A stretch of DNA of 64,000 nt. Source: Vicugna vicugna. Its lineage: Eukaryota. Position 1 is the first letter of the stretch. The number at the start of each line of letters is the position of its first letter. Location: positions 372,001 through 436,000 of the forward strand of contig MU062019.1 in assembly GCA_013265495.1 (NCBI GenBank). Reading direction: 5' to 3'. A model generated the notes under the pieces. The model had not been told where the DNA came from. It made no database searches and saw only the letters and a list, made by a program, of their open reading frames with translations. Both the position numbers and the translations under genes were made by a program. Shown here piece by piece: positions 1-64,000 of the stretch.

Positions 1-279
1 GGGCAGAGGTGCGGGGGCCAGGGGCCAGGTTTGCTGCTGCGTGGGTTCAGGCTGGGACTTACTCGGTCGGGCTCCCTGGCTCTGGTGGGTCCTGCGTCAG
101 AGACCACCGACCGGCTCAGTCCCCTGCAGCTGCCCCACTGGAAACAGGCTGGGTGGTAGCCCTGGAGAGGAGCCAGGTTGAGTGGGGACTGCTGTCCCTC
201 CAGCCAGGGCCCCCTCACCGCCTCCAGCTGCAGCTTGTCGCCTGGGCTGTGAAGTTCAGAGATAGTTCTGATTAACCAG

Positions 280-335
280 GTGACATTGAGAAACCACTCT
301 GAGCCTCACTTTCTCATCTGAGACTTGGGGTCACA
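280..335 (+). mobile_element. MIR SINE core fragment
   Basis: ctctgagcctcactttctcatctg resembles the MIR core as I recall it. Confidence 0.5.
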
Positions 336-1818
336 CTTCCATGTACGCCTGAGTTGGAGTCAGCTGATGCCGTGAGGAGCCGACACGTCACGGCCAGGGC
401 AGCTGCTCAGATGCCCCCGTCACCAGGCACTAGCGTGACGCCCGCTGGATGTGCTTCAGACCAAATTCTTGCTGACGCTGTAGGTAAAAGTGTACTGGTA
501 CCAACTCCAAACGGTAAGGCTGGGGCGGGGGAAAGGCCTTCCTCAGATGCCAGCAGGGTGTCCGTCCAAGAACCCAGCTCAATTCGGACACCATCTGCCC
601 AGAGACAGCATCAGATTAAGGACTCAGCCCCACCAGACTGTCCCCTCCCCACCCACTGCACCTCAGACACCAGTCGCAAGTCCAGGTTGGTGCCTTTGTT
701 CATAAGGAATTCCAGTCTGATTGGGAAAATGAAGCGTAGATGACTCTGTGTGTGGGGTGTGTGTGTGTAATATGTGTATATATACACATGCGTGTGTGTG
801 GGTGTGCCTAGTGTGCACACACACTAAGTATATACACGTGTGTGACACGCATGTAAGTATCCTTAGTGTGTGGCCCCCAGACCACGCTGAAGAGGCAAAG
901 ACCACATGCCTGCGCCGAACCCTGGCTCTGAGCCCTGGGGCTGCTCTCTCGTCTGTGTCTCCTTGTCTGCAAATTGAGGAAACCAGGGTTTTCTGAGGAT
1001 TGAGTGAGGTGATATTTGTAAGGCAGAATATGTTTGCTAAGTCACTGTGGACGTAAGGAGCTTCTTGGCTGTTTCTCGTTTGGCCCTCATTTACTGCTTC
1101 TCCCTGGTTGCGAGGTAACCAACACTTCCCGGTGTGAGATTTTTCCCTCACAAAGTCAAGTCTTGACTTGGCTTCGCTGTCATGGCTCTTTTCCTGTGTT
1201 AGTTCTCTTTTATGGTGAGTTTCTGAGTTGCTTCTCTGATAAACGTGGAACTCACTCCAAAGTGCCAAGCGACTGAGTGCTTGTTCTCGCAGCGTCCGTG
1301 GTGGCGACGTTCGGCTGTTCCTTGCGTATCCTGAGCTCCCAAAGCGGGCTGACGCTCTAGTGCCAGTGTCTGGCGTTTACAGTCCCGTCTTAGCCTTTCT
1401 GTGCACGTGTAACGATGTGTGTCTGTGCCTGTTTCTGTATCTCTGTTCAGCTACCCCACGGCCTCAAGAAATCTTCTTAGGTTTCCAGCCCTAAAGCCCA
1501 CGTTTGCAGAATACAGCTCTCATTAGCTTATTGGCTTTGATGCCCGGACCATTCCTTCTCAAATGGTCACTGCAAGGGACGTCGAGTGTTCTGGTGAAAC
1601 AGATGCAGTAGTGGTTGTGCTTTAAATTTTCTGTGTAATTCGTCTGTTTCTTGGAGATCACGTACATGGTTTTTAACAGTCCTCAGCCACTGGATTTCTT
1701 TCTTTTAGGTGCAAACATGAACGTTCTGTCATTTATGTGCCCCTCAAACCTCTCCTTGAAAACTTTGTTTTTCTTTAAGGAACGTCAAAGATGTTTTACT
1801 CCTCTGCTCCGTTTCCAG

Positions 1819-1963
1819 GCCCCTGACATTCATGGGGTCGCAGACGAAGAAGGTCCTGCTGGCTCCCCTGAAGCATCCCGCTCGCCCCTTCCGGGTGTCC
1901 AGCCACGACCGCAGCAGCCGGCGCGGGCTGATGGCAGGCAGCCTGGGCGAGCTCCTCAGCAAG
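1819..1963 (+). CDS. CIDEA: CIDEA coding exon 2 (start of CIDE-N domain)
   Basis: ttccag|G CCC CTG ACA TTC ATG ... CTC AGC AAG|gtagcg; 145 nt. Confidence 0.95.
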
Positions 1964-2915
1964 GTAGCGCCCGCGGCGCGGCCCGCGGCTCCCTGGGCCC
2001 CGGGGACAAGCCGGTGCAGGAAGTGTCTGTCTTGGTTTCAGAAGGTTGGAGGGAGCCTTCTTCTTTGCTTTTAAGTATTTGGGTTGAAATATTTATTTTT
2101 GAAAGATGGGGTATCAATATCAAAACCCCAAACCGCAAAAATTTAGGAAAATCTGTGAGAAAATTAAACATATATCGTAACGTCATTTTAAAATTTTCAT
2201 TCGGTCAAAAAGTGATTGAATACCTAGCACACAGAGAGTGCTTATTTTGTAACGTGTACATACAGCATTTATAGTTGTAATTATTATTGAAAAATAGACA
2301 AACGGGTTGGAGGTGCTTCTAAGGGGCTAAAGGGAAGGTGTAAAGAATCAAAGTGAACAGTGCTGTGTCCCTGTGTCGTACAAGATTCACGTATTGAGAC
2401 CAAAACCTAACGTAGCTTCATTTCCTTGATGAGGGAGAGTGCTAGGGGCGGCAGACTTCAGAAATCTGGTTTTGGTTATAAAGATGAGGAAAGAAGAGTC
2501 CTTCGTCTGAAAGTGTCCTTGGGCACCAAGCAGGGACGAACCATCGGCTCCCACAGAGACCAGAAGTGAGTGCCCGGCACGCAGTCTCTGAACAGAGACC
2601 TTTAAGCACGCCGCCCGACACGTGGGCTCTTTAAGTCCCACGTGTACAGGGGCGTTTTCTGTTTGTCCAGATAAGCAGGTAATTTTCAAACCTGTGACTG
2701 TTATCCCGTGTCATCACTTAGCCTCTGAGGAACACAGGTCTGTGACAGTTTTCAGCTTCTTTTTCCAAGCAGAGACTGAGTCCCAGGACATTGTGCCATT
2801 AAAATGTTCTCAGAATCAGCCAACACTTCTGAAACCATCACTTAGTCAGTCAGGCCTCTTGACTGGTCCCAGTGGAGTCTCCCTTCACTCTGTGACTCCG
2901 CCTGGTCCAACCTAG

Positions 2916-3062
2916 ACCCTGGACGCCCTGATGATCACCAGCAGACTGGTCACTCTGGTGCTGGAGGAAGACGGCACAGTGGTGGACACAGAGGAGTTCT
3001 TCCAGACGCTGGGGGACAACACGCACTTCATGGCCTTGGAGAAAGGACAGAAGTGGACGCCG
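2916..3062 (+). CDS. CIDEA: CIDEA coding exon 3 (CIDE-N domain)
   Basis: cctag|ACC CTG GAC ... ACG CCG|gtaagt; 147 nt; TLDALMITSRLVTLVLEEDGTVVDTEEFFQTLGDNTHFMALEKGQKWTP. Confidence 0.96.
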
Positions 3063-3396
3063 GTAAGTGCTGTCACCCGACAGCTCCTGGGCAGGCTTCT
3101 CACCTGCAGACGTGCGGTCCCCACCTCGGTGTCAACCGGCCAGCTTTCTAAACTTTTCCTTTGTGTTCACTTCATAACTAGACCCACTGTCCTCAAAGGG
3201 AGTCTTTTAAGCTTTTCTAGGAAACCTAGCATCTTTGTGAACTTGGGCTATATGATTTAAGGCCAGTAATTCTGAGGGACAGGCTTTGGCCAGTGAGTAA
3301 CTACAGATCCTTAGAACATGCGGTCATGACCTGGTGACCACTCACTGTGACCCCGAGAGGCGGCAAGCTAACATAGCTGGTGAAATTAGCAGGGGA

Positions 3397-3397
<1 letters not shown>

Positions 3398-3429
<32 letters not shown>
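3398..3429. repeat. (TG)16 microsatellite, duplication unit 1
   Basis: Read directly. Confidence 0.95.
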
Positions 3430-3434
<5 letters not shown>

Positions 3435-3556
3435 TTTAGAAAAGCAAGAGATAGAATAAAGGGTTTTACTTCTGACAAAACGATAGATTATGTATCTTGG
3501 GAAACACTCCCACCATAACACACCTAAAAATGTAAGCAAAACATTAAAACATCTTG

Positions 3557-3642
3557 TTTTTTTTTTAATGGAGAGACTGGGGATTGAACCCAGGACCTCA
3601 TACATGCTAAGCATGTGCTCTACCCCTGAGCTATTACCCTCC
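3557..3642 (-). mobile_element. tRNA-derived SINE (camelid-type)
   Basis: Minus strand reads GGAGGGTAATAGCTCAGGGGTAGAGCACATGCTTAGCATGTATGAGGTCCTGGGTTCAATCCCCAG, followed by an A-tail; Pol III A and B boxes present. Confidence 0.85.
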
Positions 3643-4208
3643 TCCCCTAAAACATGTTTTTATATGCCTCACTGGCCTTCAAAACCAGGAGATCCTCAGC
3701 GGCCAAGGTTTTTAAGGGAACCAGAATCCAGAGAGGAAAGCGAACGCTGAGGCGGGGGCTCCCCCGGCCCAGGGCCACAGGGCTCCAGCTCTGCCCTCAC
3801 AGACTCTCGTGGAGGAAGTGTCAGTGGAGGTTCCACACTTCATGGCCTTGGAGAAAGGACAGAAGTGGACGCCGGTAAGTGCTGTCACCCGACAGCTCCT
3901 GGGCAGGCTTCTCACCTGCAGACGTGCGGTCCCCTCCTCGGTGTCAACCGGCCAGCTTTCTAAACTTTTCCTTTGTGTTCACTTCATAACTAGACCCACT
4001 GTCCTCAAAGGGAGTCTTTTAAGCTTTTCTAGGAAACCTAGCATCTTTGTGAACTTGGGCTATATGATTTAAGGCCAGTAATTCTGAGGGACAGGCTTTG
4101 GCCAGTGAGTAACTACAGATCCTTAGAACATGCGGTCATGACCCGGTGACCACTCACTGTGACCCCGAGAGGCGGCAAGCTAACATAGCTGGTGAAATTA
4201 GCAGGGGA

Positions 4209-4209
<1 letters not shown>

Positions 4210-4243
<34 letters not shown>
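4210..4243. repeat. (TG)17 microsatellite followed by AATG, duplication unit 2
   Basis: Read directly. Confidence 0.95.
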
Positions 4244-4248
<5 letters not shown>

Positions 4249-4374
4249 AGTATTTAGAAAAGCAAGAGATAGAATAAAGGGTTTTACTTCTGACAAAACG
4301 ATAGATTATGTATCTTGGGAAACACTCCCACCATAACACACCTAAAAATGTAAGCAAAACATTAAAACATCTTG

Positions 4375-4460
4375 TTTTTTTTTTAATGGAGAGACTGGGG
4401 ATTGAACCCAGGACCTCATACATGCTAAGCATGTGCTCTACCCCTGAGCTATTACCCTCC
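4375..4460 (-). mobile_element. Same SINE, copied within the tandem duplication
   Basis: Matches 3557-3642. Confidence 0.85.
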
Positions 4461-4724
4461 TCCCCTAAAACATGTTTTTATATGCCTCACTGGCCTTCAA
4501 AACCAGGAGATCCTCAGCGGCCAAGGTTTTTAAGGGAACCAGAATCCAGAGAGGAAAGCGAACGCTGAGGCGGGGGCTCCCCTGGCCCAGGGCCACAGGG
4601 CTCCAGCTCTGCCCTCACAGACTCTCGTGGAGGAAGTGTCAGTGGAGGTTCCCTCGCTGGGTTCCCGGCACCCAGCCGGCCCTGCCCTCCAGCCGCAGGG
4701 ACCATGGCCTCCCCCCAGAACCTG

Positions 4725-5070
4725 GGGACGCGCTACTTTACATGGCAAAGGGGACTCGGCAGATGTGATTACAGGAGGGATCTCGACATGGGGTGATGGT
4801 CCTGGATTATCCGTGGGCCAGTGTCACCACAGCGTCCTGTAAGAGGGACATGGGAGGGTCAGCGTGGGGGCAGGAGGCGGATGAGGAGGAGTGATGAGGG
4901 GATGGGCCACAGGCCACGGCATGCAGGAGCAGGGCCGGCAGCCCCAGCAGGACAGCCCGTGGTGTCTCAGGGTGCCTGACCTGCAGAACCGAGCCGTCTG
5001 AGCATAAATCTGCGCTGTCTTTAAGGCACTCAGCTGGTGGCCACGTGTCTCAGCAGACCCAGGAAACTGG
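4725..5070 (+). mobile_element. MLT1-type (ERVL-MaLR) solo LTR remnant
   Basis: ttacatggcaaaggggactcggcagatgtgatta...cctggattatcc...gcataaatctgcgctgtctttaaggcact resembles the MLT1 consensus as I recall it. Confidence 0.6.
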
Positions 5071-6579
5071 TGGGGCTGGTATTCTGTTTGCTTTGTGAAT
5101 GAGACGCTCGTTTACTCCCTGGGGGAGACAGTTCCCGCATAACAGGTTGAAGCCCTCGCGTGGCAGGTGCGGGGCTGGGGCACAGGGTGACGGCAGGATG
5201 CTGGGGACGAGATGTGAGGGTCCCGGGGGCGTGAGGCCCCTCGGTCTGGGACAGCCTGGCTGACGTGAGTCTCACCCGGGGTCGGTCCTTCAGGGTGGGG
5301 ACGGGCTCCTCGCAGGGAGGGAAGGTGCTGCCCCCCGGGAGGGGTTCCTCTCAGCGAGGCCACTGTGGTTTGACCTGGACGAGGACTTCTGAGAAGCAGC
5401 CACCAGGGGGCTCCCTGCTTCCACGCAAACGCCTTAGAGAACAGATCCCTGGGGGGCAGGGGTGGGGTTTGGTGGGGATGATGGAAGCCACACCCCATTA
5501 GGTCTCCACCTTGGGGAGGTCATCTTGACGTTGACATAAGACCAAGACTTGAGGGGGAGGCTGGGGGAGCGACGTGAAAACTCAGCATCAGAGAGCTGGG
5601 CGGGATCCCAGATGGAGCCCCCGCACCCCAACTCTGTCGTCTTAACTTTTAACATTTTCTGAAGGATGGGCAGCCCCCTCCCCATCGCACATGGGAGTTG
5701 ATGGGCTGAAACCAGGGTCTCTGGTTGTGTGTCCACGGAGGGGGGTATCTGGCAGGGAGGGTTTGGGTGCTTTGAGGGGGATGTGCGGTTTAACTTCAAA
5801 TTTAGTAGATTTTTGCCAGTGAATTTAACGTTCAGCTACTCCCGACTCCTAAGGTTCACGATAGCTGTGCCTCTGTGTGAATCCTGGACCCTGCAGGCCT
5901 GCGTGCGCGGCAAACCCCACGGACGTGTGCCCAGCACATGTGTCCTGGGACAGCTTTCTCTGCCCTGTTTCTTCAGGGCTTTTGTGGGGAAGATTGTTTA
6001 TAAACCCAGGATTTACAGGGGTCTCTGCCCTCTCCCGATGTCTCGGGTAGACGGAGAGTGGGTCCCACAAGTGTCCCCAGGAAGTTGGCGTCCCTCCAGG
6101 GCAGGTCCTCCAGCGGAGGATGCAGGGCAGCTCCCACACTGGCCTTCGCTCCCGCCGAGGGGTCTGACCCGCCCGCCGGCAGAGTCCCTGTGCCGCGGGA
6201 CAGCGCTGACCACCGGTCTCCAGGCGGACGGTGTCACAGCTGCGGGCCCGTCCACGTCCGCCAGATGGCCCTGGGTGACCCTGGTGAGTGCGTCTCCACC
6301 ACAGGTCACTGGCACAACCGTCCACCGATCCCTGGACCCTGAAACCCAGGCCCAAGGCCAGGTCTCCTGCATCTCCTGCATGAGACAAGGCAGCTTAGGG
6401 GGTTGGCCCCAAGGCAGTCTGAGCACACTGGTCTGTGACATTCCTCAGATAATTAGCGGCTTAGTCATGAACTGATTTTAAGCTGACAGGAGAGTGGAGA
6501 CCAGCCTAAACCCAGAATCACAGGGTTCGCAGGTCACAGCTGGGTTGGTGCCTAAGCCTCCCTCCCTCCACGGCCCTAG

Positions 6580-6761
6580 GGTGGGAACTGTGTCCCAGCC
6601 CGCCAGCCGCCGAGGAGATCGGGGATAGTGAGGGTCACCTTGGACTTGTACAAGCTGAACCCCAGGGACGTCATCGGCTGCCTCAACGTGAAAGCCACCA
6701 TGTACGGGATGTACTCCGTGTCCTACGACATCCGGTGCATGGGGCTCAAGGCCCTGCTGAG
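6580..6761 (+). CDS. CIDEA: CIDEA coding exon 4
   Basis: ccctag|GGT GGG AAC ... CTG CTG AG|gtaacg; 182 nt; SGIVRVTLDLYKLNPRDVIGCLNVKATMYGMYSVSYDIRC. Not reported by the ORF track. Confidence 0.95.
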
Positions 6762-7454
6762 GTAACGGTCGTCGGGTCCTGGGGGGCCGGGAAGTGGGAG
6801 GCGGCTCCCCTGCACCCAGAGCCCGGCCCTCACGTTGTCCTAAAAGTTCTTATGCCACAGACTTATTCGGAAGACAGTCTTGAGTTCACAATTTGTTTTC
6901 CCCCAAGACCATAAAATACTAAATAGAAAGAAAAACTAGTAAGTAGAGAGTGAGGACCCGAGTTCGAGCCACGGTTTCCGTCTGGAACAGCAGAGGCCGC
7001 ATCAGCCCTGGGACTGAGACGCCACAACGGGGTCAAGCCGGGGTGTCGCACCCGCGCTCAGAGCCCCGGGTCGTGGGGTCACGACCGCAGGACTGCTAGG
7101 ACTCCTTCAGCCTGGGGCCCCTTTCAGGCTGGACTTGACCGATTTCGGCACCGAACCCCACATATCGACAAGGCTGCCAGAGTGAGCAGACAGACCCCCG
7201 GGCGTTCCAGTGACTCAGGGACAAACCTCGACTGGAGGAGGCCAGCGGAGGGTGGTCCCAGGCCCGGGGCAGCGGGAGCAGCTGGCAACAGAGTCCAGGC
7301 CCCACTCAACCCCGGGAACCAGCGCAGCACCTCAGCGAGCCCCCGGGGCCGCGGGTCCTGGGAGCCCAGCTTCCCGAACTCGGAAGTATGGGGACGTGGG
7401 CATGTGCTGGAGGTGGCGTGAGGACCCCCGACGACCCTCGCCCCTCTCTTGCAG

Positions 7455-7602
7455 GAGCCTGCTGCGGGTCCTGTCTCACGCCGCCCAGGTGACCGGCCAG
7501 TTTCTTGTCTATGCGGGCACATACATGCTCCAGGTGCTGGCCGACACGGAAGAGCAGGTGGTGGCTGGCTCGCGCTGTAGGCAGGGGGTCACGAGCGGAT
7601 AG
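7455..7602 (+). CDS. CIDEA: CIDEA last coding exon
   Basis: ttgcag|G AGC CTG CTG CGG ... GGA TAG; SLLRVLSHAAQVTGQFLVYAGTYMLQVL. Confidence 0.94.
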
Positions 7603-7802
7603 GGCAGCCCAGCCAGGGGCTTGGCCAGCCCTTACCCAACCCATCCGTCTCCAGTGACGAACCCAGAAGACACCGTGTTCACACCACTGCACATGTGGGC
7701 TGCGGGCACTGCTGCTCGGGAAGCAAAGGGCCTTGGCCGCACCTGGATGCGGGGAGGGGCAGGCGGGGGCGGGGCACGGCCTTGCGGCTGCTGGCCTCCA
7801 GC

Positions 7803-7808
7803 AATAAA
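7803..7808 (+). terminator. Likely CIDEA polyadenylation signal
   Basis: First AATAAA about 200 nt after the stop codon. Confidence 0.7.
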
Positions 7809-9361
7809 CCAGTGGCAAGAGTTACCTGATCCAGAATGCCTGGCGGGCGGGAGTCCCGTACCGTGGGGCGGGACCCCAGGCTGCGAATGATGCCGGGAGG
7901 GCGCGGGGCTGTGGGCAGGCGCCGTGGGACTGGGACCCATCTCTCGGTCCTGCTCCCCTCTGAGAGGCACTGTCTTCGGGGAGGCCTCCTCCCCAAGAAG
8001 CAGATGTCAGCCCAGCCCCAGCGGGAAGTCCCGGGGCTGCGGATGCCCCATGGTGCCCACACAAAGTAACGGTGGCCACAAGACGGGCAGGGAGAGTAAG
8101 CACCAACCATGCGGCCTGGGTGGAGGCAGCTCCCCACAAGGAAATGGGGATGCTGACGCTAGACTAGGGGCACAATGTGTGCTTTTCCTACAAAGAGACA
8201 CTGCCCAGGAGGCCTGCCGCTTCCCGCTGCATCCGGGCCAACAGCGCAGGACACGGGAAGACCCCTCAGGTGGTCCCAGAAGCCCAGAGCGCCTGCGTGG
8301 TTCCTGCCTCTGCAGTCATTAGTCCCCGGGCCCTGCTCATCCTATCCTGCCCATGACCGACCACAGCCCGGGGCCCCTTCTGGCCTGACCCCCACTCTGC
8401 CCTTCAACGGGGAGCTGCGGGGCGGGAGCCGAGGCCACAGGCAGGAGGGCAAAAGCAGAGGGTTTGCAGCCACAGCCCCCAGAACACAGCCTCTCCTGCA
8501 AACACAGCAAAACAGGCATCGGAGAATGCCCCCTCGCCCGCCTCTCTGCTCTGCGGGAGGTTCACAGAGCCGGTGACGGCAGCCCCGCAGGGGCCTCCTG
8601 TGTAAACGTTTCCCATACAAGGAGCTGCTCCCTGGCGGGCCAGGGAGGGGGCGGAGGGAGAGCCCGGCTGCCCGCGGCAGGCGAGGCGGCTTCCCGGCAC
8701 CTTTCTCTCGCTGACCGTGGGCTGCGTCACTTCCCAGGGACTCGGGAGTCCTGGAAAGTGACTGCCTGGCTTCCAAAAAAGGCATTTTCACCGAAGTGCT
8801 GGAGCCCGTGGACTCAGCTGCAGCCCTGACTCAGCGCGTTGTCTGCCTACCAGACCCTGCTCACCAGGAGCTGGTCCCCAGAGGGTCCGCTCGGTGCCTG
8901 CGCCCCTTTCCAGGCCCCAGGGTCTCTCTGTGTTGCCCTCGGTGGGCTATTTACTGATCTCTAGAATCAGTTCTGAAAAAAGGGGGCCGTCCCTGTAGCT
9001 CGGTGTCTGTGCCCCCACGTCTGTGGGCACCCCCATGCTTCTTACCCCAGCAGAGGTGCACACAAGGTGGCCCCACACCCCTTGTCCACTGTGGACTCAG
9101 GGGACAGGCCTGGCGCAAACTAGGGGCCTTGGGTTGAAATATGTTCACAGCTATTACCTCCCGGCCAAAGACACAGACTCAGACTGTTAAAACCACCCGG
9201 CTGGGGACAGCCTCCTGTCCTTCAGCTGTGAAATGGGGACTGAAACGGGCTGGCCCAGGAATTCAGAATTCCAGTCCCAGACGTCTGCTGCCCGGCTGCC
9301 CCAGGCCCATGTCAAGGGCATCTCTGAAGGCTTTGCTGGATAAGGATCCTCAAAGGAGAGA

Positions 9362-9436
9362 GTTCTCTCTCTGTCTCTGTCTGTCTGTCTCTCCCTCTCT
9401 CTTTCAGTCTCTGTCTCTAAGTCTCTGTCTCTCTCT
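9362..9436. repeat. CT/TC-rich degenerate microsatellite
   Basis: tctctctctgtctctgtctgtctgtctctccctctctctttc... Confidence 0.75.
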
Positions 9437-12400
9437 CCCCGCCCCTCCCCACCATGGGGCAGCACCTTCCCACACAGGAATGAGGTGGGCACGCCAACTC
9501 CTGGGGACGACGGGGCCGCCTCCCTTCCCGCCCGAGGCCTGGGAGGCTGTGGCTGTCCCCAGGAGGCTGGGCCCTGCGTGCTCACTGCTGTCCTTCCCAC
9601 TTGGGGCCCCGTGCCTCCTGCCCCAGCTGCAGTGTGATGGATAAATCGTGTGCAAAGACTTTGGATGCACTCCCTCTCCTTCCTGCCGCCCTCCTCTCTG
9701 GGGATGCAGGTTCCCTCTATGATGATCTTAGTTTCTACAAAGGCGCCGGACTTTGTCCCGGAGGTTCTCAGTCAGGTGGGCGGCAGGGATCCCGGCTCTA
9801 TCTGCGTGTGTGTCCTCAGCAGAGCACTTGCTGCACCCCCTCCCCTGTGGCGGCGAGGCCCACAGCTGGCTGGAGCATTTGACTCGTCACCCAGACTCAG
9901 ACAGAGCAGGCGGGGCTGGCCGCTGCTGCACAGAGATGGGAGGCGGCCAGGCACCCATCGCCCCGAGCTGCCGCGGTACGGCACCCGCGTCTCCTCCCTG
10001 TCCTCACACCACATTTCCAGCCTCCCCAGAACAGCACTTGGGGCCGGGCCGTGCATCCTCAGCTGTCCGGGTGTCTCCCACCTGCTGCGGGATTCCTTGG
10101 GCCTGTCGCTGCCAGCCAGGCCTCGTCGGGGACAGATGGCCACGTAAAAATAGTCGTGGGCCTCGAGGTGCCACCTCCCCAGCTGTTCTCTTGAGCAGGA
10201 GCCAGACGAGAGGGTGGAGATGGCGGCCTCGGCGAGGGCCCTGGGCAGAGGCTCCCGTCCAGCGAGGATGCATGGTGGGGGTGCGGGGGGCCTCACCGGC
10301 GAGAAAAGGCTCGTGGCCCCCCAGCTCTCCCTGGAATGAACACCAGACAAAACGGTTCTCCCTGTTGATCAGTTTCCAACCAGTCCTACCTGGGCGGGAA
10401 CAGGTCTGACGCACATGCATCTCAACAGCCCCACAGCCCACGGCCTGCCTCCAGCTCAGGGAGCCGGGTCCGGGCAGCGGGGGGTTACAGTTTCTGTACA
10501 CCCCGGAGATCTCCTGGCTGCACCTGGAGCCAGCAGTTACCCAGGGCACACCTGAGAACCAGGAGACGTGTTCTCACCACAATAAAATGAAGTTTAAACA
10601 GTTAAAGATGCTGGAGTCTCGGTGCGTGGCCCAGGGCGGTTTACCTGGCTTCCTGGCCTGGGAAGACGTGGAGGGCACCTGCCTCGGGTAGGGCGGTGGG
10701 TAACCGCAGTGGACCCGCTCACGCCTCCGGGAGTGCATGCGTGAGCCACGTGGTGGACGTCTGGGAGCCGCTCACGGGGTCATTAGCAGGAAAGCAGGAT
10801 GAGCTGTGGGGATGGGCGGGAGAGATGCTTTCTGAATCCCGGGCCAGCTGGGGACTGAGGGTGTGGCCGCCGCAGCATTCCCGGGACAGCTGAGGCAGCT
10901 GCGCGGTGTGCTCGCCTGAACGGCATTTGATCTCCGAACGGCCAGGGTTTCCTGCGGAGAAACAGTAAGAATCTGCACCTACCGCATCCCAGGTGCCCTC
11001 AGAGCAAGCCTGTCAGCTGAGACGGCGCGGCCCTCCTCAGAGCCTCAGAGGAGGCAGGGCGGCTGGACGCCTCCCCTCCCGCCCTGCACGTCCCCGCCCT
11101 GCACAGAGCAGCCAGGCCGCAGACCAGATGGATACCCTGAGCTCAGCGGGACCAGCCGGAGCCACTAGGAAAGGACTCGGGCAAATACCTGGCTGATCAT
11201 AATCAGTTGTGAGCTCTTCTCGTTTAAAAGCATCGCCTGAATTTATATTTAATTCTGAGCAAACTCTGGTGGAAGCCTTTTTGTTGAGGGAGGCATTATT
11301 AAATTTTAAATTAAACATTCTGGGTCCTCCTTTCAGAAGAGGAAAGTCCTTGGATGCTGCGAACTTGCCCTTTTCTATTTTTTTCTTTCACAGTCACTTA
11401 CTAAGTGCATTTGTGTGTGAATGCACCTGCTGAGGGCTGTGGGCAACACGCAGGTGGTCGGGTCTCCAAGCGGGGGAGTTTACAGTCTAGCCCAGGAGGC
11501 AAGCGTCCTCAATGCAGCGCACTGGACGAGGGCCTGGTGATGCGGTTGAGACAGACGGGGGTGTCAGGGGGCAGATGGAAGTTCAGCTCTGACACGCCGC
11601 TGTGACGTCCAGCCAGAATCTGGGACCAGAAAAAGAGCACATCAGATAACCCCAGCTGCAGGTGGGGGTAGCACAGATCAACTTAATTTAATCCAAGCCA
11701 CAGGCTTAAGCAGCAAACAAACCCTGAACATTCCCATCAGAGCTTTTAGTTGCAGAAGCAGAGCTGTAAATGCCTTTCCCATCAGCTTCTGCTCGCACAC
11801 CAGCCGGGGGCGGTAAGGAGGGCTGGAAAAAGCAGACCAGGTCCGAAGGCTCTAGAGACGCGCAGGGGAGGGGCAGGCAGGCTCCGAGTGCTGGGGGAGG
11901 TGAGGAGGTGGCCTGAGGGTCTCTTGCCGGAGCGGGGGTGGGGGAGTCCGTGAGATGGACCGAGCTAGGCCGGGGTCTGAGGTCCGAGCTGTCTTCCCTG
12001 TGCTCGGAGCTCTGCCTGCCCCCTCTGTGTTGTCTTCCCTTTCCCCTCCTGTCCACTAAAAGATGTAACTGTTTCTTCTGTCAACGAGGTCAACACTTGA
12101 TTTTAAATAAAAGGCAGCTGAGTATGTATTTCTCCATCATACACACACACACAAATCTACCTTCTAAATCACATAACCACTTAGATCAGTTTCTCCTCTG
12201 CTTAGCGTAACCTTAATTTTTCATAGCCCAGTGGTCTCAACCAAGCGAGCAAGGCTGTCTTCTAGCACCCGGGACGGAGAGGGGCGCCTATGGGGTCCCA
12301 GCCAAACCCCACAGGAGTTTATGGGGTGTGCAGTGCCTGCTGTGCCAGACCCCTTGGGAAGGGACTCTTGACAGACCCACACAACCTGCCCGGTGGCCTG

Positions 12401-12959
12401 GAAGGCTGCAGTTACAGACGCAGGTCCTGGGTGGCAGAGCCGAATTGAAGCCTCCCCCTCTGACCTCCAGGCTCCCCACCTTCCTTAGCAGGCGAGTTCT
12501 GTGCCCCAGTGTTCCCAGGAGAGGACACTGCAGGAGTCTTGGAGAGCGGGGCAGAGAACACTTCGCAAACGGAGCCGTGGGGACAGTCTTGTGCGAGGGC
12601 TGCTCTGGGCAGAGCCGACGGGAGAGCCCCTCCCTCCTTCCCTCCCTCAGGCTGGCCTCCGAGAAGACTGGGAGCAACAGGCCCAAGTGCCGCTAAGTAA
12701 TCGGCGGCGTCTGGGGTGGGAGTTTGTCCTTTGATACTTTTTAGTCTTTTAGAACTTCCCTGAAGCTCATCTATTTCTCTCCTACCAAAAAAGTTTACAC
12801 TGCAGTAAAAAGCTCGGCACCTAGAACGCAGCATCGTGGCCGTTTTTAACCGTCCAGTTCAGTGACGTTAGGTTCATTCGCAGTGTTGCGTACAGACCTC
12901 CAGAGCTTTTCATCTCGCGAAACTCGCCCTTCAGTTTTTACTGGAAAAATAACACAAAG

Positions 12960-13100
12960 ACTACTTTTAAAAATATAAAATAACAACAGCCTGTAGTGAA
13001 AAAGAATATGAAAAGGTATGTATGTGTATAACTGAACCACTGTGCTGCACACCAGAAATTAACACAACATTGTAAACCAACTACACTTCAACTGAAAAAA
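12960..13100 (+). mobile_element. LINE-1 3' end fragment
   Basis: ataactgaaccactgtgctgcacaccagaaattaacacaacattgtaaaccaactacacttcaactgaaaaaa is a typical laurasiatherian L1 tail. Confidence 0.65.
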
Positions 13101-13283
13101 CCCTGCTGAAGGCCCGCCTCGCCCCCCCACCCCTCTGCCGTGGCCCTGGCGGGACCCTCCAGTCCAGCTCGCCGGGCAGCCCCACCCCACCCCACCCGGC
13201 TTGTGTCCCCTCCACAGTCCTGGCTGGCTGCTGTCTCCGCCCCCGTCCTGCACCTCTTGCCACTGTGTTCAAGATGAGGGGCC

Positions 13284-13420
13284 GGGGAGGGGGACGTATG
13301 GCCCAGTGGTAGAGCATGTGCTTAGCACGCACGAGGCCCTGGGTTCAGTCCCCAGCACCCATTAAATACAGAAACAAACCTAGTTACCCCCTCCCCACCC
13401 AAAACAAACAAACAAAGAAC
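13284..13420 (+). mobile_element. tRNA-derived SINE (camelid-type)
   Basis: TGGCCCAGTGGTAGAGC A box, GGTTCAGTCC B box, A-rich tail. Confidence 0.8.
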
Positions 13421-16400
13421 ATGACATGGCACAATCCGGCTGCACTTCAGGTGAGCTGGGTTTCCTCTTATGGACGTTGACCAGTCACGGAACGTGAGAG
13501 CTGGGAGAGAATTTAGAGGCCCTCTGGTCCCACTCACCCACTGCCCAACAGGCAGACTGATTTTATCTGAACCCAGACTTCCAGGAGGTGGGCTTAAGGA
13601 TCACATCAGCGTTTCAGTTCACTTTCCAGTCCAACAAAACAGGCTGCAGCCCCCCCTCCACCACCGCCTGGCTATCCAGGGAGTTACAATTCCACAAACA
13701 CAGCACTGCTTCATGGTCACACGTCCCCCACCTGTCTGACCCTTGTCTAGGAAAGATACAGGAAACAGGGTTTACATTTTTGTTCCCAACTCCGCACAAA
13801 AGTGGCCGAGGTGGGGTGAGGGGAGGCATGCCTGTCACCTGACCGTTACCACTGTCCGAATGAGCTCAACTCAGAAATGGAGGGGGTGGCCGGGGCTGCG
13901 AGGGAGGGGGCCATCTCCTCAGTTCTTTGCTGTTACTTATTCAACCCAGTTAGACAGCCAAGCAGTTGGCCGTGTCCCAGCCAGCACAGGGCTGGCACAC
14001 GACAGACACACAGCTCAAGCTGGTGGGTTAGATCTCAAGGAACTGTGTCCCCTGCTTCCCAGTGACCATCATGTCCCCAGAGCCTGGACTTCTGGAAGGA
14101 ACAGGGTTTGCACTTGGCTCCTGTGGATAAACTTGCCCTGTTCTGAAGACCTCCAGCCTTTGGAAGCCCTTGGGAGATGGCGTCCTGGCCGCTGCCTCTC
14201 CGACCGTCTCTGTCCCGGGTCAGAGGGCAATCACCACACTCTTGGCCGAAGATTTTTACCTACAAAACCCAGAGACTACTGCTGGCTGGCTGTGTCCCCT
14301 ACTCTCTGGGCTAAATCTTTCGGTTCATCCACCGTCACTGTTCCATTTGCAAAGTTTCCAAACGTACAGGCAAGCTTAAAGAATGGTATCACAGCAAAAC
14401 ACACAGCCACACCCTGGTCTGGATGCGGCTTTGTGACCATGTGGCTGCATTTCTTCCTTTCTGAGCACACACACCCATTTCTTCTATGAAGCGCGTGAAA
14501 GCAGGCTGCCTGGACCCCTACATGTCATCACCACACTTAAAATAACACCAGTTAGACGTCATCCCCCAGTTGTTCTCCAAATGCATGCGAGCGATGACAG
14601 TGACAGCTCCCCTCCGGGTCCGACCAGGGCCAGTGCGTCTCCTTCATGGTTCTCTTCTACTCTCATTTTTTTTCCCTGAACAATCTTTGTGGCTTTATTC
14701 TGAACTCGCTGAGTTTCCCAGATCTCCTGTAATTAGATTTACACAGGAATAGAAGGCCTTGCCCCTCTGGACTCGCACATCTAGGAAGGCAGCCCCTCAG
14801 AGGCCCTCACTTGGGGCCACCTTCGTTGCTGAGAAAGCAGGCCCTTGCATCTTAAAGTAAAACCAGAGGTGCCTGCTGCCCTCGGAAGTGCTGAGCTGGC
14901 CTGTCTTTAAGCAGAATAACGAATCTGCAAGGCAGATTCCAAATTGCTTTGCTGAAGGTGCCAGGCATCAGGAAATCCTAACCCAAGAGTCAGCTTGGAG
15001 CTGCTCTTCCCGGGTGGTGGCCAGAGCCCACTCACCTTGGCGACGGGAGAGCCACAACCAGTCCCAGCACCTGCCCCTCCCCGCGCAGGGCACAGGTGCG
15101 TGGCCGCGCCCTCCCCAAGAACCACCCTCCTTTTACCAAGAGTCACATCACATAAAAGCACCTAACTCCTCTGTCGCCGTGCACTTCAGACACACGCGGG
15201 GAGGACTGAGCCCCTGTCCCCTGGGATGGAGGTGCTTTTCAATACCGTGTCCAGACCGGGGCAGTCCCCAGAAACCTTACTCCAAGTGGTGACCACGGAG
15301 GACAGAGGAGGGGGCGAGGGACTGTGGGAACAGGCAGGACTCGAGGACCTAGAACTCTGTCGCCACCCAGACCTGGTCCTGGGCTGCACCCGTCCCTGCA
15401 GGGCCTGGGACATGCCCACCCGGGGTGCACGGCACTGCCTGCACCCTAGGACCTCAGGACTCCCTGCCCGAGCAGCCCTGAACCTAGTGACCATGACAGG
15501 GATGTGGCCCAGGGACAGCCATGTGGGCTGGGTGTGCACGGGAGATGCTTCCCAGGGTGGGTCGGGCAAGGAAAGAGGCCAGCCCTCTGCCTCCACCACC
15601 CCTGATGCAAATCCCAAGGAGTCAGAGAACCCTACATTGGAACTGGCTCTCCAGACAGGAAGGTGAGTTGTGGAGGTAGGAGGGCAGAACGCACACTCCA
15701 AGGGTTTTGCAAGCTCGACTGGCGATGCTACGTCTTCAGCCCTGCTCGCGGTGGGCCGCTCACTGCCCCCGCCCCAGCTGCAGTGACACCTACCTGGGAG
15801 GGTTGTCATGCAGATTCTGTACAAAAGCATCCAGCAAAGAGCCCTCGTCACCCACGCTCCCTCCTCGTGGTGTGGATGGCAGGTTGGGGTGGTCACCAGG
15901 GAGTGTCCATCAGAAACTCAAGTATAAGTCAGCTTCCCCCATCCACTCCATTCCAGGTGACCCCGGGGCCACACTGACACCTACTCTCTGGCTCCAGCAA
16001 AGACCTTGGACTCAAATTCTGCCGAAGGACTAGCTCTGAAGAGGTGGCTGTTTCAGCAAAGTCCTGAAGCTGCCAATAGGACCGTCTTCTTTAAACTCCT
16101 TAGGGGCTGGCCTGACTGAGTGGCCAGCGCCGAGCAACGTCTCTGCCAGGAACCACAGGCCCTCCACTCCCCAGCTCCCTGCCCCAGACGCCACACCAGC
16201 CCTCAGATAAAGGGAGCATTTCCTTGCAGTCAGTCATTAAGTTGAACAAGGTGAGCCGATGGAACGAGGGAAGCGGGAGACTGGGTCATCTTGGTTCGTG
16301 ATGGACGGGAATGGGCAGGGCCTCAGCCAGGTCACCTGCTTCCCCAGGCGTCCTGCGTGTAAGCAGAGATGTGAGGCCCTACAGGAAGGCCAAGTGGCAG

Positions 16401-18090
16401 CAGTGCGGGGCGGGGGGCAGGGGGCAGGGATCCAGTTGAAAGAAATTAAGCCCTGAAATTGGGAATGTTTGAAAAACTCCAAGAAAGAATGTTTCTAAGC
16501 TTTCCACCTCTTTCCAACCACACACACGTTAGGATTTTCCCCGAGTTTTCGCGTATCTAAAAGGAAACTGTGAGTCACAGAACAGCTGCTTCCTCATCGG
16601 CAGGCACTTCCACTTGGGGGGGGCGGGCAGCCCCTGGTTTCAGTCTCCTTCATGGAAGTGTTCTGGGGAGGACACACACACTCATGTCCGCCAGGACGAC
16701 CCTTCCATTTCAGAGACTTGCAAACTGAAGCGCAGAGGACGTGCGGGGACACAGAGCTCACCGGAAACGGAGGAGGACCTGAAATCAAGTCACCCCGACT
16801 CACTGCGCGGTGGTCATTCCACAGGACCGCCCAGAAGGGGGCTGCTGCTCCCGGAGGAACTAACTCCCACCCAGAGGTGGCTCTGCCTTGCCGCCCGGCA
16901 CTCGGGGACACCTGCTGCGCAGAAGCACTCCAGCGAGCGAGCTGGCCGGCCGGGGCTGCCACCCGGGGGCCCTGGAGGGAGCCCCGGGCGTCCGGGTGGA
17001 GCTCGCCCGGGGGGGCGGGCAGCAGGGGCCCGGGCTGCGTGGGGCAAACCGGCCCTGGGGAGAGTGAGGCCGACTGAGCAGGGAGGGTGGGGGCCCAGAG
17101 CCCAGGGGGCCTGACGCAGGCGGCTACCGAGTGAGGGCTGTTTACCTGCTGGAGGGGCCGTCGGGGAAACTCGGCGATGGGCGAGCCCGGCGCCGCCCCG
17201 CGTCATGTTAGGAATGCAGAGCCTGGGGTCACACAGCAGAACGGCCTGCGGGCCCGCGAGGGCTGAGCTCACTCCGCCGGGAATCCCCTCGGAGAGAGAA
17301 GGCAGCCCAGCCCCGTACGACCAACGCTTCCTTCCTGCGGACTCACTCCCCCGGCCCTGTACTTACCCGCACACAGGACGTCCGCGTCCACACCCCCCCG
17401 CGACAGCAAAAAGGAGTCCCCGGCCGCACGCGCACGGGACGTGACGGCACCGGGGCCGAGAGCCCACCCCTGCGCCCTCCCGGGCCGCGGCGCCTTCCTC
17501 AGTGACTCGGGCTGGGGCGGCTGCGTAGACGCCCGTGCAGGGCGTGTGTGTTGGTTTTCTGGTCCGGTCGTGTGTTCCCTTCGACCAGACTCCACCACAG
17601 ACGGTTCGGGTCGACAGAGCGGAATGGCACCGGTAGAGGCAGGACGGGGGGACACAGGAACGCGCGCCCGCGGCGGGGTTGGGGGGCAAGGGTCAGACTC
17701 ACCCCGAAAGGCGCCACTCCCGTGTCCCGCAGCCCCTCTACCCGCTGGGCGTGAACCCGAGGCCGAGGGGTCCCCGGTCCCCCTCCCCCCACCCCGGTGG
17801 GCGGCAAGCCGGGGAGAGGCGCTAGTCCTTCCGGCCGCCGGCCGCCCACCAGCTGCGTCTGCGCCCCGGCCCGCTCGAATGGGCGCTCCAGGGACCGGCT
17901 CTTTCCCGGCCCGGCCCCCGAGGGGGGTCCGTCCACTCCCGCGCAGCGTCGAGGCGGCATCGGGAGAACAGCCAGGGGTTAGGGAGCCAGGCATCCGCAG
18001 GCGGCGAGGTGCCTGGAGAGAGAGGCCCGGCCCAGGTCAAGAGCCCGGAGCTGCGGGGCCCGCAGTCGCCCTGCGGTCCGAGCGCGCGCC

Positions 18091-18147
18091 ATGAGGGAGA
18101 TCGTGCACATCCAGGCGGGCCAATGCGGGAACCAGATTGGCACCAAG
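18091..18147 (+). CDS. TUBB6: TUBB6 exon 1
   Basis: MREIVHIQAGQCGNQIGTK|gtgagc. Confidence 0.96.
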
Positions 18148-18417
18148 GTGAGCGCGGGCCGGGCCGGGCTTCCCTGCGGGTGGGTGGCCCGCCCCTGCCC
18201 TCGGGCCGCGGGCAGCGCGAGACCGGCGCGGCTGAGAAGGTGACACCGCGGGACCCCAGCCCCGCCTCTGGTCTCCACCGCGCGGGGGCGGCCGCCCAGG
18301 CGCGCGTGGAATTCGGCGGCCGCTCCCCGCGCCCCGCCCGCCGGGCCGGTCCTGGGGGAGCTGCGGGCGCCCGGGCCCGGGGGCTGACCGTCTGCTCCCC
18401 GCCCCGCCCTCTGCAAG

Positions 18418-18526
18418 TTTTGGGAAGTGATCAGCGACGAACACGGCATCGACCCGGCCGGAGGCTACGTGGGCGACTCGGCGCTCCAGCTGGAGAGGAT
18501 CAACGTCTACTACAATGAGTCATCGT
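18418..18526 (+). CDS. TUBB6: TUBB6 exon 2
   Basis: ctgcaag|TTT TGG GAA...TCA TCG T|gtgagt; [20 protein letters not shown]. Confidence 0.95.
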
Positions 18527-19914
18527 GTGAGTGGCGCGGCGCGACCGCTCCCTTCCCCTCCCGGAGCCCGGCCAGCCCCGCCCGGGTGGTGCCCGGCTCC
18601 TCCCTCGCTCCCCCTGGGGCGGGAAATCCGCCGTCGGCTCATTTCAAACAGCCTTGCTCTCCGGGGTTCAGACCCCTGTAGTGCTGGGAAATCAACCTCG
18701 TGGGGGGTGTACGGCTCTGTCTTCCCGCTTACAATGTACTCCTTAATGAGGATTCTTCGCTAAAAATGTGAAAAACACTCCCTCGAACGGCTTTTCTGGC
18801 CCTTTGTAGACCCCCAGAAAGACCTTACAGCCCCTGGCAGCTGCAGCTGCAGGCGGTCCTGGGTCATTTCTGGTGGAGTCAGTGAAGATTCCAGGCTGTG
18901 GTTTATCCGATTGAGAACAGCACCCCCCACCCGGCCCCGGGTAGCTACATGTATATTGTGGTTACATGTGTAATTTATTTCTGCAGCAAGTTTTATTATA
19001 AAAGCCATATATTCTCTTCACAAAACAACAAAAAACAGACTTTTTAAAGACCACCCAGAGAGTGGCAGGTGCTGCCCCTCCGCACACACGACGTGTGTCC
19101 CCGGAGATACTGTTTTTTGGAGTCGCTGCTGCTTGTCCACGTAGCAGCTGGGGAGAGCAGGATACAGAAGTGCATTTTAGTCCCTGAGCAGCTGTGACAA
19201 AAGGTCTCGAACAGCAGGACGTGGACGCTGAGGTTCCCGGATGGCACTGAAAAAATTCCACTACACCTGGCACTTGCTGTTACCCATCAGGCCGGGCGTG
19301 GGGACATCCATCCTTCAGCCTGGGTGTGTGCACTGCAGGACGAGCTGTAGGGCAGCTCCCACGTGCAATGACCCACCCTCGCTGGGAGGTTTCCTCCTGG
19401 GTGGACCTGGGCTCGGGGAGGAAAGTTTGCGCAGCCACACTCGTCCGTGAGCCGTAGAGTCCCGGCAACAGCATGGGCGCGGGTGGAACAGGTGCCAGAC
19501 TCACTGGTGGGCTCACGTGTGTGTGAGGGGGCATGGCGCCAGAGTGCCCCGACAATGCGGCAGTTCGCCGCAATAGATTCCGTTTGTTTCCATGGAGCAA
19601 ATAAAGTCCAAATGCCCACAGGAAAGAACAGGAAAAACACAGGAGGCAGGAAGTCGAGGGCCCTCATGCCTCATCCTGCCCTCTCCCGGAGCTTCCGGTG
19701 CCTGGGCTGCTTTCCTCGTCTGCAGGACTCAAGGGTGGGCTGTGTTCTCTGGGGCTCCCCTCCCCCCGGGGCTAAGATCCTGCGATTCTAAGCAAGCAGG
19801 TTCCTTGTGAAGAAACCCCGCTTTGCCCGTCCCAGGCAGCTGTGCTGGTGGGACTCGGTCTGGGGAGGTGTGCTGCTCTAGGAACCAGAGCGTGAGGGCT
19901 TTGTTCTCTTCCAG

Positions 19915-20025
19915 CTCAGAAATACGTGCCCAGGGCCGCCCTGGTGGACTTGGAGCCGGGCACCATGGACAGCGTGCGGTCCGGGCCTTTCGGGCAGCTC
20001 TTCCGGCCTGACAACTTCATTTTTG
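19915..20025 (+). CDS. TUBB6: TUBB6 exon 3
   Basis: ttccag|CT CAG AAA TAC...TTT G|gtaggt; [35 protein letters not shown]. Confidence 0.95.
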
Positions 20026-20084
20026 GTAGGTTCCGTCTTTCCTGCTTTCTTCTTCCCCTCTTTTATTATTATTGTTTAAAATTT

Positions 20085-20295
20085 ATTATTTTTTAAAATT
20101 GAAGTTCAGTTACAATGTGTCAATTTCTGGTGTACAGCACAGTGTCCCAGTCATGCATATATATATGCATATTCATTTTCGTATTTTCTCATTAAGGGTT
20201 ATTACAAGATATTGACAACAGCTCCCTGTGCTGTACAGAAGCAGCTTGTTTTTTTACCTATTTTTATATATTGTAGTTAATATTTGCAACCTCTT
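20085..20295 (-). mobile_element. LINE-1 3' end fragment in TUBB6 intron 3
   Basis: ttacaatgtgtcaatttctggtgtacagcac...ttattacaagatattg is the reverse complement of the L1 tail also seen at 12960. Confidence 0.7.
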
Positions 20296-23200
20296 TTATG
20301 TTTTAAACATCAGGCTATTTTATGTGTAAGATTAAAAACACCATGTGGCATAGAAAAGCTTAGGGTGGAAACTCGTGGTCCCCAGCCTTGTCGCAGGCAG
20401 GCTCTTTTAGGCTGACTTTTTCTTTGGGAAAGTCAGCCTTTGATTTTCTAAATGCAATGCTTACTAGTGGTAGTTGAGTTGAAAAAATTTCAGACATTAA
20501 TTGTTTTCTCCCCTCATAAACTATCATAACATGGTGATAATAATAGTCATTTGTCCTTGGTTCCTGTTGCTTATCGTTTGACTTCAGTCTGTCACACCTG
20601 TAGTACCTGTAGTTTCCCATCACCTATAGACCCTTGTTCTGCTTTCTTTCCAAAGGCTGGTACCATGGGTTTAGTTTTATTGGATTTGGGCAAATCTTCC
20701 TTCCCCTGTCTTCCACCTTAAAAATGATAGCAGTGCCAGTCTCTCTGCAAACTCCTAAAGAAAATTACAGTAAATTAAATTAAGCGGCACTGTTAGTGTG
20801 ACCAGCCTCCCTCACCTGGTAGGCGTGGCTTTTAGAAGTCAAGTTTCGTTCAAAGCGTTTAAGAGGAGACAGACTCCTGGGAGATTCTGTTGGTACCGTA
20901 ATCAAGTCCCCTGTATTGGAATCAGGCAACGACCTGCTATAAGGTGATTCAGCAGAGCACACGTCCACAAAGTTTACGAGGCCTGCAGGCATCATCCCTT
21001 TCCCCATCACCGTGACGACCCACACTACCAATGGCACAGCCATGCTTCTGATGATTTGTTCAAGGGTTTTTGGCACCATTGATATTTCAAACAGACCAGG
21101 ACTAGGGTCTCGCATGCTGCTTTTATCACATTTCCGCTTTGCAGTCTGTGGAAGGGAGGGCCCCCACCCATTTGAAGTCCAGGCCCATCTCCCCTACTCC
21201 ATGCATGAATTCCATGTGGAATTCTGCTTCATTTCTTCCCCTGAGGGTTCGATCTGGGAGGACAGCTAAGGTTTCTTGATCCTGAACTAAATTCAAAGAA
21301 GGAGGCACAGTCAGGGATGCAGCTGCAGATGTTCAACTCCTGACCCCCAGTATTTCACTGGGAACGTCTGTTGCTATGAGACAGTGGCAAAATATTTTCA
21401 GAAGTCAACAGCTTCCCCCTATTGCTGAGAGCCGAGAAAACTTTGTGGCTGATCACGCTGTATACGCCGAGGAAGCCAAGTGGACAGTGGGCTGGCGGGA
21501 GGCAGGGTCGAGGCAGGGTCTGCACTTACAAGCAGAGGGGTGCCGCTGGCTGCCAGTTGTTGGTTTCCAGCTGTGTAGTGAAGCCATCCCTAGGCCCTTT
21601 GTGACAGTTGTAAAGCTGCAACAGCTCTACCCTGGGCTCCGGGCTCCAGCGGGAGGCTGACGCTTGCTGCTTGGGTGGGAGGTGGTGGGGACCGAATGGG
21701 GGTCTAAGAAGGACGGTGATCGTTTTTGAACCTCATCAGAGAGGGCGGCCAGTCCAGCGGGAAGAAAGGGAATCTGTGTTTCTAGACAAAGAGACGGAAC
21801 CCCTCGCCCACCTCCAGGGCCGAGGGGCAACCCCGGGTGTGGTCCAGGGCTCGAGAGGAACAAGAGTGTGTGCGGTGAAAACGTGCTCTACTTCACGGCT
21901 CAGCCCTGCAGGTTCCCTGCATCCCTTCAGGGGCACCTGGGCTCCACACGCAGAGTTACACTGTCACGCACACACAGCCAGCTCCACGCACCTTGTGGTC
22001 CTCGGGTCTTCCCGTCTGCAGAGTACCCTGGAGCCTTTCCATTGCGGCCCTGAGGTTGATGGAGGCTGCCTTCCTTTGCAGCATCTGTCTGATACAACGC
22101 ATTCTTGTTACTAGACATTTGAGTTGTCCCCCTTTCTCTGTGAGTTTCTGCACGTTTCGGGTAGAGCTGCTACTAAGTCTGGGGGACCCATTCAGATCGA
22201 GGAGGCTAAACTGTCCTCCACAGGTTCCTTGTGCCCTGGGCAGCTCCGTGTGGAGGGGCCTCACCCCGGGCCCTTGTCAGCACGGTGTCCCGAGCTTTCT
22301 GAGCTGTCAGTTTTATGGGGTGAAGTGGAAGCTCCTTGTTTGCGTTTGCATTTGCCTTCTGAGGAGTAAGCCCCACGTAGGCCATTTTCATCTCCCTCCC
22401 TGTGAGCTGGGTTTACCCCGTGCACCCCCCCACAAAGGCTGCTGGCCTCCTTACTGATCGGTGGGACTCCCCTGGATACTTCAGACGGGGTGCCCCCGGC
22501 ATGAGGTACGGATCACTCACAGTCATCTTAAACTCACTGAAGGGTCACAGAACTTGGGTTGTTTTCCTTGTTTTCCAGACTTGCACCTTACACAACAGTG
22601 CTCAGCGCTGATCAGTGCTATGGAGAGCCAAAGAAATCTGAGCTGACTCCTTCCTCTGGTGTGAGGCCGCCCCTGGGGTAACTGCCAAGTCCAGGGGTGT
22701 CTGTGAGCAGGCCCTGCCCCCCAGCAGCTTTCTCCTGATGTTGTGCTGGGAGGGTCTCAAGGGGCAGCCCCCAGCTCAGGGTCCCCATCGGTGCACAGCG
22801 ACAGGTACTGACCTGCCCACCCACAGCAGAGATGCGTGGGTGGTGAATTGTGGCCACCAGCTTGGAATCAGCGGGGAGAGGTCCGCACGGTATGGGGCCA
22901 GCCCGACAAGACGGTCTTGGCACCTCTGCTCTGCTTGTCTCGTGTGTCCACCTGACGTGGCCAAATCTCCTGCCCACTCCACCTCTAGCAGTGGGACCAT
23001 AATGGTCTGTTTCGTTGGATAAGCAGGGAGAATCTGATAAGGGAGCCGATAGATTTATTTTTTAATTTTTTAAGAATACATGATTCTTCTTTTCAAAACC
23101 TCCCTTGCTTCCTCAACAGCTTAGCATTTTAGCTGCACATTCCATTCAGCAATGACTTGTCTTTATAATTTATTACCAAATAGATTTCTGCATCATTTAC

Positions 23201-23421
23201 TTTGATTAACCTAATAAACCTAATTACCTTCCCCCTCAAAAAAAAAGGAAAGGAAAATTGCCAGGTCCAAAGGTATGTCCATCTCAACACTGATGGACTT
23301 CACTTCTCTCAGCGCTCCCGGCAGAGCTGCTGGGGCCGTCGGCCCCACTGTCGCTCAGCCTCAGCCTGTTACCTGATTTCCTCGTTATCCAATCTTCTCC
23401 GTCGCACAGTTCCCTCCGTAG

Positions 23422-24522
<1,101 letters not shown>

Positions 24523-24750
24523 TGTGGTCCCTGCCGCCACCACCCCGGCCCAGACGTCCTCCCTCCAGCTCCGGTGGCCGAGCGGAGCCCTGGTCTGAGT
24601 ACATGGGTCCAGGCCCCTTGGGAAGGCGGCGGGACTGCCCTGCCAGCCACCCGGGATAAAGGACACCAGAATGCAGGGACCGGCGGCCCTACCCAACGAC
24701 GTCAGACCAGAGATCTCCACCCGAGGGCTTGAAAGAATGCACGGGCCATA

Positions 24751-24772
24751 AATAAAGGGCTGGAGAAATAAA
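24751..24772 (+). terminator. TUBB6 polyadenylation signals (AATAAA at 24751 and 24767; a third at 24914)
   Basis: AATAAA hexamers 230-250 nt after the stop codon. Confidence 0.7.
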
Positions 24773-26679
24773 GCTTCACCTTCTGTTAAGTGTTCAACCA
24801 GGGCTGAGAATCAGGGGGAGTTAGAAACAGTGTGTGTTCATGCTGTGGGGACACCGGGCGCTGTGAGGCGCTGCCCCACAATGTGCGGCCCCGCACTTGG
24901 AAACCACCCTCCTAATAAAACCCTGCACTGCCTTTGTCTCCTCTAGCCTCTGCTTCCCCACGGTCCCCCCGTCAGGAGGGCTGTCCCTGCAGCACGCTCG
25001 GTGCGGGGGAGGGCTGGCCTGAGGGTCTTTAACAGTGGCCAGGCCCTCTGGCGGGACAGTAGCACACCCACAGATAAAGCCGCGTCCCCAGTTGCAGCCA
25101 GCACTCGCACCCCCGCAGAATCTTTCACTTCCCTGCCTCCAGCCCTGGCTGGTCTGCCCAGCCTTCCCTGACAGCCCTGCTGAGATCCAGCTAACATTCA
25201 CCGGAGGAGCTCAGAAAATGACCTTCCAGACCAAGATGCTGGGCGGGGGCGGCCCTGGGGGCTACCGGCTTCCTTCTAGGGGGAGGTGGGGAAGGGCTCT
25301 TTCCCAGGTAACAGGCGAGGAGTCACTCCAGGTGGAGGCACTTTAACGCCAGTGCTAGACCCTCCGCTCGCCTCTCCACCCCCTCGTGGGGACACCAAAG
25401 ATCTGCTGAGCTGAACCCCCGCCCCACAGCGCCCCAGAGTGAACCACTGAACACGCAGCATAGCTTGAACTGAGGTGGGAACAGATTCTGTTCTTGCAGA
25501 AAACTGAATGGTTGTCAGACTATGCAGAAGAATCCTGCCACCCCGTCTAAGCTGGACACGGACGAGGTCTGCCTGACCTTGGAGCAGATGGGTCAGGCTA
25601 GTCAGGCCCCGACACGCTCGCGCTCTGGGCTGTAGGCCGCTGGCCATGCAGGCCTTCCCTGTGCGGGGGGCCGTGGGTCACCTCCTGGCCTGCAGTCCCG
25701 CACAGCTGTCAGTTCTGCCAAGACAGGCCCGACTCACATCTGGCCCAACCCTGGGGGCTCCGCTGGGACCCGCAGGCTGGCACCCTTCCCACAGAGAGGG
25801 AGTAAGTCACCCTCACCCACGGGCTTCGCTGACCGACCCGCCACTGCATGCTCTGAGGAAGGGAGGCGGGGACACAGGGCTCCTGCAGCCCCGGGCTCCC
25901 AGGACGGAGGGGCCTGCCCGGGCCGCCTGCTGCCCACTGGTCGGCTCCTGCAGGGACGCTGCCCCGTGCTGCACCTTAAGTCTGACAGTCACGGGCCCAC
26001 AACACTTACCTGCATCAGGAACACACAAGGCAAGCTGGAGTAACACTAAAGGAGGCTGCTGAGAAAGTGCAGAAAATGCAGCAATGTTCAGCGCCTCCAA
26101 GTTCAAAAGGCAGCGTCTGGAGCTTCCCTGAGCTTCCCTGTGCCTCCTCAGGTGGCAGTTCTGACCGAGGTCTGCAGCGTGTGGACCCTGCATCTCTGCA
26201 GCCTGGCACACACAACTCCCCCAACGGGACCAGCGAGCTCACGACGTGGACCTTGGCCTGGACCTCTGGGACGTGCAGGGGGGCAGACTCCCCAGCTCAG
26301 GGCAAGGCCCTGCTCTGCCATCCTGGGCGGCCTGGACAGCCCACGACAGTCACAGACCGGCTTCCAGACCATGCAGAGGGACCAAGGCCTGCTCGTGACC
26401 CGCAGAGTGAGGACGTGACCCGCTACCATCGTCACCTGGCACCGACTCACTTGGTGTCAACACTCTTTACTCCCAGAGTCATCCTTCCGGGCGGGACGCA
26501 CAAATCCAAAGGGGCTGAGCCTCTTGGAGCTGAGGAGGACCCGCCAGCCTGGATGCTGAAGGATTCCTCCCTAAAAAGCAACAACTTTTCATTCCTTTCC
26601 ATTACGTTTTCTGAAAGTATCCGACGCGTAACCCGGGACCCTCTGTGTGTTCACAAGGAAAGAAGTGCAGTGTTTGTAC

Positions 26680-26685
26680 TTTATT
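26680..26685 (-). terminator. Likely AFG3L2 polyadenylation signal
   Basis: tttatt on + (AATAAA on -), about 430 nt past the stop codon. Confidence 0.65.
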
Positions 26686-27113
26686 TTTGACATAAAGAAG
26701 CTGTATTTACATAATACATTCATTTTTTAAATATGTTACACTCTCCGTAGAAAAACATTCTATCGCAAAAGAGCAACATGTGATCTGGACTCAATCTCTA
26801 AAATATTAAATCAAATGAAAATACTCTATCAGGACTCCAGTTTAATTTCACAGCCATCACAGAGGGAGACCCTGAAGGAGTGAAGAGGGGTGAGGTGAGA
26901 ATAAGGCCCCCCGAATCCGGCCCCAACAGGGGCACGGGACCCGCTAACCCAGCCGCTGCCCGAGAGCCCGAGGCGGGGCACGTCCCCCGCCCCCAACTTC
27001 CCTGTCACCTGGGCTGCAGCCGACTGACATGACGTCGCAGGGCCTCCTGCGAGCCGGCGCTGACATCGTGTGCACACCGAGGCTGCGACACAAGACGCGC
27101 CACAACGCCCCCC

Positions 27114-27452
<339 letters not shown>

Positions 27453-28299
27453 CTATTCATGGCCACACAGTGTTAGAATGAGGTGTGCAAGAACACTGGA
27501 CTAACACGCATTCCGGGCCGCACATGAGTGACGGCAGGGCTCGCGCAGGGCTGTGCCCAGGGAGGAGAGCCGGCCGAGGGGCTCTCTGTGCTGACAGACC
27601 ATGCGGAAATTCTGGGAGGACGCACAAGGTCGTAACACAAGTGTCGGGTGGGGGAAGGATGGAAATGGGGTGAGTAGGAAATTCTAGAAGTTGGTGGAAA
27701 AAATAAGGACAAATGAGGCAGAGACACAAAACACAGCAGGAGGGGAGCAGGAACACTCGCACCCTGAGGTTCTGATCTCCGGGGAGGCTGAGCCACAAAT
27801 CTGACAGGGACCCCCGCCAACGGCGAGTGTGGAGGTGACTGGCAGCGTCAGCAGGGCAGGGTGGTCACATTAGAGCTCTGACTGCTAGCAGGCAGGTGAA
27901 GTTGTAAACTCTCAGGAAGCAGACTTGGTTCCTCCCGTAAACCCCCGCGGAGAAATTTATCTTGCCTGTAGTCTACATTAAATGCTGTATTTTAAAAGAT
28001 AGCTAATGATAAAACAATTCCTTTCTATCTTCTCAATTTTTAAAACCTTTATTATGGATTACTTCAAATACGTACCAAAAACATACAGAAAGAATACGGA
28101 TAACTAACAAGAACTAGCCACTCACAGCCATCTGTGTTTCATCTACTCCCCGGATTGTTCTGAAGAAAATCCCAGATGCCTTATCATTTTATCCGTAAGT
28201 TTTTGTCTCTAAGGGATAAAGACTCTTTAAGGCCTGGTCAGAGGTCAACGGCCAGTCCGCATCCTGGTCCCGCCCCTTCCAGCCAAGTGCCCCTGCGCA

Positions 28300-28375
28300 A
28301 AGCTCCTAGACCTCCCTGGGTGTTCGTTTCTTCACCTGTAATTCGTGGACGGTAAGGCAGTGACCTCAGGAGGCT
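28300..28375 (+). mobile_element. MIR fragment
   Basis: gacctccctgggtgttcgtttcttcacctgtaa resembles the MIR core. Confidence 0.4.
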
Positions 28376-29061
28376 GCGGGGGTTTCAGAGAAGTCGTATC
28401 TCTCAGGCGGCACCTGGGAAACACGCTCGGTTACCTGCTCTCCTGAGGCCTGGCCCGAGGCCACCCTGCCCAACTGTCTCCTGCAGACGTTTCCTGGTTG
28501 TCTGCCGGTGGGCTGTGCCTTCGGAAGGGGGGACCCCGGGTTAAGCGGGGAGCTCCCGGGTGCTCCTGCGCCCTCTGCTGTGGTCCGCAGCTCACTCCCT
28601 CCTCAGTGACCGGCCCAGGGCGGCCGCCTGCCCCCTCCAGCTGCAGGTGCCCCTGCCTGTCCTGACTGACCCTTTCCTCCCGGCCGGCCGGTGTCCGCCA
28701 CCAGGAGGAGCCTGAAGTCACCCCGAGGCCTCTTCTTGTTTACTCTCTGCATCTGAGCAATGACCCTCTACCTGTCGCTGCTGCCTGGCCGGGCCTGCCT
28801 CGAAGCTCATGAGAGTTTCAAGCATTAAAAAAAGCAAAAACCTGTTTTCGGTTGTTCGGATTATAATTAGGCTTCACTAGACGCAGGAAAAGGACCAGAT
28901 GAGAAAGGACGGCTCCCTTCAGCAGCTGCTGTCAAATGAGGCCCCAGGAAGGAAAAGACAGAGCAGGGAGGGCGTCGTGAGAGCACAGGTGGTTTTCACG
29001 TGTCGACTCCTGCTGAGCTAGGCTGGCTGGTTCTTCTGGTTGCCCTTTGGCTGCGTCTTCA

Positions 29062-29805
<744 letters not shown>

Positions 29806-30563
29806 CTAGCCCCACATTAAGAAGCTTCTGGGAGTAGAATCCAAACTAACTAGAAAAGAGAAGGTGCAGATAAAAGTGGGGAGCAGGACGGGCTGAGAGA
29901 GGAGGAAACCACGCTTTTCAAACGTTTAGGAGAACAACAGAAAAGGAGAATCTACAACCGTGAAACTAGCAAAGCTGTCCTGACCCACCTCCTTCCCAAG
30001 AGACCAGGAAAGCAAACTGCACGTAGAAACAGGCTACAGGAGAGCATGAAAGGAAAGGAAGGGCCAGAGTCCCGTCTCCACAGATGAGGCAAGTGGGACG
30101 GACAGACGCCCGCGGAACAGATGAGAGCCCTAACCACAGCCTCGGAAACACCCACTCACGCCCGGAAAGTGAGGAAAAAGCAGAGAACTAGTCAGGATCA
30201 GAGAAACGCACCCGAGGTGCCAGATGGCAGGAGAGTTAGACACAAGGAAAAATACTGAAAAGTGGAGATTAAAGTAGAAAGAACATAAGCAAACAACAGA
30301 TAACGTGTAAGAAAGATAAAACAGGAAGAAGACAAATTTTTAAGAATTAAAAAAGTGAGTCATTAGAAAAAACGTGAGCGGACAGGCCCTGAGCAGCGCA
30401 GGTCCCAGCAGAGTCCCCACGAGGTCTGCCCGGGGCCGCGTGCGGCGCGGAGGCACTTAGCGAGGACGGCAGGGGCAGGCACAGCAGAGTGCACGGGGCA
30501 CCTGCCGGCTTCTAACGGGACCGACACCACACACGGGCTTCACTCGTGCTCGGTCAGAAATCA

Positions 30564-31112
<549 letters not shown>

Positions 31113-31529
31113 TCACACTCAGCTGAACCGTCCCTCCCCATGACCTGACCGCCAGCCCCACCCACGCCTGCTCCCAGGACGCAGACTCTGGCCAGCAGGC
31201 TTCATTTTCTAGTCCTCTTTTCCCAGCTTAATTCCTTTCACCTCTAAAAATCGCCTTTGCTGGGGGATGGTGTATACGTGACAAAACACGGCCCTTACGA
31301 CAAGAAAGACAAAGAAAACCTCGTCTTCTCCCCAGAGCCGCCCCCCGGGCTGACCTGCACGCGCGCCCGCCCCGTCAGCAGCAGACGTGCCCCGGGGGCG
31401 GCCGCAGTGACCAGCATGGCACGTGAACGGCCTCCCGCGGCGTGCGCCTCCCCGGGCCTGGTCCTGGCCGCCGTCCCCGAGACTCGCCCTCGCTGCTGCT
31501 AAGTGAACGTCCGTTCACTCTGACTGCTG

Positions 31530-31770
31530 CACGGCGACCCGCTGTGCAGACACAGCACATGCTCACTGTTCTGGAGGAACTTCAGGGCTTTTCCCAGTTT
31601 ACTGCTGCTTTGAATAGAGCAGTCAGTCTTTCGTGGACATGCTTTTCATTTCTCTTGGGTAAATACCAGAGTGGGACCGTTTGGTTGGATCAGAAGCATT
31701 CGTTATCTTTCTAAAAAACTGCCACGGTATTTTCCAAAGTGGCCGCACCAGGTTCCGTCCCATTAGCGAG
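31530..31770 (-). mobile_element. Old LINE-1 (L1M-type) fragment
   Basis: tttcatttctcttgggtaaataccagagtggg...aaactgccacggtattttccaaagtggc is a typical antisense L1 ORF2/3' phrase. Confidence 0.65.
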
Positions 31771-31977
31771 GCCCATGAGTCTGGCTGCACTGAGGGGGCT
31801 GCAGTAGTGCCTGGTCACGGCTGACGACTCCAGCAGCAGTAACTGCAGGGCCTAACTCATGTTCCTCCTCCTTGCGGCAGTACATGGGCAAACACCTTGC
31901 CTGCTATTTTAGAGGTTGCTTGCTTTGGAGGATGAATGCTCCTCCACCTTCTGGACACTGTCTTTCCAAACCTTTTA

Positions 31978-32265
<288 letters not shown>

Positions 32266-33346
32266 TTAGTGGCAGTGACGTCAAGAGCGGGTTCCACGCT
32301 ACCGCACGCTGCCTCACCCGTGACGTGACACGGAGACTCGCAGCCAGGGTCCGAGCAGGAGCGCAGCGTCAACGTGAAGCCACCCCCCACCCCGCAGCCC
32401 GCTTTCCTCTTACTCTCCCAGTCCCGGGCCACTTAGCTCACTCTGGGAAATAAATAGAACGGCCAAGTAAAATTCAGCGCTCAGGTCGATTCAAAACAGA
32501 ACTCATAGAAAACAAAGGCATGGTCTGGGCATCGGGAATTTACACACACTGGGGAACAAGGACCCCGAGGAAGGAGCGGGGCTGGGGAAGGGCTGGAGAC
32601 GCCCGCCCGGAGCGGCCCCGGGACCCGCTGCCCCAGCGCAGCGGCCTGAGACGACACGCTCGCCTGCATCACTCGGAGTTGGAGGACCCCGTCCTGTAGT
32701 TTGTTCCAACACAAATCACACGCGAGACAATGGTGTTCCTGTGCTCCAGGTAACTCATGTGGGAGAAGCCCTCCACTGGTAACACACTAAGGAGTCCAGA
32801 AGAGCGAGTGCCACGTCTCGGCCGGCCTCCGTCTGCCATTGCTCGGTAAGGAGCACGGGGTTCTCTGCCTGCAGCTGCCTCCCTCCTCCTCAGAGGTGCA
32901 CATCCCGAAACTACCACTTGTCTCAGCATCACGGCACTCGGCGGCTCGGGGACCCGTGCTAGGTCAGTCTCGCCACGGAACCACGTTTCATAAGCCCTTA
33001 AGCTTAACATTCAAGGCTCTGTAAAACCTAGAGTCAGATGAGCTTTCTCAGCTTTGTCTCTGCCTCACTTCCCAGGGGGACCCGAGTCTGACGAGTCTGC
33101 CCTCCTCCCCCGGGCGCGGCGTCACAGTGCCACCTCCAAGCCGCTTCTGTCCCCGCCGCCCCACACCACACCGCTCTCTGCCGACCCTGGGCGAGCCCCG
33201 CTCCCGCGGAGCCCGCCGGCCCACGTTCCTGACCCACAGTGACCTCTGCACCGGTATTAAACCATCCGCGCTCTGGGAAGCGAGGAACCCGCCACAGGCA
33301 CACGCTGAGTGTGTCCTGGTCCCACAGCTGCTACGGCTACTGGTCA

Positions 33347-33838
<492 letters not shown>

Positions 33839-34382
33839 TCAGTGTGGCTCAGTGGCATCGTGACCGTCCTGAGCCGCTCCAGGTGCAGGGCCCGCCCGGC
33901 ACAATCCTGGCCCTGTGGACTGAGCTGCGAGCATGCACGGTGGACGGACCCCACAGGAGCCGTCTACCTGGACAGACGGTGTGGACCATGTGCCAGCAGG
34001 ACGGCACTGAAGGTGCCCGTCAGGGGGCTCAGCGCCGCCGCGGGGACTGACTGGCGCGGACACGCGGGGATACGGTGGGAAGAAGCATCACAGGGACCCA
34101 GCGCCTCAGTCACACAGCAGAGGTCGGCTGTGGGAAGCCCGCCAAGTGCTCTCTAGACCCTTCAGTCCCTGTGTGTTACCCTTTCACATAAAGCCACAAC
34201 ACAATGTGCTCAGTTATCACGAAAAGTCAGGCCCCCGGGACACTGCAGGTGCCTGTGCCCATGGATACATCTTCCCAGACGCTCCGGATGGTCCTTTTTA
34301 TTTCACATCAAGGGTGGAAGGAGGGAGACAGCGAATGAGAAAGGAAGCATCCCACCCGGCGAGGAGAACGGGGCTGCGCTCA

Positions 34383-34529
<147 letters not shown>

Positions 34530-34571
34530 TCAGGAAAATAAATCACAGTGAAGCAGTGACACCTCTCCTCA

Positions 34572-34859
<288 letters not shown>

Positions 34860-35615
34860 CTACTCACCTTGTCCTTCCTGACAAGTCACACATAAGACTC
34901 AGAGCCTTAAGGATCAGTTACTAACCAATTATGAAAGACAAATTACTAAAGATTTTAATTTATGTAACAAGAGACTTGGATGATGATGTCAATTTTACAA
35001 CTTCAAAGGTTTACAATCACTAAGATTAAATCTGCAAAGGTCGAGTCTAGGCTTCCTGGGCTGCAGGACCCCTGCCGGCATCTGCAGGCAGGTCCCCAAC
35101 CTGCCCCTCCCTGCCCTCCCCTCCAGGCCCAGCTCCCTCCACCTGACCGGCTGTTTCTCAGACGGCAGCACAGCCCGCGGCCCCAGGACCCTGGCCCTGA
35201 AGGGGCCCCAGGGTGGGCTGTGCTGTGCACCAGGCCTAGGAGCCAAGAAGGGGCTCCAGCTTCTTGGGCCTGACCCCAAGCCTGGCTCAGGAAGGCAGGC
35301 AGCTCTGTGCCCGGCAGCATCCACGCAGCTCACAGCAGGGAGGACCCTGCCCGCCCCAGAACTCTCTCGCAACAGGAAAGCTCGTTAATGCAGTACAGCG
35401 TTCACAATCCGCCTGAGTCACAGGTGGTCTGAGAATGACACTAATTCTGAGGACTGGGGCTGACACTGTCCCCGAAGGGACACACGTCACCAGTTTTCCT
35501 TACTCAGCACCAGGTTCTCACACTAGATCACCGTCAGTGTGAGCGACGGCAGGCCGCCAGGCAGGACGGTCCTGCTGTTCTCTGCACGGGCCTTTAGAAG
35601 GGGCTGCTTGTGTCA

Positions 35616-36029
<414 letters not shown>

Positions 36030-37149
36030 TCACCAATTATTGTTACATAATGAGCCACACACATCAGCAGATTCACAGCACACACCTCTGTCCAACAAAA
36101 GGTAACAGTGCACAACTGTCCAGTTTACACCCGTTTTCAGTCTGGTCGCAGCAAACCCCTCCGGGTCCCCTTGGTGCCCGAGGCAGTCAACAAAGCAGAC
36201 ACTTACCCCAGCCCAGCCCCGTGTACACACAGCAGAGGCACGGCCCCCCCCCCCACCGCCCACCTCCCGCCCCGCGGAGCAGGCCTCAGCTGCCCCATCA
36301 CCCGCCCTCGAGAGACTCAGAGACACACCCCGAGGCCTGGTCTCCCGTCACTTTCCTCAGAGTCCACTCGCCCCACTACCCTCTCCGGCCTGGGTCCTGG
36401 GTTTCCGCCCCACGTGGCTGTGAACCGGCCCCCTCACGATGGAGCCCAGCACCCGGCACCCCTCCCTGAGCTCCACACCTGCGATCGACCCCCCAGCCCG
36501 TCCCTGGACACTGTCCTCACCTCACCTGACCCGAAACTGGCTGCCCCGCTGAGCTCTCCACCTGAAGGGGTTCCTAGCCCTCCCTCCAGGCTAGCTGCAG
36601 CTGGGGTCCACCTCACACCCCATCCCTACCTCGGACCCCGCCAGCTGGGGCTCCCCGCATGGCATCTGCTCTACCCTCTGGCGCCCACGGTTCCAGGCCA
36701 GGAGCTACGTCCTCAGTCCCCTGACCTGCCTCTGCCGTGGCCAGCAAGCCCTCCGACAAGCAGCCTTGAGGGCCTGCTCTGATCACTGTTGCCCGGTGCC
36801 TGCCACAACCCGCTCTCCACCTATGGCCCAGCTCCTGCCCTGCTCACCCAGCCCTGACACCTCCTCTCCTGCCTCCAGCTCCCTCGCCCACGTGAGAGCC
36901 CATGGCCCATCATTACAACACTCGACTGCTCCACAGTCCCCGGTGTTCCAAGGCTTCTGTGCCTCACAAGCCAGGGCTCCACCCGCCCCCAGCACAGCTC
37001 ATCTAAGACCCCCCGAGGATGAGACCATCACCGCCAAGCCTGCCACAACGCAAAGCTCCGCACCGATGCGGCTGTGTCCCGACGCCTGGAGAAGCACCTG
37101 GGACAGCACCTCTGCAGTGCTTTGCAAAGTCCACACCTCAGACACTGGT

Positions 37150-37700
37150 GAGACAAGAGTGAAAACTGAAGTGTTTGGCCCACACTCACACTTCTGATTT
37201 CTGGACTTACTACAGAAACGGGAGTAGAACTGTGGAATTCAAAGTCCAGAAATAAACCCAGGTATCTATCTGTGGTCAAGGCCGCGAAACCATTCAAGGG
37301 AGAAAGAAGGGGCTTTTCAACAAATGGCGCCGGGAAAACTGGGTCCACACGTGTGAAGAGTGAAGTGGACCCTTACCTCACACCATGTTAGCTCAACGTG
37401 GATCACAGATCTGAACGTAAGGGGGGGACTCTAACAGCCGCAGAAGAAAACATAGGAGTACTTAGGCATGACCTTGGGTTTGGCAACTGGTTCTTCAACG
37501 TGGCACTAGAAGCACAAGCATTAAGGGAAACAAAACAGATACACTGGACTGCATCAGAATCTAAACCTTGTATTTTACTATCAAGAAAATGAAGAGACAA
37601 CCCACAGAATGGGAGAAAACACCTGAAACGTTCATCCACCAGCAGTCAGTACCGGGGACATACAAAGAACTTGCACGACTCAGCAACAGCAAATCCACCC
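37150..37700 (+). mobile_element. LINE-1 ORF2 3' fragment, degenerate
   Basis: cttttcaacaaatgg...gggaaaactgg; agaagaaaacataggag; translates IKKMKRQPTEWEK. Confidence 0.8.
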
Positions 37701-37738
37701 GACTAGCCGACTGGGACCGGGGCGGCGGGTCAAAGTCA

Positions 37739-38074
<336 letters not shown>

Positions 38075-39172
38075 CTAGGACTTCAGAAAACTACATCGCG
38101 TATCCATAAATCACTGCAAGGCGTAAGCGTGTCTGCACACTCCAGTGACACACGCTACGTAGCTCTTAACGTGAACGATGGCACAGCACTTCTCGTATGA
38201 GTAAGAAAAGGGTTATCAGAGACTGCTTTGTTTAAAGTAACTTGGCAGGAATGTGAAATCTTAAATACTTCCCTTATTTTATGACATTTTTCGTGTTGCT
38301 TCTTAGACCTTTCAAAGAGTATATAAAGGGTGACTTACGCTACAAACCTAATAAAAGCCACCTGAGAGTTACTTCAATCATTCAAGGGGGAACAAATACC
38401 ACACACACTTCGCTTATTTTCTCCCCTTTGAAATTTCAAATGAAGTAAAAAACCCAACAACCACGGTGAACTCGAGAAGGACAGCACGCGCTTCTCAGAC
38501 ACTGTCATTAACTTTGGCTGTGGAGATGCTGGCGTAAGAGGTAAACGGGTACTCAGACGAGTAACAGCAAATTACAAAGTGACAACACGTGACCTCCCAC
38601 CCTGCAGGCGGGCCAGACCCGGAAGCAAGGAAGTGCCGCCCCCCTCTACAGAGGCTCCTTTGGAGGAGACTCTGATGACGGATCTTTACAAGAATTAGAC
38701 GTTTCCTCCTCGGGTCTTCCCTTCCCGGCTGAGCCTGGCCCCGGGAACGCCAAGGTCTCAGGGCTGCCCGTCGCCAGCGGTGGGCACGGTAGCTCGTGCT
38801 CCCGCCCGTCCTCCCCCGAGCCTGAATGCTGGCCCGGGCAGACGTCTGCACCTGCTGCTGCAGGTGGCAACACGCGGGGGCTGCAGCTGCGGGGACAGGG
38901 GCATGGAGTCACAGAAAGACACACGGCAGCCCGAGGCCGCTTCCAAGGGGAGGTGCACCGATTTTCTGGGCAAACAACAGCACGTGCAGGAACAGAGCAG
39001 TGGCCTGAGCAGACGCTCGGCTTACAGAGACGAGTTATGTCAGGATGGAGGAAGGAGAGAAACAGCTGCTTTATGACAAGTACTCAAACTGCGTAACATT
39101 ATAACTTCAGAGTCAGGAAATCTTCAAAGGATTTTCAGGTTAACAAGCTGCCAATCACCTTCTGAAAGCTCA

Positions 39173-39583
<411 letters not shown>

Positions 39584-40194
39584 TCACCACCACCGGAGCA
39601 GAAGCACAGCGAGTGACACCCAAGAACGGCCACTGTCACCGCCGTGCCAGGCAGGGACTCGCCTCTACCCCAGTAACCTCCACTGCGCCCCGCATGGACC
39701 CGCGGTTCACTCTCATTACATCTGCTTCAGAGAAATCTCTTTCCACGTGCTCTCTTAAAAACTTCAACATGATTCTGGTGTTAACCTGGGTAGAAATTCC
39801 AGTTCTCTTACTAGAATCCCTCAATTTATTCTGAACAGGTATCTTCCAAATGTCCAATCCTCAGTTAACAGCGTACAGTAAAAGCTGTGTCTGTGTGGCC
39901 GGGTGGGCTCACAGGCGCCCCAGGGGACAGGAGTGCCCCCCAACCCCGGGCTGCTCTGGGGGGAGTGGTTCAGGAGGGACCCACAGCCTCTGCCTCCCCT
40001 TTGTTTGTCTTAGTAAAGTTAATTTCAGCACAACTACGGGCGCTGTGTAGTATGATGCAGTACAGTTTAACCCACCCCAAGAACTCTGGATCAGAATCTT
40101 GTACTTGGTTCAGGTGAAAAACAAAACCAAACAAGGAAAAAAAACCCCCACAGGATTAGCTTTCTAATTTTTCATCTATTTTAGTTTAATTATT

Positions 40195-40309
40195 TTGTTT
40201 TGGCGGGGGAGGTAATTAGGTTGGTTTATTTTTAGAGGAGGTACTGGAGACTGAACCCAGGACCCCGTGCGTGCCGAGCATGCGCTCTGCTGCTTGAGCT
40301 ACACCCTCC
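40195..40309 (-). mobile_element. tRNA-derived SINE (camelid-type), GC-rich copy
   Basis: ctgaacccaggacc...ttgagctacaccctcc; same family as 3557-3642. Confidence 0.8.
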
Positions 40310-41197
40310 TCCTGCGTCTATTTAAAATTTTAAACACCGCCACAGCAGGCAGCAGAAACCAGGAGAGAACTACCTTTGGTTTATTTCTGGAGGGAAAAAA
40401 CCCATGCTGACAATAGAGGTTTAAAAAATGCTGCATTACAAAACTTTGTGTGATGTCTCAGCACCAGCCCATTAAGTAAGCGTGACAGCCTCGGGGCTGA
40501 GGACCATGTTGCGTGTGAAGCCATGCCAACGGCTAGGCGGGCCTAACTTCTGCAGGCAGACTGTAGGTCTGCACGAAGCAGGATTCAAGAAGTCCAAGAA
40601 GCTGAGAGAGACTCAGCTCGCTGACTTGCCAGCGATCCATCTTCCTGCTCTTCCACGTGGTGACTACAGCCAGGCCCGCCTGCCCTCTGCACTGAAGGCG
40701 GACGGGGTCACCAGGTCTCCCTGCGTGCGCGCGGCGAGCACCCAGAGGCCAGACGCCCGAGTCAGCTCCAGGTCACCACCCCTGACACCAACGGGCCCTT
40801 CCTGAGAGACCCCGAGCCGACGCGGCCTCCCTGAAGACAGGGGCTACGGGAAGCTGTGGCTCCGACAGGGAGGAGGGGGGCCTGCTTCACTTGCCTTGGA
40901 AGACTGAGCGGCAACGGGGAGGACAGGGAAGGTGGAGGCGCCCCTCTGACCACACAGGGCCCTCGGTGCGAAGGCCCTACTAAAAGATGGTGCACTGAAC
41001 CCGCGCCCCAAACCACTGCTTAATCATGATAAACGTCCACGTGGGGCGGGCCAACCAGACACCTGCCCAAACTCGGGCATTCCTAATGGTTAAAAACCCC
41101 AGCCAAAGGGAGAACATAACATGGACCCGCGGCCACCTGGCGACAGCACACTCGAGACCCTCCCAGAGCAGGGCTCTCGTGTCTCCGCTGCTTCTTA

Positions 41198-41323
<126 letters not shown>

Positions 41324-42467
41324 CTACCAAGACAGGAAGACACAGACGTGCTGACTTTGTCAGGCATGAAGAGGAGATGAACGGTTCCCATCACTAAAAG
41401 GTTCGGCTTTCTAAGAACTTTCCAGAAATACTGAAAATTTACAAATTAGAAAACCCCAACAACATTAAGACTGGCTTCAACGAGGCAGTGATCGCGCCCC
41501 GCTCTGTGAGAGCGCTTGGCGAGCCTCGGCAGGTAACGGCTCTCCAGCAGCGTTCCTCACGCTTCTAAAGTGAGCGACTCAGGGGAATGAAAAATCTACT
41601 GGAAAAGACACCCCTTTTCATAAAAAACATGCATCCTCTTCCTCTTCTCTATTTCCCAGGGATATCTCAGCTGCTGAGCCCCAAACTAAAAACCAACATG
41701 CGGCCGGGGTGGCACCCCTGCAGAGTCAGTGAGGTCCTGGCCCCGGATCCACCGAGACTCACCCGGTCCTCGGAGGAGGTGCCCCACCGGCCGTCAGGGA
41801 AGACACTGCACCCCATGAGACAGAAGCCCCTGGCCGTGCCAGGTGCTCCCTGTTCACTTGACCTGAGGGGCTTCTGGGGCCCTAGGGAGGGACACCAGAA
41901 GGCTTGAGGCGATGGCTGTGTTGGCTGGGTGGGTGATGACTCCACGTGGGCTGGGTGTCAGCCCAACGCCTACCGCCCCTGCTACAGGAGGAAACCATGG
42001 CGTGGCCACACACGCCCACAGCCGCACGTGGAGTGACAGTGCGGGCCAGTGACGACCACCAGCGTCACACTGCCTTTCCAGCACAACCAGGAAACACCTG
42101 TGAAGGGTCACCACACCCTGGACCCTGTTCCGAGCAGCCTGCACTGCACGGCACAGAAAGACTCTGTTTCTCCTCTAATCCACGATCGCTTCACAAAAAT
42201 AGATTTTTTTTATCCAAACAGTAAACCTATGCTATAAAACCCAGGCAGGCAACAGGCCTCCCCAGGGCCCTCCCCAGCCAGGGTTACTGAGCAGGAGCAG
42301 CACCCTGGAGGTGAGGAGCATGTTTCATCACGTCCCGCAGCAGTGGTTCTCGGTGTCGAGGGTCACCCTGCCACACTGCCCCACCTGACCCGTCTCACTA
42401 CCACCACGGGAGGCAATGTCTGTTCAGTTTTAAAGCTGAGGAGGTAACATACAACTAATTCACATCA

Positions 42468-42584
<117 letters not shown>

Positions 42585-43679
42585 TCAGACATAAATGTAC
42601 AGAAAAGACTTGAGATATTCTTTTAAGCTCTTTAAAAATGAATATGATATTTCAGACGTACAGAGGAGGACAAGGGGGGACGCAAGGATACTCCATGTCC
42701 CCCGCTGGCTGGAGAAACCAGGCACCGGGAACCCCAGGGGCAGCCCTCAGCACTGGGCGCCCCAGAGCGCCTCCGGCCCCGACACAGCACAGACCTGGCC
42801 CTACATGTGCACTCACTTCTGCCTGTTTCTAAGCGTTAAAAATGGCCTCGCTGGCACGTGTTCTTCTACAACTTCGCAGGTCTGTCTTTGCTGACGTCCG
42901 CTCTGCAGGGACCCAGTTTCAGAAGCACAGGCTGGGTAGTTAGCATCCTGATGGCAGACGCTCAGGCTGCCTGCACGCTCCTGGGAGCAGCTTCACCAGC
43001 CTCAGACATGTGTCTTCCTCCACTTCCCAGCAGTCCCCAGATGCCGCCAGAGCAGCCCCCAGGTCACAGCCCTGGCCTGGCACGCCCAGCACTCTGCATC
43101 CATGCTTGCTAGTGTAAGGTTTTTAGTTTTCGCCGACCCAAGGGCATAGAGTGGTTCCAGCCTAGCCGCACAGGGTCCTCAGGAACACAGACAAAGCCAG
43201 TCCCGAGTCTGACTGGCTCGGAGCTGCTGCGCTCCTGGGGGAGGCCCCCCTCCTGCTGTCCCTGCTTCCGCTCTGGCAGGACATCTGGTCTGCACGAGTC
43301 AAAATGCAGAGTGAGGGAGGCCCAGAACATTCCGGAGAGGCTGGAACAGGGCAGGCAGTGCCTGCGAGGGAGTGACTGAAGGACTCGACCCCGTGACACT
43401 GCTGGGGCAACGGCAGACCAACTGCAATGAGCCAGCAGGTCAGGACGTGTGACCACAGAGCCCCCTGCTCAGGACCTGCAGCCACTCTCCAAGGACAAGA
43501 GTCACTTCCCTGAAGCAGGCTCCCCACGACGCCTGGGGCCGTGCACGAGACAGCCTCAGTCACGAGAGAGCACTGGGTGGCCGTCACTTCCATGCTGTCC
43601 GTGCTCACCTCACCTCCCACCTTCACAGGTAATTCTGGATTCTTTATCTTTCTTCACTAAGTAACAGTGCCTCATCTTA

Positions 43680-43775
43680 TCTCATTCCTTTCATTGATGA
43701 AAAATCCAGTATCTAAGTTAAGTACTAAGAGGTTAAGTACTCTCCCCAAGGTTACAGAGCAGGCCTAACTCTGGG
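43680..43775 (-). mobile_element. MIR fragment
   Basis: gaggttaagtactctccccaaggttacagagc. Confidence 0.5.
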
Positions 43776-44360
43776 TCTCTCACCGTCACTTTGTGTCACC
43801 AGTTCTGAGAAGGGCATTTGTCACATTTCAACCTCTCAGGAACTGGACACACTGGACATCGTCTCACTGGCAGCTGCTGACACCTTTCTTAGTAAGACAC
43901 CACGCAAGGTGTGTCCTACAGGAGACAGCACGGGAAATGCGCTGAAGTGGGCAGGGCCCTACGGGGTAAGGACCCATCCGTAGTCCCAGAGCCCCTCCCT
44001 GCCTCCCGTCAACACTGTGTCCCTAACTCGCCTGTGTCAAAGCCCACAGGAGACGAAGGGCAGGAGCCGGGGAGGCAGGCACCCGGAGTGGGGCGAGGCC
44101 ACGAGCGCACCAGAGCAGCTCAGGAGCAGGAGGTGCTGGCGTGAAGTGACATGAAATGAAAGGGGTCTGCGGCAAACGCGGGGGCTGCTGGGTCAGAGCA
44201 AAGCAGCTCCTTGGCCGCGGGACTTTCTGGCACTAAAAATTCAGTACGTGACTTTCTGATGAACAGGCCCGGGAACCTGCTGGCCGTTTATCTCTTTACT
44301 GGTCTAATGTGAATTCCACCCTCGGAACCACTACAGCCAGCGATCCTGGGAAACACTCAC

Positions 44361-44513
44361 CACTCCTTTGGAGAGGTAGTTATTGACAAAGTCCTTCCAC
44401 GTGATCTCCCGCCCCGAGGTCCTGAACAGGAAGTAAAACATGACTCCGCCCCAGAACAGCGCAGTCCAGACAAAGTACATCCTGAACTCCTTGTCGTCCC
44501 ACGGAACATCGCC
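44361..44513 (-). CDS. AFG3L2: AFG3L2 exon 5
   Basis: [51 protein letters not shown]; 153 nt. Confidence 0.94.
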
Positions 44514-44646
44514 CTGCGCAAGGAAGGAGGGTGTCTCTGAGGCCCGAGATGTCGCCCGTGCTCTGTGCCCTGCTGGACACTAAGCCCTCCCACAGCCACG
44601 TGGGCCCCGCCGCCCCGGCCGCCCCAGAGCCTCCAAACTAACGAAC

Positions 44647-44753
44647 CTTCTGGAACCGGGACCACCAGTGGGAGTCATCCTTCCTGCCACCCCGTTTTCC
44701 ACCACCACCAACTCCTCCTCCAGAAGGACGCGGGGCAGCCGCGGGCTTTGAGT
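44647..44753 (-). CDS. AFG3L2: AFG3L2 exon 4
   Basis: [35 protein letters not shown]; 107 nt. Confidence 0.93.
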
Positions 44754-45360
44754 CTGCGTGTAAACAGAGAGCCTATGTGTGCAGCAGCTCAGCAGAACCC
44801 TCGTCTCCAACAACATTCTCACTACGACTTTAATACAAGTCTTCCTGCAGAATACATCGCGGCAGCTGGCTAGTGACTGATGCGCGTCCGGGAGCACAGG
44901 GGAGACACACAGGACCGAGCACCCAGTGGGCAAGCCTGCGCCGCACACACCGCCCAGAACAGCTGCACAGCAGCCCAGTGACTGTCCACACAGCGCTCTG
45001 CCCGCCCCCTGCATGAAGACGCTGTGGCCTCGGTGGCCTATGGGACAACATGCTGCAGGGTTTGTTTTGCTGCAATGTGTGTCTGCGCCCCACCTGAAGG
45101 TACAACGTGTCCCCCCTCCCACCTCACGAAGTGAGCACTGCTGACAGGTTCTCCTGGAAGAAAAACTGATTCTGATCATTGGCAGAAAACAAACAACAAA
45201 CCCACCTTGGCCACATAAAATTCATTTGTAAGAATCTGAAACTTGTTGCTGTTATGGGTCGAACTGTGTCAAGTGTATTTACCAAACATACAGGTAAACA
45301 TGACTAATTACTAATACGACTAACATCGGTCAACCCGTACCATAAGGCGACCTTCAACTA

Positions 45361-45648
<288 letters not shown>

Positions 45649-45685
45649 CTATCCTCAAACTAACATTCATCAGGTTTTGTCAGGC

Positions 45686-45830
45686 TTTTTTTTTTTTAAA
45701 GCACAGTTAGTTGCAGTGTGTCCATCTCTGGTTACAGCGCAGTGTCCCAGGCACGCCTGGACGTACTCATGTTCGTTTTCATATTCTTTTTCATTAAAAG
45801 TTATTACAAGGTATTGTGTATAGTTCCCTC
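45686..45830 (-). mobile_element. LINE-1 3' tail fragment
   Basis: Same family as 20085-20295, with a T-tract at the left end. Confidence 0.6.
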
Positions 45831-46168
45831 ATCAGGTCTTGTGTGTGCATGTTGTTTTTAAAGCATCTGACTCATCACTAAAAAGCATAAGGCTGCTTGT
45901 GCAGGAGTAAACCAAAGTCCAAATCATACAGTTCACAACCCCGAGGGGTTAGAGAAGAAAGCCAGCTGGAAAGCCACTTCCATTCCGCACAAGTGCTGCA
46001 TTCGCGGCGACACGCTGTCAGCCCTGCCGTCAGACAGGAGGCGGGGCGGGTCACACGAGGAGACACGTGAAGAACCAAGTGAAGTGACCCCTCCGCACCT
46101 GCTCCGTAAACACCTGTTGACAGTGAGTCTCTGAAACAAGACCATGGGGGTCACATCTGAGTGTTTAC

Positions 46169-46268
46169 CTTTTGGAGGCCGAGAACAGAATCTCTGATAA
46201 GCAGCAATTACATCTGTCAGAAGAGAATTTCTGCTGGTTCTTGCTTGAGTTGTAGCATATCGATAAAG
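46169..46268 (-). CDS. AFG3L2: AFG3L2 exon 2
   Basis: [33 protein letters not shown]; 100 nt. Confidence 0.94.
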
Positions 46269-47169
46269 CTGCAACACAACATATAAATAAAAGCACGAAG
46301 GTTACATCGAGATAAAGAATTATAAGAAGAGCTTCATCTCCTAGTATGGCAAGGTGGACAGACTGTCTCTCCCTTCAACAGGCGGTTACAGACCAGCACA
46401 GGATGGCCCCTGCAGGGAGGACTACGTTGTCCAGCCCTGTCCGCTCTGTCCAGCAAGAACCACAGACCCAATCCGGAAGACAAGAGCACCTCAGATCACA
46501 CCTAATTACAATTCCCCACCAGCACGCTCACTCGGGCATCATGTACTTAGCCCTGCAAACTCCGACACGGGCATCTGCTGTCTCACTTGCAGGGTGTATC
46601 ACAGTGCAAGCTCCTTCTCCCGAAATTACACAACAGTGCTGCCTGCGACCACTAAACTATGTTGATCTCAGTTCAAAGATAAGAAGGTTATGGTCCAACA
46701 TCACTGATATGATCCTTATACTAGTAGCAGATATCTTCAGAAGATATCTGATAGTGTCATTCTGGTGACAACCCCAGTTACGCAAGCCCCATCACAGATA
46801 TATCTCTGCTTTAAATAACATGTTGCTGAAGTTGTTTGTAAATACAGCCCTGATAAATGGGAGTACAATGTAAACAAACTGAACACGTTCTGTATTAAAC
46901 ATTTAGCTGCACAATTAAAAGCAATCAATGGCAAGGTGCTTTGAGGGGATACATCCAAACTTGACAGTAAAAAATTTCAAGTCAGCTTATCCTTTTGCAA
47001 AGTGAAAATTCACCACCATTTTTCACGAGGGCAAGCTCTTGCACACGAACGGGAATGTTTAAAGGGAAGTTCATCTGAATCAGTTTCCATCCTCACTGGC
47101 CTCCTTTATGGTCCAATGAGAAGAATAAAACATCACAAAACCACATAAACCACTTCACATTCACTAGTT

Positions 47170-47775
47170 CAACCATAACCAAAAAGAGAGACAGCAGCCA
47201 GTGTCGGGGAGGACGTGCAGACACTGGAGCCCTGGGTACCGCTGGGGCAACGCGCCCTGGTGCAGCCGCTATGGGGAAGCCTGGCATTCTCATGACCCAG
47301 CAAGTCCACTCCTACCCAACAAAATGGAAAACCTATGTCCACCCAAAACTTTGTACGGGAATGTTCACAGCAGCCAGAAAGTGGAAACAGCCCAAATGTC
47401 CACCAACTGAGGAACAGACAAAATGTGGTATACGCACACCATGGAACACTCAGCCGTAACAAAGGGACGGAGCACTGACACGGGCTACCATGAAACCTTG
47501 ACGACATTATTTTAAGTCAAAGAAACCAGACACAAAAGTTCACATATGATTTCGTTTATGTGAAATGTCCAAAGTACTAAATCAATAGAGACTGTACGTG
47601 AGTAGGTGCCTGAGGCTGGGGAATGGTTGGGGAGAAGTGGGGAGGGACTTACTTTCGGGTGATGAAAATGTTCTGGAATTAGAAAGTGGTAATGGCTGCA
47701 CAACCTTATGACTACACTAAAAACCACGGAAAAGGGCATTTTAAAACAATGGATTTTATGATATCTGAATTAAAA
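47170..47775 (+). mobile_element. LINE-1 (L1MB-like) 3' fragment
   Basis: aaagtggaaacagcccaaatgtccaccaactg...gtgatgaaaatgttctggaattag...gatatctgaatt. Confidence 0.8.
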
Positions 47776-49479
47776 TGCCAATTAAAATGATAAGCTGATT
47801 TAACTTCAAACGAATACACAGCAAAATAGGACAGAAACACTGACACTGTTCTTGGTTGACAGCAAGTGCAGGTCTGAGAGAATTCGGAGCTTCTGCTGCT
47901 AGGCCCTTTCTGGCAGGCAGCTGGGACTCCTGCCTATGAATAACTGCTGATAATGGGTAAGAGTGTGTCATAAGTGATTACATATTCTCCAGTGCCAAAT
48001 CCACGAAGGGTGTGGACTACAACAACCTGTTATCCCAGCTGGACAGACAAGTTAGAGTATCTGCTCCTGGTCAAAGGCTGCCAAGCGGGGGGTGGGGGGA
48101 GTGGGGGTGGTCCCTGGGGGACCAGAACCACTACGGCCCCTAGAGAACTCAGGAGAGTGAGGAAGAGGGTCCTGGGGACAAATCAATCACAGGATGGCAC
48201 CCTCCGTGCAATACAAACATGTTAGTGTAAGGACAGAGGGGGTGCAGAGAAGCAGGTACGTGTTTGAGGGACCAGGGATGTTGCAAGGGAAGTGATGCCT
48301 AGCCTGGGACCTGCAGGACCTACGGTTTACCAGGCAAACAGTGTCAGAACTTCCCATTTTGGTAAAGCTGGAAATGTGTACTTTTTGCACAATGATCTTT
48401 GACTTATCTCCCAAGACTGGAAGCCTCAGAGTCACACACCTGCAGTGGGAGAAGAAAACCAGCTCCCAGGGATACTACCGGGGGATCAAATGTAAGTGAA
48501 TTCAAAAGCACTTTAAAAATGCTGCGGCCATTTAAACAACCATTCCCAATTATTCTGACAGCTATCTGAGAGCAAGGGTTCTTTGTATCAGCACATAAAG
48601 CAAGTCTGCGTGTGACAATACAGAACAGAGCTGGGTACAAGGTACGTACTCTGTAAACACTTCTTTTTGTTTCACTACTTCCAGTTTGTGGACTAACAGG
48701 CCCCCTTTAGGCTTAGAACACCCGCAGCAACAATCCCTGTGACTGCAGGGATGCTGACGCTGTTGTCTGCAGGAGAACCATCAATGAACTTTTTTCCCTC
48801 TGCTTATCCAACCCAAGCCCATTCAAAGAAAAAACACATATAAAACATACCAATTTGCAAAGTTTAAGTTTAGAGCACCTCATTTTAGAGGGCTAGCTGT
48901 TAACCCGACAACGTGAGTACTTTTCACTTGCTTTATCATCCGGTTAGTCCTCTTGAGGGTTATACCTGAGAATGGACACATAACACATCAAACTCTTTCC
49001 CCCAGGAACCTCACTGTTACAAGAGGCTTTTAACAGCAGCACAGATCGAGAGGAATATCTGTCCTTTCAGAGTCCCTTGCAGGTGGCACAGTAATGCCCC
49101 GGTGTCCCCACGGAGACCTTCAGGGCAGTGCCAGGGAGTAAGTGTCACGGACCCCCAAACAAGCTGCTGGTCCTTGCACCTCTCAGCGTCGATGATTTCA
49201 TAGGAACTGCGGTGCTGCTCGGATGAAGGGCTTAGGCAAGACTCCTGGCCAAAAATTAAAAAAACCCAAAACAAAAAAACTCACAAACTCGCAAAGCAGA
49301 TCCCACCCGCTCGTTCAAAGTCAGAGTCCAACATTCAGAAGGGACAAAAGGTGAGGGATCAGAGCAAGGTAAGACGGGGAAATGGACGCAATGAAGAAAG
49401 TGCAGAGGCGTGGTGTAGGGCATTACGGAGCGGGAGACGGACGGAGACATCCAGGCTGCAGCAGGGCTTCGAGGAGCAA

Positions 49480-50460
49480 ACAAACGTCAGGAACGCAGGT
49501 GCTATCACTGCTGACCCCGCGGAGCGGCTGAGACCACTACCTCAAGGCCGGACCAAGGAGGTCCCAGGACTGACGCCCGTGGCTCCGTGTGGCCGGATCC
49601 CCCCGCACCCGCCGCGCGCCTGCAAGGCGCCCCCTCCCGGGGCCCGAGGCCGCCGGCCACATCACCAGACGGCCTTTGGAGCGGACAACGCCCACGAGCC
49701 GCGAGGTGAGGATGTCGGCCGAGCGCCGGCAGCCCCACCCCCAGGGCACGCGGGGCTCGGGCGGAGGGGCGGGTGAAGGCCCGGGGCCCGGGTGCTCCGG
49801 CGCTCGGAGGCCCGTCTCCGTCCGGACGCGCGCTCCAACCTGCCCGACCACGGGCCCCGGGGTCCGACGCCGCGAGCCGGGCCGGTGACCTTGACGCGGC
49901 GCCGGGCCGGAAGCGGGGCGCGCGCGCGCCGGACTCACCGTCCGCATGCAAAGTCGCTCCGCGGGGCCCGCGCGGCCGCCGGAAACGAGCAGCGGGGGCA
50001 GCCCGCGGGGCCGGCAGGCGCCCCGGCCCCACAGCAGCAGGCAGCGGTGCGCCATGGCCGCCGGCGGCCCCCTCGGACCGCGCCGGACGAGCAGGCGGCC
50101 TCGGATCGCCTGGCAGGCTAGAAGCAGCGGCCACGAGACGGCGCGCCCGCGACCCCACGCTCTCCTCGCCCCCGCCACGCCCCGGCGCGCTGACGTCAGC
50201 CGCACAGGGGCGTGTCCTCGCGCGCAGGAACGCGGCTCCGCCTCCGCTGCGTCCTCCCTTGGCCAGGGACAGAGGCGGGGCCTAAGGGGAGGAGCTCAGA
50301 GGCCGAGGGCGAGGCTGGAGGCGGGCCTAGCGGGGGACTTGGAGGCGATGTGGGCGGAGCTGAGGGTGGGGCTAAGGGAGGGGCGGGGCCGGGCGCGTGC
50401 GGCTGCGCTGGAACGGCTGGAGCACGGGAGGGCCTTGCAGAGGTGCTTGAGACCCGACAT
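49480..50460 (-). promoter_or_regulatory. AFG3L2 CpG-island promoter with a CRE and GC boxes
   Basis: CpG-dense; palindrome GCTGACGTCAGC at 50189-50200; GGGCGGGG at 50381; TATA-less. Confidence 0.8.
49939..50055 (-). CDS. AFG3L2: AFG3L2 exon 1
   Basis: [39 protein letters not shown]|gtgagt; 117 nt. Confidence 0.93.
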
Positions 50461-50519
50461 ATGACTCCTTTTCCTCAGCGCGGAGGCCATCTTCCACACT
50501 TTTGGTCTCTCTCGGTAGG

Positions 50520-50660
50520 TCCTTCGTCAAATACTTTATTGAGCGTCCATTCCTTGGCGCCGTCTCTGTGGCAGGCTCCGTCCGTCCTAGGCTCTGGAAG
50601 AGCCGAGAACGAACAGCCCTGATCTCTCAGAGAGCAGTGCAAGTGTCACAACCACGGAGC
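50520..50660 (-). mobile_element. Probable L2 3' end fragment
   Basis: caaatactttattgagcg...ctaggctctgg resembles the L2 tail. Confidence 0.45.
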
Positions 50661-50664
50661 CTAG

Positions 50665-53550
50665 GGAGACAGTGACGCCGTCAGGAGCCCTGCGACGCGG
50701 CGTGCTTACTCATTGACATTGACATCGACAGCTCTGAAGCGGGGAGGGCGTGGCCTGTGACGTAGGGACCCTGGGGAGGAGGGCGTGGCCTTGACGTCAT
50801 GGACCTGGGGACTGGGATGGCGCAGACTGTGACGTCAAGAAGCCTGAGACGAGGCTGGCGCACACAGTGACACCAGCAATTCTGAGACGGGGAGGGCGTG
50901 GCCTGTGAAATCGGGGACTCTGGGAGGATGGAGCGTGGCCAATGACGTCAGGGACCCTGAGACAGGACGGCGCAGACTGTGACGTCAGGAGGCCTGCGAC
51001 TGGACCGGTGTAGAATGACATCAGGAAGCTGGCCATGGAGAAGGAAGACTGTGATGTTGGGAACCCTTTCACAGGGAGGGTGTAGACTGAGATCAGGAAC
51101 ACTGCGATGGGACGGGTGTAGACTGTGACGGGGAGAGTGCAGACTGACGTCAGGAACCCTGCGACTGATGGCCCGGGCTGTGAGGTCAGAAACCCCGGGA
51201 AGCGGAGGGTGAAGACTGTGACCTCGGGAACCCAGCGACAAAGAGGGCGAAGTGTGTGATGTCATGAACCCTGTTATGAGAATGGTGCAGACTGCGACAT
51301 TAGGAACATGTTGTGGGGAAGGCGCACACTGACGCCAGAGACTGCGACTGAGGACGCAGCTGTGACGTCATGAACTCTGATCTGGTGGGTGTAGACTGTG
51401 ACCTCAGGAACTCTGCGACTGAGGGCGCAGGTTGTGACGTACACAACCCTGCGACCAGGTGAGCATAGCCTGTGACGTCATGGACTCAGACGGAGGACGC
51501 AGCTGTGACAACAGGGCCTCTGCGACTGAGGACTCAGGCTGTGACCTCAGGAACCCCGTGACAGTGAGGGCAAAGTGAGTGATGTCACGAACCATGTTAC
51601 GATGAGGGTGTGTGAAGGAAAAGCTGGGCTGGGCCTACTCGTAAATCGAAGTTTAACAAGTGTCGGATTACTGACCTGAGTTTTGCTGGCCTAACTCATA
51701 AATCTGTGTGTTGGTTTGCTCATTCCCTCCTCACGTTTTTTTTTTGCTAGTCAGGTAAATTTTCAGAGAGACATATCTGGCCTTGGAATGTCAGTTTGCT
51801 GCCTCCCTGACTGCTTTTGTGATAATGATGCTGCTCAGGGTGTTCCATGCCTATTGGCGAATACCCCTAGCTTGTAATTAACTCTATAAAACCTCATGCA
51901 CACGTTTTGGAGGTGCTCAGAGCTTCGGAGCAGAAGCCCCTCTGAGCCCAACGGCATAATAAATCTGAGTACTCCAACCTTCCGAGTGGTGCTTGTTTCT
52001 TGGCTGGTCTGTCGTTTCCGTAACAGGTGCAGACTGCGACGTTAGGAACGTGTTGCGGGAGGGCACACACTGAAGTCTATGACTCTCAGAAAACCCGAGA
52101 AGAGAAGGGCCAAGACTGTGACCTGAGGAACCCAGCGACAGGGAGGGCGAAGTGAGTGATGTTGCAAACCCTGTTATGAGGAGGGTGCAGACTGCGAGGT
52201 TAGGAATATATTGCTGGGAGGGCACATACTGTGACATGATGGACTGTGAGACTGAGGACGCAGGTGTGATACCATGGACTCTGCGACTGACGGCGCCTGC
52301 TGTGATGTCATGACCGCGACAGATTGGTCTCAGGATGTGACGTCATGGGCTGTGCGACGGGGCTCAGTTTGTGGCGTACAGAGCCCTGCGACCCAGTGGG
52401 CGCAGGCAATGACGTCATGGAGTCGGCTATTGAGGACGCAGCTGTGACTACAGGGCGTCTGTGACTTAGGACGCAGGCTGTGATGTCAGGGCTTCTGTGA
52501 CTGAAGACGCAGGCTTTGACAGGGAGGGCGACCGAGAGGGCGAAGTGTGTGATGTCATGAACCCTGTTATGAGGAGGGTGCAGAATGCAACAGTTAGGAA
52601 CATGTTGTGGGGATGGCGCACACTGTGACGTCAGGGGCTCTGCGACTGGGTGGGCAAGGCTATGACGTCATAGAGTCTGCGACTGAGGTCGCAGCTGTGA
52701 CAACAGGGTCTCTGTGACTGAGGACATAGGCTGTGACCTCAGGAACCCAGCGACAGGGAGGATGAAGTGTGTGATGTCACGAACCCTATTATGAGGAGAG
52801 TGCAGACTGCAACGTTAGGAACATGTTGCGGGGAGGGCACACACTCTGGCGTCAAGGACTCTGAGACGTGGTGGGCGCAGGCTATGACATCATGGCATCT
52901 GCGACTGGGTGGGCGCAGGTGTGATGTCAGGTACTGTGCGACTGAGGACGTAGTGGTGATGTCATGGACTCTGCGACTGGGTGGGCGCAGGCTGTGATGT
53001 CAGGGACTCTGCGACTGAGGACGCAGGCTGTGACGTCAAGGACTCTGCGACTGAGGGCTCAGGTTGTGACGTACACAATCTTGAGACCGAGTGGGCGCTG
53101 AATGTGATGTCAGGGACTCTGCGACTGAGGACGCAGGTTGTGGCGTTAGGGATTCTGCGACCGCGTGGGCGCATGCTGTGATGTCAGGGACTCTGCGACT
53201 GAGGATGCAGATGGTGGCGTCATGACTCTGCGACTTAGAGCGCAGGCTGTGACGTACAGAACCCTGTAACCAAGTAGGCGCAGGCTGTGACGTCAGAAAG
53301 CCTAGGACGATAAGGGCTAAGACTGTGACCTCAGGAACCCAGGGACAAGGAGGGCGAAGTGTGTGATGTCACCAACCCTATTATGAGGAGGGTGCAGTCT
53401 GCGACGTTAGGAACTGTTGCAGGGAGGGCGCACACTCTGACGTCAGAGACTCTGCGACTGGGGACGCAGCTGTGACGTCAGGACCCTGGGATGGGAGGAT
53501 GCAGGCTGTGAACTTTGACGGTGAGGGTGTGTAGTGACGTTAGGAACCAG
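50665..53550. repeat. Complex minisatellite of ~35-40-bp subunits rich in TGACGTCA
   Basis: Recurring units like CTGTGACGTCAGGGACTCTGCGACTGAGGACGCAGG; at least 15 perfect TGACGTCA counted by hand. Confidence 0.9.
51611..52025 (+). mobile_element. Solo LTR (class I/ERV1-like), 415 bp, with 4-bp TSD GGTG
   Basis: TGTGAAGG...CCGTAACA termini; GGTG at 51607-51610 and 52026-52029; TATAAA at 51885; AATAAA at 51958; the array unit resumes across the insertion. Confidence 0.88.
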
Positions 53551-54519
53551 GCCCACAGCAGGTAAAACTGTGTGGGGTCAGCCTTGCCTTGAGAGAAACT
53601 TCTGCCCCCAGACATGCTGGGGTAACAGGGCGACTCCTTGTGACCGTATTGCAGAGGGAGGTTGGCTCTGGACCTTGTGTGTTGTGCCTGTGTGGCTGTG
53701 GAGCCTCCTTGTCTGCTTCTGTGGTTACCTCAGTCTGACCAGCGGTATTGACGTCGTGCCGCGGGTTTTGTGAGCAGCTGCGGGTACTACCCCCGCTCAA
53801 CCAGAAGGTCCAGGTCTGGCCTGTGGTCGAGAACGAAATTTGCTAGTGAGGCCAGAGAAGTACAGGGTCCTTGTAAAGCATCCGTCGTATTTTAGGATAA
53901 TTTCTCAAGGTCTGGCGTGAGATTCTGTAGACTGGTTTCATGGTTTATGAAACCTTCCCCTGGGACCCCCAGTCTGAGAGCAACCCCACTCCTGCCAGGC
54001 TGGGTCCTGGTGCCCTTTAAGTCAGGGCCAGGTGACATTACGAATGGTCATACCTGGGCTCCTGGAACTTGGCCGGCCTAGCGTGCATTGCGCACAAAGT
54101 GGGCTTTATCTAAGCAAGGACAGGCCAGAGCCTGTCCCGGGGAAGGGACAGAGGACTTGGGGGTGTTCTGATGAGACAGCTGATTCACTCTTGGGCCGCA
54201 GAAGATCCGGCACCCGGGGTGGGGGGGTGCAGGCGTGGTGCACTTCTGAGGAGCTGAACCACCTCCGAAAGCAGCCAGCCCGAGGCGGAGTGTCCTTGCA
54301 GTGTGGGAAGCGAGGCCCGCCTGCACAGCGGGGCCACTGGGGGATTCGTGCCTAGTGGCTTTTACCTGGCCCCCCCTGCCTTAGGCGGGCCATATGCTAA
54401 ACACCTGGCAGCTGGCGTCTTCCCTCCCCACTGAGCGCACCTCCTGACTGATTCCTGTGCGTATTCAGTGAGTTGGTTCAGAGGGAGTGAACCTGGGGGG
54501 CACATAAATCGAGGGGCGA

Positions 54520-54888
54520 TGGTGTCACCGGAGAGCAAAGTTTTGTCTCATCACAGAAGGAATGCAGAGACGAGACGTGGAGATGAAGAAAGCAGAGCGA
54601 GGGTTTATTGCGATAGCACACTCGGAGTGGTGAGCCACTGCCCTGAGTTACACGGGGTGGAAAATGAACGGGGGGGATATTCACGGGGAGGGAGGGGCCT
54701 GCGGTCGTGTTCCCTGATTTTCATCCCGCTGCACCTTCTGGAGGAAGGGAGGCCAGGAGGGATTTCTGTCCTTGTTTAGTCTGGATCGAACGTATCTCGG
54801 CCTCGGCACATGATGGGCACTTCTCGTTTAGGAGGCTGATCGTGTTAAAATGAGGGCATAATGAGCAAAAGGTTACATTCGGACACCA
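54520..54888 (-). mobile_element. Probable second LTR
   Basis: Terminal inverted repeat TGGTGTC...GACACCA; AATAAA on the minus strand at 54604-54609; flanks GCGA/GAGA (3 of 4 match). Confidence 0.55.
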
Positions 54889-55299
54889 GAGATTCTGGCC
54901 TTTTCCCACCTTTTTCTGCCTCTGAGACCCCTGTCACCTCAAGACATATGACGTCTTGTCAGTCCGGAGGTTCTTGCTTTTCTTTGTCTGCCCAGGGAGC
55001 CCTGTTTAGCAGATGTGTGGCTTCCTGCCGCCTGGTGGTGCTCCTTTTTCTGCTCCTGTCTGGCCGCATGCCAGTTCTAACAGTGGAAGAGGCACTGGTC
55101 AGAGTCCAGAGCAGCCCCAGGGTGTTCCTGCAGGTCCCTGCCTTGGGTGGGGGCAGGGCAGGTGCGTTAGGGGCGGGGTATAGGAGGGGCAGGTGTAGCA
55201 GACCTGTCAGCCCAGGTGAGAATGAGGGGGTTGTTCTCAGGGTAAAACGTAACAACTTTAATCCATAAATGTCACTTTGAGGGTGGGGGTGACCGATCC

Positions 55300-58200
55300 A
55301 GCACGGGGACAGGTTCTGTCCGTGGGCTGTGATTTACTGTTGTGTTAAGTCCCCGCTCCGCCTGGCGGCTGTAAGAGGGGAGCAGACAAGGAAGAACAGA
55401 CGGCAGCGGCCACGTGTGCTACTCGCAGTATTAATGTCCCCAGCGCCCAGCAGGGACGGGGAGGGGGCTTGGCAAAACAGCAGAAGCCAGGTAAGGCCAG
55501 CTGCTAAGTCTGTCCCTGACGTGACTCACCTACTGGTAAGTTTGTCCTTTTGAAAGTAACGTAAGGTCTGTGACAGGTTCCAGGTGTACCGAGTGTCTTC
55601 ACTCAGGTAAGGTGAACCCAGGGGGTCATGCCCTGTGATTTTAAGGCAGAACGAGGAGTCAGGATCACTAGTTAAGGTCCTGTCCACCTGGGTCTCCCTG
55701 GTCCTGTGGATTTCCAGCCTTCCATGTTCTCAAACCCAGACCTCAGGGGAGAGAGGATGTAAAACCGCGTCAGGAGGGGAAGGCAGCTCCGGGTTCCCCT
55801 GGGCGTCTTTCAGTCGGACCCCCCCCCACCAAGGCTGGCCGTGCAGCTGGTCCTTCGGGGGTGGCTCTCCGTACATGAGCGCGTGTGGACTGAGCCTGTG
55901 CTTTCCTGTGGGGGCAGAAGGGAGAGCCGGGGCTGATGGCTCTCTTGACGTAGTTTGTTGGAGTTTGTTTTGAGGGTTCGATGTGTTCTTGCTGCTTTTC
56001 CTGAGGGTTGTGGTCTCCACATGGCATATACACCCCGTTTGTTATTAGGGCTCTGGAGACTCCCTTAGTAACTTGGGGAGCAAAGCTGGGCTGCTGTCAC
56101 TCTGGATGGACTTGGGGAGCCCAAGCTGAGGGGCTGTTTCCTTGGGCGGGGCCTTAGAGACCCCCAGACAGTCTCAGTTCAGGTGGGGGTGCCTCCATCC
56201 AGCAGGAGCGGCTGTCAAAAACAGCAAGTATCTGAAACTTCCTTGCGCCCAGGGCATTACTGTAAAATTGGCTTGCCAGACTGGACCTGCATGTATGCCT
56301 CTCTCTGTACTGTTGTTTCCTCTTATTCTTTCTGCTTCTCGCTTTTGGTGGCCTCGGCAGTGATAACCTCCTTTGGCAGGAATACAGCTTCCAGCAGCCA
56401 CATGGGTTTCCCACTGCTTTTAATCTGTTTATGCCCTGAGGTCAGCATTCCCCTCTCCCTGCAGATGGCCCCACGAGTGTAGTGTTGAACAGGCACATTT
56501 AGAGCCATGCAGATAGTTCTGGGGGCCTGATTAGGGCAGTTAGCTTGGCCTCCTGGGCAGAACAGGCAGCCCCCTTCTGTGACGGAAACCACCCTGTATC
56601 CTGCCTTCAGCAACTCCCGTCGGTGGACTGTTCAGCTCTGCATTCTGTACAGGGGAGCTCTCTGGGGCGGGCCTGCTGGCGTGAACCTGCTCCATGACTC
56701 CCTCACGGCCGCGTCTGGGGTCGCAGGGACGTCACAGACGGGTGTCTAGAAGCACGCCTTGGACATGCAGGGTTCGCCAGGGGACAACTGGTCTGGCTTC
56801 TCTCCTAATGAGGGGCTGGAGGTGGCGGGGGTCCGGACGGTCAGGGGCTGTCCCAAAGCTAATTCGTTAGCCTCTGGGAGGTGCTGGGAGGCAGCGGCTG
56901 CAGCCGCAAGCATGGAGGCCTCCTTCAGCGCTTGGCCCGGTTGCTTAGGAAGACAGGCCCGAGTCAGAGGCCCCAGTTTTGTGTGAGCCCCACGCAGACG
57001 AAGGGGCGGCTCAGGCTGCGAAGGTAACGCAGGGGCTCACGAGCTGGTCTTTCAGTTCCAGGAGCGGCCGGTCACAACTGGGGGTCCACGCGAAGTGGTC
57101 AGGGTCCTTCCCTTTTAGCTGTTCATACGAGGGCTTAGCCTTTAAGCCAAAGCTGGGGAACCGCGGACAGCAGAGCCCGGCGCCCTGCCTGCTGAGGGAG
57201 GGCTGGGCTTCTTCCTTGAAACGTTCTATCCCGCCTCAGCTGGATGGCTTAAGGGGTCAGCTGTGCTCAGAAAGCTCGCTGGTGGGGCTGGGGGCTCGAA
57301 TGTCTTCCACACGTCGAGGTACAGACCTTGTTCTAACTGCAGGCGATCAAAGCCCTCGGCTGAAAGCTTTCCTCGGAGGGCGGGGAGCTTTTTACACCCC
57401 TTGGGAGGATATTCCAGAGCTCAGGGCGCACAAAAGAAGGTGTCCTTTAAACCCAGCCCTGAGTACCAGGTCCTCTCAGGGACTCGGGTGGAAAGCCAGG
57501 GGCAGCTGGGGACCAGGGGGTGAGTCTCCTCAGTGGCTTCAGTTTCGGCCGGAGGTCCTGAGCTGGCTGGTGCTCCCACTGGCTCCTTTCCTGGGGGCAG
57601 GCGTGCTGACGGGGCTGGGTGTCTAAGGAGCCATGGTTCGAGCAGGCTTTCTGTTCTGGGGCTAATGCCTGCTGGGCCTCCTTGCTTAAGGCCTCTCGTT
57701 TGTTATCTGGGTGCTGGTGACCGGGTCACAGCTTGACTACGACTGGTGGTGCCCCTGGCCCTACGCCTGGTGGTGTCAGAGGCCCACGCTGACACTGACG
57801 GACTAACCCCTCAAGGTTACGTGGGCTGTTATTGTCAGTGGAGGGCGCAGCGCTGGGGCTGCAGGATGGAGGGGAGTGGGGTGTTCCGATGGTCAGGGTT
57901 TTGTCTTAGGGGTAGGTTGTGGCTCCCAGTTTGTATAATGTCTCTTCCTATTAGGGGAATCGGGCATTTGGGACACATAAGAGAGTGAGATGACACTTTC
58001 CCTTCCAAGTCGCACTCAAGGGGCTCCAGAAAACTGTGCCCCTGGGGCTTCTCTTCCACTCCCTGTGTCTTACACTTACCTTTGGGCATTCTGCCGTCGG
58101 GTGTTCAAGACCGAGGAGGTGGCCAACCTTCTCGCCCCCTGTGGTCAGGGTCAGCCGAGGCTCCTCGGGGGTAAGTTCCAGGGTTCTCCGAGGAGGCCCT

Positions 58201-59700
58201 GGGCCCCTCCAGTCCTCCTCTTCTTCCTTGTGTGAGAGGTGGCCAGGACACGCAGTCCACTTAGCTTCCTCTCAGACGTCTGGAGACACCTCTGCCAGTG
58301 GCCCTGCTGTGTGCAGTGTGCACACTGATGGCTCTGAGGGCCTCTCTCCACTGCAGGTGTGGTCTCTGAATCCTGGGGACACTCCTCGATGTTGCAGTGG
58401 CAGGAGTGGGGGCCCCATCAGCCAGGAAGTGGGTGTGCTGGGCCCTAGCTCCAACCTCTGTAAGTTTCTCCTAAAGTCTGGGGCGCTCTGGGAATGAAAC
58501 GGGACTGAAGAATGGCCTGCCCTTCTGCTGACTCTGGGCTCACGTTTGTGCACACCCAGAGGCACTCCCTGGGGCTCTCGGGGAAGGCCGAGGGATTTTC
58601 CTTCCATCCTTGGTTGGCTCCCTGAACCCTGCTCCAACTTCAGGGTTTCTTCCTGGCCGACTGAGTGTCCTTGAGAGTCAGACGGCTGAAACGTGTGAGG
58701 CGCTGCTTTCTTCCCGATGGCCCCACCCAGTGTCGGTGTCGGGAACGACCTGGCCTCCAGGCTGGTCTGCAGCGTGCCCTGGACCTTTTCCATTTGTTTT
58801 CTCAGGTCCCTCCCTTGCAGTACTTAAAATCAGTGCCTTCTCTTCCCTGGAGAGCAGGATGTTGAGGAGGGTTAGGCCGCACGCCCAAGTGGGGAAATGG
58901 GTGTGCAGTATTCCTCAGTCGAAATCAAGGACTCGCTCGGGTTCCCCCCCACCCCAAACCCTCAGATGGACCCTTCCAGTCGTACAGCTCTGAGGATGAG
59001 AAGGGTGCGGGCACAGTGGCCAGCCACCTCTCCACTGGGGGCCTCCCGACCCCAGAGTGCTGGTGCTGAGCGCCGCTGTGGGTGGGGGTGCGCTGGACCT
59101 GTCCCTGGGTCGAGAGATGGGGGTGGGAGAGCTGGGGAGGGGCCCTCCTGTCGGGAGGAGGTGAGTGTGAGGGAGGAGAGGTCGGGTAGATGTGAGTGAA
59201 CCGTCGGAAGGGGGAGCGGCTGCCCCCTGGGGAAGGAGGAAGTGGAGAGGACCCTCAGGCTGAGATGCAACACCAGGGAGTGAGATCTGAACTAGCCTCG
59301 CGTTTCTTACCGAGGCCCTTGTTTTGGCAAAGCACCATGAAAAACTGGGTAGGAGGGCTCTCCTCCCATTTTTTCAAGTGCTGGCGATAGAGGTCCAAGT
59401 GAAAAGTGACACTATAATTCAGGGAGCCGTCGGTTAGCCAGCTTTCTGCATCCGCCAGCTTGTACTGGCCACGCGGTGACGCGGAGGGAAGCAGGCTGGC
59501 CGTACTGGCGCGGGGCTCCCGGTACCGACTGCGTGCGCTCGTGGCAGGCTTGCTGGGTAGAGGCTTGGCTGTTGGGATAGACTCCTTATTTCTAGTCTGC
59601 TTTCTTTTCTTTTTTTCTTTCTTTTTTTATTGTTGTTGCTTTTTTAGTGGGCTTTGTTTGGATTTGGATTTGGGTTTTGAAAAAGAGCGTCTAGACAACA
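55300..59700 (-). mobile_element. Degenerate class I (gamma-like) endogenous retrovirus, gag-pro-pol internal region
   Basis: Collinear motifs across frameshifts: MA, CA, NC knuckle CAHCTQQGHWQRC, PR CPIPLIGRDII, RT WYSGLGLKDTFFC, RNase H GAICRERGMLTSG and HCRGHQK, IN GLPKSIQSD and WRPQPSGK. Outer boundaries are uncertain. Confidence 0.85.
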
Positions 59701-62700
59701 GCTGTGTCTGTGACAAGAGGTTGACAGCTGGGAAAGGAGTGAACCTGCAGGGGAAGATGAGTCCTCTCCCGGAGCTGCTCCTGTTGTGGGATTTCAGCAT
59801 GGCCTGGCAGGCGGCGGGCGGGCTCTCTGGTCTGCCTTCACCCTCCCAGTGGCCTCTTCCTAGGGTGGCCGCTTCCAAGTGGTCTAGGCGTGCTCACTGA
59901 AGCACGGCCCCGTCTTCGGGGGGCTGCAAGGGGAGACACTGTCTGAGAGGGCCTTAGTTAAAGCCCCCCCAACTCAGTGGTTAGACGTTCCTGGACCCAC
60001 CCTGGGGCTGTAGGAGGTCCTGATGCAGGGGGTGCTCTCAGCAGTCCCGGAGACGGGGTGAAGGCGAGTGGGATTTGGGGTTCTCCAACCAGATACATTG
60101 CCCGGAGAGCCTCTCTGGCACCAAGTCAAGGAGACTTGTTCACAAAGGGCTCTGCTCCGTTACAGGCGGCCGGGCAGGGAGGCCGAAGTCCCACTTGGCC
60201 TGACCTTGTGCTGCCGTGCCTGGGAAGTGTGCCCCAGTGAAGGGTCCTAGAGAGAGCAGTGTCTACCTGCCAGGTGACAGTGAGCAGCAGAGTGAATCAG
60301 ACCCCAGCAATGCAAGTTCCGCGCATGGCAGGGCAGAGTACCCCCAGTCATCACTTGGCAGTGATCAGGTGTTCTTCTAAAACTGCTGGCCACAGTAGTG
60401 CACAAAAATCATACAGTTCCTAGATTTTTCCTAGTTGTATCTTCTTGTGAGAAAAGTGAGAACTGTTTTGGACACCAGTCCCCTTGGTCATAAGCCCTCT
60501 TTGCAGTGCCAGAGGCATTAAGGGATTGGACAGAACAAAGTGCCCGGGAGCAGAAATAAGGAGTGACGGGCTGGCTGTGTGCTGGAGCTGTGCTTCAGGA
60601 ACTGTGTGTAGGGCTGGGACAGAGAAGCACGTGCCATAGAAAGTAAAAGGTCAGAAGTGTACTCTGTTTTAATAAAACGTGAGAATGTCTCGGCTGCGTT
60701 GAGGTTCGGGATACTTCTGGTGTTGGCTGGAGAACTTGCCCCTGGATTCCAATAATGCTCCTGCCTAGGCTCTGGGCCTCCTGCCCTCCGGCCCCGACCG
60801 CCGGCGGGGTGAGGGGGTCCCTGCAAAGCACACCTTCCCAATCACTGCATCTGAGGATCCAGCAAACGTCAGAGCCTAGTGAAGAGCACCGCTCACTGAC
60901 AGTGGGAAAGGACCAGGCCCCTCACCTCCTGGGAGATGGATTTTTGTCCCTAAATTAAAAAGCTATTCTGCTACAGTAGTCTTCAAACTTACTTATTCTC
61001 AGCAGCAGACTTGTAAAAGTGAAATTTGAACTCAATACATAGAACACGAATAGAGAAAAAAACAAACATTAGACTGCTGATTGAAAAACCTCTCGATTTA
61101 CCCCACAGGTGATCCCCGCAGGTACCAGGGCTTCCTGGACCTTGACCAGGTGGCTCTGCAGTGGTGACAAGGGGTGGAGCCCCACCCGCCCCGGCCGAGC
61201 CACTCCTGGGCACCCTCGGAGCCATCCTCGGCTCCCTGAACAAGCGGTCGTCAAGTGCATCCTGTTTGCCAGGTGCTGAGACAGAGCCTGGGCACACAGA
61301 ACTGAGCCAGGCCCGCCCTCCCAGAGCTCAGTCTGGTGCGGGACGTCTTTCCAGGCCTTATGGCCCCAGGATTGCCCCAGCTGCCCATTAACAAAGCCTG
61401 ATCCCGGATCTCACCCCAGAGATGCCAACTGCAAAGGTAAGAGAGAGGCACAGAGGCTCACCTGCCTCCTGAGGAGCTCTAGCCTGTGGGAGAGACGAAC
61501 ACACAGGTGCGGAGATGCTAGAACAACACGTGGAGCATCGGCGGGGGTGTGGGGAGCAGCCCCAGGAGGACCGAGGAGCAAGGGCACCCCGGGGATGGCC
61601 AGCCAAAGCTGGGGGGTCAGGCTGATGGGACACCACTGAAGGGCCAGCTAGGAGGCTGTCAGGTAACCCGGAGAGGGGTGACAGTGGACGGAGTGGGGCT
61701 GGCGTCCTCACACAGTCATGGCGACGCCAGCCACCGCTCTCGGGACTTTACGTCCGCCCTCATTCTTTCCCACAAGTCCCACAGGGTCCTACTATTAGTG
61801 TCTCCGTGTCATGGGTGGTGACTCATGTCAGGGGAGGTTAGCAGGTTGCAGAAGGGGAGCCAGGACTGGATCCCAGGTTTGTTCCTCTTCAAACCCGTAC
61901 CTTCAGCTACAGCTGTTACATCATACTGGCTCTTCCAGAATCTAGGAGAAGGGATGGGTTGAAACAGTCTGTAAGAGGTGAATCCCAAAGGATGACTGGT
62001 TGGATGGAGGGTCAGGGTTGCTCTAGCTTGGGGCGCCTGGGTGACGCCGTGAAGCTGAACAGTGAATCCTGGAAGACGGGGATGCTTGGCAATGATGCAT
62101 TTGAGGGGAACGCAGGGGATGCCCGCGGGCAACTGGGCAGGTGGGGAGAGATGGGGTGGAGGTGTAGGCTGGGGAGCTGGGGAAACTGACACGCAGTGAG
62201 TCCGCTCAGGGAGAAGGTGCAGAAGGAGACAAGAGAAGGACGGGGAACAGAGAGGGCGCAGTTCCCAGGAGAGAGTGCCCAGCAGTTCTCAGGCAGCACG
62301 GGCCGGGGGAGGGGCTGGAGGCCCTCCTCTGGGAGGAGGTGGGCTATGGAGTGGACGGCAGAGGGCAGTGGGAGGAGCAGGTGTGGACTCTCCCTGACAG
62401 GTGCAGAGGAGTGGGCGCAGCCCGCCAGATGCTGCGGCTGCTCACGGGGAAGGGTGGTCTTTGAAAATGGAGGTGGCAGTGCCGGACTTGAGGCAGGGTT
62501 ACTGCTCAGCAGTCAGTTACGTGTGCCTGCTGTATTTCGGAAGTTCCTGGCGGTCATAGCATGTGGTGGTGAGTCTCAGAGGGAGGCGTATACAAGTGGT
62601 GATGTCACCGCAGAAGGCTGACACCTGAGCCGGGTGTGGCTGGCCGGACCCCACAGCTGTGTGCCAGGTAGACCTGAAGGCACGGCAGGCCCAGAGACAG

Positions 62701-63599
62701 CGAGACTGGGGCCACCCTCAGTCACGCCTGCTCTGGGACCCCGGCTCCGCCACGGAGGAGTGTCTGCACTGAGAAGGTTCCTGGCCAGGGCCTCACTTCC
62801 CCACAGACTCTCACTCCAGTGTCCTCTGATCCTCACCACCTGCCCCGTTTCTTCCGCCTCATGCTCAGTACGTGTTTGTGCAAAATGCCTATTGTAAATA
62901 ATAATGCTTTTTAAAACCAAAACGACAGCCCTGAGCCCAGAGCCTCACGCAGGGTGTGTTCCACAGCTGGCCTGGCCACACCGCTGGTCCCTGCAGCACG
63001 GCCGTGACGGGGACCCTCACAAACGCGGTCCTTCTGTGAGCTCTGCCTCTGTCAGCCCCGTGAACCCCGCCTGCTCATTAGTACAGCAGGGACGGTGGCA
63101 CCACCTTGGGAGGATCACCAGGAGGTTAGAGTCACATGTGGGAACGGCCAGTGAGGCCTCTGGCTGCCCCCTGCTGTCTCCCCTTCACTCGCTCCCCGCG
63201 CAGGTGGGCTCCCCACTCCCACCCAGGGTCGTGCAGTGGCTCAGTAGCCGGCTGATGGAGTCCGTGCCTCCTGCCGCAGGCCACCCTGCGGGAGCCACCC
63301 TGTTCTCAAACTAGCATCTCACTTGAGTGCACTCGACGGCTTTGTGGTAGCGCAGGGTTACAGGCCTAACAAGGAAAAAAAGACTTCCCTAGGTGCAGAA
63401 GGGGAAGAGCCTCTCCTCCCCGGGCTGGGAGCAGCTACTCTCCAACACTTGTCAGTTCCTTGTCTTTTTGAGACGGACGTAAAAGTTTGTAAAGGCTGCG
63501 CAAGCCTTTTGCCAGTCGCAAACCCAGGACTGTTTTCTCTCCAAGACTTGGGAGCCATCCCTTTGAAACATCAGCCTCCATCTCCCCTGTGGATGAAGA

Positions 63600-64000
63600 C
63601 AGTAGCGAACCCCGTGGCCGCGCCCACTGCCAGGTGGACTGAGGGTGCGCGCCGACCAGGTGCTGTCGCGGCCCCTCGCGGAGAGCGGGGACGCGGGGGT
63701 CGCACGCCTGGTCCACGAGGGGTGGGCTTCCCGGGGCCTTCAGTCCTGTGCGGGGCGCGCGCCCTGGTCTAAAGCAGGCCTACCCACCACCGACACCGGT
63801 TCCCTCCTCTTCCACTCCTGGCGACCTTTCCTTTGTCCTTCCCCGAGGGGACCCGCCGGGCTGCAGGGGGGCTGGGGGCGTTCAGACAGCCTGAGCCGCG
63901 GGAACGCGGACGAGCCCCGCCCCCACCCGCCGCACACGTGACCGCCCGCCCCGCCCCTCGCGTCCGCACGCCCCGCCCCGCGTGGAGCGGAGCATCCCTG
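63600..64000. promoter_or_regulatory. CpG island/GC-box cluster; by synteny probably the PRELID3A (SLMO1) promoter
   Basis: CpG-dense, repeated CCCCGCCC boxes and a CACGTG. No coding sequence is visible, so the gene assignment is inference only. Confidence 0.55.

Follow-up and report, generated by a model that had tools for sequence, protein, structure and literature searches.

Kondrashov & Koonin in 2001 and Letunic et al. in 2002 are said to have described the birth of alternative exons by tandem exon duplication. In the classical form of this process a whole exon is copied together with both of its splice sites. New intronic donors, on the other hand, often activate cryptic acceptors that lie upstream of them, as in the case of ATM c.1899-123A>G, where one new donor is used with three different cryptic acceptors (PMC8268271). 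It must be noted that duplications can also be false: older assemblies often contain heterotype false duplications (PMC9516828), and a gap between the copies is a hallmark of those false duplications that lie on the same scaffold (Ko et al. 2022, PMC9516828).

The locus analysed here can be compared with each of these systems. In the window, by which we mean the whole 64-kb stretch of DNA under study, a stretch of ~812 nt at the border of exon 3 and intron 3 of CIDEA is present twice, in head-to-tail orientation. As in tandem exon duplication, an intragenic tandem duplication supplies the material and the splice signals for an extra coding segment, and the reading frame of this segment is kept without a stop codon. 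Unlike in the classical process, the copy takes in no more of the exon than its 3' end and the donor, and the candidate acceptor would come from unrelated sequence of the intron. The likeness to ATM c.1899-123A>G consists in a strong deep-intronic donor that lies downstream of latent acceptors, with several AGs to choose from and an outcome set by exon definition. The ATM donor arose, however, by point mutation, whereas the CIDEA donor came with an 812-nt copy that includes 39 nt of true exon, and the ATM product is truncating, whereas the candidate CIDEA product would be in frame. With heterotype false duplications (PMC9516828) the locus shares near-identical adjacent copies, a divergence of the allelic level (0.38% single-nucleotide differences plus a microsatellite indel) and the absence of the second copy from the independent assembly of a close relative; it differs from them in the lack of a gap between its copies and in the small size of the block (0.8 kb). 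Taken together, the duplicated segment appears to contain a structurally valid but unproven pseudo-exon, which would represent a further case of kinds already described, not a novel one.

Structure of the duplication

The gene is CIDEA, which codes for a lipid-droplet protein of the CIDE family. Its exons 2-5 (Table 1) match the alpaca CIDEA models at 98-100%. The CIDE-N domain (Pfam PF02017) corresponds to residues 35-109 of the 219-aa alpaca protein (E = 6e-30), exon 3 ends at residue 110, and the structure of the human CIDEA CIDE-N domain (2eel) matches the protein over residues 32-112 (E = 4e-40). Exon 3 ends and exon 4 begins on a complete codon, thus intron 3 is in phase 0. Our search of the literature on CIDEA in camels returned nothing relevant.

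Table 1. Positions of the CIDEA exons, of the duplication and of the predicted splice signals in the window
Feature	Position	Strand	Description
CIDEA exon 2	1780-1963	+	Long form from 1780, short form (RPLTFMG...) from 1819; donor GT at 1964; located by tblastn with alpaca and Bactrian camel models
CIDEA exon 3	2916-3062	+	49 aa (TLDAL...KGQKWTP), C-terminal half of CIDE-N; donor CCG/GTAAGT at 3063
Duplication unit 1	3024-3834 (811 nt)	+	3'-terminal 39 nt of exon 3, its donor, then ~770 nt of intron 3 with (TG)16 and a tRNA-Ala-like SINE
Latent acceptor ctctgccctcacAG	3789-3802	+	AG at 3801-3802
Candidate in-frame pseudo-exon	3803-3874	+	72 nt, 24 aa, phase 0/0, stop-free
Junction base	3835	+	Single extra A between the units
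Duplication unit 2	3836-4652 (817 nt)	+	Runs seamlessly on into the unique part of intron 3
Duplicated exon-3 donor GTAAGT	3875-3880	+	Preceded by CCG as in exon 3; GT at 3875-3876
Twin of the latent acceptor in unit 2	4607-4620	+	AG at 4619-4620; without a strong donor behind it
Homologue of the Camelus alternative exon	6051-6283	+	Frame-shifted here and in the alpaca reference; strong donor at 6284 kept
CIDEA exon 4	6580-6761	+	Begins on a full codon; donor GT at 6762-6763
CIDEA exon 5, coding part	7455-7602	+	Holds the stop codon

Alignment of the two units revealed three mismatches in 792 aligned sites (3123 A vs. 3935 T, 3332 T vs. 4144 C and 3765 C vs. 4583 T) and a net indel of 6 nt at the (TG)n tract. 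This degree of likeness is far above chance, and as far as the sequence goes the tandem duplication is real. The units are joined without any Ns, the letters around the joint being GGTTCC-A-CACTTC. The A at the junction is neither of the true neighbours of the unit, which are G on the upstream and C on the downstream side. It is either a non-templated base or, if the unit is taken to be 3022-3833, with microhomology of 1 nt, the result of a CpG-to-CpA change. The latter parse, in which blunt joining at this single nucleotide is followed by the CpG-to-CpA change, is compatible with a genuine duplication and with an artefact alike.

Both units contain, on the minus strand, a SINE head scored as full-length tRNA-Ala(AGC) (3569-3641 and 4387-4459; Rfam 46 bits, in agreement with ARAGORN), and Rfam and ARAGORN detected nothing beyond these two elements at the duplication. 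The SINE is probably old, because the unit can be aligned end to end in other camelids. RNA folding of the junction did not yield a structure more stable than those of shuffled sequence (z = -0.24).

Comparison with other camelid genomes

We compared the window with the CIDEA loci of the alpaca (reference assembly GCA_048564905.1), Camelus ferus, C. dromedarius and C. bactrianus. The unit occurs only once in each of them, and the junction sequence was found in none of the four. A blastn alignment of the window with the alpaca reference (98.6-98.7% identity over 9.1 kb) consisted of two blocks that overlap on alpaca positions 11073-11886, in the way typical of a tandem duplication in the window. 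Because the four other camelid assemblies carry the unit once, the duplication is private to the genome or the assembly from which the window derives, a South American camelid genome with ~1% divergence from the alpaca reference. As the Camelus genomes are single-copy, the duplication is not a trait of the hump-bearing camels, and at most a single lineage, individual or assembly of South American camelids would have it. The original prediction had interpreted the duplication as exon birth in a lineage with specialised fat storage. The anatomy that it described stood up to our analysis, whereas the part concerning lineage and fat storage is not supported in view of the single-copy state of the alpaca reference and the three Camelus genomes.

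The units differ by 0.76-0.88% from the alpaca sequence and by ~4.1% from Camelus, as compared with the 0.38% between the copies. When the differences were polarised with outgroups, each copy turned out to have derived changes of its own: a small deletion and the T at 3332 in copy 1, two substitutions, one of them a CpG transition, in copy 2. Five further substitutions relative to alpaca are common to both copies. Because each copy has its own derived changes and CpG transitions prevail among the differences, these look like biological mutations, not like sequencing errors. On a rough clock that uses very small counts, a real duplication would be about half as old as the divergence from the alpaca haplotype, perhaps 1-2 My.

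Exon 4 of the window is identical to that of the alpaca models and has the alpaca-type residues V, I, G and M. In exon 5, a codon in the segment 7540-7545 specifies D (...QVLADTEE...), as in Camelus, where both alpaca annotation releases have N (...QVLANTEE...). This D/N difference is a useful marker that sets the window, which comes from a South American camelid genome, apart from the annotated alpaca assemblies.

Genuine duplication or assembly artefact

It is possible that the two units represent two alleles of one heterozygous locus, which were set in tandem by a scaffolder or a gap closer; the animal would then be single-copy and would have no pseudo-exon. We give this explanation close to an even chance, and we regard genuine duplication and stacked alleles as about equally balanced. 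Three single-nucleotide differences in 792 sites and a difference in microsatellite length are what one would see between alleles, and the divergence of the copies is about the level of heterozygosity in alpaca. The single-copy state of the alpaca and of all three Camelus assemblies points in the same direction. The extra base at the junction resembles a filled 1-base gap placeholder. Moreover, the N runs nearest to the duplication, which are ~20 kb away from it and separated from each other by 9 bases (23790-24010 and 24020-24481), have irregular lengths (221 and 462) that, if these are true gaps, would suit a short-read scaffolded assembly.

Other observations are difficult to reconcile with stacked alleles. 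There is no gap between the copies, in contrast to what is typical of false duplications on the same scaffold (PMC9516828). We found no other long near-identical direct repeat within the 64-kb window, nor any duplicated sequence flanking the N runs between 23790 and 24481. A simple fill by read extension fails to account for the A at the junction, because this base matches neither of the true neighbours. If the contig was built by a graph or long-read assembler, reads containing the junction would have been required.

Splice signals of the candidate exon

The duplication brings a copy of the exon 3 donor downstream of the latent acceptor located near the end of unit 1 (Table 1). The acceptor, the donor and the 72-nt segment enclosed by them had been predicted earlier, and we could confirm both their coordinates and their letters; the translation and the exon boundaries also agree with phase 0 at both ends and with the lack of stop codons. 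The segment translates into TLVEEVSVEVPHFMALEKGQKWTP (24 codons), whose last 13 residues repeat HFMALEKGQKWTP of exon 3. If spliced in, the insert would thus follow straight after CIDE-N and double the last 13 residues of the domain, just as the prediction had it. For the twin acceptor in unit 2, which was said to have no comparable donor behind it, we found within 250 nt only a weak GT at 4839 (score 1.6 vs. 6.5). An in-frame and stop-free state is not remarkable by itself: we estimate its chance at ~0.2, because it takes a one-in-three match of length and 11 intron-derived codons without a stop.

The splice sites were scored with a crude position-weight model based on consensus frequencies, which is suitable for ranking only. 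In this model the duplicated donor, being identical to the working donor of exon 3, ties as the strongest among 208 intronic GTs, and the acceptor ending at 3802 (score 4.0) ranks fifth among 264 intronic AGs. The real acceptors of exons 3, 4 and 5 score -1.0, 2.3 and 8.4, respectively. No other AG-GT pair of the intron joins an acceptor from the top 5 to a donor from the top 2, as the pair delimiting the candidate exon does. By the measure of this crude model, the candidate pseudo-exon would be no worse defined than exon 3 itself. The latent acceptor is kept in five of five camelid assemblies (the window, alpaca and the three Camelus species), and must therefore be an old latent site. The intron-derived half of the candidate exon contains the purine-rich stretch GGAGGAAG; stretches of this kind are known as splicing enhancers.

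The surroundings of the acceptor are less favourable. Its pyrimidine tract is short and rich in C. It is preceded by three AGs ending at 3772, 3780 and 3788, that is 30, 22 and 14 nt before 3802, with poor scores of -2.7, -2.0 and -7.4. Reading of the sequence revealed no branch-point A with U at -2 within 40 nt of the acceptor at 3802; the best motif resembling a branch point, and the only one to have U at -2, is cgcTGAg (A at 3750), which precedes all four AGs. Splicing to the AG at 3772 would produce a variant of 102 nt, likewise in frame, whereas 3780 and 3788 would lead to frame-shifting exons of 94 and 86 nt. Since deep-intronic donors that arise anew are known to activate pseudo-exons (ATM c.1899-123A>G, PMC8268271), some inclusion of the pseudo-exon is plausible but unproven.

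Search for transcripts and proteins

Full-length CIDEA proteins were gathered by a search with exon 3, by homologue search and from cluster listings. None of the 31 camelid CIDEA models contained the insert or a doubled EKGQKW motif. All models that could be traced to an assembly stem from assemblies without the duplication, thus their lack of the insert says little. When the 118-codon stop-free stretch spanning the junction was compared with 5.8 billion proteins, the only match was an unrelated fragment with 59% identity; ordinary single-copy camelid ORFs were equally unmatched, so this protein collection does not cover the locus. A comparison of the junction with metagenome contigs was uninformative, with no match either for the junction or for a single-copy control. 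The collections searched thus held neither genomic nor RNA fragments of this camelid locus. No transcript or gene model shows the exon, and exon birth would be a possibility.

Discussion

The explanation that we develop here, although we put it somewhat below even, is that the duplication is real and young, and that its extra donor is mostly an unused intronic decoy. Replication or repair would have left behind, with a clean junction, a head-to-tail duplication of ~812 nt spanning the border of exon 3 and intron 3. As a result, an identical second donor of exon 3, with 39 nt of exon in front of it, would sit at a depth of 812 nt in intron 3, 72 nt downstream of the old latent acceptor carried by all camelids. 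The normal splice from exon 3 to exon 4 would stay dominant, and the 72-nt pseudo-exon, or its 102-nt in-frame variant via 3772, would be at most a minor isoform. That the donor would serve as a decoy is to be expected because of the competing AGs at -14, -22 and -30, the short C-rich tract and the lack of a branch-point A with U at -2 within 40 nt. What the sequences show is the duplication with its limits, its lack in four other camelid genomes, the frame and the place relative to CIDE-N; that it is DNA of the animal, and how it would be spliced, we infer.

If the duplication is real and exon definition is efficient, the 72-nt segment could be included in a substantial share of the transcripts, adding 24 residues between CIDE-N and the C-terminal region, which would amount to true exon birth. 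Several features argue for this: the donor is a copy of a working one and is still preceded by 39 nt of its native exon, the score of the acceptor exceeds those of exons 3 and 4 in the crude model and the acceptor belongs to the only top-5/top-2 pair, GGAGGAAG lies in the intron-derived half, and an in-frame, stop-free exon would evade nonsense-mediated decay. There is also a precedent for pseudo-exon activation driven by a donor (PMC8268271), and since new donors can act in the way seen in ATM, inclusion could be substantial. A 69-aa exon predicted in Camelus at the same position of the protein suggests that the linker tolerates inserts. We nevertheless consider efficient inclusion unlikely. 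No transcript shows the segment, and neither does any of the 31 camelid models (those traced being from assemblies without the duplication), three AGs precede the acceptor at short distance and no branch point is evident, and the support by splice scores comes from a consensus-frequency model that serves for ranking only. The insert would repeat the last strand of CIDE-N and may disturb folding, and the whole explanation depends on the duplication being real. The more specific version, namely that a genuine duplication of ~1-2 My in a llama/guanaco-type lineage gave CIDEA a new constitutive or tissue-specific in-frame exon from a recruited acceptor and a copied donor, with a 24-aa linker insert repeating the last CIDE-N strand, is more improbable still.

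Splicing usually favours the first AG that follows a branch point, and in the present case the best branch-point-like motif precedes all four candidates. The extra donor of a real duplication could pair with the AG at 3788 or 3780, the resulting frame-shifting pseudo-exons of 86 and 94 nt being degraded, so that CIDEA output would fall modestly and no new protein would be made, but this is very unlikely: four AGs within 30 nt (3772, 3780, 3788 and 3802) and the ATM donor with its three cryptic acceptors (PMC8268271) speak for it, whereas the upstream AGs score low (-2.7, -2.0 and -7.4 vs. 4.0), and the 3772 variant, at 102 nt, is in frame.

To return to the young duplication with a decoy donor, its significance would depend on the reality of the duplication and on the use of the donor. 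If real and spliced in, the segment would offer a clean natural case, open to dating, in which the partial duplication of an exon and its intron gave rise to a new exon, with the ancestral single-copy state (alpaca and camels) and the derived state both at hand for comparison, and it would alter the linker in a protein that controls lipid-droplet fusion. As it stands, the case is mainly a warning: the duplication is known from one assembly and is not a fat-storage trait of camels, and a check of the reads should precede any biological interpretation or gene model.

Intron 3 of CIDEA contains a further predicted coding segment in Camelus. RefSeq models of C. dromedarius and C. bactrianus (XP_074208455.1, XP_031295088.1 and others) have an extra in-frame exon of 69 aa between exons 3 and 4, which we located at ~11951-12204 of the C. 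ferus locus and at ~11930-12183 of the C. bactrianus locus. In the homologous segment of the window and of alpaca an indel shifts the frame, which then runs into a stop codon, and the exon would thus be a Camelus-specific alternative exon. It is like our candidate in being a predicted in-frame insert at the same point of the protein, and differs from it in having another sequence (homologous to 6051-6283) and no origin by duplication.

Exon 2 also shows variation among the gene models. The models of alpaca and of the three Camelus species use an upstream acceptor, which extends the exon by 39 nt (1780-1818) and places 13 further residues, RNVKDVLLLCSVS, ahead of RPLTFMG. This extension is lacking from the non-camelid CIDEA proteins that were compared in full. 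In the position-weight model the upstream acceptor scores 3.7, as compared with 8.6 for the usual one.

What the first reader, a model, noticed from the sequence alone, without database searches (positions are those of the whole stretch)
50665..53550. A ~2.9-kb array of CRE/ATF palindromes directly upstream of the AFG3L2 promoter
Seen: perfect TGACGTCA at 50792, 50830, 50943, 50980, 51145, 51363, 51473, 52338, 52410, 52626, 52663, 53031, 53288, 53438 and 53473. An 8-mer is expected far less than once per 3 kb by chance. The proximal units pair it with GGGCGTGGC (Sp/KLF-type box; around 50746, 50781, 50894). The array begins about 600 bp from the ATG. Established: TGACGTCA binds CREB/ATF1 and binding is blocked by CpG methylation. 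Inference: this may be a repeat-built homotypic enhancer, or a methylation-gated CREB/ATF sink, for a mitochondrial quality-control protease. I do not recognise it as a named satellite family.
Basis: partly seen in the sequence, partly recalled or inferred. Interest (0 to 1): 0.76.

Follow-up and report, generated by a model that had tools for sequence, protein, structure and literature searches.

The report
Camelid-only CRE minisatellite upstream of AFG3L2
The cluster of 15 perfect cAMP-response elements upstream of AFG3L2 is real, but it is an old, decaying, single-locus tandem repeat found only in camelids, which grew in place from one short promoter-upstream segment and shows no sign that its CRE motifs are kept by selection.

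Summary
There are 15 perfect TGACGTCA sites at the stated coordinates, against 0.62 expected in the whole 64 kb. They sit in about 67 degenerate 37-bp units (50667-53550), 612 bp from the AFG3L2 ATG.

The excess comes from shared descent, not independent motif gain. The array is single copy in three DNA runs. It is present and colinear in Camelus (about 95% identical, 11 CREs shared). It is absent upstream of AFG3L2 in warthog, buffalo, sperm whale, cheetah and pangolin.

In whale and buffalo the two flanks of the array lie about 10 bp apart around one GC-box plus CGTCAGGAACC segment. The first and last units of the array both match that segment, so the array arose by tandem duplication in place. 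A solo LTR (51612-52025) splits it and predates the split between Camelus and the window's lineage.

CRE positions change between the two camelids at the same rate as the rest of the array. Six of 17 ancestral sites were lost, four by CpG transitions at the central CpG. CpG decay is island-like only in the first ~250 bp and intermediate further out.

The one deeply conserved CRE is the core-promoter site at 50191. An enhancer or sink role is untested and unsupported. This is a new member of a known kind, of modest interest.

The parts
49939..50055 (-). AFG3L2 exon 1 coding part (39 codons, ATG at 50055, GT donor just below 49939)
   Evidence: Translation reads [39 protein letters not shown]. 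Downstream AAA and M41 exons carry [13 protein letters not shown] and RPGRFD. The exon at 39179-39448 is 97% identical to mammalian AFG3L2 fragments.
49301..50920 (.). Promoter CpG island, which runs into the first ~7 units of the array
   Evidence: GC 0.70, CpG o/e 0.91, 179 CpG. The CpG transition fraction against Camelus is 0.04-0.06 up to 50920.
50174..50198 (.). Core-promoter GC/KLF box (50174-50182, minus strand) plus a canonical CRE (50191-50198), about 140 bp upstream of the ATG. This is the evolutionarily conserved CRE.
   Evidence: A perfect CRE sits at the same distance in Camelus, warthog, buffalo, sperm whale and pangolin, and cheetah has TGACGTTA there. Window 50179-50202 matches pangolin 24 of 24.
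50451..50603 (.). Proximal unique flank, orthologous in sperm whale, buffalo and warthog
   Evidence: blastn and local alignments: window 49713-50603 matches L004 9484-10339.
50667..51611 (+). Proximal part of the ~37-bp minisatellite, with 7 perfect CREs. The first units carry GGGCGTGGC boxes.
   Evidence: TRF, unit HMM, CRE positions, colinear with Camelus at ~95%.
51612..52025 (+). Solo LTR-like insertion (TG...CA, AATAAA, GGTG on both sides) that interrupts one unit
   Evidence: Sequence reading. Logan word depth is 35,000-80,000 against 8-24 in the array and flanks, and many contigs end at 52025. It is present at the same place in Camelus at 94.5%.
52026..53550 (+). Distal part of the minisatellite, with 8 perfect CREs and irregular higher-order blocks
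   Evidence: TRF, the repeat finder families D1-D8, self-blast blocks 65-83% identical. Whole-unit indels against Camelus of +74, -38 and -74.
53537..53624 (.). Distal unique flank. It begins inside the last unit (CGTTAGGAACCAGGCCCACAGCAGG) and is orthologous to the sequence that in sperm whale lies ~10 bp from the proximal flank.
   Evidence: Window 53538-53624 matches L004 9384-9474. Seed alignment.

Best explanation
This is a camelid-specific, single-locus, ancient and degenerate minisatellite. It holds about 67 units of ~37 bp, roughly 2.5 kb of repeat, plus a 414-bp solo LTR that landed inside it.

It was born in place, about 550 bp upstream of the AFG3L2 ATG, by tandem duplication of a local segment. 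That segment carried a GC box and a CRE half-site: GGGCGG..CCGTCAGGAACC in whale, TGCCGTCAGGAACC in buffalo. Once the octamer had become the full palindrome TGACGTCA in the camelid stem lineage, amplification copied it many times. Later block duplications built an irregular higher-order structure.

Since then the array has mostly decayed like neutral DNA. Units are now about 58% identical. CRE cores mutate at the array's background rate, and their central CpG is being lost by methylation-linked transitions.

Only the promoter-proximal ~250 bp (about 7 units, 2 perfect CREs) behave as part of the unmethylated CpG island. The rest shows intermediate CpG decay.

What is shown: the anatomy, single-copy status, lineage restriction, in-situ origin, and the lack of motif-level constraint.

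What is inferred: any CREB/ATF binding is limited to the unmethylated proximal units and adds at most modestly to a promoter that already has a deeply conserved CRE at about -140. The distal units are largely inert.
For: Anatomy:
- TRF periods and unit HMM.
- GC skew of 0.25-0.32 on the + strand inside the array.

Single copy:
- Word depth in the array is 7-13 (X1), 15-42 (X3) and 7-14 (X6). That equals the flanks, while the LTR insert reaches 35,000-80,000.
- There are no other units in the 64-kb window.

Lineage restriction:
- Camelus has the array: 56 unit hits, 13 perfect CREs in the array (14 perfect sites in the upstream 11.5 kb with the promoter CRE), colinear at ~95%.
- Warthog, buffalo, sperm whale, cheetah and pangolin have no unit hits in the 10 kb upstream and keep only the core-promoter CRE.

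In-situ origin:
- In sperm whale the sequences orthologous to window 50603 and 53538 are ~10 bp apart.
- The single-copy sequence there matches both the first and the last unit of the array.

Age:
- The LTR and the unit order are shared with Camelus.
- Block copies differ by 10-15% at non-CpG-type sites, against 2.8% between the orthologous arrays.

No motif constraint:
- Core non-CpG positions 6/228 against 51/1795 elsewhere (p=1). Core CpG transitions 4 to 15 conserved against 21 to 84.
- 11 of 17 sites are retained in both lineages (65%). That is what the array-wide rates predict, about 57-67% by my arithmetic.

Methylation gradient:
- CpG transition fraction is 0.05 in the island, 0.06 in 50451-50920, 0.12-0.36 in the rest of the array (0.17 over the whole array) and 0.30 in the flank. 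Array against flank p=0.004, array against island p=0.001.

Literature:
- CREs act mainly within ~150 bp of the TSS, and TGATGTCA is the deamination product (PMC1796609).
- CREB1 binds in vivo almost only unmethylated CpG-island CREs and is blocked by methylation at CREs in repeats (PMC9729108).
Against: - CpG decay in the distal array is only about half that of the flank (0.17 against 0.30). CpG o/e stays at 0.63-0.80 after tens of millions of years. Something has kept the array partly protected from germline methylation, and factor binding is one possible cause.
- Eleven perfect CREs persist in both camelid lineages, and all six of the most proximal ones are intact in both (Fisher p=0.04).
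- The constraint test has low power: about 6 substitutions expected in the cores. It excludes strong constraint only.
- The array's internal divergence is larger than a simple clock allows for an origin after camelids split from other artiodactyls, so the history is not fully understood.
- No methylation, accessibility, ChIP or usable RNA data were available.
Confidence: 0.7

Rival explanations
1. The array is a functional homotypic CREB/ATF enhancer, or an extension of the promoter. Unmethylated units recruit CREB/ATF/CREM dimers cooperatively and make camelid AFG3L2 more strongly or more cAMP/stress-inducibly expressed.
For: - 15 canonical palindromes in the window and 13 in Camelus, 11 of them shared.
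- The proximal units pair the CRE with GGGCGTGGC boxes and lie inside the CpG island, with island-like CpG stability.
- The distal array shows reduced CpG decay relative to the flank (p=0.004).
- CREB1 can activate repeats through a CRE when they are unmethylated (PMC9729108).
Against: - No excess conservation of CRE positions over the rest of the array.
- 6 of 17 sites were lost in one lineage, four of them at the central CpG.
- The array lies 470 bp to 3.3 kb from the core-promoter CRE, outside the ~150-bp zone where CREs are concentrated (PMC1796609).
- It is absent from five other mammals, whose AFG3L2 promoters keep only the single core CRE.
- No RNA or chromatin evidence is available. 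The RNA-labelled run X16 covers intron, intergenic DNA and the array at similarly low depth.
Confidence: 0.17
2. The array is a methylation-gated CREB/ATF sink. It titrates bZIP factors away from other targets when unmethylated.
For: Many high-affinity sites at one locus. CREB1 binding is methylation-sensitive in vivo.
Against: - It is a single-copy locus with only 15 perfect sites. From my own recollection, a mammalian genome has on the order of 10^4 full CREs and far more half-sites, so 15 sites cannot change free factor concentration appreciably.
- The sites are decaying at a neutral rate.
Confidence: 0.02
3. The array is a copy of a dispersed satellite, or the internal VNTR of a transposable element that was inserted upstream of AFG3L2.
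For: A high-copy LTR-like element lies inside it. Many TEs carry internal tandem repeats.
Against: - Array word depth equals the single-copy flanks in three DNA runs.
- There are no other units in the 64-kb window or in the 43-kb camel locus outside the orthologous array.
- Both ends of the array match the same single-copy ancestral sequence seen in whale and buffalo, which is the signature of in-situ duplication.
- The LTR interrupts one unit and has its own 4-bp duplication, so it arrived after the array.
Confidence: 0.03
4. The array has a structural or epigenetic role that does not depend on CREB. One version is a G-skewed tandem tract that extends the CpG-island shore and forms R-loops with promoter-upstream antisense transcription. 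Another is a boundary between AFG3L2 and upstream chromatin.
For: Strong GC skew of 0.25-0.32 on the + strand, which would be the non-template strand for divergent transcription. Intermediate CpG decay. Weak-CGI composition in patches.
Against: No evidence of a stable transcript and no Rfam family. GC skew is a common property of GC-rich minisatellites, so it needs no special explanation. The array is absent in other mammals.
Confidence: 0.08

Closest known systems
GC-rich minisatellites / VNTRs near promoters that multiply a transcription-factor site (e.g. MNS16A at the hTERT antisense promoter with GATA-1 sites, PMC5438627; genome-wide expression-associated VNTRs, PMC8096271)
   Same: - Head-to-tail units of tens of bp in a kilobase-scale array.
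- GC-rich with strand asymmetry.
- Each unit carries a factor-binding motif.
- Located next to a promoter.
- Length changes occur in whole units.
   Different: - This array is old and degenerate: units are ~58% identical with no recent homogenisation.
- Only three unit-scale indels separate the two camelid lineages.
- Within-species copy-number variation and any effect on expression are untested.
- The motif is the canonical CRE palindrome. I found no described CRE minisatellite in the literature searches.
Canonical promoter CREs bound by CREB/ATF (positional bias within ~150 bp of the TSS; PMC1796609)
   Same: Identical octamer TGACGTCA. CpG-decay variants TGATGTCA and TGACATCA appear exactly as described for orthologous CRE turnover.
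   Different: - The array sites lie 0.6-3.4 kb from the ATG.
- They are not conserved outside camelids and show no constraint.
- The AFG3L2 site that fits the canonical pattern is the single core-promoter CRE at 50191, conserved across the Laurasiatherian species examined (perfect in five of the six comparison species; cheetah has TGACGTTA).
CRE-bearing repeats silenced by DNA methylation (IAPLTR1/1a and CREB1; PMC9729108)
   Same: Repeated DNA that carries perfect CREs, whose potential activity depends on the methylation state of the central CpG.
   Different: Those are dispersed retrotransposon LTRs with one CRE each. This is a single-locus tandem array derived from host promoter-upstream sequence. 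Its methylation state is only inferred from CpG decay.

Membership tests
Minisatellite / VNTR | Head-to-tail tandem units of about 10-100 bp forming an array of 0.5 kb or more | tested here: met
   TRF periods of 35-38 bp with multiples of 74, 110 and 150 bp. 61 unit hits, all on one strand, between 50667 and 53550.
Minisatellite / VNTR | GC-rich with purine/pyrimidine or G/C strand asymmetry | tested here: met
   GC 0.56-0.61 and GC skew +0.25 to +0.32 in the array, against ~0.1-0.15 in the distal flank.
Minisatellite / VNTR | Length change by whole units between alleles or species | tested here: met
   Window against Camelus: +74, -38 and -74 bp inside the array. The 38-bp difference was also seen in a contig of run X16. 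Variation within a species was not testable, because short-read contigs break inside the array.
Dispersed satellite DNA | Many copies or arrays at multiple genomic loci (high copy number) | tested here: not met
   Summed word depth in the array equals the single-copy flanks in X1, X3 and X6, while the inserted LTR reaches 35,000-80,000. This applies to copies at least 90% alike.
TE-internal VNTR (SVA- or LTR-type) | Array flanked by TE sequence and target-site duplication, with no ancestral homologue at the empty site | tested here: not met
   The empty site in sperm whale and buffalo holds a single unit-like seed that matches both terminal units. The only TE present interrupts a unit and came later.
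CREB/ATF-responsive cis-regulatory element | Canonical CRE (TGACGTCA) or half-site present | tested here: met
   15 perfect sites and 23 one-mismatch cores.
CREB/ATF-responsive cis-regulatory element | Position close to the TSS (most functional CREs lie within ~150 bp; PMC1796609) | tested here: not met
   The nearest array CRE (50792) is 737 bp from the ATG and ~600 bp from the core-promoter CRE. Only the site at 50191 fits.
CREB/ATF-responsive cis-regulatory element | Evolutionary constraint on the motif relative to neighbouring sequence | tested here: not met
   Core against non-core substitution rates are equal between the two camelids. 6 of 17 sites were lost. The array is absent outside camelids. 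Power is limited.
CREB/ATF-responsive cis-regulatory element | Unmethylated central CpG in vivo | tested here: inconclusive
   Tested only by proxy. CpG decay is island-like up to 50920 and intermediate beyond: 0.17 against 0.30 in the flank and 0.05 in the island. No bisulfite data.
CREB/ATF-responsive cis-regulatory element | Factor occupancy and cAMP-inducible activity | not testable with these tools
   No ChIP, ATAC or reporter data. The RNA-labelled runs were uninformative.
CpG island | GC of 0.55 or more, CpG o/e of 0.6-0.65 or more over at least 300 bp, and slow CpG loss | tested here: inconclusive
   Clearly met for 49301-50920, which includes the first ~7 units. Patches at 51061-51400, 52161-52620 and 52741-53360 meet the composition thresholds but lose CpGs about 3 times faster than the island.

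The most novel reading that the evidence does not exclude
The array is a lineage-specific, repeat-born extension of the AFG3L2 CpG island. It has been kept partly unmethylated for tens of millions of years because CREB/ATF/CREM dimers occupy its palindromes in the germline. In camelids it gives this mitochondrial m-AAA protease gene extra basal or cAMP/stress-inducible transcription. That would be an example of a new regulatory module created in one step by tandem duplication of a promoter-upstream GC-box/half-CRE segment.
Probability: 0.13. Interest if true: 0.55.

Novelty: new member of a known kind. Interest (0 to 1): 0.3.

Why it matters
As it stands, this is an ordinary event with a well-documented history. 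A local 37-bp promoter-upstream segment was amplified into a 2.5-kb array in one mammalian family, multiplying a high-affinity transcription-factor site about 15-fold next to a housekeeping mitochondrial protease gene.

It is a clean natural example of how tandem duplication can create a homotypic binding-site cluster in one step. The empty ancestral site is still visible in whales and ruminants, and two diverged camelid lineages allow decay to be measured. Here the decay looks neutral at the motif level, with only partial protection of CpGs.

If camelid methylation, ChIP or reporter data later showed binding and copy-dependent activity, it would become a useful model of enhancer birth from a minisatellite. 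Without that, it should not be read as an AFG3L2 regulatory adaptation.

Tried and rejected
**Dispersed satellite or TE-derived array.** Rejected on read depth and on the empty-site comparison.

**Per-position conservation among the 47 aligned units.** The TGA..TCA positions are the most uniform at 0.81-0.98. The unit HMM was seeded on perfect-CRE units, so the alignment is anchored on the core. I did not use this as evidence of selection and relied on the orthologous camel-window comparison instead.

**RNA evidence.**
- Both run searches returned only RNA-labelled runs that hold a fifth or so of the words.
- The one laid, X16, is a ~4% diverged relative. It shares the Camelus 38-bp deletion and covers intron, intergenic DNA and the array at similarly low depth.
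- This does not show transcription. No run that was clearly RNA and of the window's own organism label held the stretch. The four organism-B holders (share 0.74-0.93) are of unstated library kind.

**Further loci.** Dromedary, Myotis and Phyllostomus AFG3L2 look-ups found no gene on record.

**Rfam.** No family matches 49000-55000.

**Literature.** Searches for a CRE minisatellite, or for CREB control of the AFG3L2 promoter, found nothing specific.

**Earlier scan notes.** Nothing at this place. Elsewhere in the genome there are only unverified first-reader titles.

**Proximal units as a copy of the core-promoter box+CRE module.** The order and spacing of the box and the CRE differ, and the whale and buffalo seed explains the unit better.

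**Global alignment of one overlapping block pair (fifth pair).** Meaningless, because the two ranges overlap. Ignored.
Full report
**1. Observation**

The 64-kb window holds 17 sites, against 0.62 expected from dinucleotide-preserving shuffles. The two extra ones are at 50191 and 32276.

Tandem Repeats Finder reports periods of 35-38 bp and multiples of 74, 110 and 150 bp between 50733 and 53511. A profile HMM built from the units finds them only between 50667 and 53550, all in one orientation, and nowhere else in the window.

A further 23 in-phase cores differ from the palindrome by one base. Ten of these are TGATGTCA or TGACATCA, the products of CpG deamination, and four are TGACCTCA.

GGGCGTGGC boxes are at 50746, 50781 and 50894 as stated, plus one on the minus strand at 50174.

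The gene is AFG3L2 on the minus strand:
- The ATG is at 50055, reading [14 protein letters not shown]....
- Exons with [14 protein letters not shown] and HEAGH lie further down.
- An exon at 39179-39448 is 97% identical to mammalian AFG3L2 fragments, and full-length hits are named AFG3L2.

The array therefore begins 612 bp from the ATG.

**2. Anatomy**

The 2.9 kb is not uniform. Positions 51612-52025 are an inserted element that begins TG and ends CA. It carries AATAAA, is flanked by GGTG on both sides, and interrupts one unit. In three DNA runs its summed word depth is 35,000-80,000, so it is a high-copy dispersed element, most simply a solo LTR.

The repeat proper is about 2.47 kb, or about 67 units. 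The units are very diverged:
- Mean pairwise identity of 47 full units is 58%.
- Irregular higher-order blocks are 65-83% identical.

The + strand is G-rich, with GC skew of 0.25-0.32. CpG o/e is 0.63-0.80 in the array, about 1.0 in the promoter island and 0.40-0.45 in the distal flank. A 1.6-kb CpG island at 49301-50920 covers exon 1, the promoter and the first ~7 units.

**3. Single locus, not a satellite**

Logan contigs of three DNA runs with three organism labels cover the array with near identity. Summed word depths equal those of the unique flanks: 7-13 against 7.7-8.6, 15-42 against 17.6-24.4, and 7-14 against 7.7-11.9. At 90% likeness or better the array is therefore single copy.

**4. 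Comparative evidence**

I obtained orthologous AFG3L2 loci with 10 kb of upstream sequence through the protein route. The species were Camelus (assembly GCA_048773025.1), warthog, water buffalo, sperm whale, cheetah and pangolin.

The window is about 95% identical to Camelus across 10.5 kb. It is therefore a camelid other than Camelus, probably a South American one, which is my inference.

Camelus has the array:
- 56 unit hits and 13 perfect CREs in the array (14 perfect sites in the upstream 11.5 kb with the promoter CRE).
- The same unit order, and the same LTR at the same place at 94.5%.
- The only length differences inside the array are +74, -38 and -74 bp, which are whole units.

The five non-camelids have no unit hits in the 10 kb upstream. 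Warthog, buffalo, sperm whale and pangolin have a single perfect CRE, the core-promoter site about 140-200 bp upstream of the annotated gene start. Cheetah has TGACGTTA there. Window 50179-50202 is identical to pangolin over 24 nt.

**5. Origin in place**

In sperm whale, window 49713-50603 aligns to L004 9484-10339 and window 53538-53624 aligns to L004 9384-9474. The two flanks of the array are therefore about 10 bp apart there.

The sequence at that junction is GCTAGGGCGGCCGTCAGGAACCGGACCCACAGCAGGTGAAAA. Buffalo has GGCGGTGCCGTCAGGAACCCGGCC. The first array unit (..CTAGGGAGACAGTGACGCCGTCAGGAGCC..) and the last (..GTAGTGACGTTAGGAACCAGGCCCACAGCAGGTAAAA) both match this single-copy segment.

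That is the signature of tandem duplication of local sequence, not of an imported element. The seed already held a GC box and the CRE half-site CGTCA. Buffalo's TGCCGTCA is one substitution away from the palindrome. Cheetah and pangolin serve as outgroups without the array, so a gain in the camelid stem lineage is the more parsimonious history.

**6. Is the CRE under selection?**

I aligned window 49001-59525 to the Camelus orthologue.

| Measure | CRE cores | Rest of array |
|---|---|---|
| Non-CpG differences | 6 of 228 (2.6%) | 51 of 1795 (2.8%), p=1 |
| CpG: transitions to conserved | 4 to 15 | 21 to 84 |

Of 17 sites perfect in either species, 11 are perfect in both. Four were lost in Camelus and two in the window's lineage. 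Four of the six losses are CpG transitions at the central CpG. By my arithmetic, array-wide rates predict 57-67% joint retention, and 65% is observed.

There is thus no motif-level constraint, though the test can exclude only strong constraint. The count of 15 perfect sites among ~67 units fits neutral decay. It also fits amplification of already mutated variants: TGACCTCA and GTGTGATGTCA recur in successive higher-order blocks.

**7. Methylation proxy**

The fraction of CpG sites that differ by a transition between the two camelids is given below.

| Region | CpG transition fraction |
|---|---|
| Promoter island | 0.05 |
| 50451-50920 | 0.06 |
| 50921-51400 | 0.17 |
| Rest of the array | 0.12-0.36 |
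| Whole array | 0.17 |
| Distal flank | 0.30 |
| LTR | 0.5 |

The array differs from the flank (p=0.004) and from the island (p=0.001). All six CRE losses lie at or beyond 51473 (p=0.04).

The first ~250 bp therefore behave as part of the unmethylated island. The rest has been partly, but not fully, protected from germline methylation.

**8. Mechanism**

Two papers bear on this:
- CREB1 occupies CREs almost only in unmethylated CpG-island promoters and is excluded by methylation, including at CREs in repeats (PMC9729108).
- CREs are concentrated within ~150 bp of the TSS, and TGATGTCA is their deamination product (PMC1796609).

Taken together, the most likely picture has three parts. The conserved site at 50191 is the working AFG3L2 CRE. 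The few island-embedded proximal units may add binding sites. The distal ~2 kb is a decaying by-product.

A sink role is quantitatively implausible for 15 sites at one locus. This rests on my recollection that a mammalian genome holds on the order of 10^4 full CREs.

**9. What remains unexplained**

- Block copies differ by 10-15% at non-CpG-type sites, against 2.8% between the orthologous arrays. Units are only 58% identical. On a simple clock the array would be as old as, or older than, the camelid stem, yet it is absent from all non-camelids examined. Possible causes are a mutagenic early phase, amplification of already diverged multi-unit blocks, or alignment noise. None of these was tested.
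- The cause of the partial CpG protection is unknown.
- RNA data were uninformative, and no Rfam family matches.

**10. Known or new**

I found no description of this array, or of any CRE minisatellite. In kind, it belongs with promoter-proximal GC-rich minisatellites that multiply a factor site, such as MNS16A (PMC5438627, listed).

First-reader notes from the same scan list other motif-bearing minisatellites in this genome, including a 246-bp CRE-palindrome array elsewhere (s1-240354). These notes are unverified. If they hold, they suggest such arrays are not rare in this genome.

Verdict: a real and well-characterised feature, a new member of a known kind, with modest interest.

Noticed in passing
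window 51612-52025; L001 8018-8435 and L001 ~5995-6408: A solo LTR-like element (TGTGAAGG...CCGTAACA, AATAAA, 4-bp GGTG duplication) sits inside the array. It has a very high genomic copy number, with word depth 35,000-80,000. Camelus shares this copy and also has a second copy, specific to Camelus and in the opposite orientation, with ACAC on both sides. That copy lies at the position equivalent to window 53677. The family was therefore active both before and after the split between Camelus and the window's lineage.
   Followed up: partly
window 50174-50202: The core-promoter module is a GC/KLF box followed by a canonical CRE, about 140 bp upstream of the AFG3L2 ATG. A perfect CRE is at the same place in Camelus, warthog, buffalo, sperm whale and pangolin (24 of 24 nt identical to pangolin). 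Cheetah has TGACGTTA. This is the likely functional CRE of the gene.
   Followed up: partly
window 54713-54900 and beyond: Another very high-copy dispersed element starts near 54848, with word depth 8,000-18,000 and many contigs ending at 54848 and 54895. It was not identified.
   Followed up: no
window 32276-32283: One more perfect TGACGTCA lies inside the AFG3L2 gene body, just upstream (on the minus strand) of the HEAGH exon ORF. It sits in a weak CpG-island-like stretch at 31961-32540.
   Followed up: no
runs X15-X19 and X25-X35; window 52965-53004: Runs labelled 'reproductive system metagenome' or 'mammal metagenome' RNA hold this locus at only about 0.15-0.27 of words. A contig of the one laid, X16, is ~4% diverged and carries the same 38-bp unit deletion as the Camelus assembly. 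The host is therefore Camelus-like. Even coverage of intron and intergenic DNA suggests genomic DNA or nascent RNA in the library.
   Followed up: partly
window 50667-53550 (internal comparison): The array's internal divergence looks too old for an origin after camelids split from other artiodactyls. Units are 58% identical, and blocks differ by 10-15% at non-CpG-type sites, against 2.8% between the camelid orthologues.
   Followed up: partly
window 23790-24010 and 24020-24481: Two runs of N (221 and 462 bases).
   Followed up: no
L001 and L004 record coordinates: The AFG3L2 locus lies 0.72-0.76 Mb from the start of the 33-Mb Camelus chromosome record. In sperm whale it lies 26-73 kb from the end of the chromosome record. 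It is thus near a chromosome end, a setting known to be rich in GC-rich minisatellites. TUBB6-like tubulin lies tail-to-tail downstream of AFG3L2 in all six comparison loci.
   Followed up: no
same genome, other windows (scan notes s1-240354, s1-236610, s1-236618, s1-246787 and others): First-reader notes list several other minisatellites in this genome whose units carry functional-looking motifs: another CRE-palindrome array of 246 bp, NF-Y boxes, STAT sites and splice donors. The notes are unverified and I could not see their sequences.
   Followed up: no
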